A DNA stretch of 64,000 nucleotides from Thermoanaerobaculia bacterium. GTDB taxonomy: Bacteria; Acidobacteriota; Thermoanaerobaculia; Gp7-AA8. A program made the translations under genes and the position numbers. The stretch is from contig DASYJF010000145.1 of assembly GCA_035996815.1 (NCBI GenBank), forward strand, positions 24,345 to 88,344, given 5' to 3'. The notes beneath the pieces are model-generated. The model had not been told where the DNA came from and did not search any database. It saw nothing but the letters and a program-made list of their open reading frames with translations. This document shows positions 1-64,000 of this stretch, one piece after another (the first letter of the stretch is position 1; the number at the start of each line of letters is the position of its first letter).

Positions 1-80
1 CATTCTATCGCGAGCGATTTCTACATCCGGCAAGTCTGCTGGTGCGTAGTGGACGCGTTGAGTAAAATCGAAGCGCAATC

Positions 81-992
81 ATGAAATCTCGATTCTTCTT
101 TTCCGCGGCGCTGCTGCTTTGCGCCACCACAGGCTTCGCAAATCCGCCGCGCATCACATTCATGCGGACGATGGCGCCTGCACACGATCTCGCGCCGGCG
201 GAGAGTCTGGCCGTCATCTACGCGATCGGCGATAGCAACAAGATCGAGGGCTTCGTCGAACACTTCGTCGATCTCGTCGCGCGCGCCGGTCTTCTGCGCA
301 TCGCCAACGCTGTCGAGAATAACCACCACATGCTCGTCGACGATCTTTCGCTGCGCACCGTCCGCCGCGCGCATCCCGCGGACGCGTACCTCGGCATCAA
401 TCGTTTCACGTGCATTGGTACGGAGAGGAGTGCTGAAGGAAGCGAATACCTCGACAGCGGTGATCGCGTGAAGCGGATGCATCACTGGATCGACGCCGTC
501 TGCTCCGCGCGTATCGACGTGCTGAGCTCCGAGGGGAAGAAGATTTTGTCGTACACGGCGCGGGGCGAAGGGACCTCGCCGCGAGCGGTTTCGCTGTCGC
601 CAGACGAGCGCGATGTCGCGTTCGAACAAGCCGCGCGTTACGCCGCGGTCAGTGCGGCCGAGGGAATCACGCCGAGGTCGGTGCGCGAGACGATTGAACT
701 GGATGAGAACGCCCCGTCATTCGACGACGGATTTTCGATGGTGAGCTCGGAGCGGCTTGAAGATGCCCGCGCAATCTGGCAGGCAGCAGCAGTCCGTCAT
801 CGCAATTCCGCGCCGCTCTACTTCAACCTCGGCGCAGTCTCCGAAGCGATCGGCGATTTCAACGCTGCACGCGACTACTACGAGAAGGCGGCGAGCCTGT
901 CGCCGAAAGAACGCCGCTACGCAACGGAACTGCGGCTCTTCCATCGCCGCAATCTCACCGCAAATGAAAAGGCCGCCCGACGGCGGCCCTGA
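81..992 (+). CDS. Secreted hypothetical protein with a C-terminal TPR-like repeat
   Basis: N-terminal signal peptide (MKSRFFFSAALLLCATTGFA). C-terminal YFNLGAVSEAIGDFNAARDYYEKAASLSP is TPR-like. No other recognisable motif. Confidence 0.45.
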   Translation: MKSRFFFSAALLLCATTGFANPPRITFMRTMAPAHDLAPAESLAVIYAIGDSNKIEGFVEHFVDLVARAGLLRIANAVENNHHMLVDDLSLRTVRRAHPADAYLGINRFTCIGTERSAEGSEYLDSGDRVKRMHHWIDAVCSARIDVLSSEGKKILSYTARGEGTSPRAVSLSPDERDVAFEQAARYAAVSAAEGITPRSVRETIELDENAPSFDDGFSMVSSERLEDARAIWQAAAVRHRNSAPLYFNLGAVSEAIGDFNAARDYYEKAASLSPKERRYATELRLFHRRNLTANEKAARRRP

Positions 993-1040
993 TACTGAGC
1001 CGGAATGTTCGTCGCCTAAGAACGTTCTTAAAAGGCTCAA

Positions 1041-2675
1041 ATGACAGCACTTCCAACAGTTACGCCGCTGTCGAGCGCAGCCGCTGAACTCAGCCGCGAA
1101 GTCGCTCGCCGGCGCACGTTCGCCATCATTTCTCATCCAGACGCCGGCAAGACGACGCTGACGGAGAAGCTGCTGCTGTACGGCGGCGCGATCGAAATGG
1201 CCGGCGCCGTCCGCGCGCGCAAAGGGCAGCGCCACGCGACGTCCGACTGGATGGCGATGGAGCAGACGCGCGGTATCTCCATCACATCAACCGCGCTGCA
1301 GTTCGAATACGAGGGCTATTGCCTCAATCTGCTCGACACGCCCGGCCACGAGGATTTCAGCGAGGACACGTATCGAACGCTGGCCGCGACCGACAGCGCA
1401 GTGATGGTGCTCGATTCAGCAAAGGGCATCGAGCCGCAGACCCGCAAGCTGTTCGAAGTCTGCCGCATGCGCCAGATCCCGATCATCTGTTTCATCAACA
1501 AGCTCGATCATCCCGGCCGCGATCCGTTCGAGTTGCTGAGCGAGATCGAGAAGGAGCTGCACGTCGGCGCGGTGCCGATGAACTGGCCGATCGGCAGCGG
1601 CCCGAATTTTCAGGGCGTGTTCGACCTGCGCAAGCAACAGGTGCTCCGCTTCGCGCGCGCCGCGCACGGAGCCTCGGTCGCTGCGGTGACGGTCGGCGGC
1701 CTCGACGATCCGAAGCTCGAAGACGAAATCGGACCGACGGCGTGGCAGGAGCTTCGCGAAGCCGCGGAGCTGCTGTCCGGCGCCGGGGTCTTATTTGATC
1801 GCACTGAGTTCAATCACGGCCGAGTAATCCCGGTCTACTTCGGCAGCGCGATCAACAACTTCGGCGTCCAGCCGTTTCTCGATGCGCTGCTCGAATTCGC
1901 GCCTCCGCCCGCGCCGCGCATCGCACATGTCGGCGGCGAGGAGACGATCGTCGAAGCGACCAGCGACACGTTCACGGGCTTCGTCTTCAAAATCCAGGCG
2001 AACATGGACAAGCGTCATCGCGACCGGCTGGCGTTCATGCGTGTCTGCTCGGGGGTCTTCGAAAAGGACATGCTCGTTCACCACTCGCGGCTGAACCGCG
2101 AAGTTCGCATGACGCGTCCGCACAGGCTTTTCGCCCGCGAGCGCGAGACGATTGATCTGGCCTACCCCGGCGACGTGATCGGCTTCGTCAATCCCGGCCT
2201 TTTTCACATCGGCGATGCGGTTTCGTCCGGTGCGCCCGTCGAGTTCGCACCGATTCCGCGCTTCGCGCCGGAGCACTTCGCAACTCTGCGCGCGAAGCAG
2301 GTCACGCGGCAGAAGCAGTTCCAGAAAGGCCTCGCGCAACTCGAGGAAGAAGGCGTCATGCAGGTGCTCTCGCCGCACGAAGGATTGCGCAGCGAGCCGA
2401 TTCTGGCCGTCGTCGGCGAGCTGCAGTTCGACGTGATGCAGTCGCGGCTGGAGAGCGAGTACAACGTCGAAACGACGGTGACGGCGCTGCCGTACAAACT
2501 GGCGCGCTGGATCGACCGCGACGTTCACGAGGTGGCCACCAAACTGAATCTGCCCAGCCGCAGCAAGATCTGCATCGACAGCGCCGGCAGGGCGGTGGTG
2601 CTTTTCAGTTCGCAGTGGGAATTGGACTACGCCGAGAAGGAAAACCCGTCAGTCACGTTCCTTTTGGCTGCGTAG
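1041..2675 (+). CDS. prfC: Peptide chain release factor 3 (translational GTPase)
   Basis: RRTFAIISHPDAGKTTLTEKLLL P-loop, DTPGHEDF and NKLD GTPase motifs. Length 544 aa and layout match RF3. Confidence 0.9.
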   Translation: MTALPTVTPLSSAAAELSREVARRRTFAIISHPDAGKTTLTEKLLLYGGAIEMAGAVRARKGQRHATSDWMAMEQTRGISITSTALQFEYEGYCLNLLDTPGHEDFSEDTYRTLAATDSAVMVLDSAKGIEPQTRKLFEVCRMRQIPIICFINKLDHPGRDPFELLSEIEKELHVGAVPMNWPIGSGPNFQGVFDLRKQQVLRFARAAHGASVAAVTVGGLDDPKLEDEIGPTAWQELREAAELLSGAGVLFDRTEFNHGRVIPVYFGSAINNFGVQPFLDALLEFAPPPAPRIAHVGGEETIVEATSDTFTGFVFKIQANMDKRHRDRLAFMRVCSGVFEKDMLVHHSRLNREVRMTRPHRLFARERETIDLAYPGDVIGFVNPGLFHIGDAVSSGAPVEFAPIPRFAPEHFATLRAKQVTRQKQFQKGLAQLEEEGVMQVLSPHEGLRSEPILAVVGELQFDVMQSRLESEYNVETTVTALPYKLARWIDRDVHEVATKLNLPSRSKICIDSAGRAVVLFSSQWELDYAEKENPSVTFLLAA

Positions 2676-2762
2676 CGCGACAGAGCTTTTCACGCGGAGA
2701 CGCGGGGGCGCGGAGAAACCCGAATCCTCCTCCGCGTCTCCGCGACTCCGCGTGAAAAACGT
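2676..2762. repeat. Dispersed ~87-bp palindromic element, copy A, at the convergent junction prfC / GT39-like gene
   Basis: Internal inverted repeat ttttcacgcggagacgcgg / ccgcgactccgcgtgaaaa. Near-identical copy at 9430-9518. Confidence 0.6.
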
Positions 2763-4345
2763 CACCTTCGAAGCAGCATCGCGTTGAATCGCTCGCCGCG
2801 CCAGATGTTCTCAACGTGGTACTGCGCGCGCAGCAGCGCACCAGCCCGAAGGTCGTAATCGATGCCGAAGCCGCGCGCGCCGTACTCGCGCAGATCGCGG
2901 CTGACCATCAACACGCGATCAGGAGGATGCATCGTCAGCTCGCGCACGATCGCATCCTCCGTTTGCGGCGCATCGACTTCCACCGGCGTAAACGTGTGAA
3001 AGGAAAGTGTGGTCGGCACGTTCGCCAGATAGTTGATGGTGATGCCTTCCGGGATCACCGCCAGCGTCCCGCCCTGCACCGCGCCGATGACGCTGTTCAG
3101 CGTTCGCGCCCGATCAGCGTTCCAATCGTAAAAGATTCCCCGCGGCGACACGATCGCGTACCGCTTCTCCGCGTAGCGTTCGTGCTGTTGCCAGAGATCG
3201 CCGCCGGCGTTCGCGACGAATGGCGCGAGCCACAGGATGGCCATCACGTTCCGCCGCGGCAGATAGCAGAACAACGTGTATGCGGCCAGTGCGATCGTCG
3301 GAACCGTGAGCACGAAGCCGTACCAGGACGGCGAAACGTTCAACGGAATCCGGAGCGTGCAGGCCACCGAAAAGGCCGCGAAAATCACCAGCGGGCTCTC
3401 GCGGTCGCGCACGAGCGCCCATCCGAGCGCGATCCATTGCAGCACCGCCCAGGCCCGGAAGAAGGAATGGTCAGCGATCAGAACGGCAACGATCACGATG
3501 GCAATCGCCGCTAGCCAATGCCGCCATCGCTGCAGAAACAGAATCGCCGCGATGCCGGCAATGCCGGCGGCGATCTGCAGCAGTTGACCGCGCCAATCGG
3601 CGAATCCTGAGACGACCTCGAAGAAGTGCTTCGCCCGAGCACCGTGCTGCCACGCCGCAAAGACGTTCTCGCTCCACCAGTGCGTGTCGCGAAAGTAAAA
3701 CGCGACCGCCGCGATTGTCGCGATCATCGCGACGCAGTACGCCGCCAGTTGTCGCCACGAAATCCGCCTCGCTATCGTCAGGATGATTACGATCAACAAC
3801 CCCGCGACCGCGTACTCAAGCTTGCACCACGACGCCACTACCAGCGCGCTGATCGCGATCGCGTGCCGCGCGTGTACGAACGCGGCGAGCGCGATGCACA
3901 ACAACGTCATCCCTATCGTCACGCCGTAGCTGTACGGGAAGATGAAATTCGCGCCCCACGTCGACGCGCCGCAGAAGCACGTCGCCGCGAATGTCAGCGT
4001 CGCCGCGAATGCCGGCAACGGACGCCGTAACGCAATCCACAGCGATGCAGCAATCGTCGCCGACTGCGCGATCCCGATCGCCACATACGCCGTCAGCGAG
4101 TGACCGATCGCGCCGGTGATGAGCGCCAGCAAATACGGCGCAAGCGGCGGATATTGATAGCGGATGTCGCGATACAACTTCGCGCCGCGCGCAATCTGCT
4201 CCGGGATGTACAGATCGCGCCCCGTATCGATGATCGGATCGAGCCAGCGAGCGTAGGACTGGATGAATGCGAGCGCGGCGACGACAACAACGATTCCGAT
4301 GAAGACGGGTGTCAGGTGTCGGCTGTCAGGTGTCGGAGACTCATC
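2762..4345 (-). CDS. Polytopic membrane protein, GT39/ArnT-like glycosyltransferase fold (start uncertain, probably GTG)
   Basis: More than 10 predicted TM helices followed by a soluble C-terminal domain. The N-terminal 297 codons of the track ORF 2762..5275 overlap the upstream gene and are R/G-rich, so they were trimmed. Confidence 0.45.
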   Translation of the reverse strand, partial: DESPTPDSRHLTPVFIGIVVVVAALAFIQSYARWLDPIIDTGRDLYIPEQIARGAKLYRDIRYQYPPLAPYLLALITGAIGHSLTAYVAIGIAQSATIAASLWIALRRPLPAFAATLTFAATCFCGASTWGANFIFPYSYGVTIGMTLLCIALAAFVHARHAIAISALVVASWCKLEYAVAGLLIVIILTIARRISWRQLAAYCVAMIATIAAVAFYFRDTHWWSENVFAAWQHGARAKHFFEVVSGFADWRGQLLQIAAGIAGIAAILFLQRWRHWLAAIAIVIVAVLIADHSFFRAWAVLQWIALGWALVRDRESPLVIFAAFSVACTLRIPLNVSPSWYGFVLTVPTIALAAYTLFCYLPRRNVMAILWLAPFVANAGGDLWQQHERYAEKRYAIVSPRGIFYDWNADRARTLNSVIGAVQGGTLAVIPEGITINYLANVPTTLSFHTFTPVEVDAPQTEDAIVRELTMHPPDRVLMVSRDLREYGARGFGIDYDLRAGALLRAQYHVENIWRGERFNAMLLRR

Positions 4346-4383
4346 TCCCACGCCCAACTCCCGACTCCCCACTCCCCCGAATC

Positions 4384-5553
4384 TCACTCTTTCATCGTCT
4401 CCGGATCCACGCCCAGACTCCGGCATAGATCGACGTACGCAAACGGCGAAATCTCCGACGGCTTGATCTCGCTGCGGCCGCCCCAGAAAACGTTCGTGTA
4501 CGACACCGGCATCCCGATCTCGGCGAGGTAGTCGTCGATGGCGGCCTTGTGCGCGAGCACCGCATCCTTCTCCGTTCCGTGCGCGACCGCCATGATGTTC
4601 ACGTTGCGGAACTCCGGCCCCCCCTCGCGCCAGTAGCAATGCGTGAGGATGTCGAAGCGGCCGATCTCGCGCCCCGCCTCGATCTCGCGTCCCGGCGGCA
4701 CGGCCCAGTGGAACAGCGCGTTGAAACGCGTCACGCGTTCGCCGGTCTGCAGCGGCTTCACGTGCTCGAGAAACGTCGAGAAGCGCCCGATGACCTTGCG
4801 CGCGTTGAGCGACTCCGCCACTTCGAAGAATTGCTCCAGCGGCACTCCCGCTTCGGCGGCGCGAGTACGCCAGAGATCGCGCGTGAACTCCTCCGGCTCG
4901 ACCTCTCTCTTCAACGCGGTCAGCACGCGCCAATCGAGATCGGTCAGCGTCGCCTTGGTCGTGTCCTTCTCCTCGGCCAGTGCATCCGATTTCGATCCCG
5001 GCTCCATCCCCTTGCGGCGGACGTGACCGACGCCGAGGGCGAAGATGCGGTTCGCGGGCATCACGCGGAAATGTTCGGCGCCGGTGAGGCGGCCGATCAA
5101 AGCGCAATGCTTCTCGATCGAATACCCCTGCGGCACTTTCACCGTCGTCCACAACCGGTAGTTCGATCCGGGCGTAGCGGCGTCGGTGGAACGGATGACC
5201 ACGTGGCCGGAGAACGGATCGTCGTCCACCATGTACGCGAACGCCTCGTTGAGCTTCTCCTCCGGATACTGCCACGCCACCAGCGCACCCTCGGCGAGAT
5301 TCGTCGCCATCAGCGTCTGCCTTACTCGACGAATGGTCCCAGCGACGAGCATCGCCCGGATGCGCTCCATGACCGTCTCCGCATCGACGCCCGACTGCTC
5401 CGCGATCGTCCCGATCGGATCGCGCACGAATCCCTGAATGCGATCCTCGGAAACGGCCAGGATCTTCGCGTTGACGGGATCGGTATGGGCGATGGGGAGG
5501 TCAGTAACCGTGGACATAACGCTTCGAAGATTATCATGCAGGCCGTTTGACAA
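4384..5553 (-). CDS. Tandem Lrp/AsnC-like (HTH + ligand-binding) two-module protein, AhbAB/NirDL-like architecture
   Basis: Two repeated modules, each with an HTH-like segment (…AKILAVSEDRIQGFVRDPIGTIAEQSGVDAETVMERI… and …LDWRVLTALKREVEPEEFTRDLWRTRAAEAGVPLEQF…). Family assignment is tentative. Confidence 0.4.
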   Translation of the reverse strand: MSNGLHDNLRSVMSTVTDLPIAHTDPVNAKILAVSEDRIQGFVRDPIGTIAEQSGVDAETVMERIRAMLVAGTIRRVRQTLMATNLAEGALVAWQYPEEKLNEAFAYMVDDDPFSGHVVIRSTDAATPGSNYRLWTTVKVPQGYSIEKHCALIGRLTGAEHFRVMPANRIFALGVGHVRRKGMEPGSKSDALAEEKDTTKATLTDLDWRVLTALKREVEPEEFTRDLWRTRAAEAGVPLEQFFEVAESLNARKVIGRFSTFLEHVKPLQTGERVTRFNALFHWAVPPGREIEAGREIGRFDILTHCYWREGGPEFRNVNIMAVAHGTEKDAVLAHKAAIDDYLAEIGMPVSYTNVFWGGRSEIKPSEISPFAYVDLCRSLGVDPETMKE

Positions 5554-5582
5554 CGCTTCGCGCGCTGCCTTACCCTCACCGC

Positions 5583-5665
5583 TCCTGGACTGATTTGCGG
5601 GGCCGCTTGCAACCAGGTTAAAAAAAGCTAAAGAGCCGGCAGTAGGCCGTTCGACTCCGACTGAA
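5583..5665 (+). ncRNA. Candidate SAM-II/SAH-class riboswitch aptamer in the metH leader
   Basis: Putative promoter TTGACA(5547)-17 nt-TACCCT(5571). Hairpin cctgg…ccagg whose loop contains GCTTGC, and a 3' tail AAAAAAGCTAAAGAGC able to pair with the loop (pseudoknot), as I remember the SAM-II architecture. metH is a classic SAM-II/SAH riboswitch target. Confidence 0.35.
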
Positions 5666-5699
5666 GCCCCGCAATTTCAAGCGGGGCTTTTTCTTTTCT
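5666..5699 (+). terminator. Intrinsic terminator/attenuator hairpin 11 nt before the metH start codon
   Basis: gccccgc-aatttcaa-gcggggc stem-loop followed by a tttttcttttct U-tract. Confidence 0.6.
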
Positions 5700-5710
5700 G
5701 GAGATTCCGA

Positions 5711-8700
5711 ATGCCACAACCCGACCGTACCGCCGAACTTCGCGAACTGCTCGACCGCCGCATCCTCATTCTCGACGGCGCGATGGGGACGATGATCCAG
5801 CGCTACCGGCTCGATGAAGCCGGCTATCGCGGAACACAGTTCGCGACGCATTCGCGCGATCTCAAAGGCGCCAACGACATCCTCTGTCTCACGAATCCGA
5901 AGATCGTCGAAGAGATCCATCGCCAATATCTCGACGCCGGCGCCGACATCATCGAGACCAACACGTTCAACGCGCAGGCGATCTCGTTGGCCGATTACGA
6001 CCTCGTCGAATACGCCTACGACATCAACCTCGCCGCCGCGCGGCTTGCACGCGCCGCGTGCGACGCGTACTCGACTGCGGACCGTCCGCGTTTCGTGGCC
6101 GGCTCGCTCGGGCCGACCAACCGCACGGCCTCGCTCTCGCCCGACGTCAACAACCCTGCGTTTCGCGGCGTGTCGTTCGACGAGCTGGTCGACGCCTACT
6201 ACGACCAGATTCGCGGCCTCGTCGACGGCGGCTCAGACATCCTCATGCCGGAGACGACGTTCGATACGCTCAACCTCAAGGCCGCGCTCTTCGCGATCGA
6301 AAAGTACTTCGCCGACACCGGCATCCGCCTGCCGATCATCGCCTCGATCACCATCACCGACGCCTCGGGACGCACGCTTTCCGGACAGACCGTCGAAGCG
6401 TGCTGGAACTCGATCTCGCACGCGCCGCTCCTCGCCACCGGTATCAACTGCGCCCTCGGCGCGAAGGAGATGCGCCCGCACATCGAAGAGCTGGCGTCGA
6501 TCGCGCCGGTCTACCTCAGTTGCTATCCGAACGCCGGCCTTCCGAACGCGCTCGGCGAGTACGACCAGACGCCCGACGAGATGGCCGCGCTGCTGCACGA
6601 ATACGCCGGCAACAGCTGGATCAACATCGTCGGCGGCTGTTGCGGCACGACGCCCGATTTCGTTCGCGCCATCGCCGAAACCGTGAAGAGCTTTCCGCCG
6701 CGGAAGCCGCCGGTCATCGAGAAGCATCTGCGGCTCAGCGGACTGGAAGCGCTCACCGTCACGCCGGAGTCGAACTTCATCATGGTCGGCGAGCGCACCA
6801 ACGTCACCGGCTCGCCGAAGTTCGCGCAGCTCATCAAAGCAGGCGACATCGAGCCGGCGCTGGCAATCGCCAAACAGCAGATCGACGGCGGCGCGAACAT
6901 CCTCGACGTCAACATGGACGAGGGACTGCTCGACTCTGAGAAAGTGATGACGCACTTTCTGCACCTTGTCGCTTCGGAGCCAGACATCGCCCGCGTCCCG
7001 ATCATGATCGACTCGTCGAAATGGACGGTGCTCGAAGCGGGACTGAAATGCACGCAGGGAAAATCAGTCGTCAATTCGATCTCGCTGAAAGAGGGCGAAG
7101 AGAAGTTTCGCGAGCAGGCCCGCCTCATCAAACGCTACGGCGCGGCGGTGATCGTGATGGCGTTCGACGAACAGGGCCAGGCTGATTCGATCGAGCGCAA
7201 AGTCGCAATCTGTTCGCGGGCGTACGCGATCCTCGTCGACGAAGTTGGTTTCGATCCGACCGACGTCATCTTCGATCCGAATGTCCTCACCGTCGCCACC
7301 GGAATCGAAGAGCACAACAACTACGGCGTCGCCTTCATCGAAGCCGTCCGCCAGCTGCACGAGCGTTTTCCGCTGGCCAGTTTCTCCGGCGGCATCAGCA
7401 ACGTCTCGTTCTCATTCCGCGGCAACAAGACCGTGCGCGAGGCCATGCACGCCGCGTTTCTCTACCACGCCATCAAAGCCGGCCTGACCATGGGAATCGT
7501 CAACGCCGGGCAACTCGCGATTTACGACGAGATTCCGCCGGAGCTGCGCGATCTCGTCGAAGACGTACTGCTGAATCGCCGTTCCGACGCCACCGAGCGT
7601 CTGCTCACGTACGCCGATTCGATCAAAGGCCAAGGCGCAACGACCGCGAAGGAAGCAGAAGCGTGGCGCAGCGGAACCATCGAAGAGCGGCTCTCACACT
7701 CGCTCGTCAAGGGAATCATCGAGCACCTCGATGACGACGTCGAAGAAGCGCGGCAGAAGTATCCAAGCGCTCTCTCGATCATCGAAGGGCCGCTGATGGA
7801 CGGCATGAACGTCGTCGGCAATCTCTTCGGCGCCGGCAAGATGTTTCTCCCGCAGGTCGTAAAGAGCGCGCGCGTCATGAAGAAGGCGGTCGCGTATCTG
7901 CTGCCGTTCATGGAAGCGGAGAAAGCGAAAGCCGGCGATCTCTCACAGCGCGGCAAAGTGCTGATGGCGACGGTGAAGGGCGACGTTCACGACATCGGCA
8001 AGAACATCGTCGGCGTCGTTCTCGGCTGCAACAACTACGAAGTCATCGACCTCGGCGTGATGGTTTCGGCCGACAAGATTCTCGACACCGCCATTGCCGA
8101 AAAGGCCGACATCATCGGCCTCTCCGGCCTGATCACGCCGTCGCTCGATGAGATGGTTCACGTGGCGCGCGAGATGGAACGCCGCAGCTTCACCGTCCCG
8201 ATGCTCATCGGCGGAGCCACCACTTCCAAATTGCACACCGCCGTGAAAATCGCGCCGCGCTATTCGCACGCGACCGTCCACGTGCTCGACGCCTCGCGCG
8301 CCGTCGGCGTGGTCAGCACGCTGCTCTCCGATCGCAAGGACGAATTCGTCCGCGAGCGCAACGCCGAGTACGAGCATCTCCGCGAAGCGCAGGCCAAACG
8401 TCAGGATGTGGTGAAGATCCTGCCGCTCGAAACCGCGCGCCGCCGCAAACCATCGCTCACCTTTTCTCCCGACCGTCCACCCTTCCTCGGCGTGCGCGTT
8501 CTCGATGACGTTCCACTCGAACGCATCGAGCCGTTCATCGACTGGAATCCGTTCTTTTCCGCGTGGGAACTGCGCGGGCGCTTCCCGCAGATCCTCGACG
8601 AGCCGCGCGCGAAAGAGCTGTACGAAGACGGCCAGCACCTGCTGCGCGAGATCATCGACAACCGCCTGATCCGCGCCACCGCCGTCTACGGTTTCTGGCC

Positions 8701-9430
8701 CGCGAATTCAGTCAGTGACGATATCGAGCTTTACTCCGACGAATCGCGCAGCAACGTCATCGCCCGCTTCCACACGCTGCGGCAACAGCAGGAAACGAAC
8801 ACCGGCCAGAACTTCGCCCTCTCCGATTTCATCGCACCGAAGGAGAGCGGCATCATCGACTACGTTGGCGGCTTCGCCGTCACCGCCGGCATTGGAGTCG
8901 GCGACGTCGTCGCTCGATTCGAAAAAGATCACGACGACTACAACGCCATCATGACCAAAGCGCTCGCCGATCGTTTGGCCGAGGGGTTGACAGAGCTGCT
9001 GCACAAAGAGACGCGCGCCGGGTGGTACGCGCCGGATGAAAACCTGTCGAGCGACGAACTGATCGCCGAAAAGTATCGAGGCATCCGTCCCGCGCCCGGA
9101 TATCCCGCCTCGCCCGACCACACCGAAAAAGCCACACTCTTCTCACTCCTCGGCGCCGAGCGCGCCGGAATCGAACTGACCGAAAACTTCGCCATGATGC
9201 CCGCCGCTTCCGTCAGCGGCCTGTACTTCGCGCATCCGCAATCGAAATACTTCGCCGTCGGCAAAATCGGACGCGACCAGGTCGCGGATTACCACGTCCG
9301 CAAAGACATGCCGCTGCCAGCGATCGAACGCTGGCTCGCGCCGGCCCTGGCGTACGAGCCGGAGCAAGCCCCGGATCCAACTGTCTGCTCCTGCGGCGCT
9401 ACGCATGGTGCTGTCGCGGCAAAGAGCTAA
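5711..9430 (+). CDS. metH: Cobalamin-dependent methionine synthase
   Basis: 1239 aa. Hcy-binding [11 protein letters not shown], pterin-binding, B12-binding ([11 protein letters not shown]) and AdoMet-activation domains are all recognisable. Confidence 0.95.
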
Positions 9431-9518
9431 AAGCTTTTCACGCGGAGTCGCGGGGTCGCGGAGAAAAGCTCTCAACCTCCGCGTCTCCGCGTCTCCGCGC
9501 GAAAAGGTTCTCTGTCGC
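9430..9518. repeat. Dispersed ~87-bp palindromic element, copy B, at the convergent junction metH / TPR gene
   Basis: agcttttcacgcggagtcgcggggtcgcggagaaa…cctccgcgtctccgcgtctccgcgcgaaaagg. About 85% identical to copy A and ends with the inverted form of copy A's start. Confidence 0.6.
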
Positions 9519-9525
9519 TTGAACG

Positions 9526-12378
9526 CTACGGAGGTCCGAAGAGATCTTCTGGAATCTCAACGCGCGGCAGTTCAACCGATACCCGCAGCGGCAACGCGAT
9601 CGGCGGGTCGAGTTTCAAGCCAAGTGCGGAGGCGGGCAGCGTCTGAATTTCGCGCTTCGCGGCGATGCGCGGTTCGTTGATGCGCACGACGCCGCTGAAC
9701 TGCAGCGGCGCGAGCGCTGGGCGCGGGAGCGCGCGCAACACGTCGTCGAGCGCGGCGCGGTCGGCGGCGGGCATCGGCGCGAATGCGATGACTGGCAGCG
9801 GCTGCGGTGCGGTGGTGTGGATGACGCGCAGATCGCGTGCGTGCTCGGCGAGAAGCGGATTCGATTCGGAAACGAGCGCGGCGTCGGTGCGGCCGTACAG
9901 CGCGTTGGCGGCGGCGGTGACGTCGTCGGCAACGCGCGTGGTCACGTTGACGCCGTCATCGCCCAGGGCTTCCGAGCCGCTGATCGTCTTGCCGCGAAGA
10001 TCGGCGAGCGACTTCGCAGTGCTGCGAATCGGCACGATTACCTTGCACACGTACGTCGTATGTCCTTCGCGGCTGAATGCAAAGCGCGGCGCGAAATCGT
10101 GGGTGATGAATTCAGGGTTGGCGATGATCACGCCGATGCGATCGTGGTTCGCGGCGATGAACGCTCGCGCGTCGTCCGCGCGGCGAAAGAGTTCCGTCTT
10201 CAGCGGCAGTGACGACGCGCCGGCAAGACTCGCGACGATCGCCGTCGCAGCCTCGGCCAACTTCTTCTCCGTTTCCGCAGGCGTGTCGGGCAGGAAAACG
10301 ACGACGGTGTGACGCGGCGTAGGTGATGTTGGCTCCTCGGCGATTTCGTTCGCCGGTTGCGCGGCTTCGAGATTCTTTTTCGCGGCTGACTCGATCGCCG
10401 CCGGCAAATCGCCCGCGATGGAGCGGGAAAGCGACTCGCGCCCGTCGCTGCCCGTGATGAGATCAGCAGTCCCGCGGATGAAGAGCGCGACCGATTGTCT
10501 TCGTTCGTCCAGCGATGCCGCACGTTCCGCGAGCACGCGTGCACGGCGCGCAGCAGTTTCGTCCTGATGTTTCGCGGCCCGATCGAGTTCGTCCGCGGCT
10601 TGCGCGATCAGCGCGGCCGCCAGCGACTTCTTCGCGTGGCCGCAGACATCGGCTTCCGATCCAAGCGTCAGCTCGAGCACTGAACCTGCTCGGCGGCCCC
10701 ACGTGTCAGGGCATCGCATTGCATCGAGCAAGGACGCCGCATCGTCATATCTCCGTTCAGCAATCGCCACCTCGGCCGCCGCAAGTGACACTTCGCTCCA
10801 ATCGGCGAACGCTTTGTGGGCAGCGGCCAGGTGCGGCTTGGCGTCCGCCAACATTCCGAGTTGCCAGAAGAGAATCCCCGCATCGCCGCGCGCGATCGGC
10901 GAGGCACTCTGCGCGAGCGACTTCGCCGCAACATCGCGTTTGCCGTCGAGCGCGTCGAACACCGCTGTGACCTCGGGTGTCGTGATGTGCAACGCGCGCA
11001 GATTCGCGACCGTCGGATTCTGGCGCAGATTCACGACGCCGATTTCGGCGCGTAACGCCGGACGATCGGGCAGCGCTTCGAGCGCGGCACGTTCCGCGGC
11101 GAGTTCGCCTGCATCGCGCGCGACGAGCGCCCGCTCGAGCATCACGATGTTGTTTTGCAGTGCGCGTTGCAGCAGCGACTTTGCATCGTCCAGGCGTTGC
11201 TCGTGCCGCGCGATGCGTCCGAGGAGCAGCAGCGACTCGGCGTCGTTCGCATCAAGTTTCAAAACGTTTTCTAGCGACGCGCGTGCACCGGCGCGATCGC
11301 CGCGAATCAGTTGCGCGCGGCCGAGCATCTTCAGCGCGATGCGTTTCGAATCGGCGTCGAAGTGCGGCATGCCGTCGCGCAGCAGCTTGATCGCGTCGTC
11401 GTACTTTGCGGACTTGAACGCGATCGTGCCGAGGTGGAGATACGCAAGCGGCAGCGACTCGTCGCCGGCCAGCGCCTTGCGGTACTCCAACTGCGCGCGG
11501 TCGGTCTTGCCGGTCGTGAAAAAGAGAAAGCCGAGGTTGTAGTGAGCGGTGGTGCTGTCGTCGATGCTGGCCGCCTTCTGATACGCATCGATCGCTTCGG
11601 ACCACTTCTGCTGTTTCAGATAGATCGCGCCGAGGTTCGCATAGGCGCGGGCGTTGACGACTTCGACCGGTTGATGCGTCGTGAATGCCTGATCGATCGG
11701 CGCGAGAGCCATGCGATACGCGTCGAGCGCCGCGTCGTAGCGGCCGGCGTCGAAGAGCACCGCGCCGAGGTTGAAATAGGCGCGCAGAAACGTGTGATCG
11801 AGATCGGCCGCTTTGCGATACGCGGCGATCGCGTCATCCTTGCGGCCGAGCGCCACGAGCGTGTTGCCGAGGGTGAATTGGTACTTCGCATCGTCGGGCG
11901 CGAGTTGCGTGGCCTGTGTGATCGCGGCCATCGCGTCGTCGTTGCGATTGAGCGAACGAAGGATCGTCGCGCGCAGCGAGTAGAGCGCGGCATCGCGCGG
12001 CGTTTTCGCGATCGCCGCGTCGACGTATTTCAGCGCGTCGGCCGATTTCCCCAGTTGCTGCGCGGCCGCGGCGGCGTTGGAGAGCAGCGTCCGATCCGCG
12101 GGCGCTGCAGCGGTACCGCGCACGAAGGTGTCGTATGCCTCGGACACTTTCCCCTGCTTGAAGTAAAGCGCGCCGAGGTCCACGTACGCGGATGCGAGCG
12201 ACGGCGCGACTTCGATTACGCGGCGGTACTTCGCGACCGCATCGTCGATCCGATTCGCTTCGCGTGCGCGCTCGGCGTCTTCCATGAGACTGCGCGCGAC
12301 CTCGGGGATGTCCTCCTGAGCGCGCGCAACCGGCGCGACGATCGTCAGCGCGATCACTGCGGCAAGGACGAAGCGCAT
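9526..12378 (-). CDS. Secreted multi-TPR protein with a C-terminal periplasmic-binding-protein-like domain
   Basis: Signal peptide [21 protein letters not shown]. At least 10 TPR units (AYxNLGxxYxxxGxxxEAxxxYxKA). C-terminal ~300 aa resembles PhnD/SBP-type domains. Start trimmed to avoid overlap with purQ. Confidence 0.55.
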
Positions 12379-12382
12379 CCGC

Positions 12383-13078
12383 TCAGACCTTCGCCATCGC
12401 CGCGGCGATCGAACGGAAAATGCCGAAGCCGTCGGTGTTACCCAGCAGCGCTTCGGCACAACGCTCCGGATGCGGCATCATCCCGAGCTCGTTGCGGCCC
12501 GCGTTGCAAATGCCGGCGATGTTGCGCGCGGAACCGTTCGGATTCGCGTCGCGCGTGATGCGCCCCTCGGCATCGCAATAGCGAAAGATGACCTGTCGAT
12601 TGCGCTCGAGATCATCGAGCGTTGCGTCATCCGCGAAGTAGTTGCCTTCGCCATGCGCGATCGGAACACGCAGCACCGCGCCGCGCTCCAATTCGCACGT
12701 GAACGGCGTATCCGTCTCTTCGACACGCAGAAAAACGTCGCGGCCGAGGAAACGCAGATGCTGGTTGCGCATCAGCGCGCCGGGCAGCAGACCGGCCTCG
12801 GTGAGCACCTGAAATCCGTTGCAGATGCCGAAGACCATTCCGCCATCGGCCGCATGACGCCGGATCGGCTCCATCACCGGCGCGAACTTCGCCAGCGCGC
12901 CGGCGCGAAGGTAATCGCCGTACGCGAACCCGCCGGGGATGATCACGCAGTCGGCGCCACGAAGGTCCGTCTCCTTGTGCCACAGCAGTTCGACCTCGGC
13001 TTCGAGCACATCACGCGTCACGTGCACCGCGTCGTGATCGCAGTTCGAGCCGGGCAGGACGACGACGCCGAATTTCAT
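12383..13078 (-). CDS. purQ: Phosphoribosylformylglycinamidine synthase, glutaminase subunit
   Basis: [16 protein letters not shown]…GICNGFQ…HGEGN…PHPER: class-I glutamine amidotransferase triad in a PurQ-specific context. Confidence 0.9.
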
Positions 13079-13179
13079 GGCGCGCAAGTTTAGCGCGGGC
13101 TCGCGATGTAACGAACCCCGATGAGCCTGCAGTACTTCTTTACTACCGGAGATCGGGAGCAGGTCCTCCCAACACCAAA

Positions 13180-14543
13180 ATGGTCTTCAGGTCCAAAACG
13201 GATAGCGGCGAGATCAAGAAGCCGCAGCAGCAGAACTCGCGGGTTCCGCTGGTGATCACGATCGTGGCGCTGGCCGTGGTGGGGAGCGCCTACTACGTTT
13301 ATTACCGCCAGCACGCGGAGTACTACACCGGCCGGAATCTGCGCCTTCTCTCCATGCTCAGGTCGAAGGACGCGTGACGATGTTCTCGTCAGCCTGAAAG
13401 CTCAATCCGTTGGCGCGGGCACCTCCGGCAAGAAAATCGACGACATCTTCTCCACGCCGGGATTGAAGTTCGGACAATGTTCCGAAGAACTCCCGGCCGA
13501 GCTGCCGAAGCCGGGCCGCATCCAGATGCGGCGCGATGCCGTAGAAAGCGCGCGCGGTTGGAAAATGCGGCTGCGGGCGTATCTCGATCAACAGACGACA
13601 TGCGCGTCCGTCACGATCGACGATGTCGCTCGTCCGATCTTTACGCGCGACCTCGGCGCCGCCTTCGACGTGCTTCTCATAGCCAGGGAGGACGGCACCG
13701 TTCTGTACAGCATCCGTCCTCCTCCTGCGTCATCGACACTTCTCGGCAATCAAGATGAATGGATCGTGAAGCGGAAGAGCTCCCGCCCGTCGCGCCGATC
13801 AAATCAGCGGCGTCAATGACGGCCACGCTTCCGACCGCAGCGCCAGCCACAGATACTTCATCCGCGGACAAGAAATCCGCGAGCGACTCCTCAAGCAAAT
13901 CGGCCGTGATGACGGAACGCGACAACGGACCGCCGGTGCTGATCACCAATCTGAAGGCGCTGCAGAAACGAAAGGCCGGCTGGTTCTCGGGCTACGAGCC
14001 GGTCACTCCGGCATCGCTGACGATGGCCACCAGCGACATTACCGTGTCGCTCGGCGGCAGCGACTACGGGCTGTTTACGCAGCCCTACACCTACTCGCGA
14101 TTGCCGGCCAGCGTCCACGCCAGGAAGAGCAACGAGTGGGCGTCTGCGGATTGGTATCGGCATCGCGCTTTCGCTACGACGTCTTCGCCGTTTCGACGTC
14201 AATCGTCCTGATCGCAATCGCCATCGGCCTGCTGGCGCTTTGCTGCTGGCCGTATCTTCGGATCGCGCTCATTCATCCGAGTCAGCCTCTGGCAATCACC
14301 GACGTCGTACTTATCATCTTCTGCACCATCGTCGGCTCGGTCGTGATCACGCTGGCGCTGCTCGACGCGTTCGCCTACCGCGGCATCACGCAAACCGCTG
14401 ACGAACAACTGCAGAAGTTCGGCGACGCGGTGAACCGCGACTTCGCCCGCGACGTCAGCCGCGCCATGGAGACGTCCTCGCGGCAGCTCAACCAGAGGCC
14501 GGCGAAGTACGCCACGGCGCTGACCACAGGACTACGATCCTGA
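13180..14543 (+). pseudogene. Probable degraded sensor gene (TM – Cache-like periplasmic domain – TM – HAMP-like), broken into four frames and lacking an output domain
   Basis: Consecutive plus-strand ORFs in frames 1/2/1/3 (13180-13377, ~13376-13819, 13759-14211, 14136-14543). Together they read TM helix, …LLIAREDGTVLYS… and …ITVSLGGSDYGLFTQPY… (Cache-like), TM helix, HAMP-like segment, then stop. No kinase or MCP domain follows. Confidence 0.35.
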
Positions 14544-14616
14544 TGAAACTGGTCGGAGCATTCGCCGAAAAGCGCAGCGACGTGAACGCGTAGGGACGCG
14601 AAGGTGGGATCCGCCT

Positions 14617-14634
14617 GGCTCCGGCAGTAAGACG
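14617..14634. repeat. Distal att-like direct repeat of the tRNA-Asn 3' end (17/18 identical)
   Basis: Direct sequence comparison with 16583-16600. Confidence 0.65.
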
Positions 14635-14688
14635 AAGGACCCCTCACTTTGGTCACGCAACCCCGCGCGAGCAAAGAATGCCAAAAGA

Positions 14689-14925
14689 ATGGCAAAACAA
14701 CCGTATACTTCGACGACCATGGCGCGGCAGCCGAACCAGTTACCAACGGCGACCCTGACGGTGTCCACGACGCCGCAAGTGCTGCTGGAACTCGAACGCT
14801 TGGTTTCGACCGGCCATTTCGGAAAAAATACGGCGGATGCGGCCGAGAGAATCATCTCGACGTACTTGCATTCAGCGTTCGGAAGCGAAACTGCCAGCCC
14901 GAGAAACGCGACAAGCAACCGATAG
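14689..14925 (+). CDS. Small ribbon-helix-helix (CopG/Arc-like) putative regulator
   Basis: …TATLTVSTTPQVLLELERLVSTGHFGKNTADAAERIISTYL… fits the RHH beta-strand + two-helix pattern. Stop lies 17 nt before the next gene. Confidence 0.4.
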   Translation: MAKQPYTSTTMARQPNQLPTATLTVSTTPQVLLELERLVSTGHFGKNTADAAERIISTYLHSAFGSETASPRNATSNR

Positions 14926-14941
14926 GGGGTCCGGCACAGCG

Positions 14942-15691
14942 ATGCCCATCGACGATAAACGGTTATTGAAAAACGCTCCAATCGTCGAAGCGCTCATCGA
15001 TATTCGGGTAACGCCGGCGGACAGTTTCACTCAGACCCACCTGGAAGCTGTGAAGAGTCAGCTCGGCAAATTTTTTTCGTCCGTGGACGAACAAAAACAG
15101 GGTGAGCTGTTTTTTCAGATCGTCGAGGGCCGCGTCGCGGAGCCTCCGACGGTCGCCGACCGCGGCGTGACCGGTCTGCTGTTTCGGGCCACCGACCGTG
15201 AGGAGGCAGTGCAGGTTCAGGAAGGGGGCTTCGTATTCAGCAAACTCAGGCCTTACTCGAGCTGGGAAGACGTCTCCACTTCGGCTCGTCGGTACTGGGA
15301 GATTTACTCGTCTGCCATCCCGCTTAGGCAAGTGAATCGATTAGCAGTGCGATACATCAACCATTTTGTCGTACCGCGGCACAAGCAGATATCGGATTAC
15401 TTGGCGGCGCCGCCGGCCGTTCCGGAGGGCATCGAACCAGCGTCGCTGATGAACTCCCTATCGCGGTTGTTGCTTATTGGACCTGGAAATCTAGAAGCGA
15501 GACTTCAGCTGGCGTGTGACACAGCAGACTTCGGATCCAACGTGTTAATGGATATCGACTGCTTTCGCGCGGTGCAATTTGAGCCGTCCGCCGATACGTT
15601 CTGGCCGTCTCTGCAGGAACTTCGCGAGATGAAAAATCGTATCTTTTTCGGAAGCATCACCCGTTTTGCAGAAGAGGAGTTCAACAAATGA
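14942..15691 (+). CDS. TIGR04255-family-like hypothetical protein
   Basis: N-terminus …KNAPIVEALIDIRV… matches the conserved N-terminal signature I associate with TIGR04255. No catalytic motif identified. Start trimmed to MPIDDKRL. Confidence 0.5.
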   Translation: MPIDDKRLLKNAPIVEALIDIRVTPADSFTQTHLEAVKSQLGKFFSSVDEQKQGELFFQIVEGRVAEPPTVADRGVTGLLFRATDREEAVQVQEGGFVFSKLRPYSSWEDVSTSARRYWEIYSSAIPLRQVNRLAVRYINHFVVPRHKQISDYLAAPPAVPEGIEPASLMNSLSRLLLIGPGNLEARLQLACDTADFGSNVLMDIDCFRAVQFEPSADTFWPSLQELREMKNRIFFGSITRFAEEEFNK

Positions 15692-16188
15692 CTGCCGACA
15701 CCCCGTGGATCAATGTTGACCTGTTTGCCGGCGACTCGAGTACCGCGGTGGGAGTCGAGGCTCGATGCTTCGCGACCACAGAGCGCGAGATCATTTCGGA
15801 GTGGCTCGCGGCACCAATCACGGGCGCTCCCTTGCGCGACGGCCTTCGAGCGATCATGGAAGCGGCAAGTGAAACGCAGAGGACGAATTGGGACGGCAAC
15901 GGAGCGGCGCCTTTTAAACAGCGGGCATTACTCAACGCGGTACGGTTGCTGAAGCGACTTCCGGTAACCATGCCAGTCGATGATGTCTATGTTGATGCTG
16001 ATGGAGCCGTACTGCTTGAGTGGCAGACTTCGACCAAACGTTCCTTTACCGTAGCCGTCAACGAACATGGCGAACTGCACTTCGCCGGTGTGTTCGGGCT
16101 GAGCCGCCTTCGAGGCCGCGATATTTTTGTCGGCGACCGCGTACCTGAAAGCATCCGTCTTGGCATCCGCCGGGTGTTCGACGCGTGA
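15688..16188 (+). CDS. Hypothetical protein (166 aa), translationally coupled (ATGA overlap)
   Basis: ORF with a 4-nt overlap to the upstream gene. No recognisable motif. Confidence 0.5.
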   Translation: MTADTPWINVDLFAGDSSTAVGVEARCFATTEREIISEWLAAPITGAPLRDGLRAIMEAASETQRTNWDGNGAAPFKQRALLNAVRLLKRLPVTMPVDDVYVDADGAVLLEWQTSTKRSFTVAVNEHGELHFAGVFGLSRLRGRDIFVGDRVPESIRLGIRRVFDA

Positions 16189-16565
16189 CGATGTTTTCTG
16201 TCGTCGCCGCAGAATCTGCTGTTGCTCGGTTTCTCTTCAGCGGCCATCTGAAAGGAAGCCGCGTTCGCCCCAACGCTTTCATCCCGCCGGAACACGACCT
16301 TCGGCTGTCGGTGTGTGTTACGGACGACCTCACGACCCAGGACATTCACGCATGGGGCAAGCTGTACGCGTCGTCCCCTGATCGCGAAGCCAAAGGATTC
16401 GCGCTTCTTCACGTCTTTGATTTTCACGCGGAGGACCTCTCGGTCGAGCGCGACGACGACCCGCCGCGTCACGCAGAAGTCGCTGGTTGGCCCGCCGACA
16501 AAGAAGCTCGCCTCGATGTCGCGAAGCAACTCGTGCGTGCGATTGCGGAGATTCAGTTAGGTTGA
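16185..16565 (+). CDS. Hypothetical protein (126 aa), translationally coupled (GTGA overlap)
   Basis: 4-nt overlap with the upstream gene. Ends 18 nt from the tRNA 3' end. No recognisable motif. Confidence 0.45.
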   Translation: MTMFSVVAAESAVARFLFSGHLKGSRVRPNAFIPPEHDLRLSVCVTDDLTTQDIHAWGKLYASSPDREAKGFALLHVFDFHAEDLSVERDDDPPRHAEVAGWPADKEARLDVAKQLVRAIAEIQLG

Positions 16566-16582
16566 TTCGGCGCTTGGCGCCT

Positions 16583-16658
16583 TGGCTCCGGCAGTAGGAC
16601 TCGAACCTACGACCCACGGATTAACAGTCCGTTGCTCTACCAACTGAGCTATGCCGGA
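16583..16658 (-). tRNA. tRNA-Asn (anticodon GTT)
   Basis: Reverse complement gives TCCGGCATAGCTCAGTTGGTAGAGCAACGGACTGTTAATCCGTGGGTCGTAGGTTCGAGTCCTACTGCCGGAGCCA. The cloverleaf folds, the anticodon loop is CTGTTAA, and CCA is encoded. Confidence 0.9.
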
Positions 16659-16709
16659 GTACTTGCGGCGCGGCGGGCGGCGGACGATAGCAAAGCGTCG
16701 TCCACGCCG

Positions 16710-17171
16710 TCAACGTGGGGGCAAACCGAGGGGGGTGGCAGTGTATTTCGCGAGGGCGGAGGTCAGGCGCGGGAGCAAATCGGCGAGTTCGGAGTACTCG
16801 ATCAGGTCGATTTCGCGGTCGCCGGCGACCATGGCCGTGCAGCGCGATGTGTGCGCCGGCCGGTAGAGGCAGATGACCGGGATTCCGTAGCGGTAGCGGG
16901 CGGTGGCGATCTCGTATCCGACTCCCGTCGACGGCATCGACGCTTCGGCCACGAGCACGTCGGCGGCGGCGATCCAGGCGAGGTCGCGGTCGAAGATCGG
17001 GCAGGAGTCGAGCGCCTCGCCGGATGCGGTCACATGTTCCGCGGCTACTGCGCCGGCGAGCACGTGATGGCCTGCGGCTTCGAGTGCCGCGATGATCTCG
17101 CGATACAGCGCGACGTCGCCGCGGCCTCCGCTGATTGCGCCGGCGAAGTAGATCGTTCTTTTGACTTTCAT
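16710..17171 (-). CDS. 2'-deoxynucleoside 5'-phosphate N-hydrolase (DNPH1/Rcl-like; nucleoside 2-deoxyribosyltransferase superfamily)
   Basis: TIYFAGAISGGRGD…LYREIIAAL…DRDLAWIAAADVLVAEASMPSTGVGYEIATA…ICLYRP closely parallels the DNPH1 sequence as I recall it. Confidence 0.65.
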   Translation of the reverse strand: MKVKRTIYFAGAISGGRGDVALYREIIAALEAAGHHVLAGAVAAEHVTASGEALDSCPIFDRDLAWIAAADVLVAEASMPSTGVGYEIATARYRYGIPVICLYRPAHTSRCTAMVAGDREIDLIEYSELADLLPRLTSALAKYTATPLGLPPR

Positions 17172-17254
17172 CCTGCGTGAGCGCAGCGAGCGTCAGGATC
17201 TCCAGTTGGCGCGGTTCCACCGGAGATCCTGACGATCGCTGCGCTCACGCAGGA
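17170..17254. promoter_or_regulatory. 34-bp-arm near-perfect inverted repeat (1 mismatch, 17-nt spacer) over the start of the DNPH1-like gene and the rng leader
   Basis: atcctgcgtgagcgcagcgagcgtcaggatctcc … ggagatcctgacgatcgctgcgctcacgcaggat. Confidence 0.7.
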
Positions 17255-17270
17255 TAGAGTAGAAAAAACC

Positions 17271-18773
17271 ATGTCCCGCGAAATCGTCATCAACGCCGCC
17301 AAACACGAGTCCCGAATCGCCGTGCTCGATGAAGGGCAGGTCGTCGAGCTGTGGGTCGAGCGCACGCGGCATCGCACCATCGTTGGCAACATCTACAAAG
17401 GCCGCGTGACGAAAGTCCTCCCCGGCATGCAGTCGGCCTTCGTCGACCTCGGGCTGGAGCGCGACGCGTTTCTCTACGTCTCCGACGTCATCGAAGATCT
17501 CGAAGAGTTCGACAACGCCGATTCGAGCGACGACCTCACGCTCGACGACGTTCCGCAGCAGCGCGCCGAGGCATCCATTGCCGATCTGTTGCGCGAGGGG
17601 CAGGAGATTGTGGTGCAGGTGTCGAAAGACACGATCGCCGGCAAAGGCGCGCGCATCACCAGCCACATCACGCTGCCGGGGCGCTTCCTCGTGTACATGC
17701 CGACCGTCAACCACATCGGCGTTTCGCGGCGCATCGAGAACGAGGGCGAACGGACACGGCTCAAGGAGATCCTCGATCGCATTCGGCCGCCCGGCGCGGG
17801 AGGATTCATCGTCCGCACGGCCGGCGAGGAGCGCGAGGAGGATGAGTTCCGCGCCGATCTGAAATACCTCACCGACCTTTGGGAGCAGATCAAACGGAAG
17901 GGCGAGAAAGCCTCGGCGCCGACGGCGCTGCATCACGATCTCGATCTCGTCCTGCGCACGATTCGCGACGTGCTCTCTCCCGAGTTCAAGAGCGTGTGGG
18001 TCGATTCGGTCGATCAATATCAGCGCATTGTCGAGTTCCTCGATCAGATCCAGCCGAATCTCGTGTCGCGCGTTCGGCTCTACCGCCGCGATGAGCCGAT
18101 CTTCGAGGACTTCAGCATCGAAGCCGAGATCTTGAAGGCGCTGAAGTCGAAGGTGTGGCTTAAGTCCGGCGGCTACATCGTCATCAATCAGACCGAGGCG
18201 TTGGTCGCGATCGACGTGAACACGGGGAAGTACGTCGGCAAGAAGAATCTCGAGGAGACGGTCTTCAAGACGAACCTCGAAGCGGCCAAAGAAATCGTCC
18301 GCCAAATCCGCCTGCGCGACCTCGGCGGAATCATCGTGCTCGACTTCATCGACATGGAGGACCTCTCCAATCGCGAGCGACTCTTCGAAGCGCTCGAAAT
18401 CGAAATTCGCAAGGATCGATCGAAGACGAAGATCCTGCAGATCTCCGAGTTTGGCTTGATCGAGATGACGCGAAAGCGCGTGCGACAAAGTCTGGAACGC
18501 TCGCTGACGCAGGCCTGCCCGTATTGCGGAGGCAGCGGCCGGATCAAGTCGAATACGACGATTGCCTTCGAGATCTGGCGCGAACTCGCGAAACTGCACG
18601 ATCTGCACGAAGGGCAGGACGTCATCGTCCGCCTCAATCCCGTCGTCTACGGCTCCGTGCACAACGCGAACGATCCGATTTTCGAAGAGATCGAACGCAA
18701 CATGGGCGTGCACCTGGTATTCAAGCCGGACGACTCGCTACACCACGAGCAGTTCGATGTGATGCGAATTTGA
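17271..18773 (+). CDS. rng: Ribonuclease G (RNase E/G family)
   Basis: N-terminal S1 domain (GNIYKGRVTKVLPGMQSAFVDLG), DNase-I-like catalytic core, and a CPYCGGSG zinc link. 500 aa fits RNase G rather than RNase E. Confidence 0.85.
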   Translation: MSREIVINAAKHESRIAVLDEGQVVELWVERTRHRTIVGNIYKGRVTKVLPGMQSAFVDLGLERDAFLYVSDVIEDLEEFDNADSSDDLTLDDVPQQRAEASIADLLREGQEIVVQVSKDTIAGKGARITSHITLPGRFLVYMPTVNHIGVSRRIENEGERTRLKEILDRIRPPGAGGFIVRTAGEEREEDEFRADLKYLTDLWEQIKRKGEKASAPTALHHDLDLVLRTIRDVLSPEFKSVWVDSVDQYQRIVEFLDQIQPNLVSRVRLYRRDEPIFEDFSIEAEILKALKSKVWLKSGGYIVINQTEALVAIDVNTGKYVGKKNLEETVFKTNLEAAKEIVRQIRLRDLGGIIVLDFIDMEDLSNRERLFEALEIEIRKDRSKTKILQISEFGLIEMTRKRVRQSLERSLTQACPYCGGSGRIKSNTTIAFEIWRELAKLHDLHEGQDVIVRLNPVVYGSVHNANDPIFEEIERNMGVHLVFKPDDSLHHEQFDVMRI

Positions 18774-18857
18774 GGGAATGGGGGGTCGGGCGTCGGGGGT
18801 CGTAGAACCACACTTCCCCTCGGCACGCCCCGTGCAGTTTGACCGTGCCGAGCTGTC

Positions 18858-19160
18858 ATGTCTCTCGAAGATACGTTCACGAATCTCGCCTCCTTCCTGA
18901 ACAGCCTCGACGCCGAGGGGGAGCAGAAGTTCGAGCTGTCGCACTCGCTGGTGATCATCTGTCCCGACTGCGGCAAGAACATCGCCTTCCGCAACCGCTG
19001 CCCGAAGTGCGGCGGCAATTCGTGGATTCCGGCGGGACATTCAGGCGGGATTTTCGAGCAGATGAAAGCGCAGCGCTGGCGCACGGAGATGCAAAGCGAC
19101 GATGGGGATGACTCCGAGGTCGAAGTGCGTGAGCCCGAAGAAGCGCGCGCGGACGCGTAG
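18858..19160 (+). CDS. Small zinc-ribbon protein with an acidic tail, function unknown
   Basis: CPDCG…CPKCGG forms a four-Cys ribbon. Confidence 0.4.
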   Translation: MSLEDTFTNLASFLNSLDAEGEQKFELSHSLVIICPDCGKNIAFRNRCPKCGGNSWIPAGHSGGIFEQMKAQRWRTEMQSDDGDDSEVEVREPEEARADA

Positions 19161-19264
19161 CCGGCACGGCCGGCAGCGCTGGTTCCCTAAGGCTCCGCAA
19201 AGTTGGCTCTTCAAATCTTGTGTCGCGCGAATTGCCGGAGCAGAGGACTGAAAATCCTCGTGTC

Positions 19265-19549
19265 TTACGTATCCAATCCTTCGCGCAAGTACTCCTCCTC
19301 CATCAGCTGAACGAAGAGCATCTCGTACTCGCGCGAGCGTGACGCCGGCGGCTTTTTCATCGTGGCGATGCGCCGCCGGACGTTTTCCTCGCGCTCTTCT
19401 TCGCGTTTCAGCTCGTCGGCCAACGCGTGGGCGATCGACTGGCGGACCACTTCGCGCTCCTTGAGCAGGGTGACGGACCGCGTACGCGTCATCGCCTCCA
19501 GAAGGTCGCGCGCGAGCTGCGTCACGCGCTCGCGCGAGATTTTGTGCAT
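19265..19549 (-). CDS. DUF507-like small protein immediately downstream of gyrA
   Basis: Charged helical 94-aa protein co-oriented with gyrA, 25 bp after it. Family assignment is from memory. Confidence 0.4.
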   Translation of the reverse strand: MHKISRERVTQLARDLLEAMTRTRSVTLLKEREVVRQSIAHALADELKREEEREENVRRRIATMKKPPASRSREYEMLFVQLMEEEYLREGLDT

Positions 19550-19573
19550 GCGCGATTGTACGTCGGCGTAAGC

Positions 19574-22201
19574 CTAGTGAATCGTGTCGTCGTCAGGCGT
19601 TTCGGAATCGGTCGATTCGGCGTCGTCCGCGGGGATCTCGTCTTCGCCGTCGTCCTTGTCCACCAGTTTCACCGCAGCGACGACCAGATCGTTCTCGTCG
19701 ATGTTGATGACGCGAACTCCCTGCGTGCTGCGGCCGATGGAGCGGATGTCAGCGACGTTCGTGCGGATGATCATCCCCTGCTCGGTGATGAGCAGGACCT
19801 GGTCGTCTTCGAAGACGTACGAGATGCCCGCGACCTTGCCGTTTTTCTCGGTCGTCTTGATGTTGGTGACGCCGATGCCGCCGCGCGACTGCAGGCGATA
19901 CGCGGAAACCGGCGTGCGTTTGCCGAAGCCTTTTTCGGTGACGGTGAGGACCTGGCCGCGCTCATCGGAGGCGACGATCTCAACATCGTCTGATTCCGAA
20001 TCGTTCTCGACGATCTCCGGCTCTTCACCCTTGGCAGGCGGCTCGGGCACCGGCTCGCCCGAGGCAGGGAGCACGTCCATCTCGACGACAGAATCGCCTT
20101 CGCGGAGCGAGATGCCTTTCACGCCGGCGGCGCCGCGACCCATCGGACGGACGCCGTTTTCGTTGAAACGGATGGCCATGCCGTCGTGCGTGCCGATGAA
20201 GATCTCGTCGTCACCCTGCGAAAGGCGGACGGCGTAGAGATCGTCGCCTTCGTTGATATCGATGGCGATGATGCCGGTGGCGCGGACGTTCGAGAACGCC
20301 GTGAGCTCCGTCTTCTTGATCTTGCCGGCGCGCGTGACCATGACCACGTACTTCGCGTCGTTGAAATTGCGGATGGTGAGCAGCGCGCGAACGCTTTCAT
20401 TCTGTTCGACAGTCAACAAGTTGACGATCGCTTTGCCGCGCGCATTCGACGCGACCTCGGGGATCTGATGCACTTTGATCCAGTACAGCCGGCCGCGGTC
20501 GGTGAAGACGAGCACGTACGAGTGCGCGCTGGCGACGAAGAGGTGCTCGACGATGTCCTCTTCCTTCGTCTGCATGCCGATGCGGCCTTTGCCGCCGCGG
20601 CGCTGCGCGCGGTACAGCGACAGCGGCGAGCGCTTGATGTAGCCGCCACGCGACACGGTGATGACCATGTCTTCGTCGGCGATCATGTCTTCGATCGTGA
20701 TGTCGCTGGCCTGCGGGACGATCTCGGTGCGCCGCACGTCGCCGTACGCTTCTTTGATCTCGCGCAATTCGGCGCTGATGATGCCGAGGACGAGCGACTC
20801 CGATCCGAGGATCTCGCGAAGGCGGCGGATGGTGGCCTGAACTTCTTCGTACTCGGCGACGATCTTCTCGCGCTCGAGACCGGTGAGGCGCTGGAGGCGC
20901 ATGTCGAGAATGGCCTGCGCCTGCACGTCGCTGAACTGCCAGCGTTCGATCAACCCGCTCTTCGCTTCCTGCGGGTTGCGGCTGCCGCGGATGAGCGAGA
21001 TCAGTTCGTCCAGAACGTCGAGCGCTTTGACCAGACCTTCGAGGATGTGGGCACGCTCCTCGGCCTTGCGCAGGTCGTAGCGCGTACGGCGGACGACGAT
21101 CTCCTTGCGATGCTCGACGAAATGGTGCAGCAACGTCGGGAGGTCCATGACCTCCGGCTTGTTGTTGACGATGGCCAGGAAGATGATGCCGAACGTGGTC
21201 TGCATCTGCGTGTTGCGATACAGGTTGTTCAGCACGACCTCGGCGATTGCATCGCGCTTCAGTTCGATGACGATGCGCATTCCTTCGCGGTCGGATTCGT
21301 CGCGAAGATCGGAAATACCTTCAATGCGCTTGTCGTGAACCAGCTCGGCGATTTTCTCGAGCAGGCGCTTCTTGTTCGTCATGTACGGGATTTCCGTCAC
21401 GACGATCTGCTCGCGCTCGCTCTTTTTCTGCGTTTCGATTGCTGCCCGGGCGCGGACCTGAATGATTCCGCGGCCGGTGTTGTACGCCTCGTAAATCCCT
21501 TCCATGCCGAAAATGAAACCAGCAGTTGGGAAATCGGGGCCGGGCATCACAGCCATCAGCTCTTTCACTGACGCTTGCGGATTTTCCATGACCATGAGAC
21601 ACGCGTCGATCACCTCGCCGAGGTTGTGCGGCGGGATGTTCGTGGCCATGCCGACAGCGATACCCGAGGAGCCATTGACGAGGAGGTTCGGATACTTCGC
21701 GGGCAGTACAGCCGGCTCGCGTTCGGTACCGTCGTAGTTGGGGACGAAATCGACAGTTTCTTTGTCGATGTCGTCGCGCAACAGCTCTTCAGCGAGCCGC
21801 GTAAGGCGAATTTCCGTGTAACGCATTGCGGCCGGATTGTCGCCATCGACCGAGCCGAAGTTTCCCTGGCCGTCGACGAGCCGATAGCGCATCGAGAAAT
21901 CCTGCGCCATACGCACGATCGAGTCATAAATCGCGCTGTCGCCGTGCGGGTGGTACTTACCCATTACGTCGCCGACGATACGCGCCGACTTCTTATACGC
22001 TTTGCTCGCGGTGTTTCCTTGCTCGTACATCCCGTAAAGGATGCGGCGATGCACTGGCTTGAGGCCATCGCGGACGTCGGGCAGCGCGCGGCCAATGATG
22101 ACGGACATCGCGTAGTCGAGATACGACTTGCGCATCTCGTCTTCGATATTGACGGGATAGCGCTGCTCGTTGTGTGTTGTGTAATCGAAATCGTCGCTCA
22201 T
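19574..22201 (-). CDS. gyrA: DNA gyrase subunit A
   Basis: …[17 protein letters not shown]… (active-site Tyr region), beta-pinwheel repeats and an acidic C-tail. Confidence 0.95.
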
Positions 22202-22277
22202 GTTTAGTGGTCAGTGGCTAGCGGCTAGTGGTCAGGAAGCGCGGCCTTTCTGGCCACTGACCACTTGCCTCTGGCCA

Positions 22278-24746
<2,469 letters not shown>

Positions 24747-24872
24747 TCAATTGCTTTCCGGCGTTGGTTGTGGCGGTAGGTGGCGCGTCTCCCGACGAGC
24801 CCGATTGCTGAGGTTTTACGCCGCGGTCGATAACCTGAATTGTATCGCGATTATTGCGTTCCACGGAACGTT

Positions 24873-25979
24873 TCACGGCTTTTCGATTGCCGCCGTAACT
24901 CTCCCGTTTTCAATCAGTAAGCGCCGGTGCGGCCCAGTCTCCAGCGTTCGCAGGAAACGCTCCTTTGCAGACGTCGCAAAAACCTGCGTTTGAGCCGGGA
25001 GTTTGACGAGCAGTTGCTCGAGGATTTCAAGATCGAGCTCGGCGTCGATGTCGTCCAGTAAAAAGAGCGCCGTCTCATCGAAACGACGCCGGAAAAGGGC
25101 CAGTTTCGCGAACTTCAAAAAGAGCACGACCATCTTCTGCTCGCCGCCGGAAAGCACCTCGGCGGCCGGCCGGCCATCGATAGAAAACGCGAGGACGTCG
25201 CGCTGCGGCCCGACCAGCGACATGCGCGCGCGCAACTCGTCGCGCCGAATGCGCGGCAGATCGTCGACGGCGTTCGGCTTGTAGTCGATCGCCAGATTTC
25301 GAATGTGATACCGATGCTCCGCGACGATTTGCGCGAACGCACCGCTCAGCGCCTCGGCATACGACGCCCGCCCGCGCTGTAGCGGCGCGGCGGCGTTCGA
25401 GAGCTCCTCATCCCAGGCATTGAGCGACGACGTGCTCCCGCTGGCCAGCAACGCGTTGCGTTGGCGCAATGCGCGGCCGTAGCGGCTGACCGCTTCGAGG
25501 TAACTCGGATCGACGCTGGCGATGCCGCGGTCGAGAAAGCGCCGCCGTTCTTCCGGCGCGCCGCGCAGGATGTCAAGCCGCGCTGACGAGTACGCGAAGA
25601 CGCTCATCGCATTCACATACGCCGGCAGCGTCACGCGCTCGCCGTTGATCAGCAGCGCGCGGCGCCGCGTCTCGCCTGTCTCCAGGCCGACGGAGAGCGT
25701 CTTGTCGACGCCGAATCGGTGCAGCACGCCAGTGACGAACACGCTCGGCGATCCGAACTGGAACACGCTGCCGATGCGCGCGGTGCGAAACGATTTCGTC
25801 GTAGCCAGAAAGTAGATCGCTTCGAGCAGGTTCGTCTTTCCCTGCCCGTTCCGACCGACCACGATGTTGACCTGATCGTGAAAGGCCACCTCTTCCGCGC
25901 CGAGGTTGCGGAAGGACTGAGTTGTGAGGTTACGGAGAATCAAATGGGATCCTGAAGAGGCTGCGAAGAAACGCTGCAA
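24873..25979 (-). CDS. recF: DNA replication and repair protein RecF (true start probably ~30 nt inside the ORF)
   Basis: Walker A GRNGQGKTNLLEAIYF, signature LSGGEQK, Walker B LLLDD. Confidence 0.85.
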   Translation of the reverse strand: MQRFFAASSGSHLILRNLTTQSFRNLGAEEVAFHDQVNIVVGRNGQGKTNLLEAIYFLATTKSFRTARIGSVFQFGSPSVFVTGVLHRFGVDKTLSVGLETGETRRRALLINGERVTLPAYVNAMSVFAYSSARLDILRGAPEERRRFLDRGIASVDPSYLEAVSRYGRALRQRNALLASGSTSSLNAWDEELSNAAAPLQRGRASYAEALSGAFAQIVAEHRYHIRNLAIDYKPNAVDDLPRIRRDELRARMSLVGPQRDVLAFSIDGRPAAEVLSGGEQKMVVLFLKFAKLALFRRRFDETALFLLDDIDAELDLEILEQLLVKLPAQTQVFATSAKERFLRTLETGPHRRLLIENGRVTAAIEKP

Positions 25980-25994
25980 CTCGCCGCGCGGGCG

Positions 25995-26204
25995 CGCGCG
26001 AAGGCGCGCTTCACAAGCCTAGCCCCGCGCTTGGCGCGGGGAAAACGAACGTGGCCGAATTGCGTGGCCGCGGAGTCGGCCACCACGAAGTGCTCGCGTA
26101 GCGTGACGCTTTGTAGCGGGCCGCCTCCGCGGCCGCACATTGTTGGCACTCCCATACCCCGCGCTGAGCGCGGGGCTAAGATTGTCGAGCGCGCCTTCGC
26201 GCGC
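25995..26204. repeat. ~210-bp structured element: two ~47-bp inverted arms (each containing GC hairpins) around a 115-bp core, filling the dnaN–recF spacer
   Basis: 25995-26041 is approximately the reverse complement of 26157-26204. Each arm carries its own hairpin, ccccgcgc-ttgg-cgcgggg and ccccgcgc-tgag-cgcgggg. Confidence 0.55.
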
Positions 26205-26250
26205 TGGTGCACGCTGAGGCGTAGATTTTCCCGCAACCTCTGACGCCGGC

Positions 26251-27381
26251 TCACGCCGTCAAACGCATCGGCATGACGACGTACAAATACTCGTACGCCA
26301 GATCTGCGTCATTCGACGACGGTCGGCCGATGCACTGGCTGTTCTCGTCCTTCAGATCGAGGGAAACCTGCTGCGTGTCGCAGACGCTCAAAAAGTCGGT
26401 CACGTACGCCGCGTTGAGGCCGACGAAGAACGGGTTGCCGGCGTAGTCGATGGGAACTGTCTCGCGCGCGTCGCCGAGCTCCGGATTGGTTGACGACACC
26501 GTCAGTTTGCCCGGCGCGAAATCGAATCGCACCGCGCGCGTGCGCTCGTTGGCGACGAGCGAGATGCGGCGGATCGTGGCCAGCAGCCGCTCGCGGTCGA
26601 CGAGGACTTTGCGATCGTTGTCGCGAGCGATGACTTCCATGTAGTTCGGAAAGTTGACGTCGATCATGCGCGCCAGCAGTCGGCGGTCGGCAGCCTCGAA
26701 GAAAAGGTGATTCTCGGAGACGCCGAATCGGACGTTGCCGTCTTCGCCGGCTTCGAGTCGCAGGATCTCTTCCATCGCCTTGCGGGGGATGAGAATGGTC
26801 AGGTCGGCGTCTTTCGACTTGCCGTTGCTGCTTTGCGGGAAGTTGATCAGCGCCATCCGATGGCCGTCGGTGGCCACCATCTCCATCTTGGCCGGTTGAA
26901 CCTTCAGCAGCGCGCCGTTGAGCTGAAAGCGCGTCTCCTCGTGCGTGATGGCGAACTTCACCTTGGCCACCATCGTTTTCAATTCTTCGAGCGGGATGTC
27001 GTACGACTGCGTCGCGTTCACCGTCGGCAGCGTCGGGTAGTCCTCGGCGGGCAATCCCAGGAGCCGGAACTTGGCGGTGCCGGAGTCGACGAGCAGCGAG
27101 TTGTTTTCCTGAAGGGTGATGTGAACGTCTTCGTCGGGCAGCGAGCGGACGATGTCGAAAAGGCGTTTCGCTTCGATGGTGACGCCGCCGGGCGCGGTGA
27201 CGCGCGCGGCGCAGGAGCTGAGGATGGTGACGTCGAGATCCGTTGCAGCCATCTGCAGCCGTCCGTCGGCGGCGCGGAGCAGAACATTCGAAAGGATCGG
27301 AATCGTGGAGCGTTTTTCGACGACTCCCTGGCAAAGCTGCAACTCTTTCTGAAGATCAGCTTTTGCGACGGTCAGCTCCAT
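26251..27381 (-). CDS. dnaN: DNA polymerase III beta sliding clamp
   Basis: 376 aa. MELTVAKADLQKEL…ATDLDV…: three-domain clamp architecture. Confidence 0.9.
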   Translation of the reverse strand: MELTVAKADLQKELQLCQGVVEKRSTIPILSNVLLRAADGRLQMAATDLDVTILSSCAARVTAPGGVTIEAKRLFDIVRSLPDEDVHITLQENNSLLVDSGTAKFRLLGLPAEDYPTLPTVNATQSYDIPLEELKTMVAKVKFAITHEETRFQLNGALLKVQPAKMEMVATDGHRMALINFPQSSNGKSKDADLTILIPRKAMEEILRLEAGEDGNVRFGVSENHLFFEAADRRLLARMIDVNFPNYMEVIARDNDRKVLVDRERLLATIRRISLVANERTRAVRFDFAPGKLTVSSTNPELGDARETVPIDYAGNPFFVGLNAAYVTDFLSVCDTQQVSLDLKDENSQCIGRPSSNDADLAYEYLYVVMPMRLTA

Positions 27382-27429
27382 GTCTCTTCCTTCAGAACAA
27401 AAGTCTTTTTAGTTAGTCGTGGAAGCAGT

Positions 27430-27628
27430 GGATGCGTGCGGAAAAACCTGGCATCGGGCTGCAAAGGTTTCGAAAGTATAGCAGTTCCTTCCGGAGTGAA
27501 ACTGCGGGTTTCGTCGCGGAAAAGCGAAGGAGATTTCCTCCGTTTTCCGCAGTCGTCGGGCATCGCGCGAGCGGCGCCTTTTTTGTCCGCAGGATTTGGT
27601 GGGACGTTTCCGCAGGGGCTGTGGATTT
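27430..27628. promoter_or_regulatory. Putative oriC module 1: a cluster of at least 6 DnaA-box-like 9-mers (TTTTCCGCA family) in the dnaN–dnaA spacer
   Basis: tgcggaaaa 27437-45; gcggaaaag 27516-24; ttttccgca 27543-51; ttgtccgca 27583-91; gtttccgca 27606-14; tgtggattt 27620-28. Confidence 0.45.
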
Positions 27629-28935
27629 CATCGAAACTGATTCATCAGCCCTTCGAGCACGCGCGCGAACTGCGGATCGTTCTGCATCTTCTCGTCGATC
27701 TTTTCGACCGAGTACATCACCGTCGAGTGATGCTTGTTATTGAAGACGCGGCCGATCTCCGGGTACGACAGATCCGTCAGGTGCTTGCAGAGATACATGG
27801 CCACCTGGCGCGGGAAGGCGACCGTCTGCGCGTTCGACTTCGACTTCAGATTCGTGACCGTCGTTCCGTAGTGCGCGGCGACGACGCGCATGATCTCGGT
27901 CGACGTAATCGGCTTGTTTTCCTTCGACAGCAGTTCTTTCAACGCTTCCTTCGTCAGTTCGAGTGAAAGGTGCTTTTGCCCTGCCATCGAGGCGTACACG
28001 ACGATGCGGTTGAGCAGTCCTTCCAGTTCGCGAATGTTCGTGCGCACGCGCTCGGCCACGAACAGCGCCGCGTCCTGCGGTAGATCGATCGTTCTCTCAT
28101 CGGCTTTTTTGCGGAGGATAGCCACCTTGGTCTCGAGGTCCGGCGGCTGGATGTCGGCGATGAGGCCCCATTCGAATCGCGAGCGAAGGCGCTCCTCGAG
28201 CGTCGTGATTTCTTTCGGCGGAGCATCCGAGGTGAAGACGATCTGCTTCTGGGCCTCGTAGAGCGCGTTGAAGGTATGGAAGAACTCCTCCTGCGTCTGC
28301 TCTTTGCCCGCCAGGAACTGAATGTCGTCGAGAAGCAGCGCGTCCACCTTGCGATAGCGGTCGCGGAACTGCTGCATGCGGTCGTAACGGATTGAGGTAA
28401 TGAACTCCGTGACGAAGGAGTCGGCCGACATGTAGACGATTTTCGATCCGGACATACTGTCGCGAAGCTGTTGGCCGATGGCTTGGATCAGATGGGTCTT
28501 GCCCAATCCGGCGCCGCCATAGATGAAGAGCGGATTTAAGGATCTCGCTGGATTCTCCGCGATCGACTTCGACGCCGCGAAGGCCAGCTCGTTCGACTTG
28601 CCGACTACGAACGTCTCGAACCGGTAGCGCGGATTGAAAATCGAGAGGGGCAGGTCGGTCGGCGGCGGTCCGAGCGGGACGTTCATCTCGCTGGTGCCCT
28701 CGGTGTCGGCGACGAGGTGCAGGTTGAGATGATCCGTCGACATCTCGTCGAGGATGGATCGGATCTGCTGCGCGTAGTTCTGGCGGATCTCGGACACGAA
28801 CCGCTGGGAAGGGACGCTTACGTCGATCGTGTCGCCCTTCTGGGCGAGGAAACGGGTCGGAGCGAACCACGTCTCAAATTGAGTCCTGTCAATGGTTTGC
28901 TCCAGCCGGTCGAGGACTTGCTTCCAGAGATTCAT
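27628..28935 (-). CDS. dnaA: Chromosomal replication initiator DnaA (start at MNLWKQV; the upstream 88 codons of the track ORF only translate a microsatellite)
   Basis: AAA+ Walker A GGAGLGKTHL and a domain IV HTH (…VAFPRQVAMYLCKHLTDLSYPEIGRVFN…HSTV). Confidence 0.9.
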   Translation of the reverse strand: MNLWKQVLDRLEQTIDRTQFETWFAPTRFLAQKGDTIDVSVPSQRFVSEIRQNYAQQIRSILDEMSTDHLNLHLVADTEGTSEMNVPLGPPPTDLPLSIFNPRYRFETFVVGKSNELAFAASKSIAENPARSLNPLFIYGGAGLGKTHLIQAIGQQLRDSMSGSKIVYMSADSFVTEFITSIRYDRMQQFRDRYRKVDALLLDDIQFLAGKEQTQEEFFHTFNALYEAQKQIVFTSDAPPKEITTLEERLRSRFEWGLIADIQPPDLETKVAILRKKADERTIDLPQDAALFVAERVRTNIRELEGLLNRIVVYASMAGQKHLSLELTKEALKELLSKENKPITSTEIMRVVAAHYGTTVTNLKSKSNAQTVAFPRQVAMYLCKHLTDLSYPEIGRVFNNKHHSTVMYSVEKIDEKMQNDPQFARVLEGLMNQFR

Positions 28936-29130
28936 CGCGGATTTCACAGAGGGCACGGCCAAGTCCACTGACTCTAATAATCCGCAGCTTTTCAACACCT
29001 GCGGAAAATCCGGACCTGAAAAAGGGGAGGCGAAGATAGCACAAACGTAGGAGTGGGGAGTGGCATTGGGATCCTCGGGAGTCGGGAGCCGGAAGCCCGG
29101 AGATTGACGAAGGGATATGCGTTCGCCTTT

Positions 29131-29172
29131 CCGACCCCCGACCCCCGACCCCCGACCCCCGACCCCCGACCC
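29131..29172. repeat. Hexanucleotide microsatellite (CCGACC)x6 plus one imperfect unit, upstream of dnaA; G-rich on the opposite strand (GGGGGTC)n
   Basis: Read directly. Flanked by the inverted pair gtaggagtggggagtgg (29047-63) / ccactccccactccctac (29198-215). Confidence 0.85.
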
Positions 29173-29326
29173 CCGAGGCCCCGATCTCCCACTCCCCACT
29201 CCCTACACCCCACTCCCCGGAATAGCCCGCTATGACCAATGGTTCCGCCCCGTCGCTGGCTGGTTTGACGACCTTCCGACCCGCCGCTATACTCCCCGCC
29301 TTCTTTTTCAGAAGCTTAAGGAAATC

Positions 29327-29461
29327 ATGAAGCGTACATTTCAGCCGAATAACCGCCGCCGCAAGCGCACGCACGGCTTTCTGGTCCGGATGCGGACCAA
29401 AGACGGGCAGGCGGTGCTTTCACGGCGCCGCCGCAAGGGCCGCAAGCGCCTGGCGGTCTAG
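29327..29461 (+). CDS. rpmH: 50S ribosomal protein L34
   Basis: [44 protein letters not shown]. Confidence 0.9.
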
Positions 29462-29464
29462 CCT

Positions 29465-29863
29465 TTGTCAGCCGATGCCGGCGGACGTTCCGCCAGCTCC
29501 GAGGCTCTGCCGAAAGAGAAACGATTGGCCAAACGCCGCGAGTTCCTTCGCGTCTACGAAGCCGGCCGCAAACTCTTTTCCCGATACAGCGTACTGTTCT
29601 ATGCCGCGAACGACCTCCCGTATTCGCGCATCGGCATCACCGCGACAAAAAAAAGTGGCAAGGCAAATGTGCGCAACCGGCTGAAACGGTGGACCCGCGA
29701 GGTCTACCGGCGTCAGCGCGGTCCCCTCGACCTCGACAGCCGCTCGCTCGACGTCGTCGTCAACGTGAAGCCAAATGCCGTGCAGGCGTCGTTCGGCGAC
29801 TACAGCCTCGACCTGCAACGCGCGCTCAAGCGCGTCGTGACCGAGAGCGGCGCCACCCGATGA
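29465..29863 (+). CDS. rnpA: RNase P protein component
   Basis: Position directly after rpmH, basic RNR motif (KANVRNRLKR), size ~130 aa. Confidence 0.8.
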   Translation: MSADAGGRSASSEALPKEKRLAKRREFLRVYEAGRKLFSRYSVLFYAANDLPYSRIGITATKKSGKANVRNRLKRWTREVYRRQRGPLDLDSRSLDVVVNVKPNAVQASFGDYSLDLQRALKRVVTESGATR

Positions 29864-29866
29864 GCC

Positions 29867-30076
29867 ATGCGCGCCCTCGCTCTCGCCCCGCTCCGTTTCT
29901 ACAAGCGATTTCTCTCCCCGCTGCTGCCGCCGATGTGCCGCTTCGATCCCACCTGCTCGATTTACATGATGCAGGCGATCGAAAAGCACGGCACACTGCG
30001 CGGCGTCTGGCTCGGCATCCGGCGCCTGGCGCGTTGCCACCCGTTCAATCCTGGAGGTTGGGACCCCGTCCCTTGA
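29867..30076 (+). CDS. yidD: Membrane protein insertion efficiency factor YidD
   Basis: …[33 protein letters not shown]… signature. Confidence 0.85.
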
Positions 30077-30077
30077 G

Positions 30078-31745
30078 ATGGAAAAACGAATCTTTGCGGC
30101 AGTACTGATCTCGATCGGATTCCTGTGGCTGTGGGCGGCTGTGGCGCCGAAGCTCTTTCCCGATCTGATGAAAAAGCCGGTGCCGGCGGCGACTTCGACC
30201 ACGACAACTGCGACGACTGCTTCTTCGCAGCCGCCGCCAGTGACCGCGACAACAACCACAACCGCGACGCCGGCCGTCGAAGCGCCGGTTACTGCTGCTG
30301 CCGTCGCCCCGATTGCTGCGACCGCGCAGACGATCACGAAGGTCGGGTCGCCCGACTTCGTGGCGAAGTTCTCGAACCGCGGCGCCGAGCTGGTCTCGTT
30401 TCAGCTCACGCACTACAAAGCGAAGCCGAGCGACAAGAACGATCAGACGAACGTCGAGCTGGTCAAAGAGCGTGAGCCGGGTCGCACCGACTATCCGTTC
30501 GCCATCGAAGCGACCGACGCCAACTTCATGCATCGCGCGAACGCGGCGCTGTACGCCGTCCGCGAGTTCGACGAAAAGGGCACACATGTCGTCGAGTACC
30601 AATGGTCCGACGGCGCGCATGCGGTGACCAAGACCTTTCGCTTCACCGGCGAGTACCTCTTCAACTTCGCGGTGTCCGTTACGCCGCCGCTTCCGTACCG
30701 CGTCGCCATCGGTCCCGGAATCCGCACACTCGGGCCTGACGAAAAGGACAACCAGTTCATCGTCACGGGCAACGGTGTCGTGCAGCGCGACGACAGCCTG
30801 AAGAGCATCAATCGCGAGAAGGCCGACACGCTGAGCATCTTCCCGGCCGTGCAGTACGTCGGCATCCAGGACAACTACTTCCTCTCCGTCTTGCGTCCGG
30901 AGAAGTCGGCCGGCGCGATCATCCGCGCGATCGACGTCCCCGCGGTCGAGAAAAAAGAGAAACGACGCGAGCTCTACGCCGCCGTCAACGCGGCGCCGGA
31001 CGGCAACGTCTCCGGCGCGGCATTCTTCGGCCCGAAAGAGGCTAAGGTCGTCGATCGCTACGGCTTCGAAAAGACGCTGCAGCTCGGCGTCTTCGGCATC
31101 ATCGCCCGCTTCTTCCTCGCTGCTCTGCTCTGGCTGAACAAGTTCACGAAGAACTACGGCTGGGCCATCATCGTCCTGACTCTCATCATCAAACTCGTGC
31201 TCTATCCGCTGCAGCACAAGTGGCTGATCGGCATGAAGAAGATGCAGAAGCTGCAGCCGAAGCAGGAGGCGATCAAGGCCAAGTACAAGAAGGCCAGGAC
31301 CGATCCCGAGCAGAAGCAGAAGATGAACATGGAGATGATGAAGCTGTACCAGCAGGAAGGGATCAATCCTGCCGGCGGCTGTCTCCCGTTCGTGCTGCAA
31401 ATCCCGATTCTGTGGGGCTTCTACGGTCTGCTGTCGCACGCCATCGAGCTGCGCGGCGCGCCCTTCATCTTCTGGATTCACGACCTGTCGATGAAGGACC
31501 CGTACTACATCACGCCGCTGCTGATGACGGTTACGATGTTCATCCAGCAGGCCATCACGCCGTCGACGGCGGATCCGGCGCAGAAGAAGATGTTCATGAT
31601 CATGCCGCTGGTGATGGGATGGATTTTCAAGGAGTTCCCGACCGGCGTCGTGCTTTACTGGCTGATGCAGAATCTGCTGACGATCGTGCAGCAGCTCCTG
31701 ATGAACAAATTCACCGATCCCGCGGCCGCGCCGCCGGGAAAATGA
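30078..31745 (+). CDS. yidC: Membrane protein insertase YidC
   Basis: N-terminal TM, large periplasmic domain, and a conserved C-terminal 5-TM core (…GWAIIVLTLIIKLVLYPL…GCLPFVLQIPILWGFY…). Confidence 0.9.
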   Translation: MEKRIFAAVLISIGFLWLWAAVAPKLFPDLMKKPVPAATSTTTTATTASSQPPPVTATTTTTATPAVEAPVTAAAVAPIAATAQTITKVGSPDFVAKFSNRGAELVSFQLTHYKAKPSDKNDQTNVELVKEREPGRTDYPFAIEATDANFMHRANAALYAVREFDEKGTHVVEYQWSDGAHAVTKTFRFTGEYLFNFAVSVTPPLPYRVAIGPGIRTLGPDEKDNQFIVTGNGVVQRDDSLKSINREKADTLSIFPAVQYVGIQDNYFLSVLRPEKSAGAIIRAIDVPAVEKKEKRRELYAAVNAAPDGNVSGAAFFGPKEAKVVDRYGFEKTLQLGVFGIIARFFLAALLWLNKFTKNYGWAIIVLTLIIKLVLYPLQHKWLIGMKKMQKLQPKQEAIKAKYKKARTDPEQKQKMNMEMMKLYQQEGINPAGGCLPFVLQIPILWGFYGLLSHAIELRGAPFIFWIHDLSMKDPYYITPLLMTVTMFIQQAITPSTADPAQKKMFMIMPLVMGWIFKEFPTGVVLYWLMQNLLTIVQQLLMNKFTDPAAAPPGK

Positions 31746-31754
31746 TCAACGGAC

Positions 31755-32630
31755 GTGACGATGGCTCAACGATTCGAAGGTAAGAATCTCGACGAAGCAC
31801 TGACGATGGCGTCCGAAGCGTTCGGCGTCGACCGCGTGCAACTGACCTATCACGTAGTCCTGGAGAAGAAGGGTTTTCTCGGCGGCTTCAAACGCGTGGT
31901 CGTGGAAGCCGAAGTAAATGAGCGGCCGATCGCGGCCGCGGTTCAGGAGGCAGCAGCGCCAGCTCCCGGCGCGGCGCGGCGTCCCGGTGGTGGCGGCGGA
32001 CGTGGTCGTGGCAATCGCGATCGCGATCGTGGACGAGGACGCGGCGGAGATGGCGGCAATCGTGGCCCGCGTTCCGGCGGCGGCAATCGCGCTCCTCGGC
32101 GCGAAACCGCCGACGACTTTCAGACCGGCGACTTCGAACGCTTCGCCGGCGACATCCCCGAGCAGGGCCCGGAGTCCGAGCAGGCCGGCGTCGTGCGCGC
32201 CTGGTATTCGCGCGTTGTCGAACTGGCGAAACTGCAGCTGGAAATCCGCACCGAAGAGAATGAGACGCAGGTCATCGTACGGCTGTTCGGTGGAGATGCG
32301 CGGCTGCTGACCGAGGAACACGGCGAGCTTCTCGACGCGCTGCAGGTCCTCGGCAACAAAGCGCTCGTGGGCAGCAAAGTCGAAAAAGAGATCGAGCTGA
32401 ATTGCGAGGCGTTCAAAGAGCGCCGCGCCGAGCAGCTCGCGGAGAAGGCGAAGGAACTCGCGGATCGCGTGCGCAGCAGCGGACGCGAACAACTGCTTCC
32501 GGCGATGACGCCGATCGAGCGCCGCATCGTCCATCTCGCGCTGCAGGAAGACGCCGACGTCACGACGGAGTCGCGCGGCGAGGGGTTCTACAAGCGGGTG
32601 GCGGTTGTGATGCGCGGCGCGGCGGAGTAG
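31755..32630 (+). CDS. jag: Jag/KhpB-type RNA-binding protein (Jag-N, KH, R3H) with an RG-rich linker
   Basis: Jag N-domain MAQRFEGKNLDEALTMASEAFGV, C-terminal R3H (…TESRGEGFYKRVAV), position after yidC. Confidence 0.75.
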   Translation: MTMAQRFEGKNLDEALTMASEAFGVDRVQLTYHVVLEKKGFLGGFKRVVVEAEVNERPIAAAVQEAAAPAPGAARRPGGGGGRGRGNRDRDRGRGRGGDGGNRGPRSGGGNRAPRRETADDFQTGDFERFAGDIPEQGPESEQAGVVRAWYSRVVELAKLQLEIRTEENETQVIVRLFGGDARLLTEEHGELLDALQVLGNKALVGSKVEKEIELNCEAFKERRAEQLAEKAKELADRVRSSGREQLLPAMTPIERRIVHLALQEDADVTTESRGEGFYKRVAVVMRGAAE

Positions 32631-32640
32631 TTTCCGCGGC

Positions 32641-33951
32641 GTGGCATCCGAACTCGACACCATCGTCGCTCCCGCAACGCCGCTCGGCAGGGGAGCGCTT
32701 GCGATCGTCCGCATCGATGGTCCGCGCAGCGCTGCGATTCTCGAGAAGCTCGGGAGTATTACGCCGGATGCGCGTCTCGCCACCCTGGCGCAGCTAAGTC
32801 TGGACGGCGAGCCGCTCGATGAGTGCATCGCCATCCGTTACGCCGCGCCGCATTCGTTCACCGGCAACGATCTCGTCGAGTTGACGCTGCACGGAAGTCC
32901 GTTGCTCGTCGAGCGCATCATCGCCGCGATCATCGAATGCGGCGCGCGTCTCGCGGAACCGGGTGAATTCACTGAACGCGCCGTGCTGAACGGCAAGCTC
33001 GATCTCGTGCAAGCGGAGTCGATCGCCGATCTCATCAACTCCCGTACCGCGCTTCAAGCGAAGCTCTCCCTCGGCAATCTGCACGGCGTGTTGAGCCGGC
33101 GTGCCGCGGCGGTGCGCGAGTCGCTGCTGCACGTGATCTCGCGACTCGAGGCCGCGCTCGATTTTTCGGAGGAGGGATACGAGTTCATCACCCGCGACGA
33201 TGCGCGCGCCGAGATTGAACGCGCGATGGCCGAGACCGAGGCGTTGGCGGAAACGTATCGCCGCGGACGGGCCACGACATCCGGCCTGACGGCCGTTATC
33301 CTCGGCCGGCCGAACGCCGGCAAGTCGACGCTGCTGAATCGCCTGGTTGGCAGTGACCGCGCCATCGTCACGCCGATTCCGGGGACGACGCGCGACATCG
33401 TCCGCGAAACGATCGAAATCGGCGGTCTGCCGGTGACGATCGCCGATACCGCCGGACTCCGGACGAGCGGCGATGTCGTCGAGGAGATCGGTGTCGCGCG
33501 CGCCCGCGAAGCGGCTGCGAGCGCGGACATCATTCTTTATCTGGTCGATGCGAGCGTGGGCTTGAGGCTGGAGGACGAGCTGGCGGCGTTTCCGGATGCA
33601 ATGGTTATTTACACAAAGACTGACCTCGCTGCGGCGCCGCAAGGCGCTCTCGGCATTAGTGTTACGGCCGAGCGCGGTATAGAAGCGTTGCTGGGCCGAC
33701 TCGATTCGATCGTCCGCGATGAGTTTGCTGCTCCGGAAGGCAGCCTCGTCAATGAGCGGCAGCGGCAAGCCGTGCTCGGTTGCAAAGAAGCGCTTTCGAC
33801 TGCTTTGGCGTCCCTTCATGCTCAGCTCGACGAACCGGTCATCCTCGTCGACCTCTACCGCGCCGCAACGTCGCTCGGACTCCTCACCGGCGCAATCACC
33901 CAAGAGCACGTCTTCACGGAGATCTTCTCGAAGTTCTGCATCGGGAAGTGA
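32641..33951 (+). CDS. mnmE: tRNA modification GTPase MnmE
   Basis: IVAPATPLGRGALAIVRI, G-domain GRPNAGKSTLLN, C-terminal …CIGK. Confidence 0.9.
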   Translation: MASELDTIVAPATPLGRGALAIVRIDGPRSAAILEKLGSITPDARLATLAQLSLDGEPLDECIAIRYAAPHSFTGNDLVELTLHGSPLLVERIIAAIIECGARLAEPGEFTERAVLNGKLDLVQAESIADLINSRTALQAKLSLGNLHGVLSRRAAAVRESLLHVISRLEAALDFSEEGYEFITRDDARAEIERAMAETEALAETYRRGRATTSGLTAVILGRPNAGKSTLLNRLVGSDRAIVTPIPGTTRDIVRETIEIGGLPVTIADTAGLRTSGDVVEEIGVARAREAAASADIILYLVDASVGLRLEDELAAFPDAMVIYTKTDLAAAPQGALGISVTAERGIEALLGRLDSIVRDEFAAPEGSLVNERQRQAVLGCKEALSTALASLHAQLDEPVILVDLYRAATSLGLLTGAITQEHVFTEIFSKFCIGK

Positions 33952-33981
33952 GCGCGCGCGGGCGACTGTTCCACGTGAAAC

Positions 33982-35883
33982 ATGTTCGACGTGATTGTGA
34001 TTGGCGGAGGGCACGCCGGCGCTGAGGCTGCCCGCGTTTGCGCCCGCGGCGGCGCCCGTGTCGCGCTGCTGACGATGCTGCGCGACGCCATCGGCCGCAT
34101 GTCGTGCAACCCTGCCATCGGCGGCCTCGCCAAGGGCAACCTCGTCAAAGAGATCGACGCCCTCGGCGGTTTGATGGGGGAGGCAACCGACCGCGCAGGC
34201 ATCCAGTTCAAGGTGCTGAATCGATCGAAGGGTCCTGCCGTGCAGGGTCCGCGCGCGCAATGCGATCGCGATCTCTACGCCGACGCCGTCCAACAGATTT
34301 TGATCGATGAGCCGAACATCACCATCATCGAAGGATCCGCGACATCGCTCGTGCACGACGGCAAGTCCGTCAGCGGCGTGATGCTCAAAGACGGAACCCG
34401 CCTCGACGCGCGCGCCGTCATCGTCACCACCGGAACGTTCCTTCGCGCATTGATGCACTCCGGCGAAGTGAAAACCGTTGGCGGCCGCTTCGGCGAACCG
34501 GCGGCGGAGACGCTCTCCGACTCGCTACGCACCCTAGGCCTGAAACTCGGTCGCCTCAAGACCGGAACGCCACCTCGCGTCGACCGCACCACCGTCGATT
34601 TCTCAAAGCTCGAAGAAGCGCCAGGCGACGCCAAGCCGCGTCCGTTCTCCATCCTCACCGATGCACTGCCGCTTCCGCAGGTGCTCTGTCATCTGACCTA
34701 CACGAGCGAAATCGCGCACGAGTTGATCCGAGCCAACCTCCATCGCGCGCCGATATACTCGGGCCAGATTCACGCCACCGGTCCGCGCTACTGCCCGTCC
34801 ATCGAAGACAAGGTGGTGCGCTTCGCGGAGAAGGAGCGCCATCAGGTCTTCGTCGAGCCGGAGGGCCTGACGCATCCCTGGCTCTACATGAACGGCATCT
34901 CGACGTCGTTGCCGCCGGATGTCCAGGACGCCGTCGTCCGTTCTCTGCCCGGTTTCGAAAAAGCCGTCATCGCGCGCTACGGATATGCGGTCGAATACGA
35001 CTTCGTGAACCCCGAGCAGCTCGATCCGACGCTCCAGGTTCGCGGAGTTGACGGCCTTTTCCTCGCGGGCCAGATCAACGGCACCTCGGGATACGAAGAG
35101 GCGGCCGCGCAGGGACTCCTGGCCGGAATCAACGCGCTGCAGAAGATCCGCGGCGGCGATCCGGTCATCCTGCGTCGCGACCAGGCCTACGCCGCGGTGA
35201 TGATCGACGACCTCGTCACGCAAGGTACCGAGGAGCCGTATCGAATGTTCACCTCTCGCGCCGAGCACCGCCTGCTCCTCGGCTGCGACTCCGTTTACGA
35301 GCGGCTGTCGCCGGTCGCGGAGCGGCTGGGGATTCTCGACGATGAGCGCAAACGACGCGTCGAGCAGCGCATCGCACGCATGCAGCGGGCAAGAGCAGCG
35401 GCGGAAACCACCGTGACGCCGGACCGCGAAACGCTGGCGTGGCTGTCGGCTGCGAGCATCACATTAAATGAGAAGTCGTCGATCGCCCGGCTCATGCAGC
35501 GCGCCGATTTCGACCTCGCCGGCTTCACCGACGCGTGCGCGAACGTGCTCCCGGAGGTTGCGGAGTCGTTTCGCGTGCTCACGGAGGAAGAGTCGGATGG
35601 CGTCGTCAGTCAGCTTCGCTACGCCGGCTATATCGACCGGCAGCAGCGCGAAGCGGCGCGGCAGGCGGACGAGGAAGGCGTGCAAATCCCGGCCGACATG
35701 TCGTACGGCTTGCCGGGACTGTCGCGGGAAATGGTCGAGAAACTGAGCTTCGTCCGGCCGGTTTCACTCGGACAAGCCAGCCGCATCCCCGGCGTCACGC
35801 CCGCGGCGATCTCGATTGTGCGGATGCACCTGCGGCGCGGCGGTCGTGAAGAGTCCCGCACCTGTCATCCTGAGAGGGTGTGA
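33982..35883 (+). CDS. mnmG: tRNA uridine 5-carboxymethylaminomethyl modification enzyme MnmG (GidA)
   Basis: FDVIVIGGGHAGAEAA FAD fold, …GPRYCPSIEDK…. Confidence 0.95.
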   Translation: MFDVIVIGGGHAGAEAARVCARGGARVALLTMLRDAIGRMSCNPAIGGLAKGNLVKEIDALGGLMGEATDRAGIQFKVLNRSKGPAVQGPRAQCDRDLYADAVQQILIDEPNITIIEGSATSLVHDGKSVSGVMLKDGTRLDARAVIVTTGTFLRALMHSGEVKTVGGRFGEPAAETLSDSLRTLGLKLGRLKTGTPPRVDRTTVDFSKLEEAPGDAKPRPFSILTDALPLPQVLCHLTYTSEIAHELIRANLHRAPIYSGQIHATGPRYCPSIEDKVVRFAEKERHQVFVEPEGLTHPWLYMNGISTSLPPDVQDAVVRSLPGFEKAVIARYGYAVEYDFVNPEQLDPTLQVRGVDGLFLAGQINGTSGYEEAAAQGLLAGINALQKIRGGDPVILRRDQAYAAVMIDDLVTQGTEEPYRMFTSRAEHRLLLGCDSVYERLSPVAERLGILDDERKRRVEQRIARMQRARAAAETTVTPDRETLAWLSAASITLNEKSSIARLMQRADFDLAGFTDACANVLPEVAESFRVLTEEESDGVVSQLRYAGYIDRQQREAARQADEEGVQIPADMSYGLPGLSREMVEKLSFVRPVSLGQASRIPGVTPAAISIVRMHLRRGGREESRTCHPERV

Positions 35884-35912
35884 AGAAATGTGGCCCAATT
35901 TCGTGCGAAGCA

Positions 35913-36058
35913 CTTTGGAGTGCGGTGGCGATCGAGCCACCGCTTTGGGAGGGCGGTGGAACTGTGACAACTCGCAGTGTGTGATGCTTGCTCGATCGTC
36001 GCGATGGTTACCGTCATCCTCCCTCCCAAAGCGGTGGCTCGATCGCCACACTCCAAAG
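35913..36058. repeat. ~145-bp palindromic element (41-bp arms, ~64-bp spacer) in the mnmG–rsmG spacer
   Basis: ctttggagtgcggtggcgatcgagccaccgctttgggaggg … ccctcccaaagcggtggctcgatcgccacactccaaag. Each arm also contains the self-complementary gtggcgatcgagccac. Confidence 0.6.
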
Positions 36059-36174
36059 CTTCGCGAAATATGCCGTGAGTCGTGTAAGCACGAAGCCGTC
36101 CTACCTTTCTTCACAAGCTCGGAGCCGCCGGAACGGCGCAGGCGAAATGACAGTGGTCCCGCGGTGCAGAAGCC

Positions 36175-36741
36175 GTGAGTCGCGACTGTCGGCTGGAGAC
36201 GTACAAGCGCGAGCTTCTGCGTTGGAACGAGCGGATCAACCTCATCGGTCCGGAGGCAAAGGAAAATATCGACGCCCACATCGACGAAGCGGTCATTGCG
36301 GCGAACATCCTGAAGCCGTCCGGCAACGTGCTCGACTTCGGCAGCGGGGGAGGATTGCCGGCCATTCCGATGGCAATCGTCTCGCCCGACGCGCGGTTTC
36401 ACCTCGTCGAAGCCGACAAGAAAAAGTGGGCGTTCCTGAAACACATCGTGCGGGCGTGCGAATTGAACGCTGTGATTTACGGTGATAGATTGGCGCGCGC
36501 CGTGACGCGGTTCCCGCCTGAGCTTCGATTTTCCCTGGTTACTTCGCGCGCAGTCGGAAATCCCGAGGAATGGGTGCCGTCGCTGGTGCCATGGATGGAG
36601 CGGGGCGGGCGCGTAGCACTCTTTCAAAGCAATCCGGACGTTCCTGGGATCAACGGTTTCGCGAAAAGCGAAGTCTTTCCGCTTCCCCGGGGAACCTCGA
36701 ATTTCCTCGTCACGCTCACGTTCCACGTGGAACAACACTAG
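36175..36741 (+). CDS. rsmG: 16S rRNA (guanine527-N7)-methyltransferase RsmG (GidB)
   Basis: SAM-binding LDFGSGGGLPAIP and gid-operon context. Confidence 0.85.
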   Translation: MSRDCRLETYKRELLRWNERINLIGPEAKENIDAHIDEAVIAANILKPSGNVLDFGSGGGLPAIPMAIVSPDARFHLVEADKKKWAFLKHIVRACELNAVIYGDRLARAVTRFPPELRFSLVTSRAVGNPEEWVPSLVPWMERGGRVALFQSNPDVPGINGFAKSEVFPLPRGTSNFLVTLTFHVEQH

Positions 36742-37509
36742 ATGTCGAAAATCATCGCACTCGCGAATCAGAAGGGCGGGGTCGGCAAGACCACCACCGC
36801 CATCAACCTCGGCGCTTCTCTCGCCGCGTGCGAGCGGCGCGTGCTGCTGGTTGACCTCGATCCGCAGGCGAACGCGACTTCGGGCATTGGCGTGACCGAG
36901 GCGGATCCGTCAATGTACGACGTGCTCATCGAGAACATGCCGATCAGCGAGATCATCCGGCCGACGGAAATCCCGACGCTGTTTCTCGCGCCGTCGTCGG
37001 TTGACCTGGTCGGCGCCGAGGTCGAGCTGCGCGATGCAATCGGACGCGAGTACTACCTCAAGCGCGTGCTCGAACCGATCGCCGCCGACTACGACTACAT
37101 CCTCATCGACTCGCCGCCATCGCTCGGATTGCTCACGGTCAATGGCCTCACCGCGGCGAACTCCGTGCTCGTCCCGCTGCAGGCCGAGTACTTCGCACTC
37201 GAGGGCGTCTCGCAGCTGCTTGCGACGATCGATCGCGTCAAAAGCGCTGTGAATCCCTCGCTCGACGTCGAAGGCATCGTGCTGACGATGTACGACGAGC
37301 GGATCAATCTGGCGCGGCAGGTCGCGGAAGAAGTCCGCAACCACTTCGGCGAGAAGGTCTACAAGACCGTCATTCCGCGGAACGTCCGGCTCAGCGAAGC
37401 GCCGTCGTTCGGCAAACCGATTATTCTTTACGACATCCGCTCGCGCGGCAGCGAAGCGTACGTCAGTCTGGCCAGGGAGTTCATTCAGCGCGCGGAGAAC
37501 GTGATCTGA
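36742..37509 (+). CDS. parA: Chromosome partitioning ATPase ParA/Soj
   Basis: Deviant Walker A KGGVGKTTT. Confidence 0.9.
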   Translation: MSKIIALANQKGGVGKTTTAINLGASLAACERRVLLVDLDPQANATSGIGVTEADPSMYDVLIENMPISEIIRPTEIPTLFLAPSSVDLVGAEVELRDAIGREYYLKRVLEPIAADYDYILIDSPPSLGLLTVNGLTAANSVLVPLQAEYFALEGVSQLLATIDRVKSAVNPSLDVEGIVLTMYDERINLARQVAEEVRNHFGEKVYKTVIPRNVRLSEAPSFGKPIILYDIRSRGSEAYVSLAREFIQRAENVI

Positions 37510-38375
37510 TGATCCACAAGAAAGTGCTCGGCCGCGGTCTCGGCGCTCTCATCCCGCAACGGCAGGAGGCGCCGGTCGAGTCGCACGCGACGCAGGGGCT
37601 GGCCGAGATTCCGATCTCGCAGATTCAGCCGAATCCCTTCCAGCCGCGCAAGACGTTCAACGAAGCGTCGATCGACGAGCTGGCGCGCAGCGTCCGCGAG
37701 CACGGCATCGTGCAGCCGCTCGTCGTCACGCGCGCCGGCGACAAGTACAAGCTCATCGCCGGCGAGCGCCGCTTCCGCGCCGCGCAGAAGGCCGGCCTGA
37801 CCACGGTCCCCGTCCTCATCAAAGAGATGATGGCCGAGGGCGACGCGCTGCAGATCGCGCTCATCGAAAACATCCAGCGCGAAGACCTGAACCCGATCGA
37901 AGAGGCGATGGCGTATCACCAGCTCCACGACGATTTTCAATTGACGCAGGAGGAGATCTCACGCCGCGTCGGCAAGGAGCGCTCGACCGTCGCCAACTTC
38001 CTGCGGCTTCTCAAGCTGCCCGATCCGGTCAAGAAGCTGCTCGCGTCCGGACAGCTCTCGATGGGTCATGCACGCGCATTGCTCGCGATTGAGTCGCCGA
38101 AGAAGCAGGAGCAGCTCGCCGAACGCGTTGTCCGCAAGAACCTCAACGTCCGGCAGACGGAGATGCTCGCTTCGGAAAGCTCGCCGAAGACGGCGGAAAA
38201 GAAAGAGAAAGAGAAGGACGTCTTCACGCGCGACGCGGAAGACAAGCTTCAAAGGACTTTACGAACGAAAGTTGAAATCGACCGCAGACGCCGAGGGGGT
38301 GTGATTCACATCCGCTACGGCAGCGAAGACGAACTGATTCGCGTCGTCGATGAGCTCATGGGACGGCGACGGTAA
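37509..38375 (+). CDS. parB: Chromosome partitioning protein ParB/Spo0J
   Basis: ParB box GERRFRAA and an HTH. Confidence 0.9.
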   Translation: MIHKKVLGRGLGALIPQRQEAPVESHATQGLAEIPISQIQPNPFQPRKTFNEASIDELARSVREHGIVQPLVVTRAGDKYKLIAGERRFRAAQKAGLTTVPVLIKEMMAEGDALQIALIENIQREDLNPIEEAMAYHQLHDDFQLTQEEISRRVGKERSTVANFLRLLKLPDPVKKLLASGQLSMGHARALLAIESPKKQEQLAERVVRKNLNVRQTEMLASESSPKTAEKKEKEKDVFTRDAEDKLQRTLRTKVEIDRRRRGGVIHIRYGSEDELIRVVDELMGRRR

Positions 38376-38376
38376 T

Positions 38377-38760
38377 ATGGGAGCAGAGATGAAGAACAAG
38401 AGTGGTGAACTGAACGGCTTTCTCGATCGCGGCTCGTCGTTTCGCGGCGAGCTGGAATTCGAAGACACGATGCGCATCGACGGCCGTTTCAACGGCAAGA
38501 TCATGACGAAGAATGAGCTGATCGTCGGCGAGAGCGCGCAGATCGAGGGCGAGATCCACGCCGGCCGCATCGCCATCAGCGGCACGGTCGTCGGCAAGAT
38601 CATCGCGGCGCAGCGCGTCGAGATCCATCGCAACGGCAAGGTCTACAGCGACATCGACACGCCCGCGCTGATCATCGAGGAAGGCGCGATCTTCCAGGGC
38701 AACTGCGTGATGGGCGACAAGAAGCCGGCGCTGGTGACGAACATCGCTGCAAAGGCGTGA
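38377..38760 (+). CDS. Bactofilin
   Basis: Beta-helical repeat core (…IDGRFNGKI…GESAQIEGEIHAGRIAISGTVVGKI…VEIHRNGKVYSDI…). Start chosen to avoid overlap with parB. Confidence 0.7.
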   Translation: MGAEMKNKSGELNGFLDRGSSFRGELEFEDTMRIDGRFNGKIMTKNELIVGESAQIEGEIHAGRIAISGTVVGKIIAAQRVEIHRNGKVYSDIDTPALIIEEGAIFQGNCVMGDKKPALVTNIAAKA

Positions 38761-38799
38761 CGCTGCGGTGCGAGCATCGACTGCAGCAATATGACAAAC

Positions 38800-38967
38800 G
38801 ATTGCAGAGCTGCGATCGGTGATTACGGAGCTGCGATCGGCGATTACAGAGTTTCGATCGACGATTACAGAGTTGCGATCAACGATTACAGAGCTGTGAT
38901 CGATGATTACAGCGATGTCCAGATTTGTCGCAGAGCTGTAATGGCTGATTACAGCTACGTCTGGATG
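38800..38967. repeat. 21-bp-period tandem array A (5 good + 3 degenerate units; consensus gattacagagctgcgatcggc)
   Basis: Read directly. The array is contiguous with no unique spacers, so it is not a CRISPR. Confidence 0.8.
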
Positions 38968-39015
38968 TTGAACACCAGTTCTAAATCAGGACACATTAGG
39001 ACACGATTCTGACAG

Positions 39016-39597
39016 CTACCACCCTCGCATCCTCGCGGTCAGCACGATCGCCTCAGGGATCGTGTACACATCCTCGGCGCCGAGCGCGTCTTCCCATTGC
39101 AGGTCCCAGGCGGCGGCTTCGCGATCGCCTTGCGGCGCGTCCGTGAAATTCAACTCGCAGACATCGCCGATGTACTCGTCCGCATTGCGCAGCGGCAAAC
39201 CGAACGTGCGGCAGACCAGAGGACGGTTGTCGTACATCAGGCACTCGCCGCGCTCGTTCAGATTCGGACAAGGCGTCGACGCGGTGCGCTCGAAGAACGC
39301 GTCCTTCTCCTCGGGTGCACAATCGCGAAGATCAGGATGATTGGACGCCGCGATGATCTCCTGCGACCGTCGAATGACCATCTTCCGCCGCGACGGATGC
39401 AGTTTCTCCAGACCCTCAGCAATCAGTGGAACGTCGCCGGAGCCGATCTCGAACAGGCCGTAGCAACAGAGCGAACATCCGCGTCCGCACTGCAGGTTCT
39501 GCGGCTGCGACTCGACGACAGACCGGAAGAAATCGTCGGCGCGATCGAGGATGCGCGTGTACGTTTCGTCCGGCGATTTCGTGGACACGCGACGCAC
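39016..39597 (-). CDS. YkgJ-family Zn/Fe-S cluster-like protein (CxxCxxCC), divergent from the atp operon
   Basis: …CGRGCSLCCYGLF… and …CRTFGLPLR… motifs. The upstream 183 codons of the track ORF are antisense to atpF' and were trimmed. Confidence 0.5.
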   Translation of the reverse strand: MRRVSTKSPDETYTRILDRADDFFRSVVESQPQNLQCGRGCSLCCYGLFEIGSGDVPLIAEGLEKLHPSRRKMVIRRSQEIIAASNHPDLRDCAPEEKDAFFERTASTPCPNLNERGECLMYDNRPLVCRTFGLPLRNADEYIGDVCELNFTDAPQGDREAAAWDLQWEDALGAEDVYTIPEAIVLTARMRGW

Positions 39598-39699
39598 AAC
39601 CGGTGAGGTGACAACCTTCTTTCCCTTGTGGTATACAACCGCCGCCTCGGGGTTGGGCGCGGCTCTCACGTGCCCGTTTTTCCGGCTCCAAACATTTCT

Positions 39700-40134
39700 A
39701 TGCAAATCAATTTGACGCCCGATTACTCTCTGCTCGCGATCATGGTGATTTTCATCCTGAACTACCTGATCGTGCGCAAGTTCTTCCTGCAGCCGATCAA
39801 TCAAGTGATCGAGGCGCGGGAAACTGAGGTGCGCTCGGCGAACGACATCTACGAACAGTCGATGCTGCGCTTTCAGGAAGCGACGACGCAGATGGAGGAG
39901 AAGCTCCACGCTGCCCGTCACGCCGCCGCCGATGTGCGCGACCGCTTTCGACGCGAGGCTGCCGCGTACCGCACCACGGTCGTCACCAAAACCCATGACG
40001 ACGCCAACGCCATCGTCGGCGAAGCGGACCAGAAACTGAGCGCCGACGTCGCCACAGCGCGCGCGAAGATCGTCACCGAGTCGGAGTCGCTGGCGCGCCT
40101 GGCCGCCGAGCGCATCCTCGGGAGGCCGGTCTGA
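39700..40134 (+). CDS. F-type ATP synthase subunit b'
   Basis: Single N-terminal TM (LLAIMVIFILNYLIV) plus a long charged helix. First gene of the atp cluster. Confidence 0.6.
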   Translation: MQINLTPDYSLLAIMVIFILNYLIVRKFFLQPINQVIEARETEVRSANDIYEQSMLRFQEATTQMEEKLHAARHAAADVRDRFRREAAAYRTTVVTKTHDDANAIVGEADQKLSADVATARAKIVTESESLARLAAERILGRPV

Positions 40135-40787
40135 TGCGCCGCGCAATCTTCATTCTTCTATTGCTCGTTCCCGCGATTCTTTTCGCGCAGACGAACCACG
40201 CGAACGATGCGAACAACGTCGCGCATGGAGCAGAAAAGGCTGCGCACGAAGTGGCCCATCCGAACGAAGCTCACGGCGGCGAGCACGAGGCGCCGAAGAC
40301 CTACTTCGGCATCCCCGGCTGGATTCTGAAGCTCGCCAACATGCTCCTCTTCCTCGGCGTGCTCGGATGGTTCCTCGGAGGTCCGATCAAGAAAGCGCTC
40401 ATCGACCGCCGCGTGCAGATTCAGGCCGATGCCGAAGAGGCCAAAGCCCGTCGCGCCAAAGCCGACCAGCTTGCGACCGACATCCAGGCGCGGCTCACGC
40501 AGATCGAGAACGACGTTCGCGGCATTCAGGAGCGCGCGCAAGCCGAGGGCGAAAAGCAGAAGAGAGAGTTGATCGCGGCCGCGGAAGCCGAGGCGCAGAA
40601 GATCCTGCAGTCAGCGCGGAACGAGGTCGACAACCGTTTGAAGCGCGCGCGGCACGAGCTGACCGAATACGCCGGCGAACTGGCCACGCAGCGCGCGGAA
40701 CAGATCCTTCGCGAGAAAGTCACGGATAACGATCGCGAACGCCTCTTCGATGAAAGCGTTCGCGAAGTGGCGGAGGCGCGCTCATGA
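40134..40787 (+). CDS. atpF: F-type ATP synthase subunit b (with an unusual His-rich N-terminal extension)
   Basis: TM helix + coiled coil. Stop overlaps the atpH start. Confidence 0.7.
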   Translation: MRRAIFILLLLVPAILFAQTNHANDANNVAHGAEKAAHEVAHPNEAHGGEHEAPKTYFGIPGWILKLANMLLFLGVLGWFLGGPIKKALIDRRVQIQADAEEAKARRAKADQLATDIQARLTQIENDVRGIQERAQAEGEKQKRELIAAAEAEAQKILQSARNEVDNRLKRARHELTEYAGELATQRAEQILREKVTDNDRERLFDESVREVAEARS

Positions 40788-41317
40788 TCCGCCGTTTCGC
40801 AAGGCCGTACGCCCGCGCCATCATGGACGTCGCCGGCTCGCCGGAAAAAGCGGCGACGCTTCGCGACGAGCTGACACAGTTCGAACAGGTCCGCAAATCG
40901 TCGACCGACTTGCAGTTGATGTACGCGAACCCCGGCATCGAACACGGGTCGAAGACCAAGGTCACTGCCGCGATTGCCAAGCGCCTCGGTCTTTCGGACT
41001 TCGCCGTCCGTCTGCTCGACGTGCTCATTCAGAACCGCCGTATCAACGACCTGAGCGACATCGTGGCCGGACTGGCGACGATGATCCGTGACGCCACCGG
41101 CGTCGTCGCCGCCGACGTCCGTTCGGCCAGCAAGCTGTCATCGAAAGAAGAGGGCGAGCTGCGGGCCATGCTGGAGAAAAAGGTCGGAGCGAAGATCGAC
41201 CTCGACGTCACCGTCGATCCGACGCTCATCGGCGGCTTCGTCGCCAAAATCGGCAGCGAGGTCTTCGACGCCTCGGTGGCCGGCAAAATCGAGAAATTCC
41301 GCGAGTCATTAGCGTGA
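40784..41317 (+). CDS. atpH: F-type ATP synthase subunit delta
   Basis: OSCP-like 177 aa, position between b and alpha. Confidence 0.8.
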   Translation: MIRRFARPYARAIMDVAGSPEKAATLRDELTQFEQVRKSSTDLQLMYANPGIEHGSKTKVTAAIAKRLGLSDFAVRLLDVLIQNRRINDLSDIVAGLATMIRDATGVVAADVRSASKLSSKEEGELRAMLEKKVGAKIDLDVTVDPTLIGGFVAKIGSEVFDASVAGKIEKFRESLA

Positions 41318-41350
41318 AGCGTTTGTCATGATGCATTTCCGGGAGACTTT

Positions 41351-42889
<1,539 letters not shown>

Positions 42890-42895
42890 GCACAC

Positions 42896-45234
<2,339 letters not shown>

Positions 45235-45243
45235 GGAATCCGG

Positions 45244-45663
45244 ATGGCCGACGCACTTCCGACCAAGATCAACCTCACCGTCGTCACGCGCGAACGGAAG
45301 ATTATCGACATCGAAGTCGATGAAGTCGTGTTGCCCGCGAGCGACGGTGAGATCGGCGTGCTCCCCGGCCACACTCCCCTCCTGACGACGCTGAAGATCG
45401 GCCAGATGCGCTACCGCGTCGGCGGCACGTTCCATCGCATGGTCCTCTCATGGGGCTTCGCCGAAGTGCTTCCTGATCGCGTGATCGTGCTCGCCGAGCG
45501 CGGCGTGCTGGCCAGCGAGATCGATCCGGCCGCCGCCGAAGCCGAACGCATCGCCGCGGAGAAAGAGCTGCAGTACCTCTCATCGCACGATCCCGAGTTC
45601 AATCGCGTCGAAGCGCGGCTGGAAGAGTCGGTGGCGATGATCGGCATCGGCCGCGATCACTGA
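45244..45663 (+). CDS. atpC: F-type ATP synthase subunit epsilon
   Basis: 139 aa, position and beta-sandwich + helical hairpin pattern. Confidence 0.85.
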   Translation: MADALPTKINLTVVTRERKIIDIEVDEVVLPASDGEIGVLPGHTPLLTTLKIGQMRYRVGGTFHRMVLSWGFAEVLPDRVIVLAERGVLASEIDPAAAEAERIAAEKELQYLSSHDPEFNRVEARLEESVAMIGIGRDH

Positions 45664-45710
45664 GGCAGCGGCGTTAAGCTTGCATCGCGTTGCGCGACGT
45701 TTCGTCCAAT

Positions 45711-46370
45711 ATGGAATCCTGGCTCGACCACTTTGCGTCGACGAATTTTCGTCGTAGCAGCGACACGGCGCACGATCTCAAGACGCCGCTGAATGTCGCC
45801 GTGCTCAATCTCGAGCTGCTGCGCATGCGCGTGTCCAAGCTGACCGGCGGCGAGGATGAGAAAGTCAACGCGTATGCGAAAGCGATCGAACAGGAGCTGC
45901 GTCGTATGGCGCGGATTTTCGACACCTTCTTCGTTCTTTCGACGCCTCCGAAAGATGATGAAGAGCCGGCCGAGATTGACCTCTGTCCGCTGTGCACCGA
46001 GGCCGCTGCCGGCATGAAATACGAGCTGGTCGGTGTCGATGGTTCGTTCAAAATCCGGGGCCACGATTCCAGAATTCGTCAGGCGCTCAAGATGTTTTTC
46101 GAGGGCACGTCGCGCGTGTTGGACGAGATCGGACGTAGCTCTTCGGTCGAACGAATGCCGGGGCGTTTCACGGTAGCAGTCACCGGCAAACCGTCGTCGT
46201 CCGACTTCGAAATCACGAAGATCTTCAAGTTCTACTACACGGATTCGGCAGGAAATGCGGACCTCTCGCTCGCCGCTGCGCGCCTCATCGCGGAAACGTA
46301 CGGCGGTGAGCTCAACGCTCTGGAGGAACGTGATAAGGTTTCGATCAGGTTGTCCTTCCCAGGTGAATAG
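45711..46370 (+). CDS. Cytoplasmic (sensorless) histidine kinase
   Basis: H-box HDLKTPLNVAVLNLELL and an HATPase_c region. No TM or sensor domain. Confidence 0.65.
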   Translation: MESWLDHFASTNFRRSSDTAHDLKTPLNVAVLNLELLRMRVSKLTGGEDEKVNAYAKAIEQELRRMARIFDTFFVLSTPPKDDEEPAEIDLCPLCTEAAAGMKYELVGVDGSFKIRGHDSRIRQALKMFFEGTSRVLDEIGRSSSVERMPGRFTVAVTGKPSSSDFEITKIFKFYYTDSAGNADLSLAAARLIAETYGGELNALEERDKVSIRLSFPGE

Positions 46371-47753
46371 ATGAAGAAAGTGCTGATCGTTGATGACGAC
46401 CGCGCGACGAGCGCCGGCATGGCCGACGTTGTCGAAGAGTGGGGCTACGAAGCGGAAGTCGCCGACACGGTGAAAGCCGGCTGGAGCTCCGTCTCGAAGA
46501 TGGTCCCGGACGTCGCCATCGTTGATCTCAAGCTCCCCGACGGTTCCGGCCTCGATCTGCTGCATCGCATCAAGGAAACGTATCCCGACGTCTCGGTCGT
46601 GATTCTCACCGGCCATGCCACCGTCGACTCGGCCGTCAAGGCCCTCAAGGTCGGTGCTGAGGATTACGTCACCAAGCCGGTCGACCTCCCTCGCCTGCAG
46701 GTCATCCTCAAGTCTGTCGAAGACAAACAGATGATGAAGCAGGAGATCCTCGAGCTTCGCCGCCAGCTTCAGAAGATGGGCGCGCTCGGTCATCTGGTCG
46801 GCAAGTCACCGCGGATGCAGAAGCTCTTCGAAGAGATCGAGATGGTCGCGAACACCGACGCGAACGTCTTCATCGTCGGCGAGTCGGGATCGGGCAAGGA
46901 AGTCGTCGCGAACACGATCCACTCGTTGTCGCGCCGGCGCCTCAAGCCGTTCATCGCCTTCAACTGCGGCGCGATCTCGCCGACGTTGATCGAGTCCGAG
47001 ATCTTCGGCCACGAGAAAGGCGCCTTCACGAACGCCATCAAACGCCGCGAGGGCTACTTCGAAGTGGCCAAGGGCGGCACGGTCTTCCTCGACGAAATCA
47101 CCGAGATGCCGATCGAGCTGCAGGTCAAACTTCTGCGTGTTCTCGAGGAAGGGAAGTTCCGCCGCGTCGGCGGCAATGAAGAGATCTACATCGAAGCGCG
47201 CGTCATCGCCGCGTCGAATCGCGATCCGCAGAAGGCGATCGTCGACGGCAAGATGCGCGAGGATCTCTACTACCGGTTGAATGTCTTCCCGATCGAGGTT
47301 CCGCCGCTGCGCGAGCGCCTCGAAGACATCCCGCTCTTCTCTCACTTTTTCCTGCAGAAGTTGAATGAGACGGAAGAGAAGAAGGTCGAGAACATCGAAG
47401 CCGACTTCATCGAAGCTCTTCAACAATACGAGTGGCCGGGCAACGTCCGCGAGCTGCGCAATGTAATTAACCGCGCGTTCATCATGGCCCGCGGCGCCAG
47501 CCTCACCGTCGAATGCCTCCCCGACAAACTCCTCGGCGCGCGCAGGCGCAGGACACGTGACGGCGTCATGATCCCGCTCGGCCAGCCGATGGAAGAGGTG
47601 GAGCGCATCGTCATCGAAGAGACGCTCCAGATGACCGACGGCGACCGCCGCAAGACCGCCGAGATCCTGGGGATCTCTTACAAGACGCTCTACAACAAGA
47701 CGAAAAAGTACAAGGCCGCCGGCGGCGGAGACGACGACGAAGAAGACGCGTAG
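46371..47753 (+). CDS. Sigma-54-dependent response regulator (NtrC family: REC–AAA+–HTH)
   Basis: REC Asp pocket (DDD…D…K), GESGSGKE Walker A, GAFTNA, C-terminal Fis-type HTH. Confidence 0.85.
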   Translation: MKKVLIVDDDRATSAGMADVVEEWGYEAEVADTVKAGWSSVSKMVPDVAIVDLKLPDGSGLDLLHRIKETYPDVSVVILTGHATVDSAVKALKVGAEDYVTKPVDLPRLQVILKSVEDKQMMKQEILELRRQLQKMGALGHLVGKSPRMQKLFEEIEMVANTDANVFIVGESGSGKEVVANTIHSLSRRRLKPFIAFNCGAISPTLIESEIFGHEKGAFTNAIKRREGYFEVAKGGTVFLDEITEMPIELQVKLLRVLEEGKFRRVGGNEEIYIEARVIAASNRDPQKAIVDGKMREDLYYRLNVFPIEVPPLRERLEDIPLFSHFFLQKLNETEEKKVENIEADFIEALQQYEWPGNVRELRNVINRAFIMARGASLTVECLPDKLLGARRRRTRDGVMIPLGQPMEEVERIVIEETLQMTDGDRRKTAEILGISYKTLYNKTKKYKAAGGGDDDEEDA

Positions 47754-47907
47754 TCACAGCTAAACTCCACAGCCAGTAGCATTTTTGGCCTTCCTGACGT
47801 CGCGGTGCTATCGTCCGCGCTCGATCAATCCGATGCCCCGCGTACGCGCGTGCCTCATGCACGCGCGAGGAATTCCGGCGTCGGCGTGGAAGGTTGGGCG
47901 TTCCGCA

Positions 47908-50343
47908 ATGGCCAAAAACCTCGTCATCGTCGAGTCTCCCGCGAAAGCGAAGACGATCAACAAATTCATCGGCAGCGACTACATCGTCAAAGCTTCCGTC
48001 GGTCACGTCCGCGATCTGCCGAAGAGCGACCTCGGCGTCGACGAGGAGACCTTCGAGCCAACCTACGAGATTCTCGAGGGCAAGGAAAAGGTAGTCGCCG
48101 AGCTGCGTGCAGCCGCGAAAAAAGCCGACATCGTCTACATCGCCTCTGACCCTGATCGCGAGGGAGAAGCGATCGGCTGGCACGTGATGAACCTCCTCGG
48201 CGGCGACTCGAAGAAGGTCCGCCGCATCCTCTTCCACGAGATCACGAAGAACGCGGTCCGCAAGGCCATCGATCAGCCGGGCGAGATCGACATGAATAAG
48301 GTCAACGCGCAGCAGGCCCGGCGCGTGCTGGACCGCCTGGTCGGCTACAAGCTCTCGCCGCTACTCTGGGACAAAGTCCGCCGCGGTCTCTCCGCCGGCC
48401 GCGTGCAATCGGTGGCGATGAAGATGATCGTCGACCGCGAGGAAGCGATCAAAGCGTTCGTCCCCGAGGAGTATTGGACGTTCGCGGCGAAACTCGCGGC
48501 TGGAGTGCCGCCGCAGTTCATCGCCAAGCTTTCAAAGGTCGACGGCAAGAAAGCCGACGTCACGAACGAAGAACAGGCGCGCGTCATCGAGACCGTCCTC
48601 AAGTCGGGCAAGTACGTCGTCGAGTCGGTCGCCCGCAAGGAAAAGAAACAGACGGCCGCGGCGCCGTTCATCACTTCGACGCTGCAGCGCACCGCGTACA
48701 ACCGCTTCAAGTATCCCGTGAAGCGGACGATGCAGATCGCTCAGAAGCTTTACGAAGGCAAAGAGCTTGGCTCTTTCGGCCACGTCGGCCTGATCACCTA
48801 CATGCGTACCGACTCAGTACGTATCAGCGACGATGCGATCGCCGAAGTTAGAGAATATATCGGCGCGAAATACGGTGCTGATATTCTCCCCGAAAAGCCG
48901 AACGTATATCGTGTCAAGAAAGCTGCACAGGCGCAGGAAGCCCACGAGGCCGTCCGCCCCACGTCGCTGGAATTCGATCCGGAGAAGATCAAGGACCACC
49001 TCACCCGCGAGGAGTACAACCTCTACAAGCTGATCTGGGATCGCTTCGTCGCATCGCAGATGAAGCCGGCCCTGTTCGACGTCACCGATGTCGACATCCG
49101 CAACGCCGCCTATACCCTTCGCGCCTCGGGTGAAGTGCTGAAGTTCGCCGGGTTCCTGGCGGTCTTTCGGGACGCGACGGTGGAAGGCGCCGAGGACGAC
49201 GAAGAGAAGCCGGACGACAGCAAGGCGCTGCCGGCGATGAACGAAGGCGACGCATTGTCGCTCATCAACCTCGACACGCGTCAGAACTTCACCCAGCCGC
49301 CGCCGCGCTACACGGAAGCGACACTCGTGAAGGCGCTGGAAGAGAACGGAATCGGACGTCCGTCGACGTACGGCTCGATCATGACCACGATCCAGACCCG
49401 CGACTACACCTACAAGTCGGACGGCAAGTTCTTTCCGACGCAGCTCGGCATGCTCGTCACCAAGCTCCTCAAGCAGTCCTTCGGCGACATCATCGACGAA
49501 GGCTACACGGCGGAACTGGAGCAGAAGCTCGACGAAATCGAAGAAGGTCAGGTCGAATGGCACGAGGCCATGCGCGACTTTTCCGTCAAATTCAACAAGG
49601 ACTTAGCGCGAGCCGGCAAAGAGATGGTGGAAGTTAAGCGGACCGGCGTGGAGACCGACGAGATCTGCGAGAAGTGCGGCTCACCGATGGCCATCAAGTT
49701 TGGGCGCTTCGGCGAGTTCCTGGCTTGCTCGAACTATCCCGAGTGCAAGAACACGAAGGAAACCGCGCGCGGCGATGTCGCCGAACAGCCTGAGGGCGAG
49801 ACGATCATCTGCGACAAATGCGGCAAGCCGATGCAGCTCAAACGCTCGCGCTTCGGTCAGTTTTACGCCTGCACCGGCTATCCCGATTGTAAGAACACGA
49901 AAGACCCGCGCCTGCTGAAAGCCGACATCCCCACCGAGCCGCAGCCGCCCTGCGAGAACTGCGGCAAGGAGATGGTGCTCAAGTCCGGCCGCTACGGTCC
50001 GTTCTTCTCCTGCTCCGGCTATCCCGACTGCAAGACCATTCGCAAGATCGGCGGCGGCAAGGGCACGCCTCCGAAGCCGACCGGCGTGAAATGTGAGAAA
50101 TGCAACGAGGGCGAACTCGTCGAACGCCGTTCGCGCCGCGGCATCTTCTTCTCCTGCTCGCGCTATCCGAAGTGCGATTTCGCGCTGAACAATCAGCCCG
50201 TTCCGCGTCCGTGTCCGACGTGCGCGGCGCCGTATCTGCTGGAGAAGGAAACCAAGCGCGAGGGGCACATCGAGTACTGCAACAATCCGGAGTGCGGCTA
50301 CCGCGCGCCGATTGCTGCGATGCCGAATGCGGCAAATGAATAG
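47908..50343 (+). CDS. topA: DNA topoisomerase I with five C-terminal zinc ribbons
   Basis: Toprim MAKNLVIVESPAKAKTI, active-site region, repeated CxxCG…CxxYPxCK ribbons. Confidence 0.9.
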   Translation: MAKNLVIVESPAKAKTINKFIGSDYIVKASVGHVRDLPKSDLGVDEETFEPTYEILEGKEKVVAELRAAAKKADIVYIASDPDREGEAIGWHVMNLLGGDSKKVRRILFHEITKNAVRKAIDQPGEIDMNKVNAQQARRVLDRLVGYKLSPLLWDKVRRGLSAGRVQSVAMKMIVDREEAIKAFVPEEYWTFAAKLAAGVPPQFIAKLSKVDGKKADVTNEEQARVIETVLKSGKYVVESVARKEKKQTAAAPFITSTLQRTAYNRFKYPVKRTMQIAQKLYEGKELGSFGHVGLITYMRTDSVRISDDAIAEVREYIGAKYGADILPEKPNVYRVKKAAQAQEAHEAVRPTSLEFDPEKIKDHLTREEYNLYKLIWDRFVASQMKPALFDVTDVDIRNAAYTLRASGEVLKFAGFLAVFRDATVEGAEDDEEKPDDSKALPAMNEGDALSLINLDTRQNFTQPPPRYTEATLVKALEENGIGRPSTYGSIMTTIQTRDYTYKSDGKFFPTQLGMLVTKLLKQSFGDIIDEGYTAELEQKLDEIEEGQVEWHEAMRDFSVKFNKDLARAGKEMVEVKRTGVETDEICEKCGSPMAIKFGRFGEFLACSNYPECKNTKETARGDVAEQPEGETIICDKCGKPMQLKRSRFGQFYACTGYPDCKNTKDPRLLKADIPTEPQPPCENCGKEMVLKSGRYGPFFSCSGYPDCKTIRKIGGGKGTPPKPTGVKCEKCNEGELVERRSRRGIFFSCSRYPKCDFALNNQPVPRPCPTCAAPYLLEKETKREGHIEYCNNPECGYRAPIAAMPNAANE

Positions 50344-50460
50344 CATTACGCATTCGATTGCCTAAATCGATATTCATTCGATTTAAATTAACTCCGATTT
50401 AGCAGCGCTTATTAACGCGCTACTCCTCCGCGCTAAACTCCCGGTTACGGAGGTCCATCC

Positions 50461-51966
50461 ATGACGAACGCTTCCTCGCGCGCCTGGCGCTGCGTCGCCG
50501 CGCTGTCGTTCTTTGCTGCCGCATCGTCGTTCGCGCAGCCGGCCCTGAACGTTTCCGACCGCGTCATGCTGCGCCAGGTGCTGCAGGCGATGCCGAAGGG
50601 CGGTGACCTGCACAATCATCTCTCGGGATCGGTCTACGCCGAGTACTACCTCAAGTACGCCGCGGATGACGGAATCTGCGTCGATTCCGCGAGGCTCACC
50701 ATCACGCAATGCGCGACGACGCAACCCGCCGCGAATCCATCGACGACGACGTCGATTGTTCCGGCAGCGACCGTCTTCGCGCCGTACACCTCGCTCTACG
50801 GCGACATGCTCGACGCCTTGTCGATGCGCCAATTCCACCCGGGTCGGGAAACAGGTCACGATCACTTCTTCAACACCTTCGGCAAGTTCAGCGCGGTCTC
50901 GAAGACGCACGTCCCCGAGATGCTCACGCAGGACGTGTGGCGGCTTGCCACCGAGAACGTCGACTATCTCGAAACGATCTTCGCCCCCGACTTCGGCAGC
51001 GCTCGCGACCTGCTAAAGGTCGTCAAACCGGACCAGTCCTTCACCGAAATGCGGACTGCCATGATGCAGAGCGGTCAGGTGCCGCCGATCATCGCCGCGT
51101 CACGCGCGGTGATCGACCACGCCGAGGCATGGATGCGCGACAACCTGCATTGCGGCACCGCGAACGCGCAGCCCGGGTGCGACTCCACGGTGCGTTACAT
51201 CTACGAGTTGCATCGCGGTGTGCCGCTGCAACAACTCTTCGCCGAGATGGTGGTCGGCTACGAGCTCGCCAGCGCCGATCCGCGCGTGGTCGGCCTCAAT
51301 CCGGTCATGCCCGAGGACAGCTACATCTCGATGCATGACTTCGACGATCAGATGAAGATGTTCGCATTTTTTCATCAGCTCTATCCGAAGATTCACCTCT
51401 CCACGCACGCCGGCGAGCTCACGCCTGGCCTTGTCGAGCCCGAGGGTCTGCGCGACCACATCCGCGACTCGGTGATGATCGCCGGCGCCGAGCGCATCGG
51501 CCACGGTGTCGACATAACGTACGAAGACGATGCCGTCGGATTGCTGAAGACGATGGCAAGCCGCCATGTCGCCGTCGAAATCTGCCTCACCAGCAACGAC
51601 GTAATCCTCGGCGTTTCCGGCAAGGCGCATCCTCTCCGCTACTACCTCGCCGCTGGAGTCCCCGTCGCGCTAGCCACCGACGATCCCGGCGTTTCGCGCG
51701 ACGACATGACCAACCAGTACATGCGCGCCGTGCAGGATCAGGGCCTCGACTACGCCACGCTCAAACGACTGGCGCGCAACAGTCTCGAATTCTCCTTCGC
51801 CGAGGGGGAGTCGCTCTGGTGGAATCACGACTATTCGAAAATGAATAGCGCCTGCGGCGAAACGTCATCGTCCACGTGCAAGACGTTTCTTGCCGCGAAT
51901 ACGAAAGCGCGCATCGAATTGCGGCTGGAGCAGCGGCTACGCGACTTCGAGGCGACCTGGAAGTGA
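50461..51966 (+). CDS. Secreted adenosine-deaminase-family protein (ADGF/CECR1-like)
   Basis: Signal peptide; GDLHNHLSGS metal-binding motif of the ADA/AMPD superfamily; ~500 aa. Confidence 0.55.
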   Translation: MTNASSRAWRCVAALSFFAAASSFAQPALNVSDRVMLRQVLQAMPKGGDLHNHLSGSVYAEYYLKYAADDGICVDSARLTITQCATTQPAANPSTTTSIVPAATVFAPYTSLYGDMLDALSMRQFHPGRETGHDHFFNTFGKFSAVSKTHVPEMLTQDVWRLATENVDYLETIFAPDFGSARDLLKVVKPDQSFTEMRTAMMQSGQVPPIIAASRAVIDHAEAWMRDNLHCGTANAQPGCDSTVRYIYELHRGVPLQQLFAEMVVGYELASADPRVVGLNPVMPEDSYISMHDFDDQMKMFAFFHQLYPKIHLSTHAGELTPGLVEPEGLRDHIRDSVMIAGAERIGHGVDITYEDDAVGLLKTMASRHVAVEICLTSNDVILGVSGKAHPLRYYLAAGVPVALATDDPGVSRDDMTNQYMRAVQDQGLDYATLKRLARNSLEFSFAEGESLWWNHDYSKMNSACGETSSSTCKTFLAANTKARIELRLEQRLRDFEATWK

Positions 51967-53073
51967 CGACAGAAATGCCCGCACCGGCTCGGTGATCAGG
52001 CCGTAGTCGATGAGGAACGTGTCGTGGCCGTTCGGTGACGAGATCCGCTCGTGCTGAACCGGCGTGCCATTCGCGGACATCGCTGCTTCGACGCGCTCGA
52101 CTTCGCTGACTGGAAAGAGCCAGTCGGTGTCGAAGGAGACGAGCAGCGTGCGGCCCTGCCATTTCGCGAAGGCCTGCTGGAGCGAACCGTGCTGCTCCTC
52201 GAGGTCCATTTCATCCATCGCAGCCTGGACGCGGATGTAGGAATTCGCGTCGTACTGCGAGGCGAATTTGCGGCCCTGATGTTCAAAGTACGAATCGATC
52301 TCGAACTGGCGGGTGTCACCGCGGCGGCGCCGTCCGAACTTCGATTGCAGCGACTGCGCCGAGAGATACGTCATGTGTCCGACCATGCGTGCGATCTGAA
52401 GGCCGCGCAACGGTTCGCGGATGTCGTAGTAGTCGCCGCCGTTGAAGCGCGCGTCGCTCTCGATCATCTTGCGTCCGATCACATGCCACGCGATGCCCTG
52501 TACCGGCACCGCGGGGCCGGCCGCCATGGTGATGATCGAATCCATGAAGTCGGGATAGCACGTGGCCCACATCAGCACCTGCATCCCGCCGAGGGAGCCG
52601 CCGGCGACGGCAAGGAGGTGTGTGATGCCGAGCCGATCGAGGAGGATTTTCTGCGAATGCACCATGTCCTCGATCGCGGGCCATGGATAGCGCGAGCCGT
52701 ACGGTCTGCCCGTAGCCGGATCGATCGATTCAGGCGAGGTCGTTCCGTAGCAGGAGCCGGGGATGTTCGCGCAGATCACGAAGTACTTGTCGAGATCGAT
52801 GCCTTTGCCGTGACCGATCAGGCCGTCCCACCAGCCGGGACGTTCGTCGGCGGAGTCGGCGTACCTGCCGGCGGCATGCGCGCTTGCGGAGAGCGCGTGG
52901 CAGACCAGGATCGCATTCGACTTGTCGGCATTCAGCTCGCCGAATGTTTCGTAACGGATCGAGAACGGCGCGATGGTCTGACCGTGCTGGAAGCGAAAGC
53001 CGTCATCAAGGACAAGGTCTTTCGGTGGAGCAGCGCGGAGCGACGTCGGCATCGGAGCGACGAAGGATGTCAC
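51937..53073 (-). CDS. metX: Homoserine O-acetyltransferase
   Basis: Alpha/beta hydrolase with nucleophile elbow GGSLGGMQ, 378 aa, MetX-like N-terminus. Confidence 0.8.
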   Translation of the reverse strand: MTSFVAPMPTSLRAAPPKDLVLDDGFRFQHGQTIAPFSIRYETFGELNADKSNAILVCHALSASAHAAGRYADSADERPGWWDGLIGHGKGIDLDKYFVICANIPGSCYGTTSPESIDPATGRPYGSRYPWPAIEDMVHSQKILLDRLGITHLLAVAGGSLGGMQVLMWATCYPDFMDSIITMAAGPAVPVQGIAWHVIGRKMIESDARFNGGDYYDIREPLRGLQIARMVGHMTYLSAQSLQSKFGRRRRGDTRQFEIDSYFEHQGRKFASQYDANSYIRVQAAMDEMDLEEQHGSLQQAFAKWQGRTLLVSFDTDWLFPVSEVERVEAAMSANGTPVQHERISSPNGHDTFLIDYGLITEPVRAFLSSLPGRLEVA

Positions 53074-54695
53074 TCCTGACGCTCGCGCTTCAACTGTCCT
53101 TCGTAGATACGCCGGACTTCGTCGATCGTGGAGATTTGATCGACCGTCTTGTCGTCGCGCAGGTGGGCGATGCGCGGGAAGCGAAGTGCATAGCCGGACT
53201 TGTGTCGCTTCGACTCCTGGATACGATCGAACGCGATCTCGAGAACGATGGTCGGTTCGACGGTGAGGACCGGACCATAGCCGCCTGTGGTCGTGGCCAG
53301 AAAGTGCTCGGTGAGGAGCGCGATCTCGACGTCGGTGAGGCCGGAGTAGGCCTTGCCGATGTTCACGAGCTCATTGTCGCGGCGGACGGCGAATGTGACG
53401 TCGGAGAGAACCGCGCGCCGTTTGCCGTGACCGTACTCGGCGGCGGTGACGACGCAGTCGAGCGTGGCCAGAGCTTTCTTGTATTTGAGCCACGACTTGC
53501 CGCGGCGGCCGGGCGTGTAGATCGAGTCGGGCGCCTTGACGACAAGCCCTTCGTTCGCGCGAGCGCGGGCGGCGTCGAACAGTTCGTCCACATGCGCGCC
53601 GTCGCGGACTTCCGATTGATTCGTAAAGCGGATGGCCGGATTGCTGCCGACGATGCCGCGCAGTTTCGCCAGCCGTTCTCGTAGCGGCGTTTCGAAGAGG
53701 ACTTCGCCATCGAGAAAGAGGATGTCGAACGCGAAGAAAACCACCGGCGCATCGCGAAGGAGAGCTTCCGAAACCTTGCGCCGTCCGAGCCGCTTCTGGA
53801 TCGTGACAAACGGAAGGACGCGATCGCTGAACGCGACGATCTCACCGTCGAGAACGGCGGAGTGTCCGAGCTTGCGCGCTGCGGCTTCCAACTCAGGAAA
53901 GCGGTGCGTGACGTCATCGAGCGTCCGCGAGTAGATGCGCACCTCATCCGGCGATGCGTGGATCTGCGCGCGCACGCCGTCGTATTTGTCATCGGCGAAC
54001 GCACCCGCGCCGAGCATGGCTACGATTTCATCCGGATCCTCTTCCGGCTGCGCGAGCATGAACGCGAAGGGATGGAACAGATTCATGCGCGCCGAGTCGA
54101 GCGCGTCCGAACGCGCCAGCAGCGCCGCGGCTCCGATGTCGCCCGTGAGCATGTTCGCGCGGCGCACTGCCGCCAGCGGCCGGTCGAATGCTTTTGCAAT
54201 CGCAGATTCGACGAGCCCTTCCTGCAGTCCGATGCGGAACTCGCGCAGCAGAATCTTGACGACGAAGCGGACGCCCTGCGCATCGAGTTTCCGCAACAGC
54301 GCCACCAGAACGATCTTCTTCTCGCCCGGTCCCGAAGTCGCCGCGAGCCGCTCGAACGTCTCCCCGACCTCGGCCAGCGTCACCGTGCGCGTTGGATCGT
54401 CCTCGAACAACTCAGCAACCGTGTCGCCGGCATCGCCGTACTTTGACCACGCCGCCCAAACTTCATCCGACGGACGTCCGGTCACCTCGACGATCGCGTC
54501 ACTCAGCGTCGCACCGCCGACGCCAACCGTGCGCTGGTCTTTGCGGGGAAACGCCGATCCGGAGAAGAAGACCACGGCTCGCTCCAGCGATGCGTCGTCG
54601 AGCGCGACCAGGTAACCCGCCAGCAACCGTTCCTTCTCCGACTTTTTTGTCGTCGCGGCGATGGCGTTGGCTGTTTTGCAGAAATCGGCAAGCAT
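53070..54695 (-). CDS. ATP-dependent DNA ligase
   Basis: Motif I KYDGVRAQIH (adenylation lysine), OB and DNA-binding domain layout. Start trimmed to MLADFCKTANAI. Confidence 0.8.
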   Translation of the reverse strand: MLADFCKTANAIAATTKKSEKERLLAGYLVALDDASLERAVVFFSGSAFPRKDQRTVGVGGATLSDAIVEVTGRPSDEVWAAWSKYGDAGDTVAELFEDDPTRTVTLAEVGETFERLAATSGPGEKKIVLVALLRKLDAQGVRFVVKILLREFRIGLQEGLVESAIAKAFDRPLAAVRRANMLTGDIGAAALLARSDALDSARMNLFHPFAFMLAQPEEDPDEIVAMLGAGAFADDKYDGVRAQIHASPDEVRIYSRTLDDVTHRFPELEAAARKLGHSAVLDGEIVAFSDRVLPFVTIQKRLGRRKVSEALLRDAPVVFFAFDILFLDGEVLFETPLRERLAKLRGIVGSNPAIRFTNQSEVRDGAHVDELFDAARARANEGLVVKAPDSIYTPGRRGKSWLKYKKALATLDCVVTAAEYGHGKRRAVLSDVTFAVRRDNELVNIGKAYSGLTDVEIALLTEHFLATTTGGYGPVLTVEPTIVLEIAFDRIQESKRHKSGYALRFPRIAHLRDDKTVDQISTIDEVRRIYEGQLKRERQE

Positions 54696-54745
54696 CGTGA
54701 TTGAGTATGATCGCCCGGCAAAATTCAGACCGGGATGAGGCTTAC

Positions 54746-55675
54746 ATGAAAACGAAAGTGACCGTTGTCGGTGGCGGCAACGTCGGCGCGACCGTAGCGC
54801 AGGGAATCGCACTCAAAGAACTCGCGGACGTCGTCGTCGTCGACATCGTCGAAGGCGTTCCGCAGGGCAAGACGCTCGACCTGATGGAAACCGCGCCCGT
54901 CGAGAAATACGACTCGATCCTGCGCGGCACGAACGGCTACGACGAGACTGCCGATTCGGACGTCGTCGTCATCACCGCCGGCCTCCCGCGCAAGCCAGGC
55001 ATGAGCCGCGACGATCTGCTTTGGAAAAACGAAGAGATCGTGGCCGGCGTCACGCGCGAGATCGTGAAGCGCTCGCCGAACGCGATCCTGGTCATCGTTT
55101 CCAATCCGCTCGACGCCATGTGCGAAGTGGCCCGCCGCGTCTCCGGCTTCCCTCGCGAGCGCGTCATCGGCATGGCCGGCGTCCTCGACTCCGCCCGCAT
55201 GCGCGCCTTCATCGCCATGGAGCTGAACGTCTCCGTCGAAAACACCCACGCCTTCGTCCTCGGCGGACACGGCGACACGATGGTCCCGCTGCCGCGCTAC
55301 TCGACCGTCGCCGGAATCCCGATCACTGAGCTGATTTCGAAAGAACGCATCGACGCCATCGTCACCCGCACGCGCAACGGCGGCGCGGAGATTGTCAATC
55401 TCCTCAAGACGTCCGCCTGGTACGCGCCCGGCGCGGCGACGGTGGAGATGGTCGAAGCGATCCTCAAAGACAAGCGCAAGATCCTACCGTGCGCCGCGTA
55501 CCTGACCGGCGAGTACGGCTTTAACAACCTCTACGTCGGCGTACCGGTAAAGCTCGGCTGCAATGGCATCGAGCAGATCATCGAGATCACCCTGACCGAG
55601 GAGGAGAAGGCAGCGCTGCAGAAGTCGGCGGATGCGGTTCGGGAGTTGTTCGACACACTGAAGATCTTGGCGTAA
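54746..55675 (+). CDS. mdh: Malate dehydrogenase (LDH-like)
   Basis: [11 protein letters not shown] Rossmann fold, substrate loop [13 protein letters not shown]. Confidence 0.9.
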
Positions 55676-55682
55676 CCTGCTG

Positions 55683-56060
55683 ATTCAAAACACAATCTCC
55701 TTGAATCGCAGACAAATCCTCTGATTCAGTCGACAGACTCTCTGGGTCGTTAGACAGACTTTTTGGATCGTTAGACACAGTTTTTGGACCGCGAGACATA
55801 CTTTCTGGGTCGTTAGACACACTTTTTGGATAGCGAGACCCACTCTCTGGATAGCGAGACAGACTCTTTGGGTCGCTAGACAGATTGATTCGATCGGATG
55901 ACCCACTTCATGGGTCGACTGACATACTTTTGGATCGCTAACCAAACTTCCTGGGTCAGCAGACAGGCTCTTTGGGTCAATCGGCAATACGCTTGGGCCG
56001 CTCAACTCGTGGTTTGGTTCGGTAGATCAACCGTTTGATCGGTAGGCGTGCAGGATCGGC
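55683..56060. repeat. 21-bp-period degenerate tandem array B (~17 units; consensus tggatcgttagacagactttt), lower GC than its surroundings
   Basis: Read directly. The units are contiguous and degenerate, with no spacers. Confidence 0.75.
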
Positions 56061-56131
56061 CGCTCACTACGCCGTACTGCTGGCTCGGAATGACCGCGAG
56101 ATCGCGTTGTTAGAATGGCGGCTATCCCTCC

Positions 56132-57055
56132 ATGAAAAAGCTCGTCATCGACATCGAAACCGTCGGCACTCCCTGGGAAGAGCTTGATGCCTACGTCCGC
56201 GAGTACCTGATCAAAGGACTCAGCGATGGGGATGCTGAGGAGACGAGGCGCGCGGGCGGATTGTCGCCGTTCCGCGGACGCATCATTGCCATCGGCGTCA
56301 TCAACATCGAAGACGGTCGCTCGTGCGCCATGTACGAGGTGCCGGGGCAGACGCAGATTTCGGTCGAGAAGGCCGGCCAGCGAACCTACATCTCGGGTAG
56401 TGAGAAGCAGATCCTCGAAAAGTTCTGGGAGTTCTTCGAGGGTGATTCGCGCTTCATCACCTTCAACGGCCGGCAGTTCGACGGTCCATTCCTGATGATC
56501 CGTTCCGCGATCAACGGCATCATTCCGAAGCGCGACTTGGTCGGGTATCGCTACGGCTATCACCCGAACTGCGATCTGCGCGAAGCGCTTAACTTCTTCG
56601 GCACCACGAACGCGCGGCAGTTCAAATTCAACCTCGACCTCGCTTGCAAAGTCTTCGGTGTCGAGACGTCGAAGGGCGAAGGGCTCGATGGGCGTTCGGT
56701 CGAGACATGGTATCGCGCCGGACGGCATCGCGAGATTGCTGATTACTGCCTCGATGACGTTCGAGCCACGTGCGAGTTGTACGAGAAGGTCGCGACGTCG
56801 CTGCTCATGTTCAACAAGGAGTTTCGCGAGGCCGAGGAGCGCGCTGCGCGGATGCGGCGTCAGTCAGAGTTGCCGCTGGCGCCGTCGAACGAAAGCTTGT
56901 TCATCGAGTCGGTGACGAAGACCTCGATCGCGCTTTCCGAGTCGCTCGATGCGCCCGAGCCGGTGGCCGTGATCACGGGCACGCTCGAGGCCGTCGTTCT
57001 GGAAAAGCTGATTCGTCCAGCCGATGAAGAGGAAGAGATTCCGTCCGGCGTGTGA
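56132..57055 (+). CDS. RNase H-like 3'-5' exonuclease (PolB-exonuclease-like)
   Basis: Exo I motif LVIDIETVG, Exo II FNGRQFDGPFL, Exo III YCLDDVRAT. Confidence 0.6.
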   Translation: MKKLVIDIETVGTPWEELDAYVREYLIKGLSDGDAEETRRAGGLSPFRGRIIAIGVINIEDGRSCAMYEVPGQTQISVEKAGQRTYISGSEKQILEKFWEFFEGDSRFITFNGRQFDGPFLMIRSAINGIIPKRDLVGYRYGYHPNCDLREALNFFGTTNARQFKFNLDLACKVFGVETSKGEGLDGRSVETWYRAGRHREIADYCLDDVRATCELYEKVATSLLMFNKEFREAEERAARMRRQSELPLAPSNESLFIESVTKTSIALSESLDAPEPVAVITGTLEAVVLEKLIRPADEEEEIPSGV

Positions 57056-57077
57056 CGCCCGTGCGTAAAATGCGCGC

Positions 57078-58367
57078 GTGAAACTGTTTCGCGGCCGGAT
57101 TTTTTCGCCGATTGCTGATCCCTTCACCGTCGATCCGGCGAAGTCGTATGTCTACTACGACGACGGCTTTCTGGCAGTCGACGGCGATCGGATCACCGGC
57201 GTCGGTGCATGGCGCGACGTTCCGCGGCAGAGCTCGACGCTGACGCAACTCGGACGCGATGTCCTCATCACGCCGGGATTTGTCGACACGCACCTTCACG
57301 CGCCGCAGCTCGAGATGATCGGATCGTACGGCGGCGACCTGCTCGAGTGGCTTAACCGCTACACGTTTCCGACCGAGGCCAAGTTCAGCGATCCGAAGCA
57401 TGCGGAGATGGTGGCGCGTATCTTTTTCGAGGAGCTGCTGCGCAACGGGACGTTGTGCGCGCTGATCTTTTCCACGATTCACGAACGCGCCACGGAGATT
57501 TTTTTCGAGGAAGCGGAGCGGCGCGGATTCCGGGCAATCATCGGCAAGACGATGATGGATCGCAATGCGCCGCCCTCGTTGCTGGAAACGCCGAAGCAGT
57601 CGTACGACGAGAGCCGCGCGCTACTTCAGAAATGGCACAAGCGTGGACTGCTGCGTTACGCGATCACGCCGCGCTTCGCGCCGACGTCGACGCCGGAGTT
57701 GCTCGAAGCGGCGGGACAACTCAAGCGCGAGTTCCCGGATGCGTACGTTCACTCGCACATCTCCGAGAATCGCAACGAGGTGCAGTGGGTTCACGACCTC
57801 TTCCCCGAGGCCGAGTACGCGGATGTGTACGATCGGTATGGCCTGCTCGACGAGCGCAGCGTCCTCGCGCACGGCGTCCACCTGACGGAAGAAGAGCTGG
57901 AACTACTCGCGCATCGCGGCACGCGCATCGCGCACTGCCCGAATTCAAACCTCTTCCTCGGCAGCGGCCTTTTCCGCCTTCACCACACGCTCGAAGCCGG
58001 CGTCGTCGTCGGCCTCGGCACGGACATTGGCGCAGGCACGACGCCGTCGATGTTCACGACGATGTCGGACGCGTACAAAGTCCAGCAGGTACAAGGCGTG
58101 TCGCTGACTCCGTTTCACCTCTGGTACCTGGCCTCGCTCGGCGGGGCGCGCGCGTTGTCGCTGGATGCCGAGTCCGGCAGTCTGGAGCCTGGCAAGTCGG
58201 CCGACTTTCTCCAGCTCGATCTGAAGTCGACACCGCTCGTTGCCTTGCGAAGCGAACGCGCATCCTCGGTCGAAGATCTCCTCGCCGGACTGATCTTCAC
58301 CGCCGACGATCGCGTCGTCCGCGAGTGCTGGATCGCCGGGCAAGTGGTCGCGACGCGGAGCCCGTGA
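57078..58367 (+). CDS. guaD: Guanine deaminase
   Basis: Amidohydrolase HxH (FVDTHLHAPQ), HSHISEN, HCPNSN, GLGTDIGAG. Confidence 0.8.
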   Translation: MKLFRGRIFSPIADPFTVDPAKSYVYYDDGFLAVDGDRITGVGAWRDVPRQSSTLTQLGRDVLITPGFVDTHLHAPQLEMIGSYGGDLLEWLNRYTFPTEAKFSDPKHAEMVARIFFEELLRNGTLCALIFSTIHERATEIFFEEAERRGFRAIIGKTMMDRNAPPSLLETPKQSYDESRALLQKWHKRGLLRYAITPRFAPTSTPELLEAAGQLKREFPDAYVHSHISENRNEVQWVHDLFPEAEYADVYDRYGLLDERSVLAHGVHLTEEELELLAHRGTRIAHCPNSNLFLGSGLFRLHHTLEAGVVVGLGTDIGAGTTPSMFTTMSDAYKVQQVQGVSLTPFHLWYLASLGGARALSLDAESGSLEPGKSADFLQLDLKSTPLVALRSERASSVEDLLAGLIFTADDRVVRECWIAGQVVATRSP

Positions 58368-58455
58368 GTGGATTAGTGGATTCGTCGATTAGTAGATTAG
58401 GACGCTGCTTGGGGATCTCCGCTCTAATCGACTAATCCACCAATCGACTAATCAC
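58368..58455. terminator. Long imperfect palindrome built from GATTAG/CTAATC units (32-bp arms, 23-nt spacer) right after guaD
   Basis: gtggattagtggattcgtcgattagtagattag … ctaatcgactaatccaccaatcgactaatcac. Confidence 0.5.
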
Positions 58456-58501
58456 TGTTACTGGCAGCGCTCTTGCGCCGTCTCAGGCGCAGGAGGCACC
58501 A

Positions 58502-59794
58502 ATGAACAAGTTACGAGCGATCTTCGCGTTCGCGGCGCTGTCGGCTGTCGCCGCTTTCGGACAGGATCGTACTGTCTGGCGGACGAGTGGCGATGTGCAG
58601 GAAGGCGGCCGAGGCACGATCGTCGGCACGGTTGCGGACACGCAGAACGGGCGCGCCCGGATGGTCGTGACGCCGGACAGTGCGCTGAGCGATCAGATTA
58701 CCGTCGATACCGATTCGGTCTCGACCCAGTACAACGGCTTCGGCGGGACGATCAACGGCGCGCCGGAGATCTTCGTCGGCGCGACCGGCTTCAACGAAGT
58801 GCGCACCGGCGACCGCGTCGAAGTCCGCGGCGTCGCCATCGGCGGCGGCATCATCCGCGCCGAACGCGTCACGCTCCTCGGCCGCGCCGTCGCGGCGCCG
58901 CAGACAGGGATCGGACAGACGCGCACGCCGACCTCGATCTCGACTCCGACCGCGTCGGGCACGACGCCGAGCACCGCGCCGGACCGCATCGGCCGCGTCG
59001 AAGGTGTTCTGCAGCAAATCAACCCTGAGGAAGGGCGGCTGGTCGTCGTCACCGATCGCCGTGAAGTGCTGACTGTCCGCACGCCGCAGGGAACGCCGGT
59101 CCGCTATCACGGCGATACGTACCGCATTTCGAATCTCGAAGTCGGCGACCGCATTCGCATCGAACCGGAAGGCGGCGCGGCGGTGACCGGAAATGAAATC
59201 CGGGCGCGGTCGATCGAAGTGACGCAGAGCTCCCAGGAAACGAACGGCACCTCGGCATCGCGCGGCGTCGGTGCGCTGACGGGACGCGTGACGCGCGTCG
59301 ATCGGACGAACAATGCGATCCAGCTCGACACCGGGCGCGGCACGATCGCGGTCGATCTTCGAAGCGCCGCCGATCCAAGCGGACGTCCAGTCCGTGGCCG
59401 CGATGTTCAGGCCGGTGATCAGGTCGAGCTGAGCGGGTCGTACAGCGGCGCGACGTTTGTGGCCACGACCATTCGCTTTACGGATGACAGCGGAACGACG
59501 ATCGAACAAGGACCCGCGACCGCGGTGCCCGACAACATCCCCGCCGACCTCGGAGTGGTGACGCTCTACGGGACCGTGGCGCAGACGCTCGGCGACAGTC
59601 CGCAACTCGTGCTGCGAGACACGCAGAACAACAATAGGACGGTGCGCGTCTACGCACTCGACGACCTGCTGGTACGCACGAAAGGCGGGACTTACACGAC
59701 CGCCGATAAGTTGAAGGCGAGCGATTCGGTGGTGATCAAGGCCTACCGCGACATGGATGGGAACTACATCGCGCAGACGATCAGGATTCGGTGA
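58502..59794 (+). CDS. Secreted protein with repeated beta-rich modules (DUF5666-like)
   Basis: Signal peptide. Recurring …GDRVEVRGV…/…GDRIRIEPEGG…/…GDQVELSGS… modules. Confidence 0.45.
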   Translation: MNKLRAIFAFAALSAVAAFGQDRTVWRTSGDVQEGGRGTIVGTVADTQNGRARMVVTPDSALSDQITVDTDSVSTQYNGFGGTINGAPEIFVGATGFNEVRTGDRVEVRGVAIGGGIIRAERVTLLGRAVAAPQTGIGQTRTPTSISTPTASGTTPSTAPDRIGRVEGVLQQINPEEGRLVVVTDRREVLTVRTPQGTPVRYHGDTYRISNLEVGDRIRIEPEGGAAVTGNEIRARSIEVTQSSQETNGTSASRGVGALTGRVTRVDRTNNAIQLDTGRGTIAVDLRSAADPSGRPVRGRDVQAGDQVELSGSYSGATFVATTIRFTDDSGTTIEQGPATAVPDNIPADLGVVTLYGTVAQTLGDSPQLVLRDTQNNNRTVRVYALDDLLVRTKGGTYTTADKLKASDSVVIKAYRDMDGNYIAQTIRIR

Positions 59795-59874
59795 TTCTTT
59801 GTGGCTCAGACGGACCCGTCTGAGTCACAATTATTTGGAATAACACCTCTCCCGCAAACGTCGAACACTTTGCG

Positions 59875-60222
59875 ATGGAAAAGCCCGTTCGACGCACCCT
59901 GCTCCCCGGTGTTTCAGACGCCGGAGCGCCTCCTCCCGTCGTCATCGATTCGCGCGCCGTCGTCGCAAGGGCAAGGCGCCGCGCGATTGTCCGCGATGTC
60001 ATCGATCTCCTACTCCTAATCTGCGTCGACGGGCTTTTCCTACGCTGGAATCACGCACACGTTCCCTTCCTCAACCGCTACGATTCGCTCGTTGTGCTGC
60101 TTGCACTGAACGCGATACTGGTCTGCTACGTGTGGCTCGCGCGCGCGATGCCGCGTTGGACCGCACGCAAGGTCGCGTCGACCTGGTGCCTCGCCGAGCG
60201 CACGCGCTTCTTCCGCGGCTAA
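59875..60222 (+). CDS. Small hypothetical membrane protein
   Basis: Two hydrophobic helices. The stop overlaps the stop of the convergent large membrane gene. Weakly supported. Confidence 0.3.
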   Translation: MEKPVRRTLLPGVSDAGAPPPVVIDSRAVVARARRRAIVRDVIDLLLLICVDGLFLRWNHAHVPFLNRYDSLVVLLALNAILVCYVWLARAMPRWTARKVASTWCLAERTRFFRG

Positions 60223-63200
60223 CTCGGCTCTGCCGCGTGCGTCGCGGCTTTCCGGATCACGAACTTCTGCAGCAGCACGCCGACGAGCAGGAGCGAGATC
60301 GTCAGGCCGAGGAGCGAGGCCACGCGATAGAGGCCGCCGAGCCGCGCGAGGTCGTGCAGGAAACACTTCAGCACTGTGACGAGCAGCAGGAAGATCGCGG
60401 CGACGCGCGACGCGCGGCTGTGCAGGACGAGTCCGGTCACGAGCATCGCCACCGCGAAGAGCGCCCAGCCGATCGTATACGTCAGATCCTGCGCCAGCGA
60501 TGACGAGAGGAAGTTGAACGTCAGCGTCGGACCGGCCGAGTAGAAATCGGCGATCTCGATGTTGACGAGCAGGAAGAGCAGGATGGCGCCGCCCGCATTC
60601 GCGCCTGGACGCGCGACGTTGAACTCCGCCGCGTCTTTCTCCGGCAGGAGCCACGCTGCCACGAAGAATGCTGCGACGCTGACGAGGTACGTGTAGAGAT
60701 ACCAGTTCACGATCGCATGATGACTGGCCGGGTGGTACGAGAGCACGGCCGGATTGACGGAGAGCCGCACGAATGCCGCAGCGAGGAGCGCGCCGGACCA
60801 CGCCAGCAATCCGCGGTGCGGAATGCGGCGGTAAAGCCAGACCAGCGCCGCCCCTTCCAGCGCCCAGCCGATGGTGATCCATTGCTTTTCGAGTTGCAGC
60901 GGAATGGCGATAGTGATGAACGCGAGCGCAGCAGCAGCGGTGAGCGCGAGGCGCGAGAGGAACCGCTCGCTTGCCGGCTCGATCCGCAGCAGACGCCAGA
61001 CGAGCAAGAGCATCAACGCGGCCTGGAAGACGGGCAGCAGGCCGATCGCGTAGCCGTAGCCTGCGTCCTCGATCGCTCTTCGCGCGAAAACGAAGAACGG
61101 CACTGCAGCCAGCACTGCCGCGAGGTACGGTTGGATGAATCGCTTCGCGCGCGTGCCGAGAAGCAGCGGATAGGCGACGAAGATTGCGTAGACCGCGGCG
61201 GCGAAGATCAGCTGCTGCGCCGGCGTGTGCGTGCGCGACAACGCCGTTCCGAGCGCGAGGAGAGCGACGGCGAGGATCGCCAGATCGTGCAGCTCCATGA
61301 TCCACGCCACCGCGAGCATAGCGATGCCGACGATGAGATGTGCCGCCAGCAGCGATCCGAAAATCGGTGTCGATGCGACGCCTCCGGCGATGATGAGCAC
61401 GATGTCGCCGAGTCCCAGAGCAACGAACGCGGCGACATTGAAGCGACGGTCGATCCGGAACCAGAGCAGCGCGATCGCGCAGACGGCGATTGTGGCGACG
61501 AATGCGGTCACCGGCCACGGCATCGCCTTCGCGTCGGCCGCCCACGCCATCAGCACGAGCTGCGACGCTGCCAGGGCCGCGGTCATCAAAGTCGCGCGGC
61601 GCAAGTACATCGCAGCGATGCCGATGGCGATGTCGAGCACGAACATCACCGCGAACAACGGCCATGGAGGAAAAGCAAGATGCGGTTGGATGGCGATCGC
61701 AAAGAGAAAGAGATGTCCGATCAGGCCGAGGTAGGTCGTGCTGGTGTCGCCGTCCTCGCCGCGGGCGATAAAAACGCCGCCGCCGACCGCGAGCAATGCG
61801 AAGCCGCCGATCACGATCAGAGCGGAGACGAGACTGGCCAAGTTCAGTGCGGTCGAGCACCAGACCGTGATCACGATCCAGGAGAGGACGATTGCCGACG
61901 CGGCGAGAATCGCGCGCTGTCGCGGCTTCGACTGCGCGATCGCGCCGATGTTGATGATCGCCAGCACGATCGCGAGGATCCACAACGCGTGCGGCGCGGT
62001 GTCGCCGATCGTCAGGAAGAAGAGGACGCCGACCGATCCAAGGACCAGGGCCATCATCGTTCGCTGCGAAACGATGTCGCGTCCGAGGCGCCGCGCGATG
62101 ATCGGAACCGCAAGGAACAGCAGCGCGAACGCGGCGTAGATGAGGAGCGCCGTCGTCAGCGTCGCCGGCTTCACGTTGTCCGCCGACCACACACCCTCGG
62201 CCACGATCGCCAGGAACGCGGCGATCGCGTAGCCCGCGCCGGCGCTGTGCCCGATCGCGTACGCAGCGATGATCGCGACGAGCACGAAGAGCGTTCCGAA
62301 CAGCAGCATTGGCGCGGATGCGGGGATCGGCAGCATCGCCAACGCCGGAAAGAGCAGCAAGAAGGCCGGAGCGACGATCGTCTTCGGAATCGAAGTGAAA
62401 TGCGACAGCGCGAGCTGGATCACAACGAATGCCGCGATCCACGCCAGCACCGCCGGCCAAGCCGCGGGCGTGTACGACGTCACTCGCCAGACCACGAGAA
62501 CCAGCGCGATCGTGGCGCCGCCGAGAAGGTGCAGCCAGATCGGCCCGCGGAAGATCGCGATCACAGAAAGGCCGGTGGTGATGAAGAGCAGAAAAGTGAA
62601 GAGGATGTTGTACTGCACGCCGTAGCTCGAAACGGCGGCGACGTAGATCGCGAAGAGCAGCGGCAGGCCGGCCGAGGAGATCGCGGCGAAGTCGAAGCGC
62701 CGTTGCGCCTCGTCCGCACGGCGCCGCATCCAGAGCGAGGCCGCCGCCGCGGCCGCGAGCAGGACGAAGATCGACACCGCCAGCGGAAGTTGCGCCGCGG
62801 TGAAGTACTTGCTGATCCAGCTCCATTCGTAGATGACCGTGAAGACGACGCTCAGCGCAGTGAGCAGCGGCCAGCGGCGCTGAATCGCCACAAACAGCAC
62901 CCCGACGTTGAGCAGCAGCAGATACGAAAAGAGCGCGACCGGTTTGTTTTCGCCGGTCGACAGCAACGCCGGCGTTGCGAATCCGCCGACGAGTCCGAGC
63001 AGGGCGATGAAGACGGAGTCGCGCCGGATCGACAGCAGCACCGCGATCGCGGTCACGATCAGCATCAGCACGAACACCGCGCTGGCCGGCAGCAAATGCC
63101 AGAGCGCGTGCATCGCGAAGAGCGTCGCGTAGAGGATCGCGATGCCCGCACCGTCCATCGCGTTCGCGGTGAACGCGTAGTCGCGCGCGACGCGAAGCTC

Positions 63201-63701
63201 GCAAACGAGCAGCAGGATGATGCCGGTAACGATGCCGATCCATGCGCGTACTGTTGGACTGAGCCAGTGTTGATCAAGCGAGTAGCTGAGGAGAAAAAGC
63301 ATTGCCAGAACCAGCGCGATGCCGGCGATCCAGGAGAAAAGCTTGACGCCGATCAGTGACTCCCAATCGAACGGTTTGCGGAGTGTTGGGCGTGGGGGGT
63401 GGGGCGTGGGAGGCGGCGGCTCGGGAATCGGTTCCGCTTCGAACGCGGTGATTGGTTCGGGCTGTGGAGCAATGATCGGCTCAGGTTCCGGCGGGGGCGT
63501 GACGATGAACGGCGCCGCCATCGGTTCCGGCCGTGGTTCGACCGGAGGCGCCGCGGGTTCCTTGATGGAAGCCCGATCCAACCGGCGTCGCACCTCGGCA
63601 AGCTCCGCGAGTGCTTTGCTCGCACGGCTCGACGCCTGAATCGCCACGGCGAACGCGATCACCGCGAAGATCGCGACCAGAGCAATCACACAGCCTTGCA
63701 T
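60219..63701 (-). CDS. Large polytopic membrane protein (DUF2339-like) with a Pro/Glu-rich N-terminal linker
   Basis: 1160 aa, more than 25 TM helices. The N-terminal PEPEP/PPPTP low-complexity region lies after one TM helix. Confidence 0.55.
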   Translation of the reverse strand: MQGCVIALVAIFAVIAFAVAIQASSRASKALAELAEVRRRLDRASIKEPAAPPVEPRPEPMAAPFIVTPPPEPEPIIAPQPEPITAFEAEPIPEPPPPTPHPPRPTLRKPFDWESLIGVKLFSWIAGIALVLAMLFLLSYSLDQHWLSPTVRAWIGIVTGIILLLVCELRVARDYAFTANAMDGAGIAILYATLFAMHALWHLLPASAVFVLMLIVTAIAVLLSIRRDSVFIALLGLVGGFATPALLSTGENKPVALFSYLLLLNVGVLFVAIQRRWPLLTALSVVFTVIYEWSWISKYFTAAQLPLAVSIFVLLAAAAAASLWMRRRADEAQRRFDFAAISSAGLPLLFAIYVAAVSSYGVQYNILFTFLLFITTGLSVIAIFRGPIWLHLLGGATIALVLVVWRVTSYTPAAWPAVLAWIAAFVVIQLALSHFTSIPKTIVAPAFLLLFPALAMLPIPASAPMLLFGTLFVLVAIIAAYAIGHSAGAGYAIAAFLAIVAEGVWSADNVKPATLTTALLIYAAFALLFLAVPIIARRLGRDIVSQRTMMALVLGSVGVLFFLTIGDTAPHALWILAIVLAIINIGAIAQSKPRQRAILAASAIVLSWIVITVWCSTALNLASLVSALIVIGGFALLAVGGGVFIARGEDGDTSTTYLGLIGHLFLFAIAIQPHLAFPPWPLFAVMFVLDIAIGIAAMYLRRATLMTAALAASQLVLMAWAADAKAMPWPVTAFVATIAVCAIALLWFRIDRRFNVAAFVALGLGDIVLIIAGGVASTPIFGSLLAAHLIVGIAMLAVAWIMELHDLAILAVALLALGTALSRTHTPAQQLIFAAAVYAIFVAYPLLLGTRAKRFIQPYLAAVLAAVPFFVFARRAIEDAGYGYAIGLLPVFQAALMLLLVWRLLRIEPASERFLSRLALTAAAALAFITIAIPLQLEKQWITIGWALEGAALVWLYRRIPHRGLLAWSGALLAAAFVRLSVNPAVLSYHPASHHAIVNWYLYTYLVSVAAFFVAAWLLPEKDAAEFNVARPGANAGGAILLFLLVNIEIADFYSAGPTLTFNFLSSSLAQDLTYTIGWALFAVAMLVTGLVLHSRASRVAAIFLLLVTVLKCFLHDLARLGGLYRVASLLGLTISLLLVGVLLQKFVIRKAATHAAEPS

Positions 63702-63776
63702 GGAGTGCTCAAAGGATACACGCGCAAATGAAAAGGCCCGCCGAAGCGGGCCTTTCGAATCGCGGATGTGAGTTTC

Positions 63777-64000
63777 TCAGGCTTTGTTCGCCTTGGGAGC
63801 AAGCAGCATTTCGCGGCCGACGAGGTACAGCAACAGGATCAGCACGAGGAACGGGATGCAGGACATCAGGTCGGAGTGCCCGCCGGACACGAACGGATTT
63901 TTCTCGGCGAACTTGTCGAGGCTGGCGTTGAAGTTCGTCACCCACGCCACCTTGTCCTGAAGACCGGCGATGAACGCGATCAGGATTCCGGCGATCGCGC
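63777..64000 (-). CDS. Partial CDS (C-terminal ~74 aa) of an unidentified membrane protein; continues beyond the window
   Basis: Open frame on the minus strand reading …AIAGILIAFIAGLQDKVAWVTNFNASLDKFAEKNPFVSGGHSDLMSCIPFLVLILLLYLVGREMLLAPKANKA* with its stop at 63777-63779. Confidence 0.3.
   Translation of the reverse strand, partial: AIAGILIAFIAGLQDKVAWVTNFNASLDKFAEKNPFVSGGHSDLMSCIPFLVLILLLYLVGREMLLAPKANKA

Follow-up and report, generated by a model that had tools for sequence, protein, structure and literature searches.

A heptamer array upstream of dnaA in an acidobacterial genome is one arm of a nested tandem-repeat hairpin in a variable spacer

What is a long, perfect and G-rich tandem array doing between dnaA and rpmH, and does either gene, or the replication origin, depend on it? 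This question is raised by a 64-kb window (the whole stretch of DNA analyzed) from a member of the Acidobacteriota, in which the array occupies the spacer of the gene order dnaN, dnaA, rpmH, rnpA, yidD, yidC and jag. A preliminary description placed the tract in a dnaA promoter/oriC module and proposed that changes in its copy number could exert a phase-variation-like control over dnaA or the origin. A G-quadruplex (G4) or phase-variation switch acting on the master replication initiator is a tempting idea, but one that our analysis removes as unsupported. The explanation that we favor, with a probability of roughly 0.6, is that the tract belongs, as an arm that expanded recently, to a lineage-specific tandem-repeat hairpin located in a functionally unconstrained spacer.

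Anatomy of the array and its hairpin

The tract was originally read as seven CCGACC hexamers ending at 29172. The tandem is real, but its unit is the 7-nt CCGACCC: TRF reports period 7, 6.6 copies, a score of 92 and 100% matches, and the array actually stops at 29176 (Table 1). Read on the dnaA-sense (minus) strand it is (GGGGGTC)n. The array length is far above chance expectation, with the longest perfect tandem of 5-10-nt units reaching at most 3.0 copies in 20 shuffles of the window versus 6.57 copies at 29131-29176. The array is also non-coding. As had been suspected, the open reading frame that crosses it (27628-29199, 523 aa, GTG start) is a spurious 5' extension of dnaA, with the true start located at 28935 (MNLWKQV) and with DnaA having a length of 434-436 aa in nine of ten relatives. 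Note that rpmH also has a spurious 5' extension through the repeat, so that gene callers can be misled at this locus.

The array and the inverted repeats flanking it were at first listed as separate features. Folding shows that they are instead parts of one nested imperfect hairpin, of which the array constitutes the expanded inner right arm. The outer arms are formed by a second unit family, (GGAGTGG)n on the left and (CCACTCC)n on the right. The inverted 17-mers noted earlier are indeed present in these arms, although the left one begins at 29047, which corrects its placement; GTAGGAGTGGGGAGTGG at 29047-29063 pairs with CCACTCCCCACTCCCTAC at 29189-29206 through a 14-nt core that is 100% complementary, with a 1-nt bulge. 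The inner left arm pairs with about three of the 6.6 array units at 85% complementarity. The DNA fold of 29047-29217 has an energy of -37.9 kcal/mol and a z-score of -3.0. An intrinsic terminator was considered for this element and rejected, as it lies between divergent gene starts, has no U-tract, and gave no terminator-like site in the scan of 29047-29217. A search of the window against Rfam 15 at the gathering score gave a tRNA as its sole match, and E-value mode added only matches to eukaryotic miRNA precursors that fall far below threshold (one scores 45.6 bits versus a threshold of 168), which reflect a generic likeness among long hairpins and are meaningless here. We also rejected a model in which the array arose by duplication of the rpmH promoter spacer, given that the similarity of CGCCTTTCCGACCC (29124) to CGACCTTCCGACCC (29269) covers only 14 nt at 86% identity and is possibly due to chance.

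The description of the tract as G4-capable is borne out in silico. Its G4Hunter score is 2.54, no other block of the 64 kb is as strongly G4-prone as 29120-29230, and a ViennaRNA fold that allows G-quadruplexes places a predicted G4 on the four surplus repeats. Among the hairpins that relatives carry at the same position, such predicted capacity is found only for (GGGTTGCC)n in relative L099. G4 capacity is thus not common to these hairpins and looks incidental to the unit sequence.

Table 1. Positions of the features discussed in the text, numbered from the first nucleotide of the window
Feature	Position	Strand	Description	Evidence
Octamer-arm hairpin	2684-2758		(ACGCGGAG)3/(CTCCGCGT)3; between convergent genes	z -8.3
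Double array	4306-4377		(GGTGTCA)x3.9 then (CCCACTC)x4.4; weak hairpin potential, z -1.6	TRF, blastn, fold
Second copy of octamer hairpin	9432-9505		Between metH and a convergent TPR gene	z -8.1
Second locus of the array unit	18779-18802	+	(GGGGGTC)x3.1, 6 nt after the rng (RNase E/G) stop; array proper 18781-18802	
dnaA-dnaN spacer	27382-27627		Five TTTTCCGCA-type boxes (at most 1 mismatch); lower-GC end next to dnaN	
dnaA	27628-28935	-	435 aa	Translation; Pfam on orthologues
Conserved dnaA-proximal block	28936-29046	-	Leader, DnaA-box palindrome, putative core promoter	Alignment; 19 further loci retrieved with the block as search pattern
Palindrome	28980-29008		ATCCGCAG...CTGCGGAAAA; contains a perfect lineage-type DnaA box TTTTCCGCA at 29000-29008, minus strand	
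Putative extended -10 of dnaA	29033-29041	-	TGcTATCTT	Conservation
Whole nested imperfect hairpin	29047-29217		171 bp, 70% G+C; replaced or absent in congeners	DNA fold
Outer left arm	29047-29063		GTAGGAGTGGGGAGTGG = (GGAGTGG)x2	Repeat search, fold
Inner left arm	29073-29097		Degenerate (GGGAGYC)x3.3	Inverted-repeat search, unit census, fold
Apical loop	29098-29130		Unique sequence	Fold
Heptamer array	29131-29176	+	(CCGACCC)x6.6, 100% perfect, 85% G+C	TRF, repeat search, shuffle control
Outer right arm	29188-29218		(CCCACTC)x4.4	TRF, inverted-repeat search, blastn
Conserved rpmH-proximal block	29218-29326	+	Holds the predicted rpmH promoter	Alignment
rpmH	29327-29461	+	L34, 44 aa	
Repeat-arm hairpin	58365-58453		(AGTRGATT)n arms	TRF, fold

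Conserved flanks and a hypervariable middle

When the spacer is aligned across seven congeners, the blocks 28936-29046 and 29218-29326 are conserved and the middle between them is unalignable. Conservation is also what points to a candidate extended -10 for dnaA in the first block, where members of the genus keep the motif as TGnTATNTT and family-level relatives keep it as TGCTAGACT. The second block contains a predicted rpmH promoter, TTGACG-17-TATACT at 29265-29293, that has 10/12 matches in the promoter scan. On these assignments the array would lie outside both core promoters and about 90 bp upstream of each (dnaA -10 at 29033-29041, rpmH -35 at 29265).

Placement of the tract in a dnaA promoter/oriC module is not upheld. 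The hairpin falls between the two conserved blocks, its heptamer (CCGACCC/GGGGGTC) occurs at this spacer in 0 of the 22 other congeneric variants, and no match to TTATCCACA or TTTTCCGCA at one mismatch or fewer is present in 29047-29217. Nor is it an AT-rich unwinding element, as the insert has a G+C content of 70% and the array one of 85%. A search for E. coli-type DnaA boxes near dnaA found none, and this lineage uses TTTTCCGCA-like boxes. Five of these boxes lie within 27437-27614, and the dnaA-dnaN spacer that holds them is the probable oriC. In Bacillus subtilis and Helicobacter pylori, bipartite origins or DnaA-box clusters flank dnaA. The hairpin resembles those arrangements in that it adjoins dnaA and has a DnaA-box palindrome 40-70 bp away; it differs in that the tract lacks DnaA boxes, is 70% GC and is not conserved, whereas the box cluster and a lower-GC segment are found in the dnaA-dnaN spacer.

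We compared 23 distinct variants of this spacer, consisting of the window and 22 others of the same genus. Some congeners have only about 30 bp in place of the 171-bp middle; in others its place is taken by unrelated sequence or by a tandem-repeat hairpin made of other 7-8-nt units. Strong tandem-repeat hairpins are present in 7 of the 23 variants (z -2.1 to -13.6, four different unit families), with that of the window (z -2.1 to -3.0) being the weakest of the seven. One-armed octamer arrays are present in six variants, five have a spacer of about 30 nt without structure, and roughly ten more have no significant hairpin (z ~0). Unrelated sequences form hairpins at the equivalent position in the window, L086, L104, L093, L098, L099, L105 and L001, the last of which, a 72%-identity relative, has an unrelated 37-bp perfect inverted repeat at this spot. 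Among congeners the two blocks can be as close as about 30 bp or as far apart as about 240 bp, which indicates that spacing is not critical. The hairpin is probably not needed for the function of dnaA, rpmH or the origin.

Turnover is also evident among close relatives, and the earlier expectation of variability at this position is confirmed: the elements are hypervariable between strains and species. L093 and L105 have flanks that are 99.2% identical and differ by about 80 bp in their repeat arms, and L099 and L105, with flanks about 97.5% identical, differ in inner units and copy numbers. L099 has an architecture like that of the window, a nested hairpin in which the rpmH-side inner array is expanded, in this case (GGCAACCC)x15 versus x3. 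The repeat arrays of L093, L098, L099 and L105 share a core, GCAACCAAC, with a non-repeated spacer of the L081 type, which speaks for an origin of the arrays in place. Growth of the arms around an ancestral core was tried as a model and rejected, since the hairpin loops align to the short spacers of L087, L090 and L096 no better than shuffles do, except for one weak 11-nt match. With its many independent versions, this orthologous site provides a natural series for the birth, one-arm expansion and decay of repeat palindromes.

Related repeats in the window and in other bacteria

The hairpin belongs to a class of intergenic palindromes, with stems built of 7-8-nt simple-sequence repeats, that are scattered in this genome and in other Acidobacteriota. 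Of nine arrays with period 7 or 8 in the window, eight lie in intergenic DNA, which makes up only about 12-14% of the sequence, and so do nine of the ten GGGGGTC heptamers. Two sites related to the tract had been reported previously, and both exist, at 4347-4377 and 18781-18802; the tandem preceding the first of these, at 4306-4336, has a period of 14 nt (or 7 nt) and not of 13. The (CCCACTC)x4.4 array at 4347-4377 is part of the segment 4343-4382, which blastn aligns at 87.5% identity over 40 nt with 29184-29223, the right outer arm of the dnaA-upstream hairpin with its edges. No convincing partner arm was found for the (GGGGGTC)3 that follows rng, the fold of which is no better than that of shuffles (z +0.4). 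The two octamer hairpins at 2684-2758 and 9432-9505 are full-length copies with 85% identity. They have no U-tail, as their TTTTC/GAAAA merely extends the stem. Heptamer-stem hairpins are also present in four other Acidobacteriota (L001, L002, L018 and L020).

The closest known class is that of the intergenic G-rich heptamer repeats described in Xanthomonas (GGGAATC) and Nostoc (GGGGA[C/T]T) (Rehm et al., 2015; PMC4692102), a class that also includes the cyanobacterial STRR heptamers cited by these authors (PMC4692102). Xanthomonas genomes each carry about 70 convergent inverted pairs of the heptamer that are able to form stem-loops or cruciforms (PMC4692102), and the window array is likewise paired, at 85% complementarity, with the (GGGAGYC)3 at 29073-29097. 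Further likenesses are a 7-nt unit with a G-run, a dispersed and overwhelmingly intergenic distribution, and G4 capacity (in silico only for the window array). In the published class, copy number and sequence vary between close relatives (PMC4692102); at the equivalent site of the congeners, arrays vary between flanks that are 97-99% identical, and the window array itself is the same in two assemblies from different samples and absent from all congeners. There are several differences. The unit is GGGGGTC and the phylum Acidobacteriota, the copy lies between divergent genes, a setting that is under-represented in the published class (PMC4692102), the outer arms of the nested hairpin are made of a second unit family, and the genome does not rely on a single dominant unit but has several unit families of 7 and 8 nt. 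We found nothing specific in the literature on repeat hairpins of Acidobacteria or Thermoanaerobaculia or on repeat elements between dnaA and rpmH; little-studied soil Acidobacteriota carry heptamer and octamer repeat hairpins of the kind known in Xanthomonas and cyanobacteria.

We propose that these elements form and change in place. In the window this would occur in a spacer that has the dnaA block (putative extended -10, DnaA-box operator and leader) on one side and the rpmH promoter block on the other. Slipped-strand mispairing within the arrays, along with misaligned pairing of the hairpin, would lead to the gain or loss of units, at times confined to a single arm, and a one-arm gain could have produced 6.6 perfect units opposite about three degenerate partner units. 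Later deletions would erase the elements. Any effect on the divergent promoters would likely be incidental and structural (cruciform, G4 or i-motif), in DNA that divergent transcription makes negatively supercoiled. Evidence against purely local slippage is also observed, in that two loci of the window have CCCACTC, and that AGTRGATY is found both at 58365 and in the hairpins that L086 and L104 carry upstream of dnaA. This recurrence of units across loci and species, together with the 85% identical copies at 2684 and 9432, indicates that local slippage from random seeds is insufficient. There may be a mechanism that copies units, or selection that favors particular ones.

Alternative explanations

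Recurrence of hairpins at one spot in many lineages could reflect selection for structure and not tolerance alone. In this alternative, a cruciform- or G4-forming palindrome of free sequence is kept to absorb negative supercoils between the dnaA and rpmH promoters, or to insulate the promoters or the origin. Under the twin-domain model, negative supercoiling is expected between divergent promoters, which is where the element is located, and the unrelated hairpins at the same position as well as the strong predicted G4 capacity of the array are congruent with such a role. We nevertheless consider it unlikely, given that the five structureless spacers and the roughly ten others without a significant hairpin show the hairpin to be dispensable in close relatives, that the hairpin of the window is the weakest of the seven, and that hairpins of the same type also occur at ordinary gene ends.

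The hairpin might also have been inserted as a mobile or copied palindrome of the REP/BIME or MITE type. REP/BIME elements of proteobacteria form dispersed families of imperfect palindromes in intergenic DNA, frequently located where genes end or converge, a description that the copies at 2684-2758 and 9432-9505 fit. An insertion would also account for the recurrence of the right outer arm at 4343-4382, for the two full-length octamer copies and for the unit families common to several loci and species. However, the arms in the window are internally tandem-repetitive and change length by whole units, no fixed-length consensus element is evident, only the right outer arm of the dnaA-upstream hairpin recurs, and no second full-length copy of 29047-29217 exists in the 64 kb. 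The genes from dnaN to jag that surround the hairpin include no transposase, and comparison with the 'empty' sites of L087 and L090 reveals no direct repeat at the junctions that would indicate a target-site duplication. Close relatives moreover differ in unit number, and their arrays share seeds with local non-repeat sequence. We thus give insertion of a mobile palindrome little credence.

A broader alternative is improbable to a similar degree. It supposes that an undescribed process of the lineage builds and remodels nested palindromes of 7-8-nt repeats, with both arms growing jointly by out-of-register pairing and fill-in, that the site directly upstream of the dnaA promoter and adjacent to the origin is preferred, and possibly selected, and that a hairpin, cruciform or G4 formed there couples local supercoiling or replication to the expression of dnaA and rpmH.

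We also considered a transcribed leader, in which a distal dnaA promoter in the right block would place the hairpin in a 5'-UTR whose RNA hairpin or RNA G4 tunes dnaA according to repeat number. A precedent is the (ATCTTTC)n array of Haemophilus influenzae hmw1A and hmw2A, which forms one arm of a hairpin in the mapped 5'-UTR of a contingency adhesin gene, is present at all hmw loci with at least 11 copies, sets expression by its count, and depends on the hairpin itself for its instability (PMC12721329). The window is similar in that a heptamer array upstream of a gene pairs, within a long hairpin, with a complementary arm that is shorter and not expanded. Folding of the whole dnaA-rpmH spacer as RNA on the dnaA-sense strand (-197 kcal/mol, z -4.8) and the RNA G4 predicted on the surplus repeats would be consistent with a leader of this type, as would the roughly 47 bp (29218-29264) that are conserved upstream of the rpmH -35 with no assigned role. 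In contrast to hmw, the array is apparently upstream of the inferred promoter of an essential housekeeping gene, rather than within the leader of a contingency gene, and the repeat is missing from all congeners. The promoter scan detected no leftward promoter to the right of the hairpin, and the conserved putative extended -10 is downstream of it, which makes a transcribed leader very doubtful.

The last alternative is a phase-variable switch, in which gain or loss of units would alter promoter geometry and thereby switch or grade the expression of dnaA or the firing of the origin. In principle, slippage is to be expected in a perfect array of 6.6 copies, and arrays at this site do differ between strains in relatives. 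We regard such control as highly improbable because the array appears to be neither between a -35 and a -10 nor in coding sequence, block spacing varies several-fold among congeners that have not retained the repeat, the tract has no DnaA boxes, and the copy number is the same in two contigs that come from different JGI samples and match at 100% identity over 5.3-7.3 kb, array included. An exact-match search of metagenome contigs with a 21-mer from the loop gave no occurrence, and hence no further same-species copies for unit counts. Apart from any regulatory role, the dnaA-rpmH spacer could serve as a marker for typing strains of this genus in metagenomes.

Anatomy of the dnaA-rpmH hairpin

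The window has a G+C of ~62%, and its nearest genome among species representatives is a Thermoanaerobaculia (Acidobacteriota) MAG with a DnaA identity of 72%. Minus-strand recF, dnaN and dnaA are followed by plus-strand rpmH, rnpA, yidD, yidC and jag, and the divergent spacer holds a nested imperfect hairpin with a tandem array in its inner right arm. A preliminary description had called the repeat unit a CCGACC hexamer, but the TRF array is 100% perfect at a period of 7 nt, so the unit is a heptamer; as had been stated, it is G-rich on the dnaA-sense strand, (GGGGGTC)n. Its 6.57 copies compare with ≤3.0 for the longest perfect tandem of 5-10-nt period in the shuffled window (20 shuffles). The outer arms are perfectly complementary across a 14-nt core and the inner arms are 85% complementary, the inner left arm also being a degenerate heptamer array, ~(GGGAGYC)x3.3. 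As ssDNA, a 201-nt region folds into a single long imperfect stem (-37.9 kcal/mol, z -3.0), while the entire spacer folded as dnaA-sense RNA has a z of -4.8. Of the right-arm units, approximately three are paired to the left arm and approximately four are surplus in the apical loop. The perfect homogeneity of the right array, against the divergence of its left partner, suggests that only one arm expanded recently.

Coordinates of the principal features
Feature	Position	Strand	Details
75-nt octamer-arm hairpin	2684-2758		between convergent prfC and unknown gene; z ~-8
(CCCACTC)x4.4	4347-4377		4343-4382 vs 29184-29223: 87.5% identity
75-nt octamer-arm hairpin	9432-9505		between convergent metH and TPR gene; z ~-8
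(GGGGGTC)x3.1	18781-18802		6 nt past stop codon of RNase E/G gene
dnaA-dnaN spacer	27382-27627		246 bp
dnaA	27628-28935	minus	protein begins MNLWKQV
dnaA-rpmH spacer (divergent)	28936-29326		391 bp
Nested hairpin	29047-29217		171 bp
Outer left arm	29047-29063		GTAGGAGTGGGGAGTGG
Inner left arm	29073-29092		CCTCGGGAGTCGGGAGCCGG
Array	29131-29176		(CCGACCC)x6.6
Inner right arm	29159-29178		CCGACCCCCGACCCCCGAGG
Outer right arm	29189-29206		CCACTCCCCACTCCCTAC
rpmH	29327-29461	plus	
Tandem-repeat-stem hairpin	58365-58453		AGTRGATY units

Two in-frame ORFs cross the array, one on the dnaA side (27628-29199) and one extending rpmH upstream (29117-29461). Both extensions are spurious, as previously proposed for that of dnaA, since orthologous DnaA is 434-436 aa long in 9/10 relatives and the predicted rpmH promoter lies inside the rpmH extension. 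Note that DnaA at one relative's locus, L088, is annotated with a false N-terminus of 60 residues.

Spacer variants among relatives

The L34 protein is identical in a broad set of relatives, and an exact look-up of it returned ten loci with the same gene order (loci of relatives are given L numbers here). An exact DnaA look-up gave two contigs, each from a separate JGI sample, and a metagenome scan with the conserved dnaA-proximal block as pattern returned 19 more congeneric loci. The dnaA genes of congeners are 83-91% identical to that of the window at the nucleotide level. Alignment reveals conserved blocks at 28936-29046 and 29218-29326, with an unalignable middle that coincides exactly with the hairpin. 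Among 23 distinct spacer variants, the window's included, five have only ~30 nt without structure (L087, L090, L096, L094, L101). A short array, (TATTGC)x2.8, is present in L082, and repeats are lacking in the 93-104 nt of L102 and of the L081 type, which comprises three near-identical variants. Six variants carry (AGTRGATC)x3-4 as a one-armed array, and seven, among them the window, have long hairpins with tandem-repeat stems (z -2.1 to -13.6). Specifically, the L086 and L104 hairpins consist of AGTRGATC/GATCYACT units, and those of L093, L098, L105 and L099 have outer arms GCGGTTGC/GCGGTCTC, to which the latter three add GGTTGCTG or GGTTGCCC units as an inner layer. The L099 architecture is closely like that of the window, being nested with a rpmH-side inner array of (GGCAACCC)x15 versus three units opposite. 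The window's own heptamers are absent from all other variants in this set.

The repeat arms turn over fast. For example, L093 and L105 have 99.2% identical flanks, yet differ by ~80 bp of repeat arm, and L099 and L105, with ~97.5% identical flanks, have unlike inner units and copy numbers. The core GCAACCAAC is kept in the L093, L098, L099 and L105 arrays and occurs once in the non-repetitive L081-type spacer, which favours growth of the arrays in place from local sequence. In the reading with the best support, which we consider somewhat probable (roughly 60%), the element is a fast-evolving, lineage-specific tandem-repeat hairpin in unconstrained spacer, which slippage would generate and remodel, and it is no conserved component of oriC or of dnaA control. 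The dnaA-rpmH spacer is an interesting hypervariable site.

oriC, G-quadruplexes and promoters

E. coli-type DnaA boxes (consensus TTATCCACA) are absent near dnaA. A lineage-specific variant, TTTTCCGCA, is matched perfectly at only three places in the 64 kb (27437, 27543 and 29000), all adjoining dnaA, and five boxes at ≤1 mismatch lie in the dnaA-dnaN spacer. Because boxes cluster there and its dnaN-adjoining end is lower in GC, this spacer is the probable oriC, to which one or two boxes on the upstream side of dnaA would be added. DnaA boxes are absent from the hairpin, which has a G+C of 70%, and the proposal that the tract belongs to a dnaA promoter/oriC module is not supported. The preliminary observation was real, with corrections, and its regulatory interpretation is largely without support. 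A palindrome at 28980-29008 in the left block, ATCCGCAG...CTGCGGAAAA, has the form ATCCGCAG...CTGCGGA within the window's genus and ATCCACAG...CTGTGGA in more distant relatives (L086, L083, L085 and L001 compared); both arms are altered together, which could reflect a conserved hairpin or concerted change of inverted DnaA boxes.

The minus-strand array has a G4Hunter score of 2.54, with 29120-29230 being the most G4-prone block of the window, and when ViennaRNA is allowed G-quadruplexes (RNA parameters), its fold retains the hairpin and puts the surplus repeats into a four-tract G4, at an energy ~31 kcal/mol lower. The suggested G4 is therefore physically plausible, but it is not a common property, since most same-position hairpins of relatives (AGTRGATC, GCGGTTGC, GGTTGCTG) have no G3+ runs; what they share is tandem periodicity and self-complementarity. 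In a less probable rival reading, selection would keep a cruciform or G4 as a 'supercoil sink' separating the divergent dnaA and rpmH promoters; the strong G4 capacity speaks for this and the unstructured variants against it.

In the right block, TTGACG-17-TATACT (29265-29293; 10/12 match) is the predicted rpmH promoter and the sole sigma-70-type match in 27300-29500. The ~47 bp before its -35 (29218-29264) are kept genus-wide and include a near-palindrome, TAGCCCGCTA, as well as GGAATAG, conserved in family-level relatives too; this stretch may serve as a binding site for a regulator or as another promoter. In the left block, conservation suggests that TGcTATCTT (minus strand, 29041-29033) is a putative extended -10 of dnaA: it is TGnTATNTT across the genus (TGGTATCTT in L082 and L094; TGCTATATT in L093, L098, L099 and L105) and TGCTAGACT in the 69-72% relatives L001, L083 and L085. 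The hairpin would then start ~6 bp upstream, at the place of a -35, and each core promoter would have the array ~90 bp upstream of it, in DNA that is probably not transcribed. A transcribed leader hairpin of the H. influenzae hmw type (PMC12721329), a further rival of low probability, has the folding of dnaA-sense RNA in its favour. A phase-variation switch by change in copy number had been proposed and is likewise improbable; over 5.3-7.3 kb, spacer and array included, the two JGI contigs show 100% identity to the window.

Other short-period repeats

Eight of the nine period-7/8 arrays in the window are intergenic, compared with ~12-14% intergenic DNA, and the density of such arrays is ~20 per 100 kb in the window versus ~4 per 100 kb across a set of 79 other dnaA loci. 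The two 'related sites' of the preliminary description, (CCCACTC)x4.4 and (GGGGGTC)x3.1, are true members of this class. Three more window hairpins have tandem-repeat stems. The two octamer-arm hairpins are 85% identical, with stems closed by TTTTC/GAAAA, and in that beside metH each 8-nt unit forms 7 base pairs plus a T.T mismatch; no U-tail follows either stem, ruling out canonical intrinsic terminators. The third shares its unit family with congeners' dnaA-upstream hairpins. More distant Acidobacteriota loci have heptamer-stem hairpins as well, after dnaN in L001 and upstream of dnaA in L002, L018 and L020. The same unit families are found at unrelated loci and in different species, which pure local slippage does not account for; nor does it account for repeated structured elements at this one site, such as the inverted repeat, unrelated in sequence and with perfect 37-bp arms, at the hairpin-equivalent position of L001, the 72%-identity Thermoanaerobaculia relative (2770-2870, minus-strand view). 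A REP- or MITE-like mobile palindrome is another rival of low probability, with the recurrence of unit families for it and the shared core of arrays and local non-repeat sequence against it.

Among described repeats, the element comes closest to the class of intergenic G-rich heptamers of Xanthomonas (GGGAATC) and Nostoc (GGGGAYT), which are dispersed, non-coding, variable in copy number and G4-forming in vitro, with ~70 convergent pairs per Xanthomonas genome able to form stem-loops (PMC4692102). The window's element agrees with this class at the sequence level, but its unit, its phylum, its nested two-family architecture and its divergent-gene position set it apart. In the literature searched, which is incomplete in coverage, such elements were not described for Acidobacteriota or for dnaA-rpmH spacers.

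Longer periods are also present. A 21-bp repeat x5.5 (ATTACAGAGCTGCGATCGNCG) occupies a convergent-gene spacer at 38798-38912, with degenerate copies to ~38960, and its period of two helical turns suggests a putative array of protein-binding sites. Another 21-bp repeat, GACAGACTYTYTGGRTCGYTA, is present in approximately 12 units at 55732-55990 and shows a super-period of 63 bp; it lies in a 1.3-kb gene-free stretch upstream of a gene starting at 56132. Finally, the congeners' jag-like gene has perfect hexamer repeats (L081 5689-5706, L087 5668-5703, L082 5674-5688, L090 5678-5693) whose units vary (CGTGGC, GCGGAC, CGTGAC), and the window's ortholog has ATCGCG x2.7 at 32014-32029, making this a variable coding repeat.

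Follow-up and report, generated by a model that had tools for sequence, protein, structure and literature searches.

What is a row of 21-bp repeats doing in the short gap behind a parAB operon, and does it do anything there at all? The question is raised by array A, a tandem array in the genome of a soil bacterium of the Thermoanaerobaculia (Acidobacteriota), known from soil metagenomes, which we analyzed within a 64,000-nucleotide stretch of DNA (hereafter the window). The first-pass annotation of the window had offered two answers: an array of protein-binding sites, iteron-like or centromere-like in view of the adjacent ParAB, or a VNTR. We favor, with a probability of roughly 60%, a lineage-specific, non-coding minisatellite with a palindromic unit, situated in a dispensable convergent gap and having at most a hairpin- or terminator-like role. 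Taken alone, array A would matter little, as one more strain-specific intergenic repeat. Its one unusual trait is a period of 21-22 bp that unrelated arrays in related genomes have in common; specific binding by a protein is the route by which it could prove interesting.

Structure and genomic setting of the array

Array A lies between two converging genes (Table 1). On the forward strand mnmE, mnmG, rsmG, parA, parB and bactofilin follow one another in this order, with bactofilin closing the run mnmG-rsmG-parA-parB-bactofilin, and an ATP synthase operon is found beyond the CxxCxxCC gene. The gap, which had been described as non-coding and about 250 bp long, measures 255 bp between the bactofilin stop on the plus strand and the stop of the converging CxxCxxCC gene on the minus strand, and has a GC content of 0.49 versus 0.62 for the window. 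Array A lies 385 bp downstream of parB.

The tandem arrangement was recovered by TRF with a score of 153, a period of 21 bp, 84% matches and 5.5 copies. In the register of the first-pass annotation the well-kept units start at 38800, 38821, 38842, 38863 and 38884, and the consensus GATTACAGAGCTGCGATCGGC is matched by these five units at no more than three mismatches (38800-38904), compared with none in 100 shuffles, and the description of five good and three degenerate units holds. The repeat family continues upstream in the same 21-bp register as far as 38771, and in total array A comprises about nine head-to-tail copies, with five well preserved and decay in the outer ones. Since both edges are decayed (38777-38967 overall), the array has the age pattern typical of an ageing tandem array. 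A search of the 64-kb window at up to three mismatches found no further copies of the unit. No spacers separate the units, which adjoin one another directly, unlike the repeats of a CRISPR; they are VNTR-like in being head-to-tail, non-coding and at least 10 bp long.

The unit of array A reads as a quasi-palindrome, GATTACAG-AG-CTGCGATC, and a 3-bp linker of variable sequence separates it from the next. The arms are 8 bp and the spacer 2 bp; six of eight arm positions form Watson-Crick pairs, and units 1 and 5 reach 8/8 when G.U pairs are counted. The changes between units fall mainly in the linker; the core GATTACAGAG.T..GATC is retained, and GATC itself occurs in every unit. A Dam/SeqA-type GATC cluster was considered and rejected, as GATC abounds in the whole window (O/E 2.9; CGATCG 6.3) and equally dense in other regions.

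Array A is not a product of k-mer assembly, an explanation ruled out by the divergence among its units and by its identical presence in independent assemblies: JGI 3300035671 (contig Ga0372940_0000192) and Logan SRR11678566, the latter from a different assembly pipeline, these identical copies representing no independent strain. An artefact is further excluded because a sister array (in locus L011) sits in a whole-chromosome record, OY970284.1. The sole other copies of array A, in loci L001 and L069, are identical to that of the window. Strain variants gave no matches in a pattern scan of JGI metagenomes, and exact-protein look-ups for variants returned identical contigs only.

Table 1. Positions in the window of array A, its neighboring genes and related features
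Feature	Position	Strand	Basis and details
Perfect canonical parS, TGTTCCACGTGAAACA	33967-33982	.	Pattern search; between mnmE and mnmG, overlaps mnmG start codon
Second parS, two mismatches	36719-36734	.	Pattern search; end of rsmG, just before parA
Bactofilin gene	38350-38760	+	PF04519, E 6e-29; JGI-called start 38377
Non-coding gap	38761-39015	.	ORF list, Pfam, JGI gene calls on identical contig L069, composition
Upstream decayed unit of array A	38777-38797	.	10/21 consensus matches, counted in the sequence; in 21-bp register
73-aa ORF, AAIGDYR-type heptads	38791-39012	+	Spurious by composition; no Pfam match, no homologue
Core of array A, 5.5 well-kept 21-bp units	38798-38912	.	TRF
Long imperfect hairpin, predicted transcript	38829-38956	+	Apex is unit 5; units 2-4 pair with units 6-8
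Three degenerate 3' units of array A	38903-38967	.	Inverted repeats I1-I3, register print, MFE structure
Hairpin of the 3' units	38918-38965		TCCAGA/TCTGGA (38918-38923 with 38960-38965) and AGCTGTAAT/ATTACAGCT (38934-38942 with 38948-38956)
CxxCxxCC gene (YkgJ-like zinc/iron-chelating domain)	39016-39597	-	PF03692; JGI call of 193 aa
Array B, second 21-bp array	55732-56060		About 10 clear and about 6 decayed units of GACAGACTYTYTGGRTCGYTA; 63-bp higher-order period

The same gap in related genomes

To place array A in its lineage, we compared the gap with its counterparts in 43 related genomes, collected via ParB (74-99% identity), and in 80 metagenome loci collected via the CxxCxxCC protein. 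The order parB, bactofilin, converging CxxCxxCC gene is kept in most loci (about 110 Thermoanaerobaculia). Array A is absent from all of these approximately 110 syntenic relatives, including those whose ParB is 98-100% identical, and no match to it was found in plasmids, phages, IMG/VR or the JGI metagenome pattern scan; a mobile, plasmid or phage origin was rejected on the lack of any match in plasmids, phages and IMG/VR.

The gap itself ranges from 0 to more than 2.5 kb across relatives and is occupied by unrelated fillers. Among 73 distinct gaps, 12 are no longer than 15 bp, 8 measure 16-60 bp, 24 measure 61-150 bp, 8 measure 151-420 bp and 21 are longer, and as 12 of the 73 are thus at most 15 bp long, nothing essential is located in the gap. 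Some of the fillers are short, GC-rich hairpins and others are MITE-like palindromes, which fall into two or more families; in yet other gaps tandem heptamers form the arms of a hairpin, e.g. (TTGTCGG)n...(CCGACAA)n, and further tandem arrays also occur. When the distinct gaps of 30-420 nt were folded, 34 of 38 had z below -3 relative to shuffles (median -7.1), and the feature common to relatives' gaps is structure rather than sequence.

Turnover is fast elsewhere in the class. The loci L006, L011 and L012 have flanks that are 95% identical and fillers that are entirely different. Loci L023 and L108, with flanks 92.5% identical, carry homologous arrays of approximately 6 versus 11 copies of diverged units, and L027 carries no array where these two do. 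The earlier suggestion of a VNTR fits: the site is hypervariable, array A is lineage-specific and the L023/L108 pair differs in copy number; the copies of array A itself (L001, L069) are all identical. Array A resembles the MIRU-type mycobacterial VNTRs, these also being head-to-tail repeats of tens of bp that are intergenic, lineage-specific, quick to turn over and decayed at their edges; array A differs from them in that its observed copies are all identical, its unit is quasi-palindromic and its clade prefers periods of 21-22 bp.

On our preferred reading, slipped-strand mispairing or unequal recombination most likely gave rise to array A and remodeled it, in a gap between the converging parAB-bactofilin operon and CxxCxxCC gene that would tolerate almost any filler. 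By computation, the nearly self-complementary unit, together with the inverted 3' units, would let the array fold as one long hairpin, and in relatives the same niche is held by unrelated hairpin fillers such as REP/MITE-like palindromes and hairpins with tandem-heptamer arms. By analogy with these, array A would serve at most as a transcript-end hairpin or as a spacer between converging transcription units, and it may do nothing. Tandem repeats are in general enriched in the intergenic space of prokaryotes (PMC12418385). Neutral slippage leaves the recurring 21-22 bp period, described below, without an explanation.

Predicted folding and a possible role in the transcript

Because the unit is quasi-palindromic and one of the decayed 3' units contains an inverted copy of GATTACAG, a transcript of array A is predicted to form a long imperfect hairpin (Table 1). 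The strands differ in this respect. The gap (38761-39015) folds on the plus strand with an MFE of -94.3 kcal/mol (z about -5.2 to -5.5; 0/200 shuffles as good), far better than the -73.6 kcal/mol (z -2.2) of the minus strand, and with G.U pairs allowed 36 of 40 unit cells are paired on the plus strand. Most substitutions in the arms preserve pairing on the plus strand only, through G.U, in about six events that are not significant alone; the linker-biased variation and these G.U-compatible arm changes hint at selection on array A.

Such predictions would suit a functional RNA within the 3' UTR of the parAB-bactofilin mRNA, in which stem-loops in series, or a single long stem, would act to end transcription or to shield the 3' end. 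A strong hairpin is almost always present in the gap of relatives, which agrees with this model, as do the strand bias of the fold and of the arm substitutions. We nevertheless judge it unlikely. The gap is essentially missing in 12 of 73 relatives, covariation in the unit hairpins is suggestive for array A from some six events and is absent for array B, where the unit hairpin is not maintained, and array A has no match in Rfam, the sole Rfam match in the window being a tRNA at 16586-16658. No consensus promoter was found in the array A region. A role in termination is an analogy only, because no U-tract follows the array A hairpin and no consensus terminator is present; the only terminator-like site (39654-39676) is far off.

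In its position and symmetry array A also recalls enterobacterial REP/BIME elements and MITE-like palindromes, which are extragenic, imperfect, hairpin-forming palindromes that measure 20-40 bp, sit where transcription units end and share the niche of the fillers in relatives. The array A unit is likewise an extragenic imperfect palindrome at the 3' ends of genes. REPs, however, occur in hundreds of dispersed copies, usually in alternating orientation, whereas the array A unit is confined to a single array within 64 kb and is repeated in direct orientation.

A recurring period of two helical turns

Tandem arrays were sought by TRF in approximately 0.93 Mb of sequence from the clade, counting those with 3.5 or more copies and a period no shorter than 9 bp. 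This search uncovered ten arrays with a period of 21 bp and one each of 22, 43 and 44 bp, along with two of 24 bp (one of them coding), four of 9 bp and four of 12 bp. Counting the homologous arrays of L023 and L108 as one, and leaving out coding arrays and those with a period below 13 bp, gave 13 independent arrays, of which 9 have a period of exactly 21 bp and another 3 have periods of 22, 43 or 44 bp. By eye, the units of 43 and 44 bp resemble dimers of 21-22 bp whose halves have diverged, and several of the 21-bp arrays have higher-order periods of 42 or 63 bp. Of the first-pass description, the remark on two helical turns per unit is the most interesting, since unrelated arrays of the clade have this period too. 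To our knowledge, a sharp preference for 21-22 bp is not a property of VNTRs.

The unit sequences of these arrays are mutually unrelated. Non-coding gaps are the site of all 13 independent arrays, and the AT content of most of these arrays is above that of their own genomes. Arrays occur in the bactofilin/CxxCxxCC gap of L128, L074 (43 bp x 16), L089 and L108/L023, directly after bactofilin in L011 and L012, and between mnmE and mnmG in L007, L019 and L037. A redundant sample of 322 kb around the mdh locus, from about five species, contained no such arrays, so they are sporadic rather than ubiquitous. The literature we searched on 21-bp or helically phased intergenic arrays, or on Thermoanaerobaculia repeats, held nothing relevant.

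Two structural origins of the period were considered and found no support. For a higher-order repeat of heptamers (7 to 21 bp), the unit consensuses gave a lag-7 autocorrelation of 49 versus 41.5 +/- 5.5, which is not significant (p about 0.1). Intrinsic curvature through helical phasing was assessed with two wedge models; in neither did the arrays bend more than controls built from shuffled units, and array A came out almost straight. Dyad symmetry, in turn, is enriched overall and not universal: the summed palindrome score of the units exceeds that of shuffled units (p about 0.004), with clear dyads in L128 (TGCCCA-N4-TGGGCA) and L019 (TATCGA-N-TCGATA) and no significant dyad in L012, L108 or the array B consensus. 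The preference for this period is compatible with 1) protein binding on the same face of the helix, 2) a preferred hairpin size, or 3) a mutational ruler.

The first of these leads to an improbable proposal, that array A is a row of sites for a sequence-specific, probably dimeric protein that would read one face of the helix, in the manner of iterons or F sopC. Phasing of 19-22 bp is typical of iterons, and F sopC consists of 12 x 43 bp units with an inverted repeat in each. The gene for this protein would lie in another part of the genome or on a mobile element, and array A might then be an incompatibility site, an anchor or a decoy that titrates the protein. An inverted repeat with 8-bp arms, a 2-bp spacer and a variable linker is what such a site could look like, and the proposal draws further on the exact period, on the 12 of 13 independent arrays with periods of 21-22 bp or 43-44 bp diverged dimers, and on the dyads of L128, L019 and the ancestral array B unit, with the summed palindrome score in agreement. 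The surroundings of array A argue against it. By Pfam and JGI calls both flanks are core genes, and no candidate gene for a binding protein adjoins the array; single sites elsewhere in the 64 kb do not exceed chance; the closest relatives lack the array; plasmids and phages hold no match; and the units of L012, L108 and array B lack a significant dyad. As every array has a different unit, a binding array would moreover need many different proteins.

It is quite doubtful that array A belongs to a so far unrecognized class of Thermoanaerobaculia arrays, in which the units are mutually unrelated and often dyad-bearing but always repeat at two helical turns (21-22 bp, or 43-44 bp where dimers have diverged). 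If such a class is real, it would point to a protein or process that reads one face of the DNA, with the arrays as strain-specific binding arrays, for instance decoys, anchors or incompatibility sites directed against mobile elements, or to a mutational "ruler" that makes duplications of 21-22 bp. Should the 21-22 bp regularity extend genome-wide, either DNA structure or the binding of a protein would have to account for it, or else a mutational mechanism that is new.

Relation to ParABS and to replication origins

The proximity of array A to parAB had invited comparison with centromeres and iterons. Repeat-type centromeres of the sopC/parC kind are similar in that the units of array A carry an inverted repeat and adjoin a parAB operon. 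In contrast to those systems, ParB here is of the chromosomal type with its own canonical parS, and array A is not co-conserved with parAB. With a chromosomal parS, which is a single 16-bp palindrome, array A shares only the proximity to parAB. A search for parS-like 16-bp palindromes (TGTTNCACGTGAAACA, at most three mismatches) matched the window only at the two sites listed in Table 1 and nowhere in 38761-39015. These parS sites remove the tempting link between array A and ParAB as wrong, and together with the lack of conservation of array A, which is absent from the syntenic relatives, they led us to reject a ParB centromere; the centromere-like reading is not supported.

The related idea that array A is a ParB-bound accessory centromere or a boundary element of the adjacent ParABS system, we consider very improbable. 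Besides the short distance from parB, it could appeal to the clustering of relatives' arrays at both ends of the mnmG-rsmG-parAB-bactofilin block, a pattern seen in a sample that was centred on this block. Against it stand the canonical parS sites with nothing parS-like in array A, the relatives that lack the array despite a ParB of 98-100% identity, and array B, whose distance to the nearest parS is about 19 kb and whose gap holds ordinary MITE-like elements in relatives. The ParB-centromere reading is disfavored, and so is that of a small protein, treated below.

The iteron reading fared no better. Array A has the layout of the plasmid iterons of R6K, RK2, F and P1, i.e. five or more direct repeats, each of some 20 bp, at a spacing of about 21-22 bp, and differs from them in being chromosomal, between core genes, with no rep gene, unwinding element, nearby DnaA boxes or plasmid similarity. 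DnaA boxes are in no excess in the window (3 versus 3.2 expected), none is near array A, and no AT-rich unwinding element was found at the array. On the DnaA-box level, the absence of a clear GC-skew turn at the site and the missing rep gene, an oriC or iteron origin was rejected.

An open reading frame across the array

The repeat can be read as a protein, and the JGI gene caller has done so, placing a "hypothetical protein" over array A (L069 2708-2929, equivalent to 38791-39012 of the window). The AAIGDYR heptapeptide repeat given by the first-pass annotation is a correct reading; its statement that the 3' units lose the frame is wrong, as the frame is open from the ATG at 38791 through the whole of array A to the stop at 39010-39012. 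That the array encodes a small 73-aa protein of AAIGDYR heptads and variants, as this open frame, its call by the JGI pipeline and the match of 21 nt to seven codons would suggest, is extremely unlikely. GC at codon positions 1/2/3 is 0.44/0.44/0.52 versus approximately 0.65/0.40/0.83 in neighboring genes; the ORF has no Pfam match and, among 5.8 billion proteins, matches only itself; and differences between units, as read from the sequence, hit all three codon positions. The ORF is missing from relatives, where a conserved heptad-repeat gene that could explain the periodicity was looked for and no such gene was found. A coding heptad repeat was rejected on the composition, the lack of homologues and the periods of sister arrays (22, 43 and 44 bp), none of them divisible by three. 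The JGI "hypothetical protein" is probably a false gene call, probably caused by the stop-free 21-bp unit, and its spurious presence over array A is worth knowing for annotation.

Other repeats in the window and in relatives

Array B lies between mdh and a PolB-exonuclease-like gene, and its ancestral unit looks like GACCCA-N5-TGGGTC. The corresponding gap of relatives contains MITE-like palindromes of the same families as other gaps, or measures only 34 bp.

Several further repeats of the window are built from short tandem motifs. The segments 2687-2760 and 9433-9505 belong to one hairpin family with octamer arms, (ACGCGGAG)x3 ... (CTCCGCGT)x3, and flanks CTTTTC/GAAAAG. These octamer-arm hairpins have an MFE of about -56 to -59 kcal/mol and a REP- or terminator-like look, and they are also found before the 21-bp array of L007. 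Intergenic short repeats at 4305-4380 consist of (GGTGTCR)n paired with (CCCACTC)n, and those at 58367-58453 of (AGTGGATT)x4 paired with (CTAATCGA)x4; at 29131-29218, (CCGACCC)x6.6 is followed by (CCCACTC)x4.4, with a G-rich complement and no hairpin. The short repeats at these three positions resemble the STRR heptamers of cyanobacteria. The mnmG-rsmG gap (35884-36174) contains a very long, near-perfect palindrome with an MFE of -141.8 kcal/mol for 291 nt and the look of a MITE insertion.

The window contains 13 CTAG sites (O/E 0.06), a strong avoidance of this tetramer. The 14-unit array of L037 (2277-2570) has two CTAGs in each 21-bp unit (CTAGG-N7-CCTAG). After bactofilin, the close relatives L006 and L012 have further lineage-specific repeats around CCATGG palindromes: one of about 168 bp in L006 (7331-8000), and CTTACCATGGTAAG motifs on either side of the 21-bp array in L012 (7440-7800). 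Two MITE-like palindromic families recur in varied intergenic gaps of many Thermoanaerobaculia, with the forms CTGTCATCCTGA...TCAGGATGACAG and ...GCAGGATCTCCGGT...ACCGGAGATCCTG...; loci with these two families are L003, L077, L078, L150, L153 and L018, L071, L072, L076, L081, L156.
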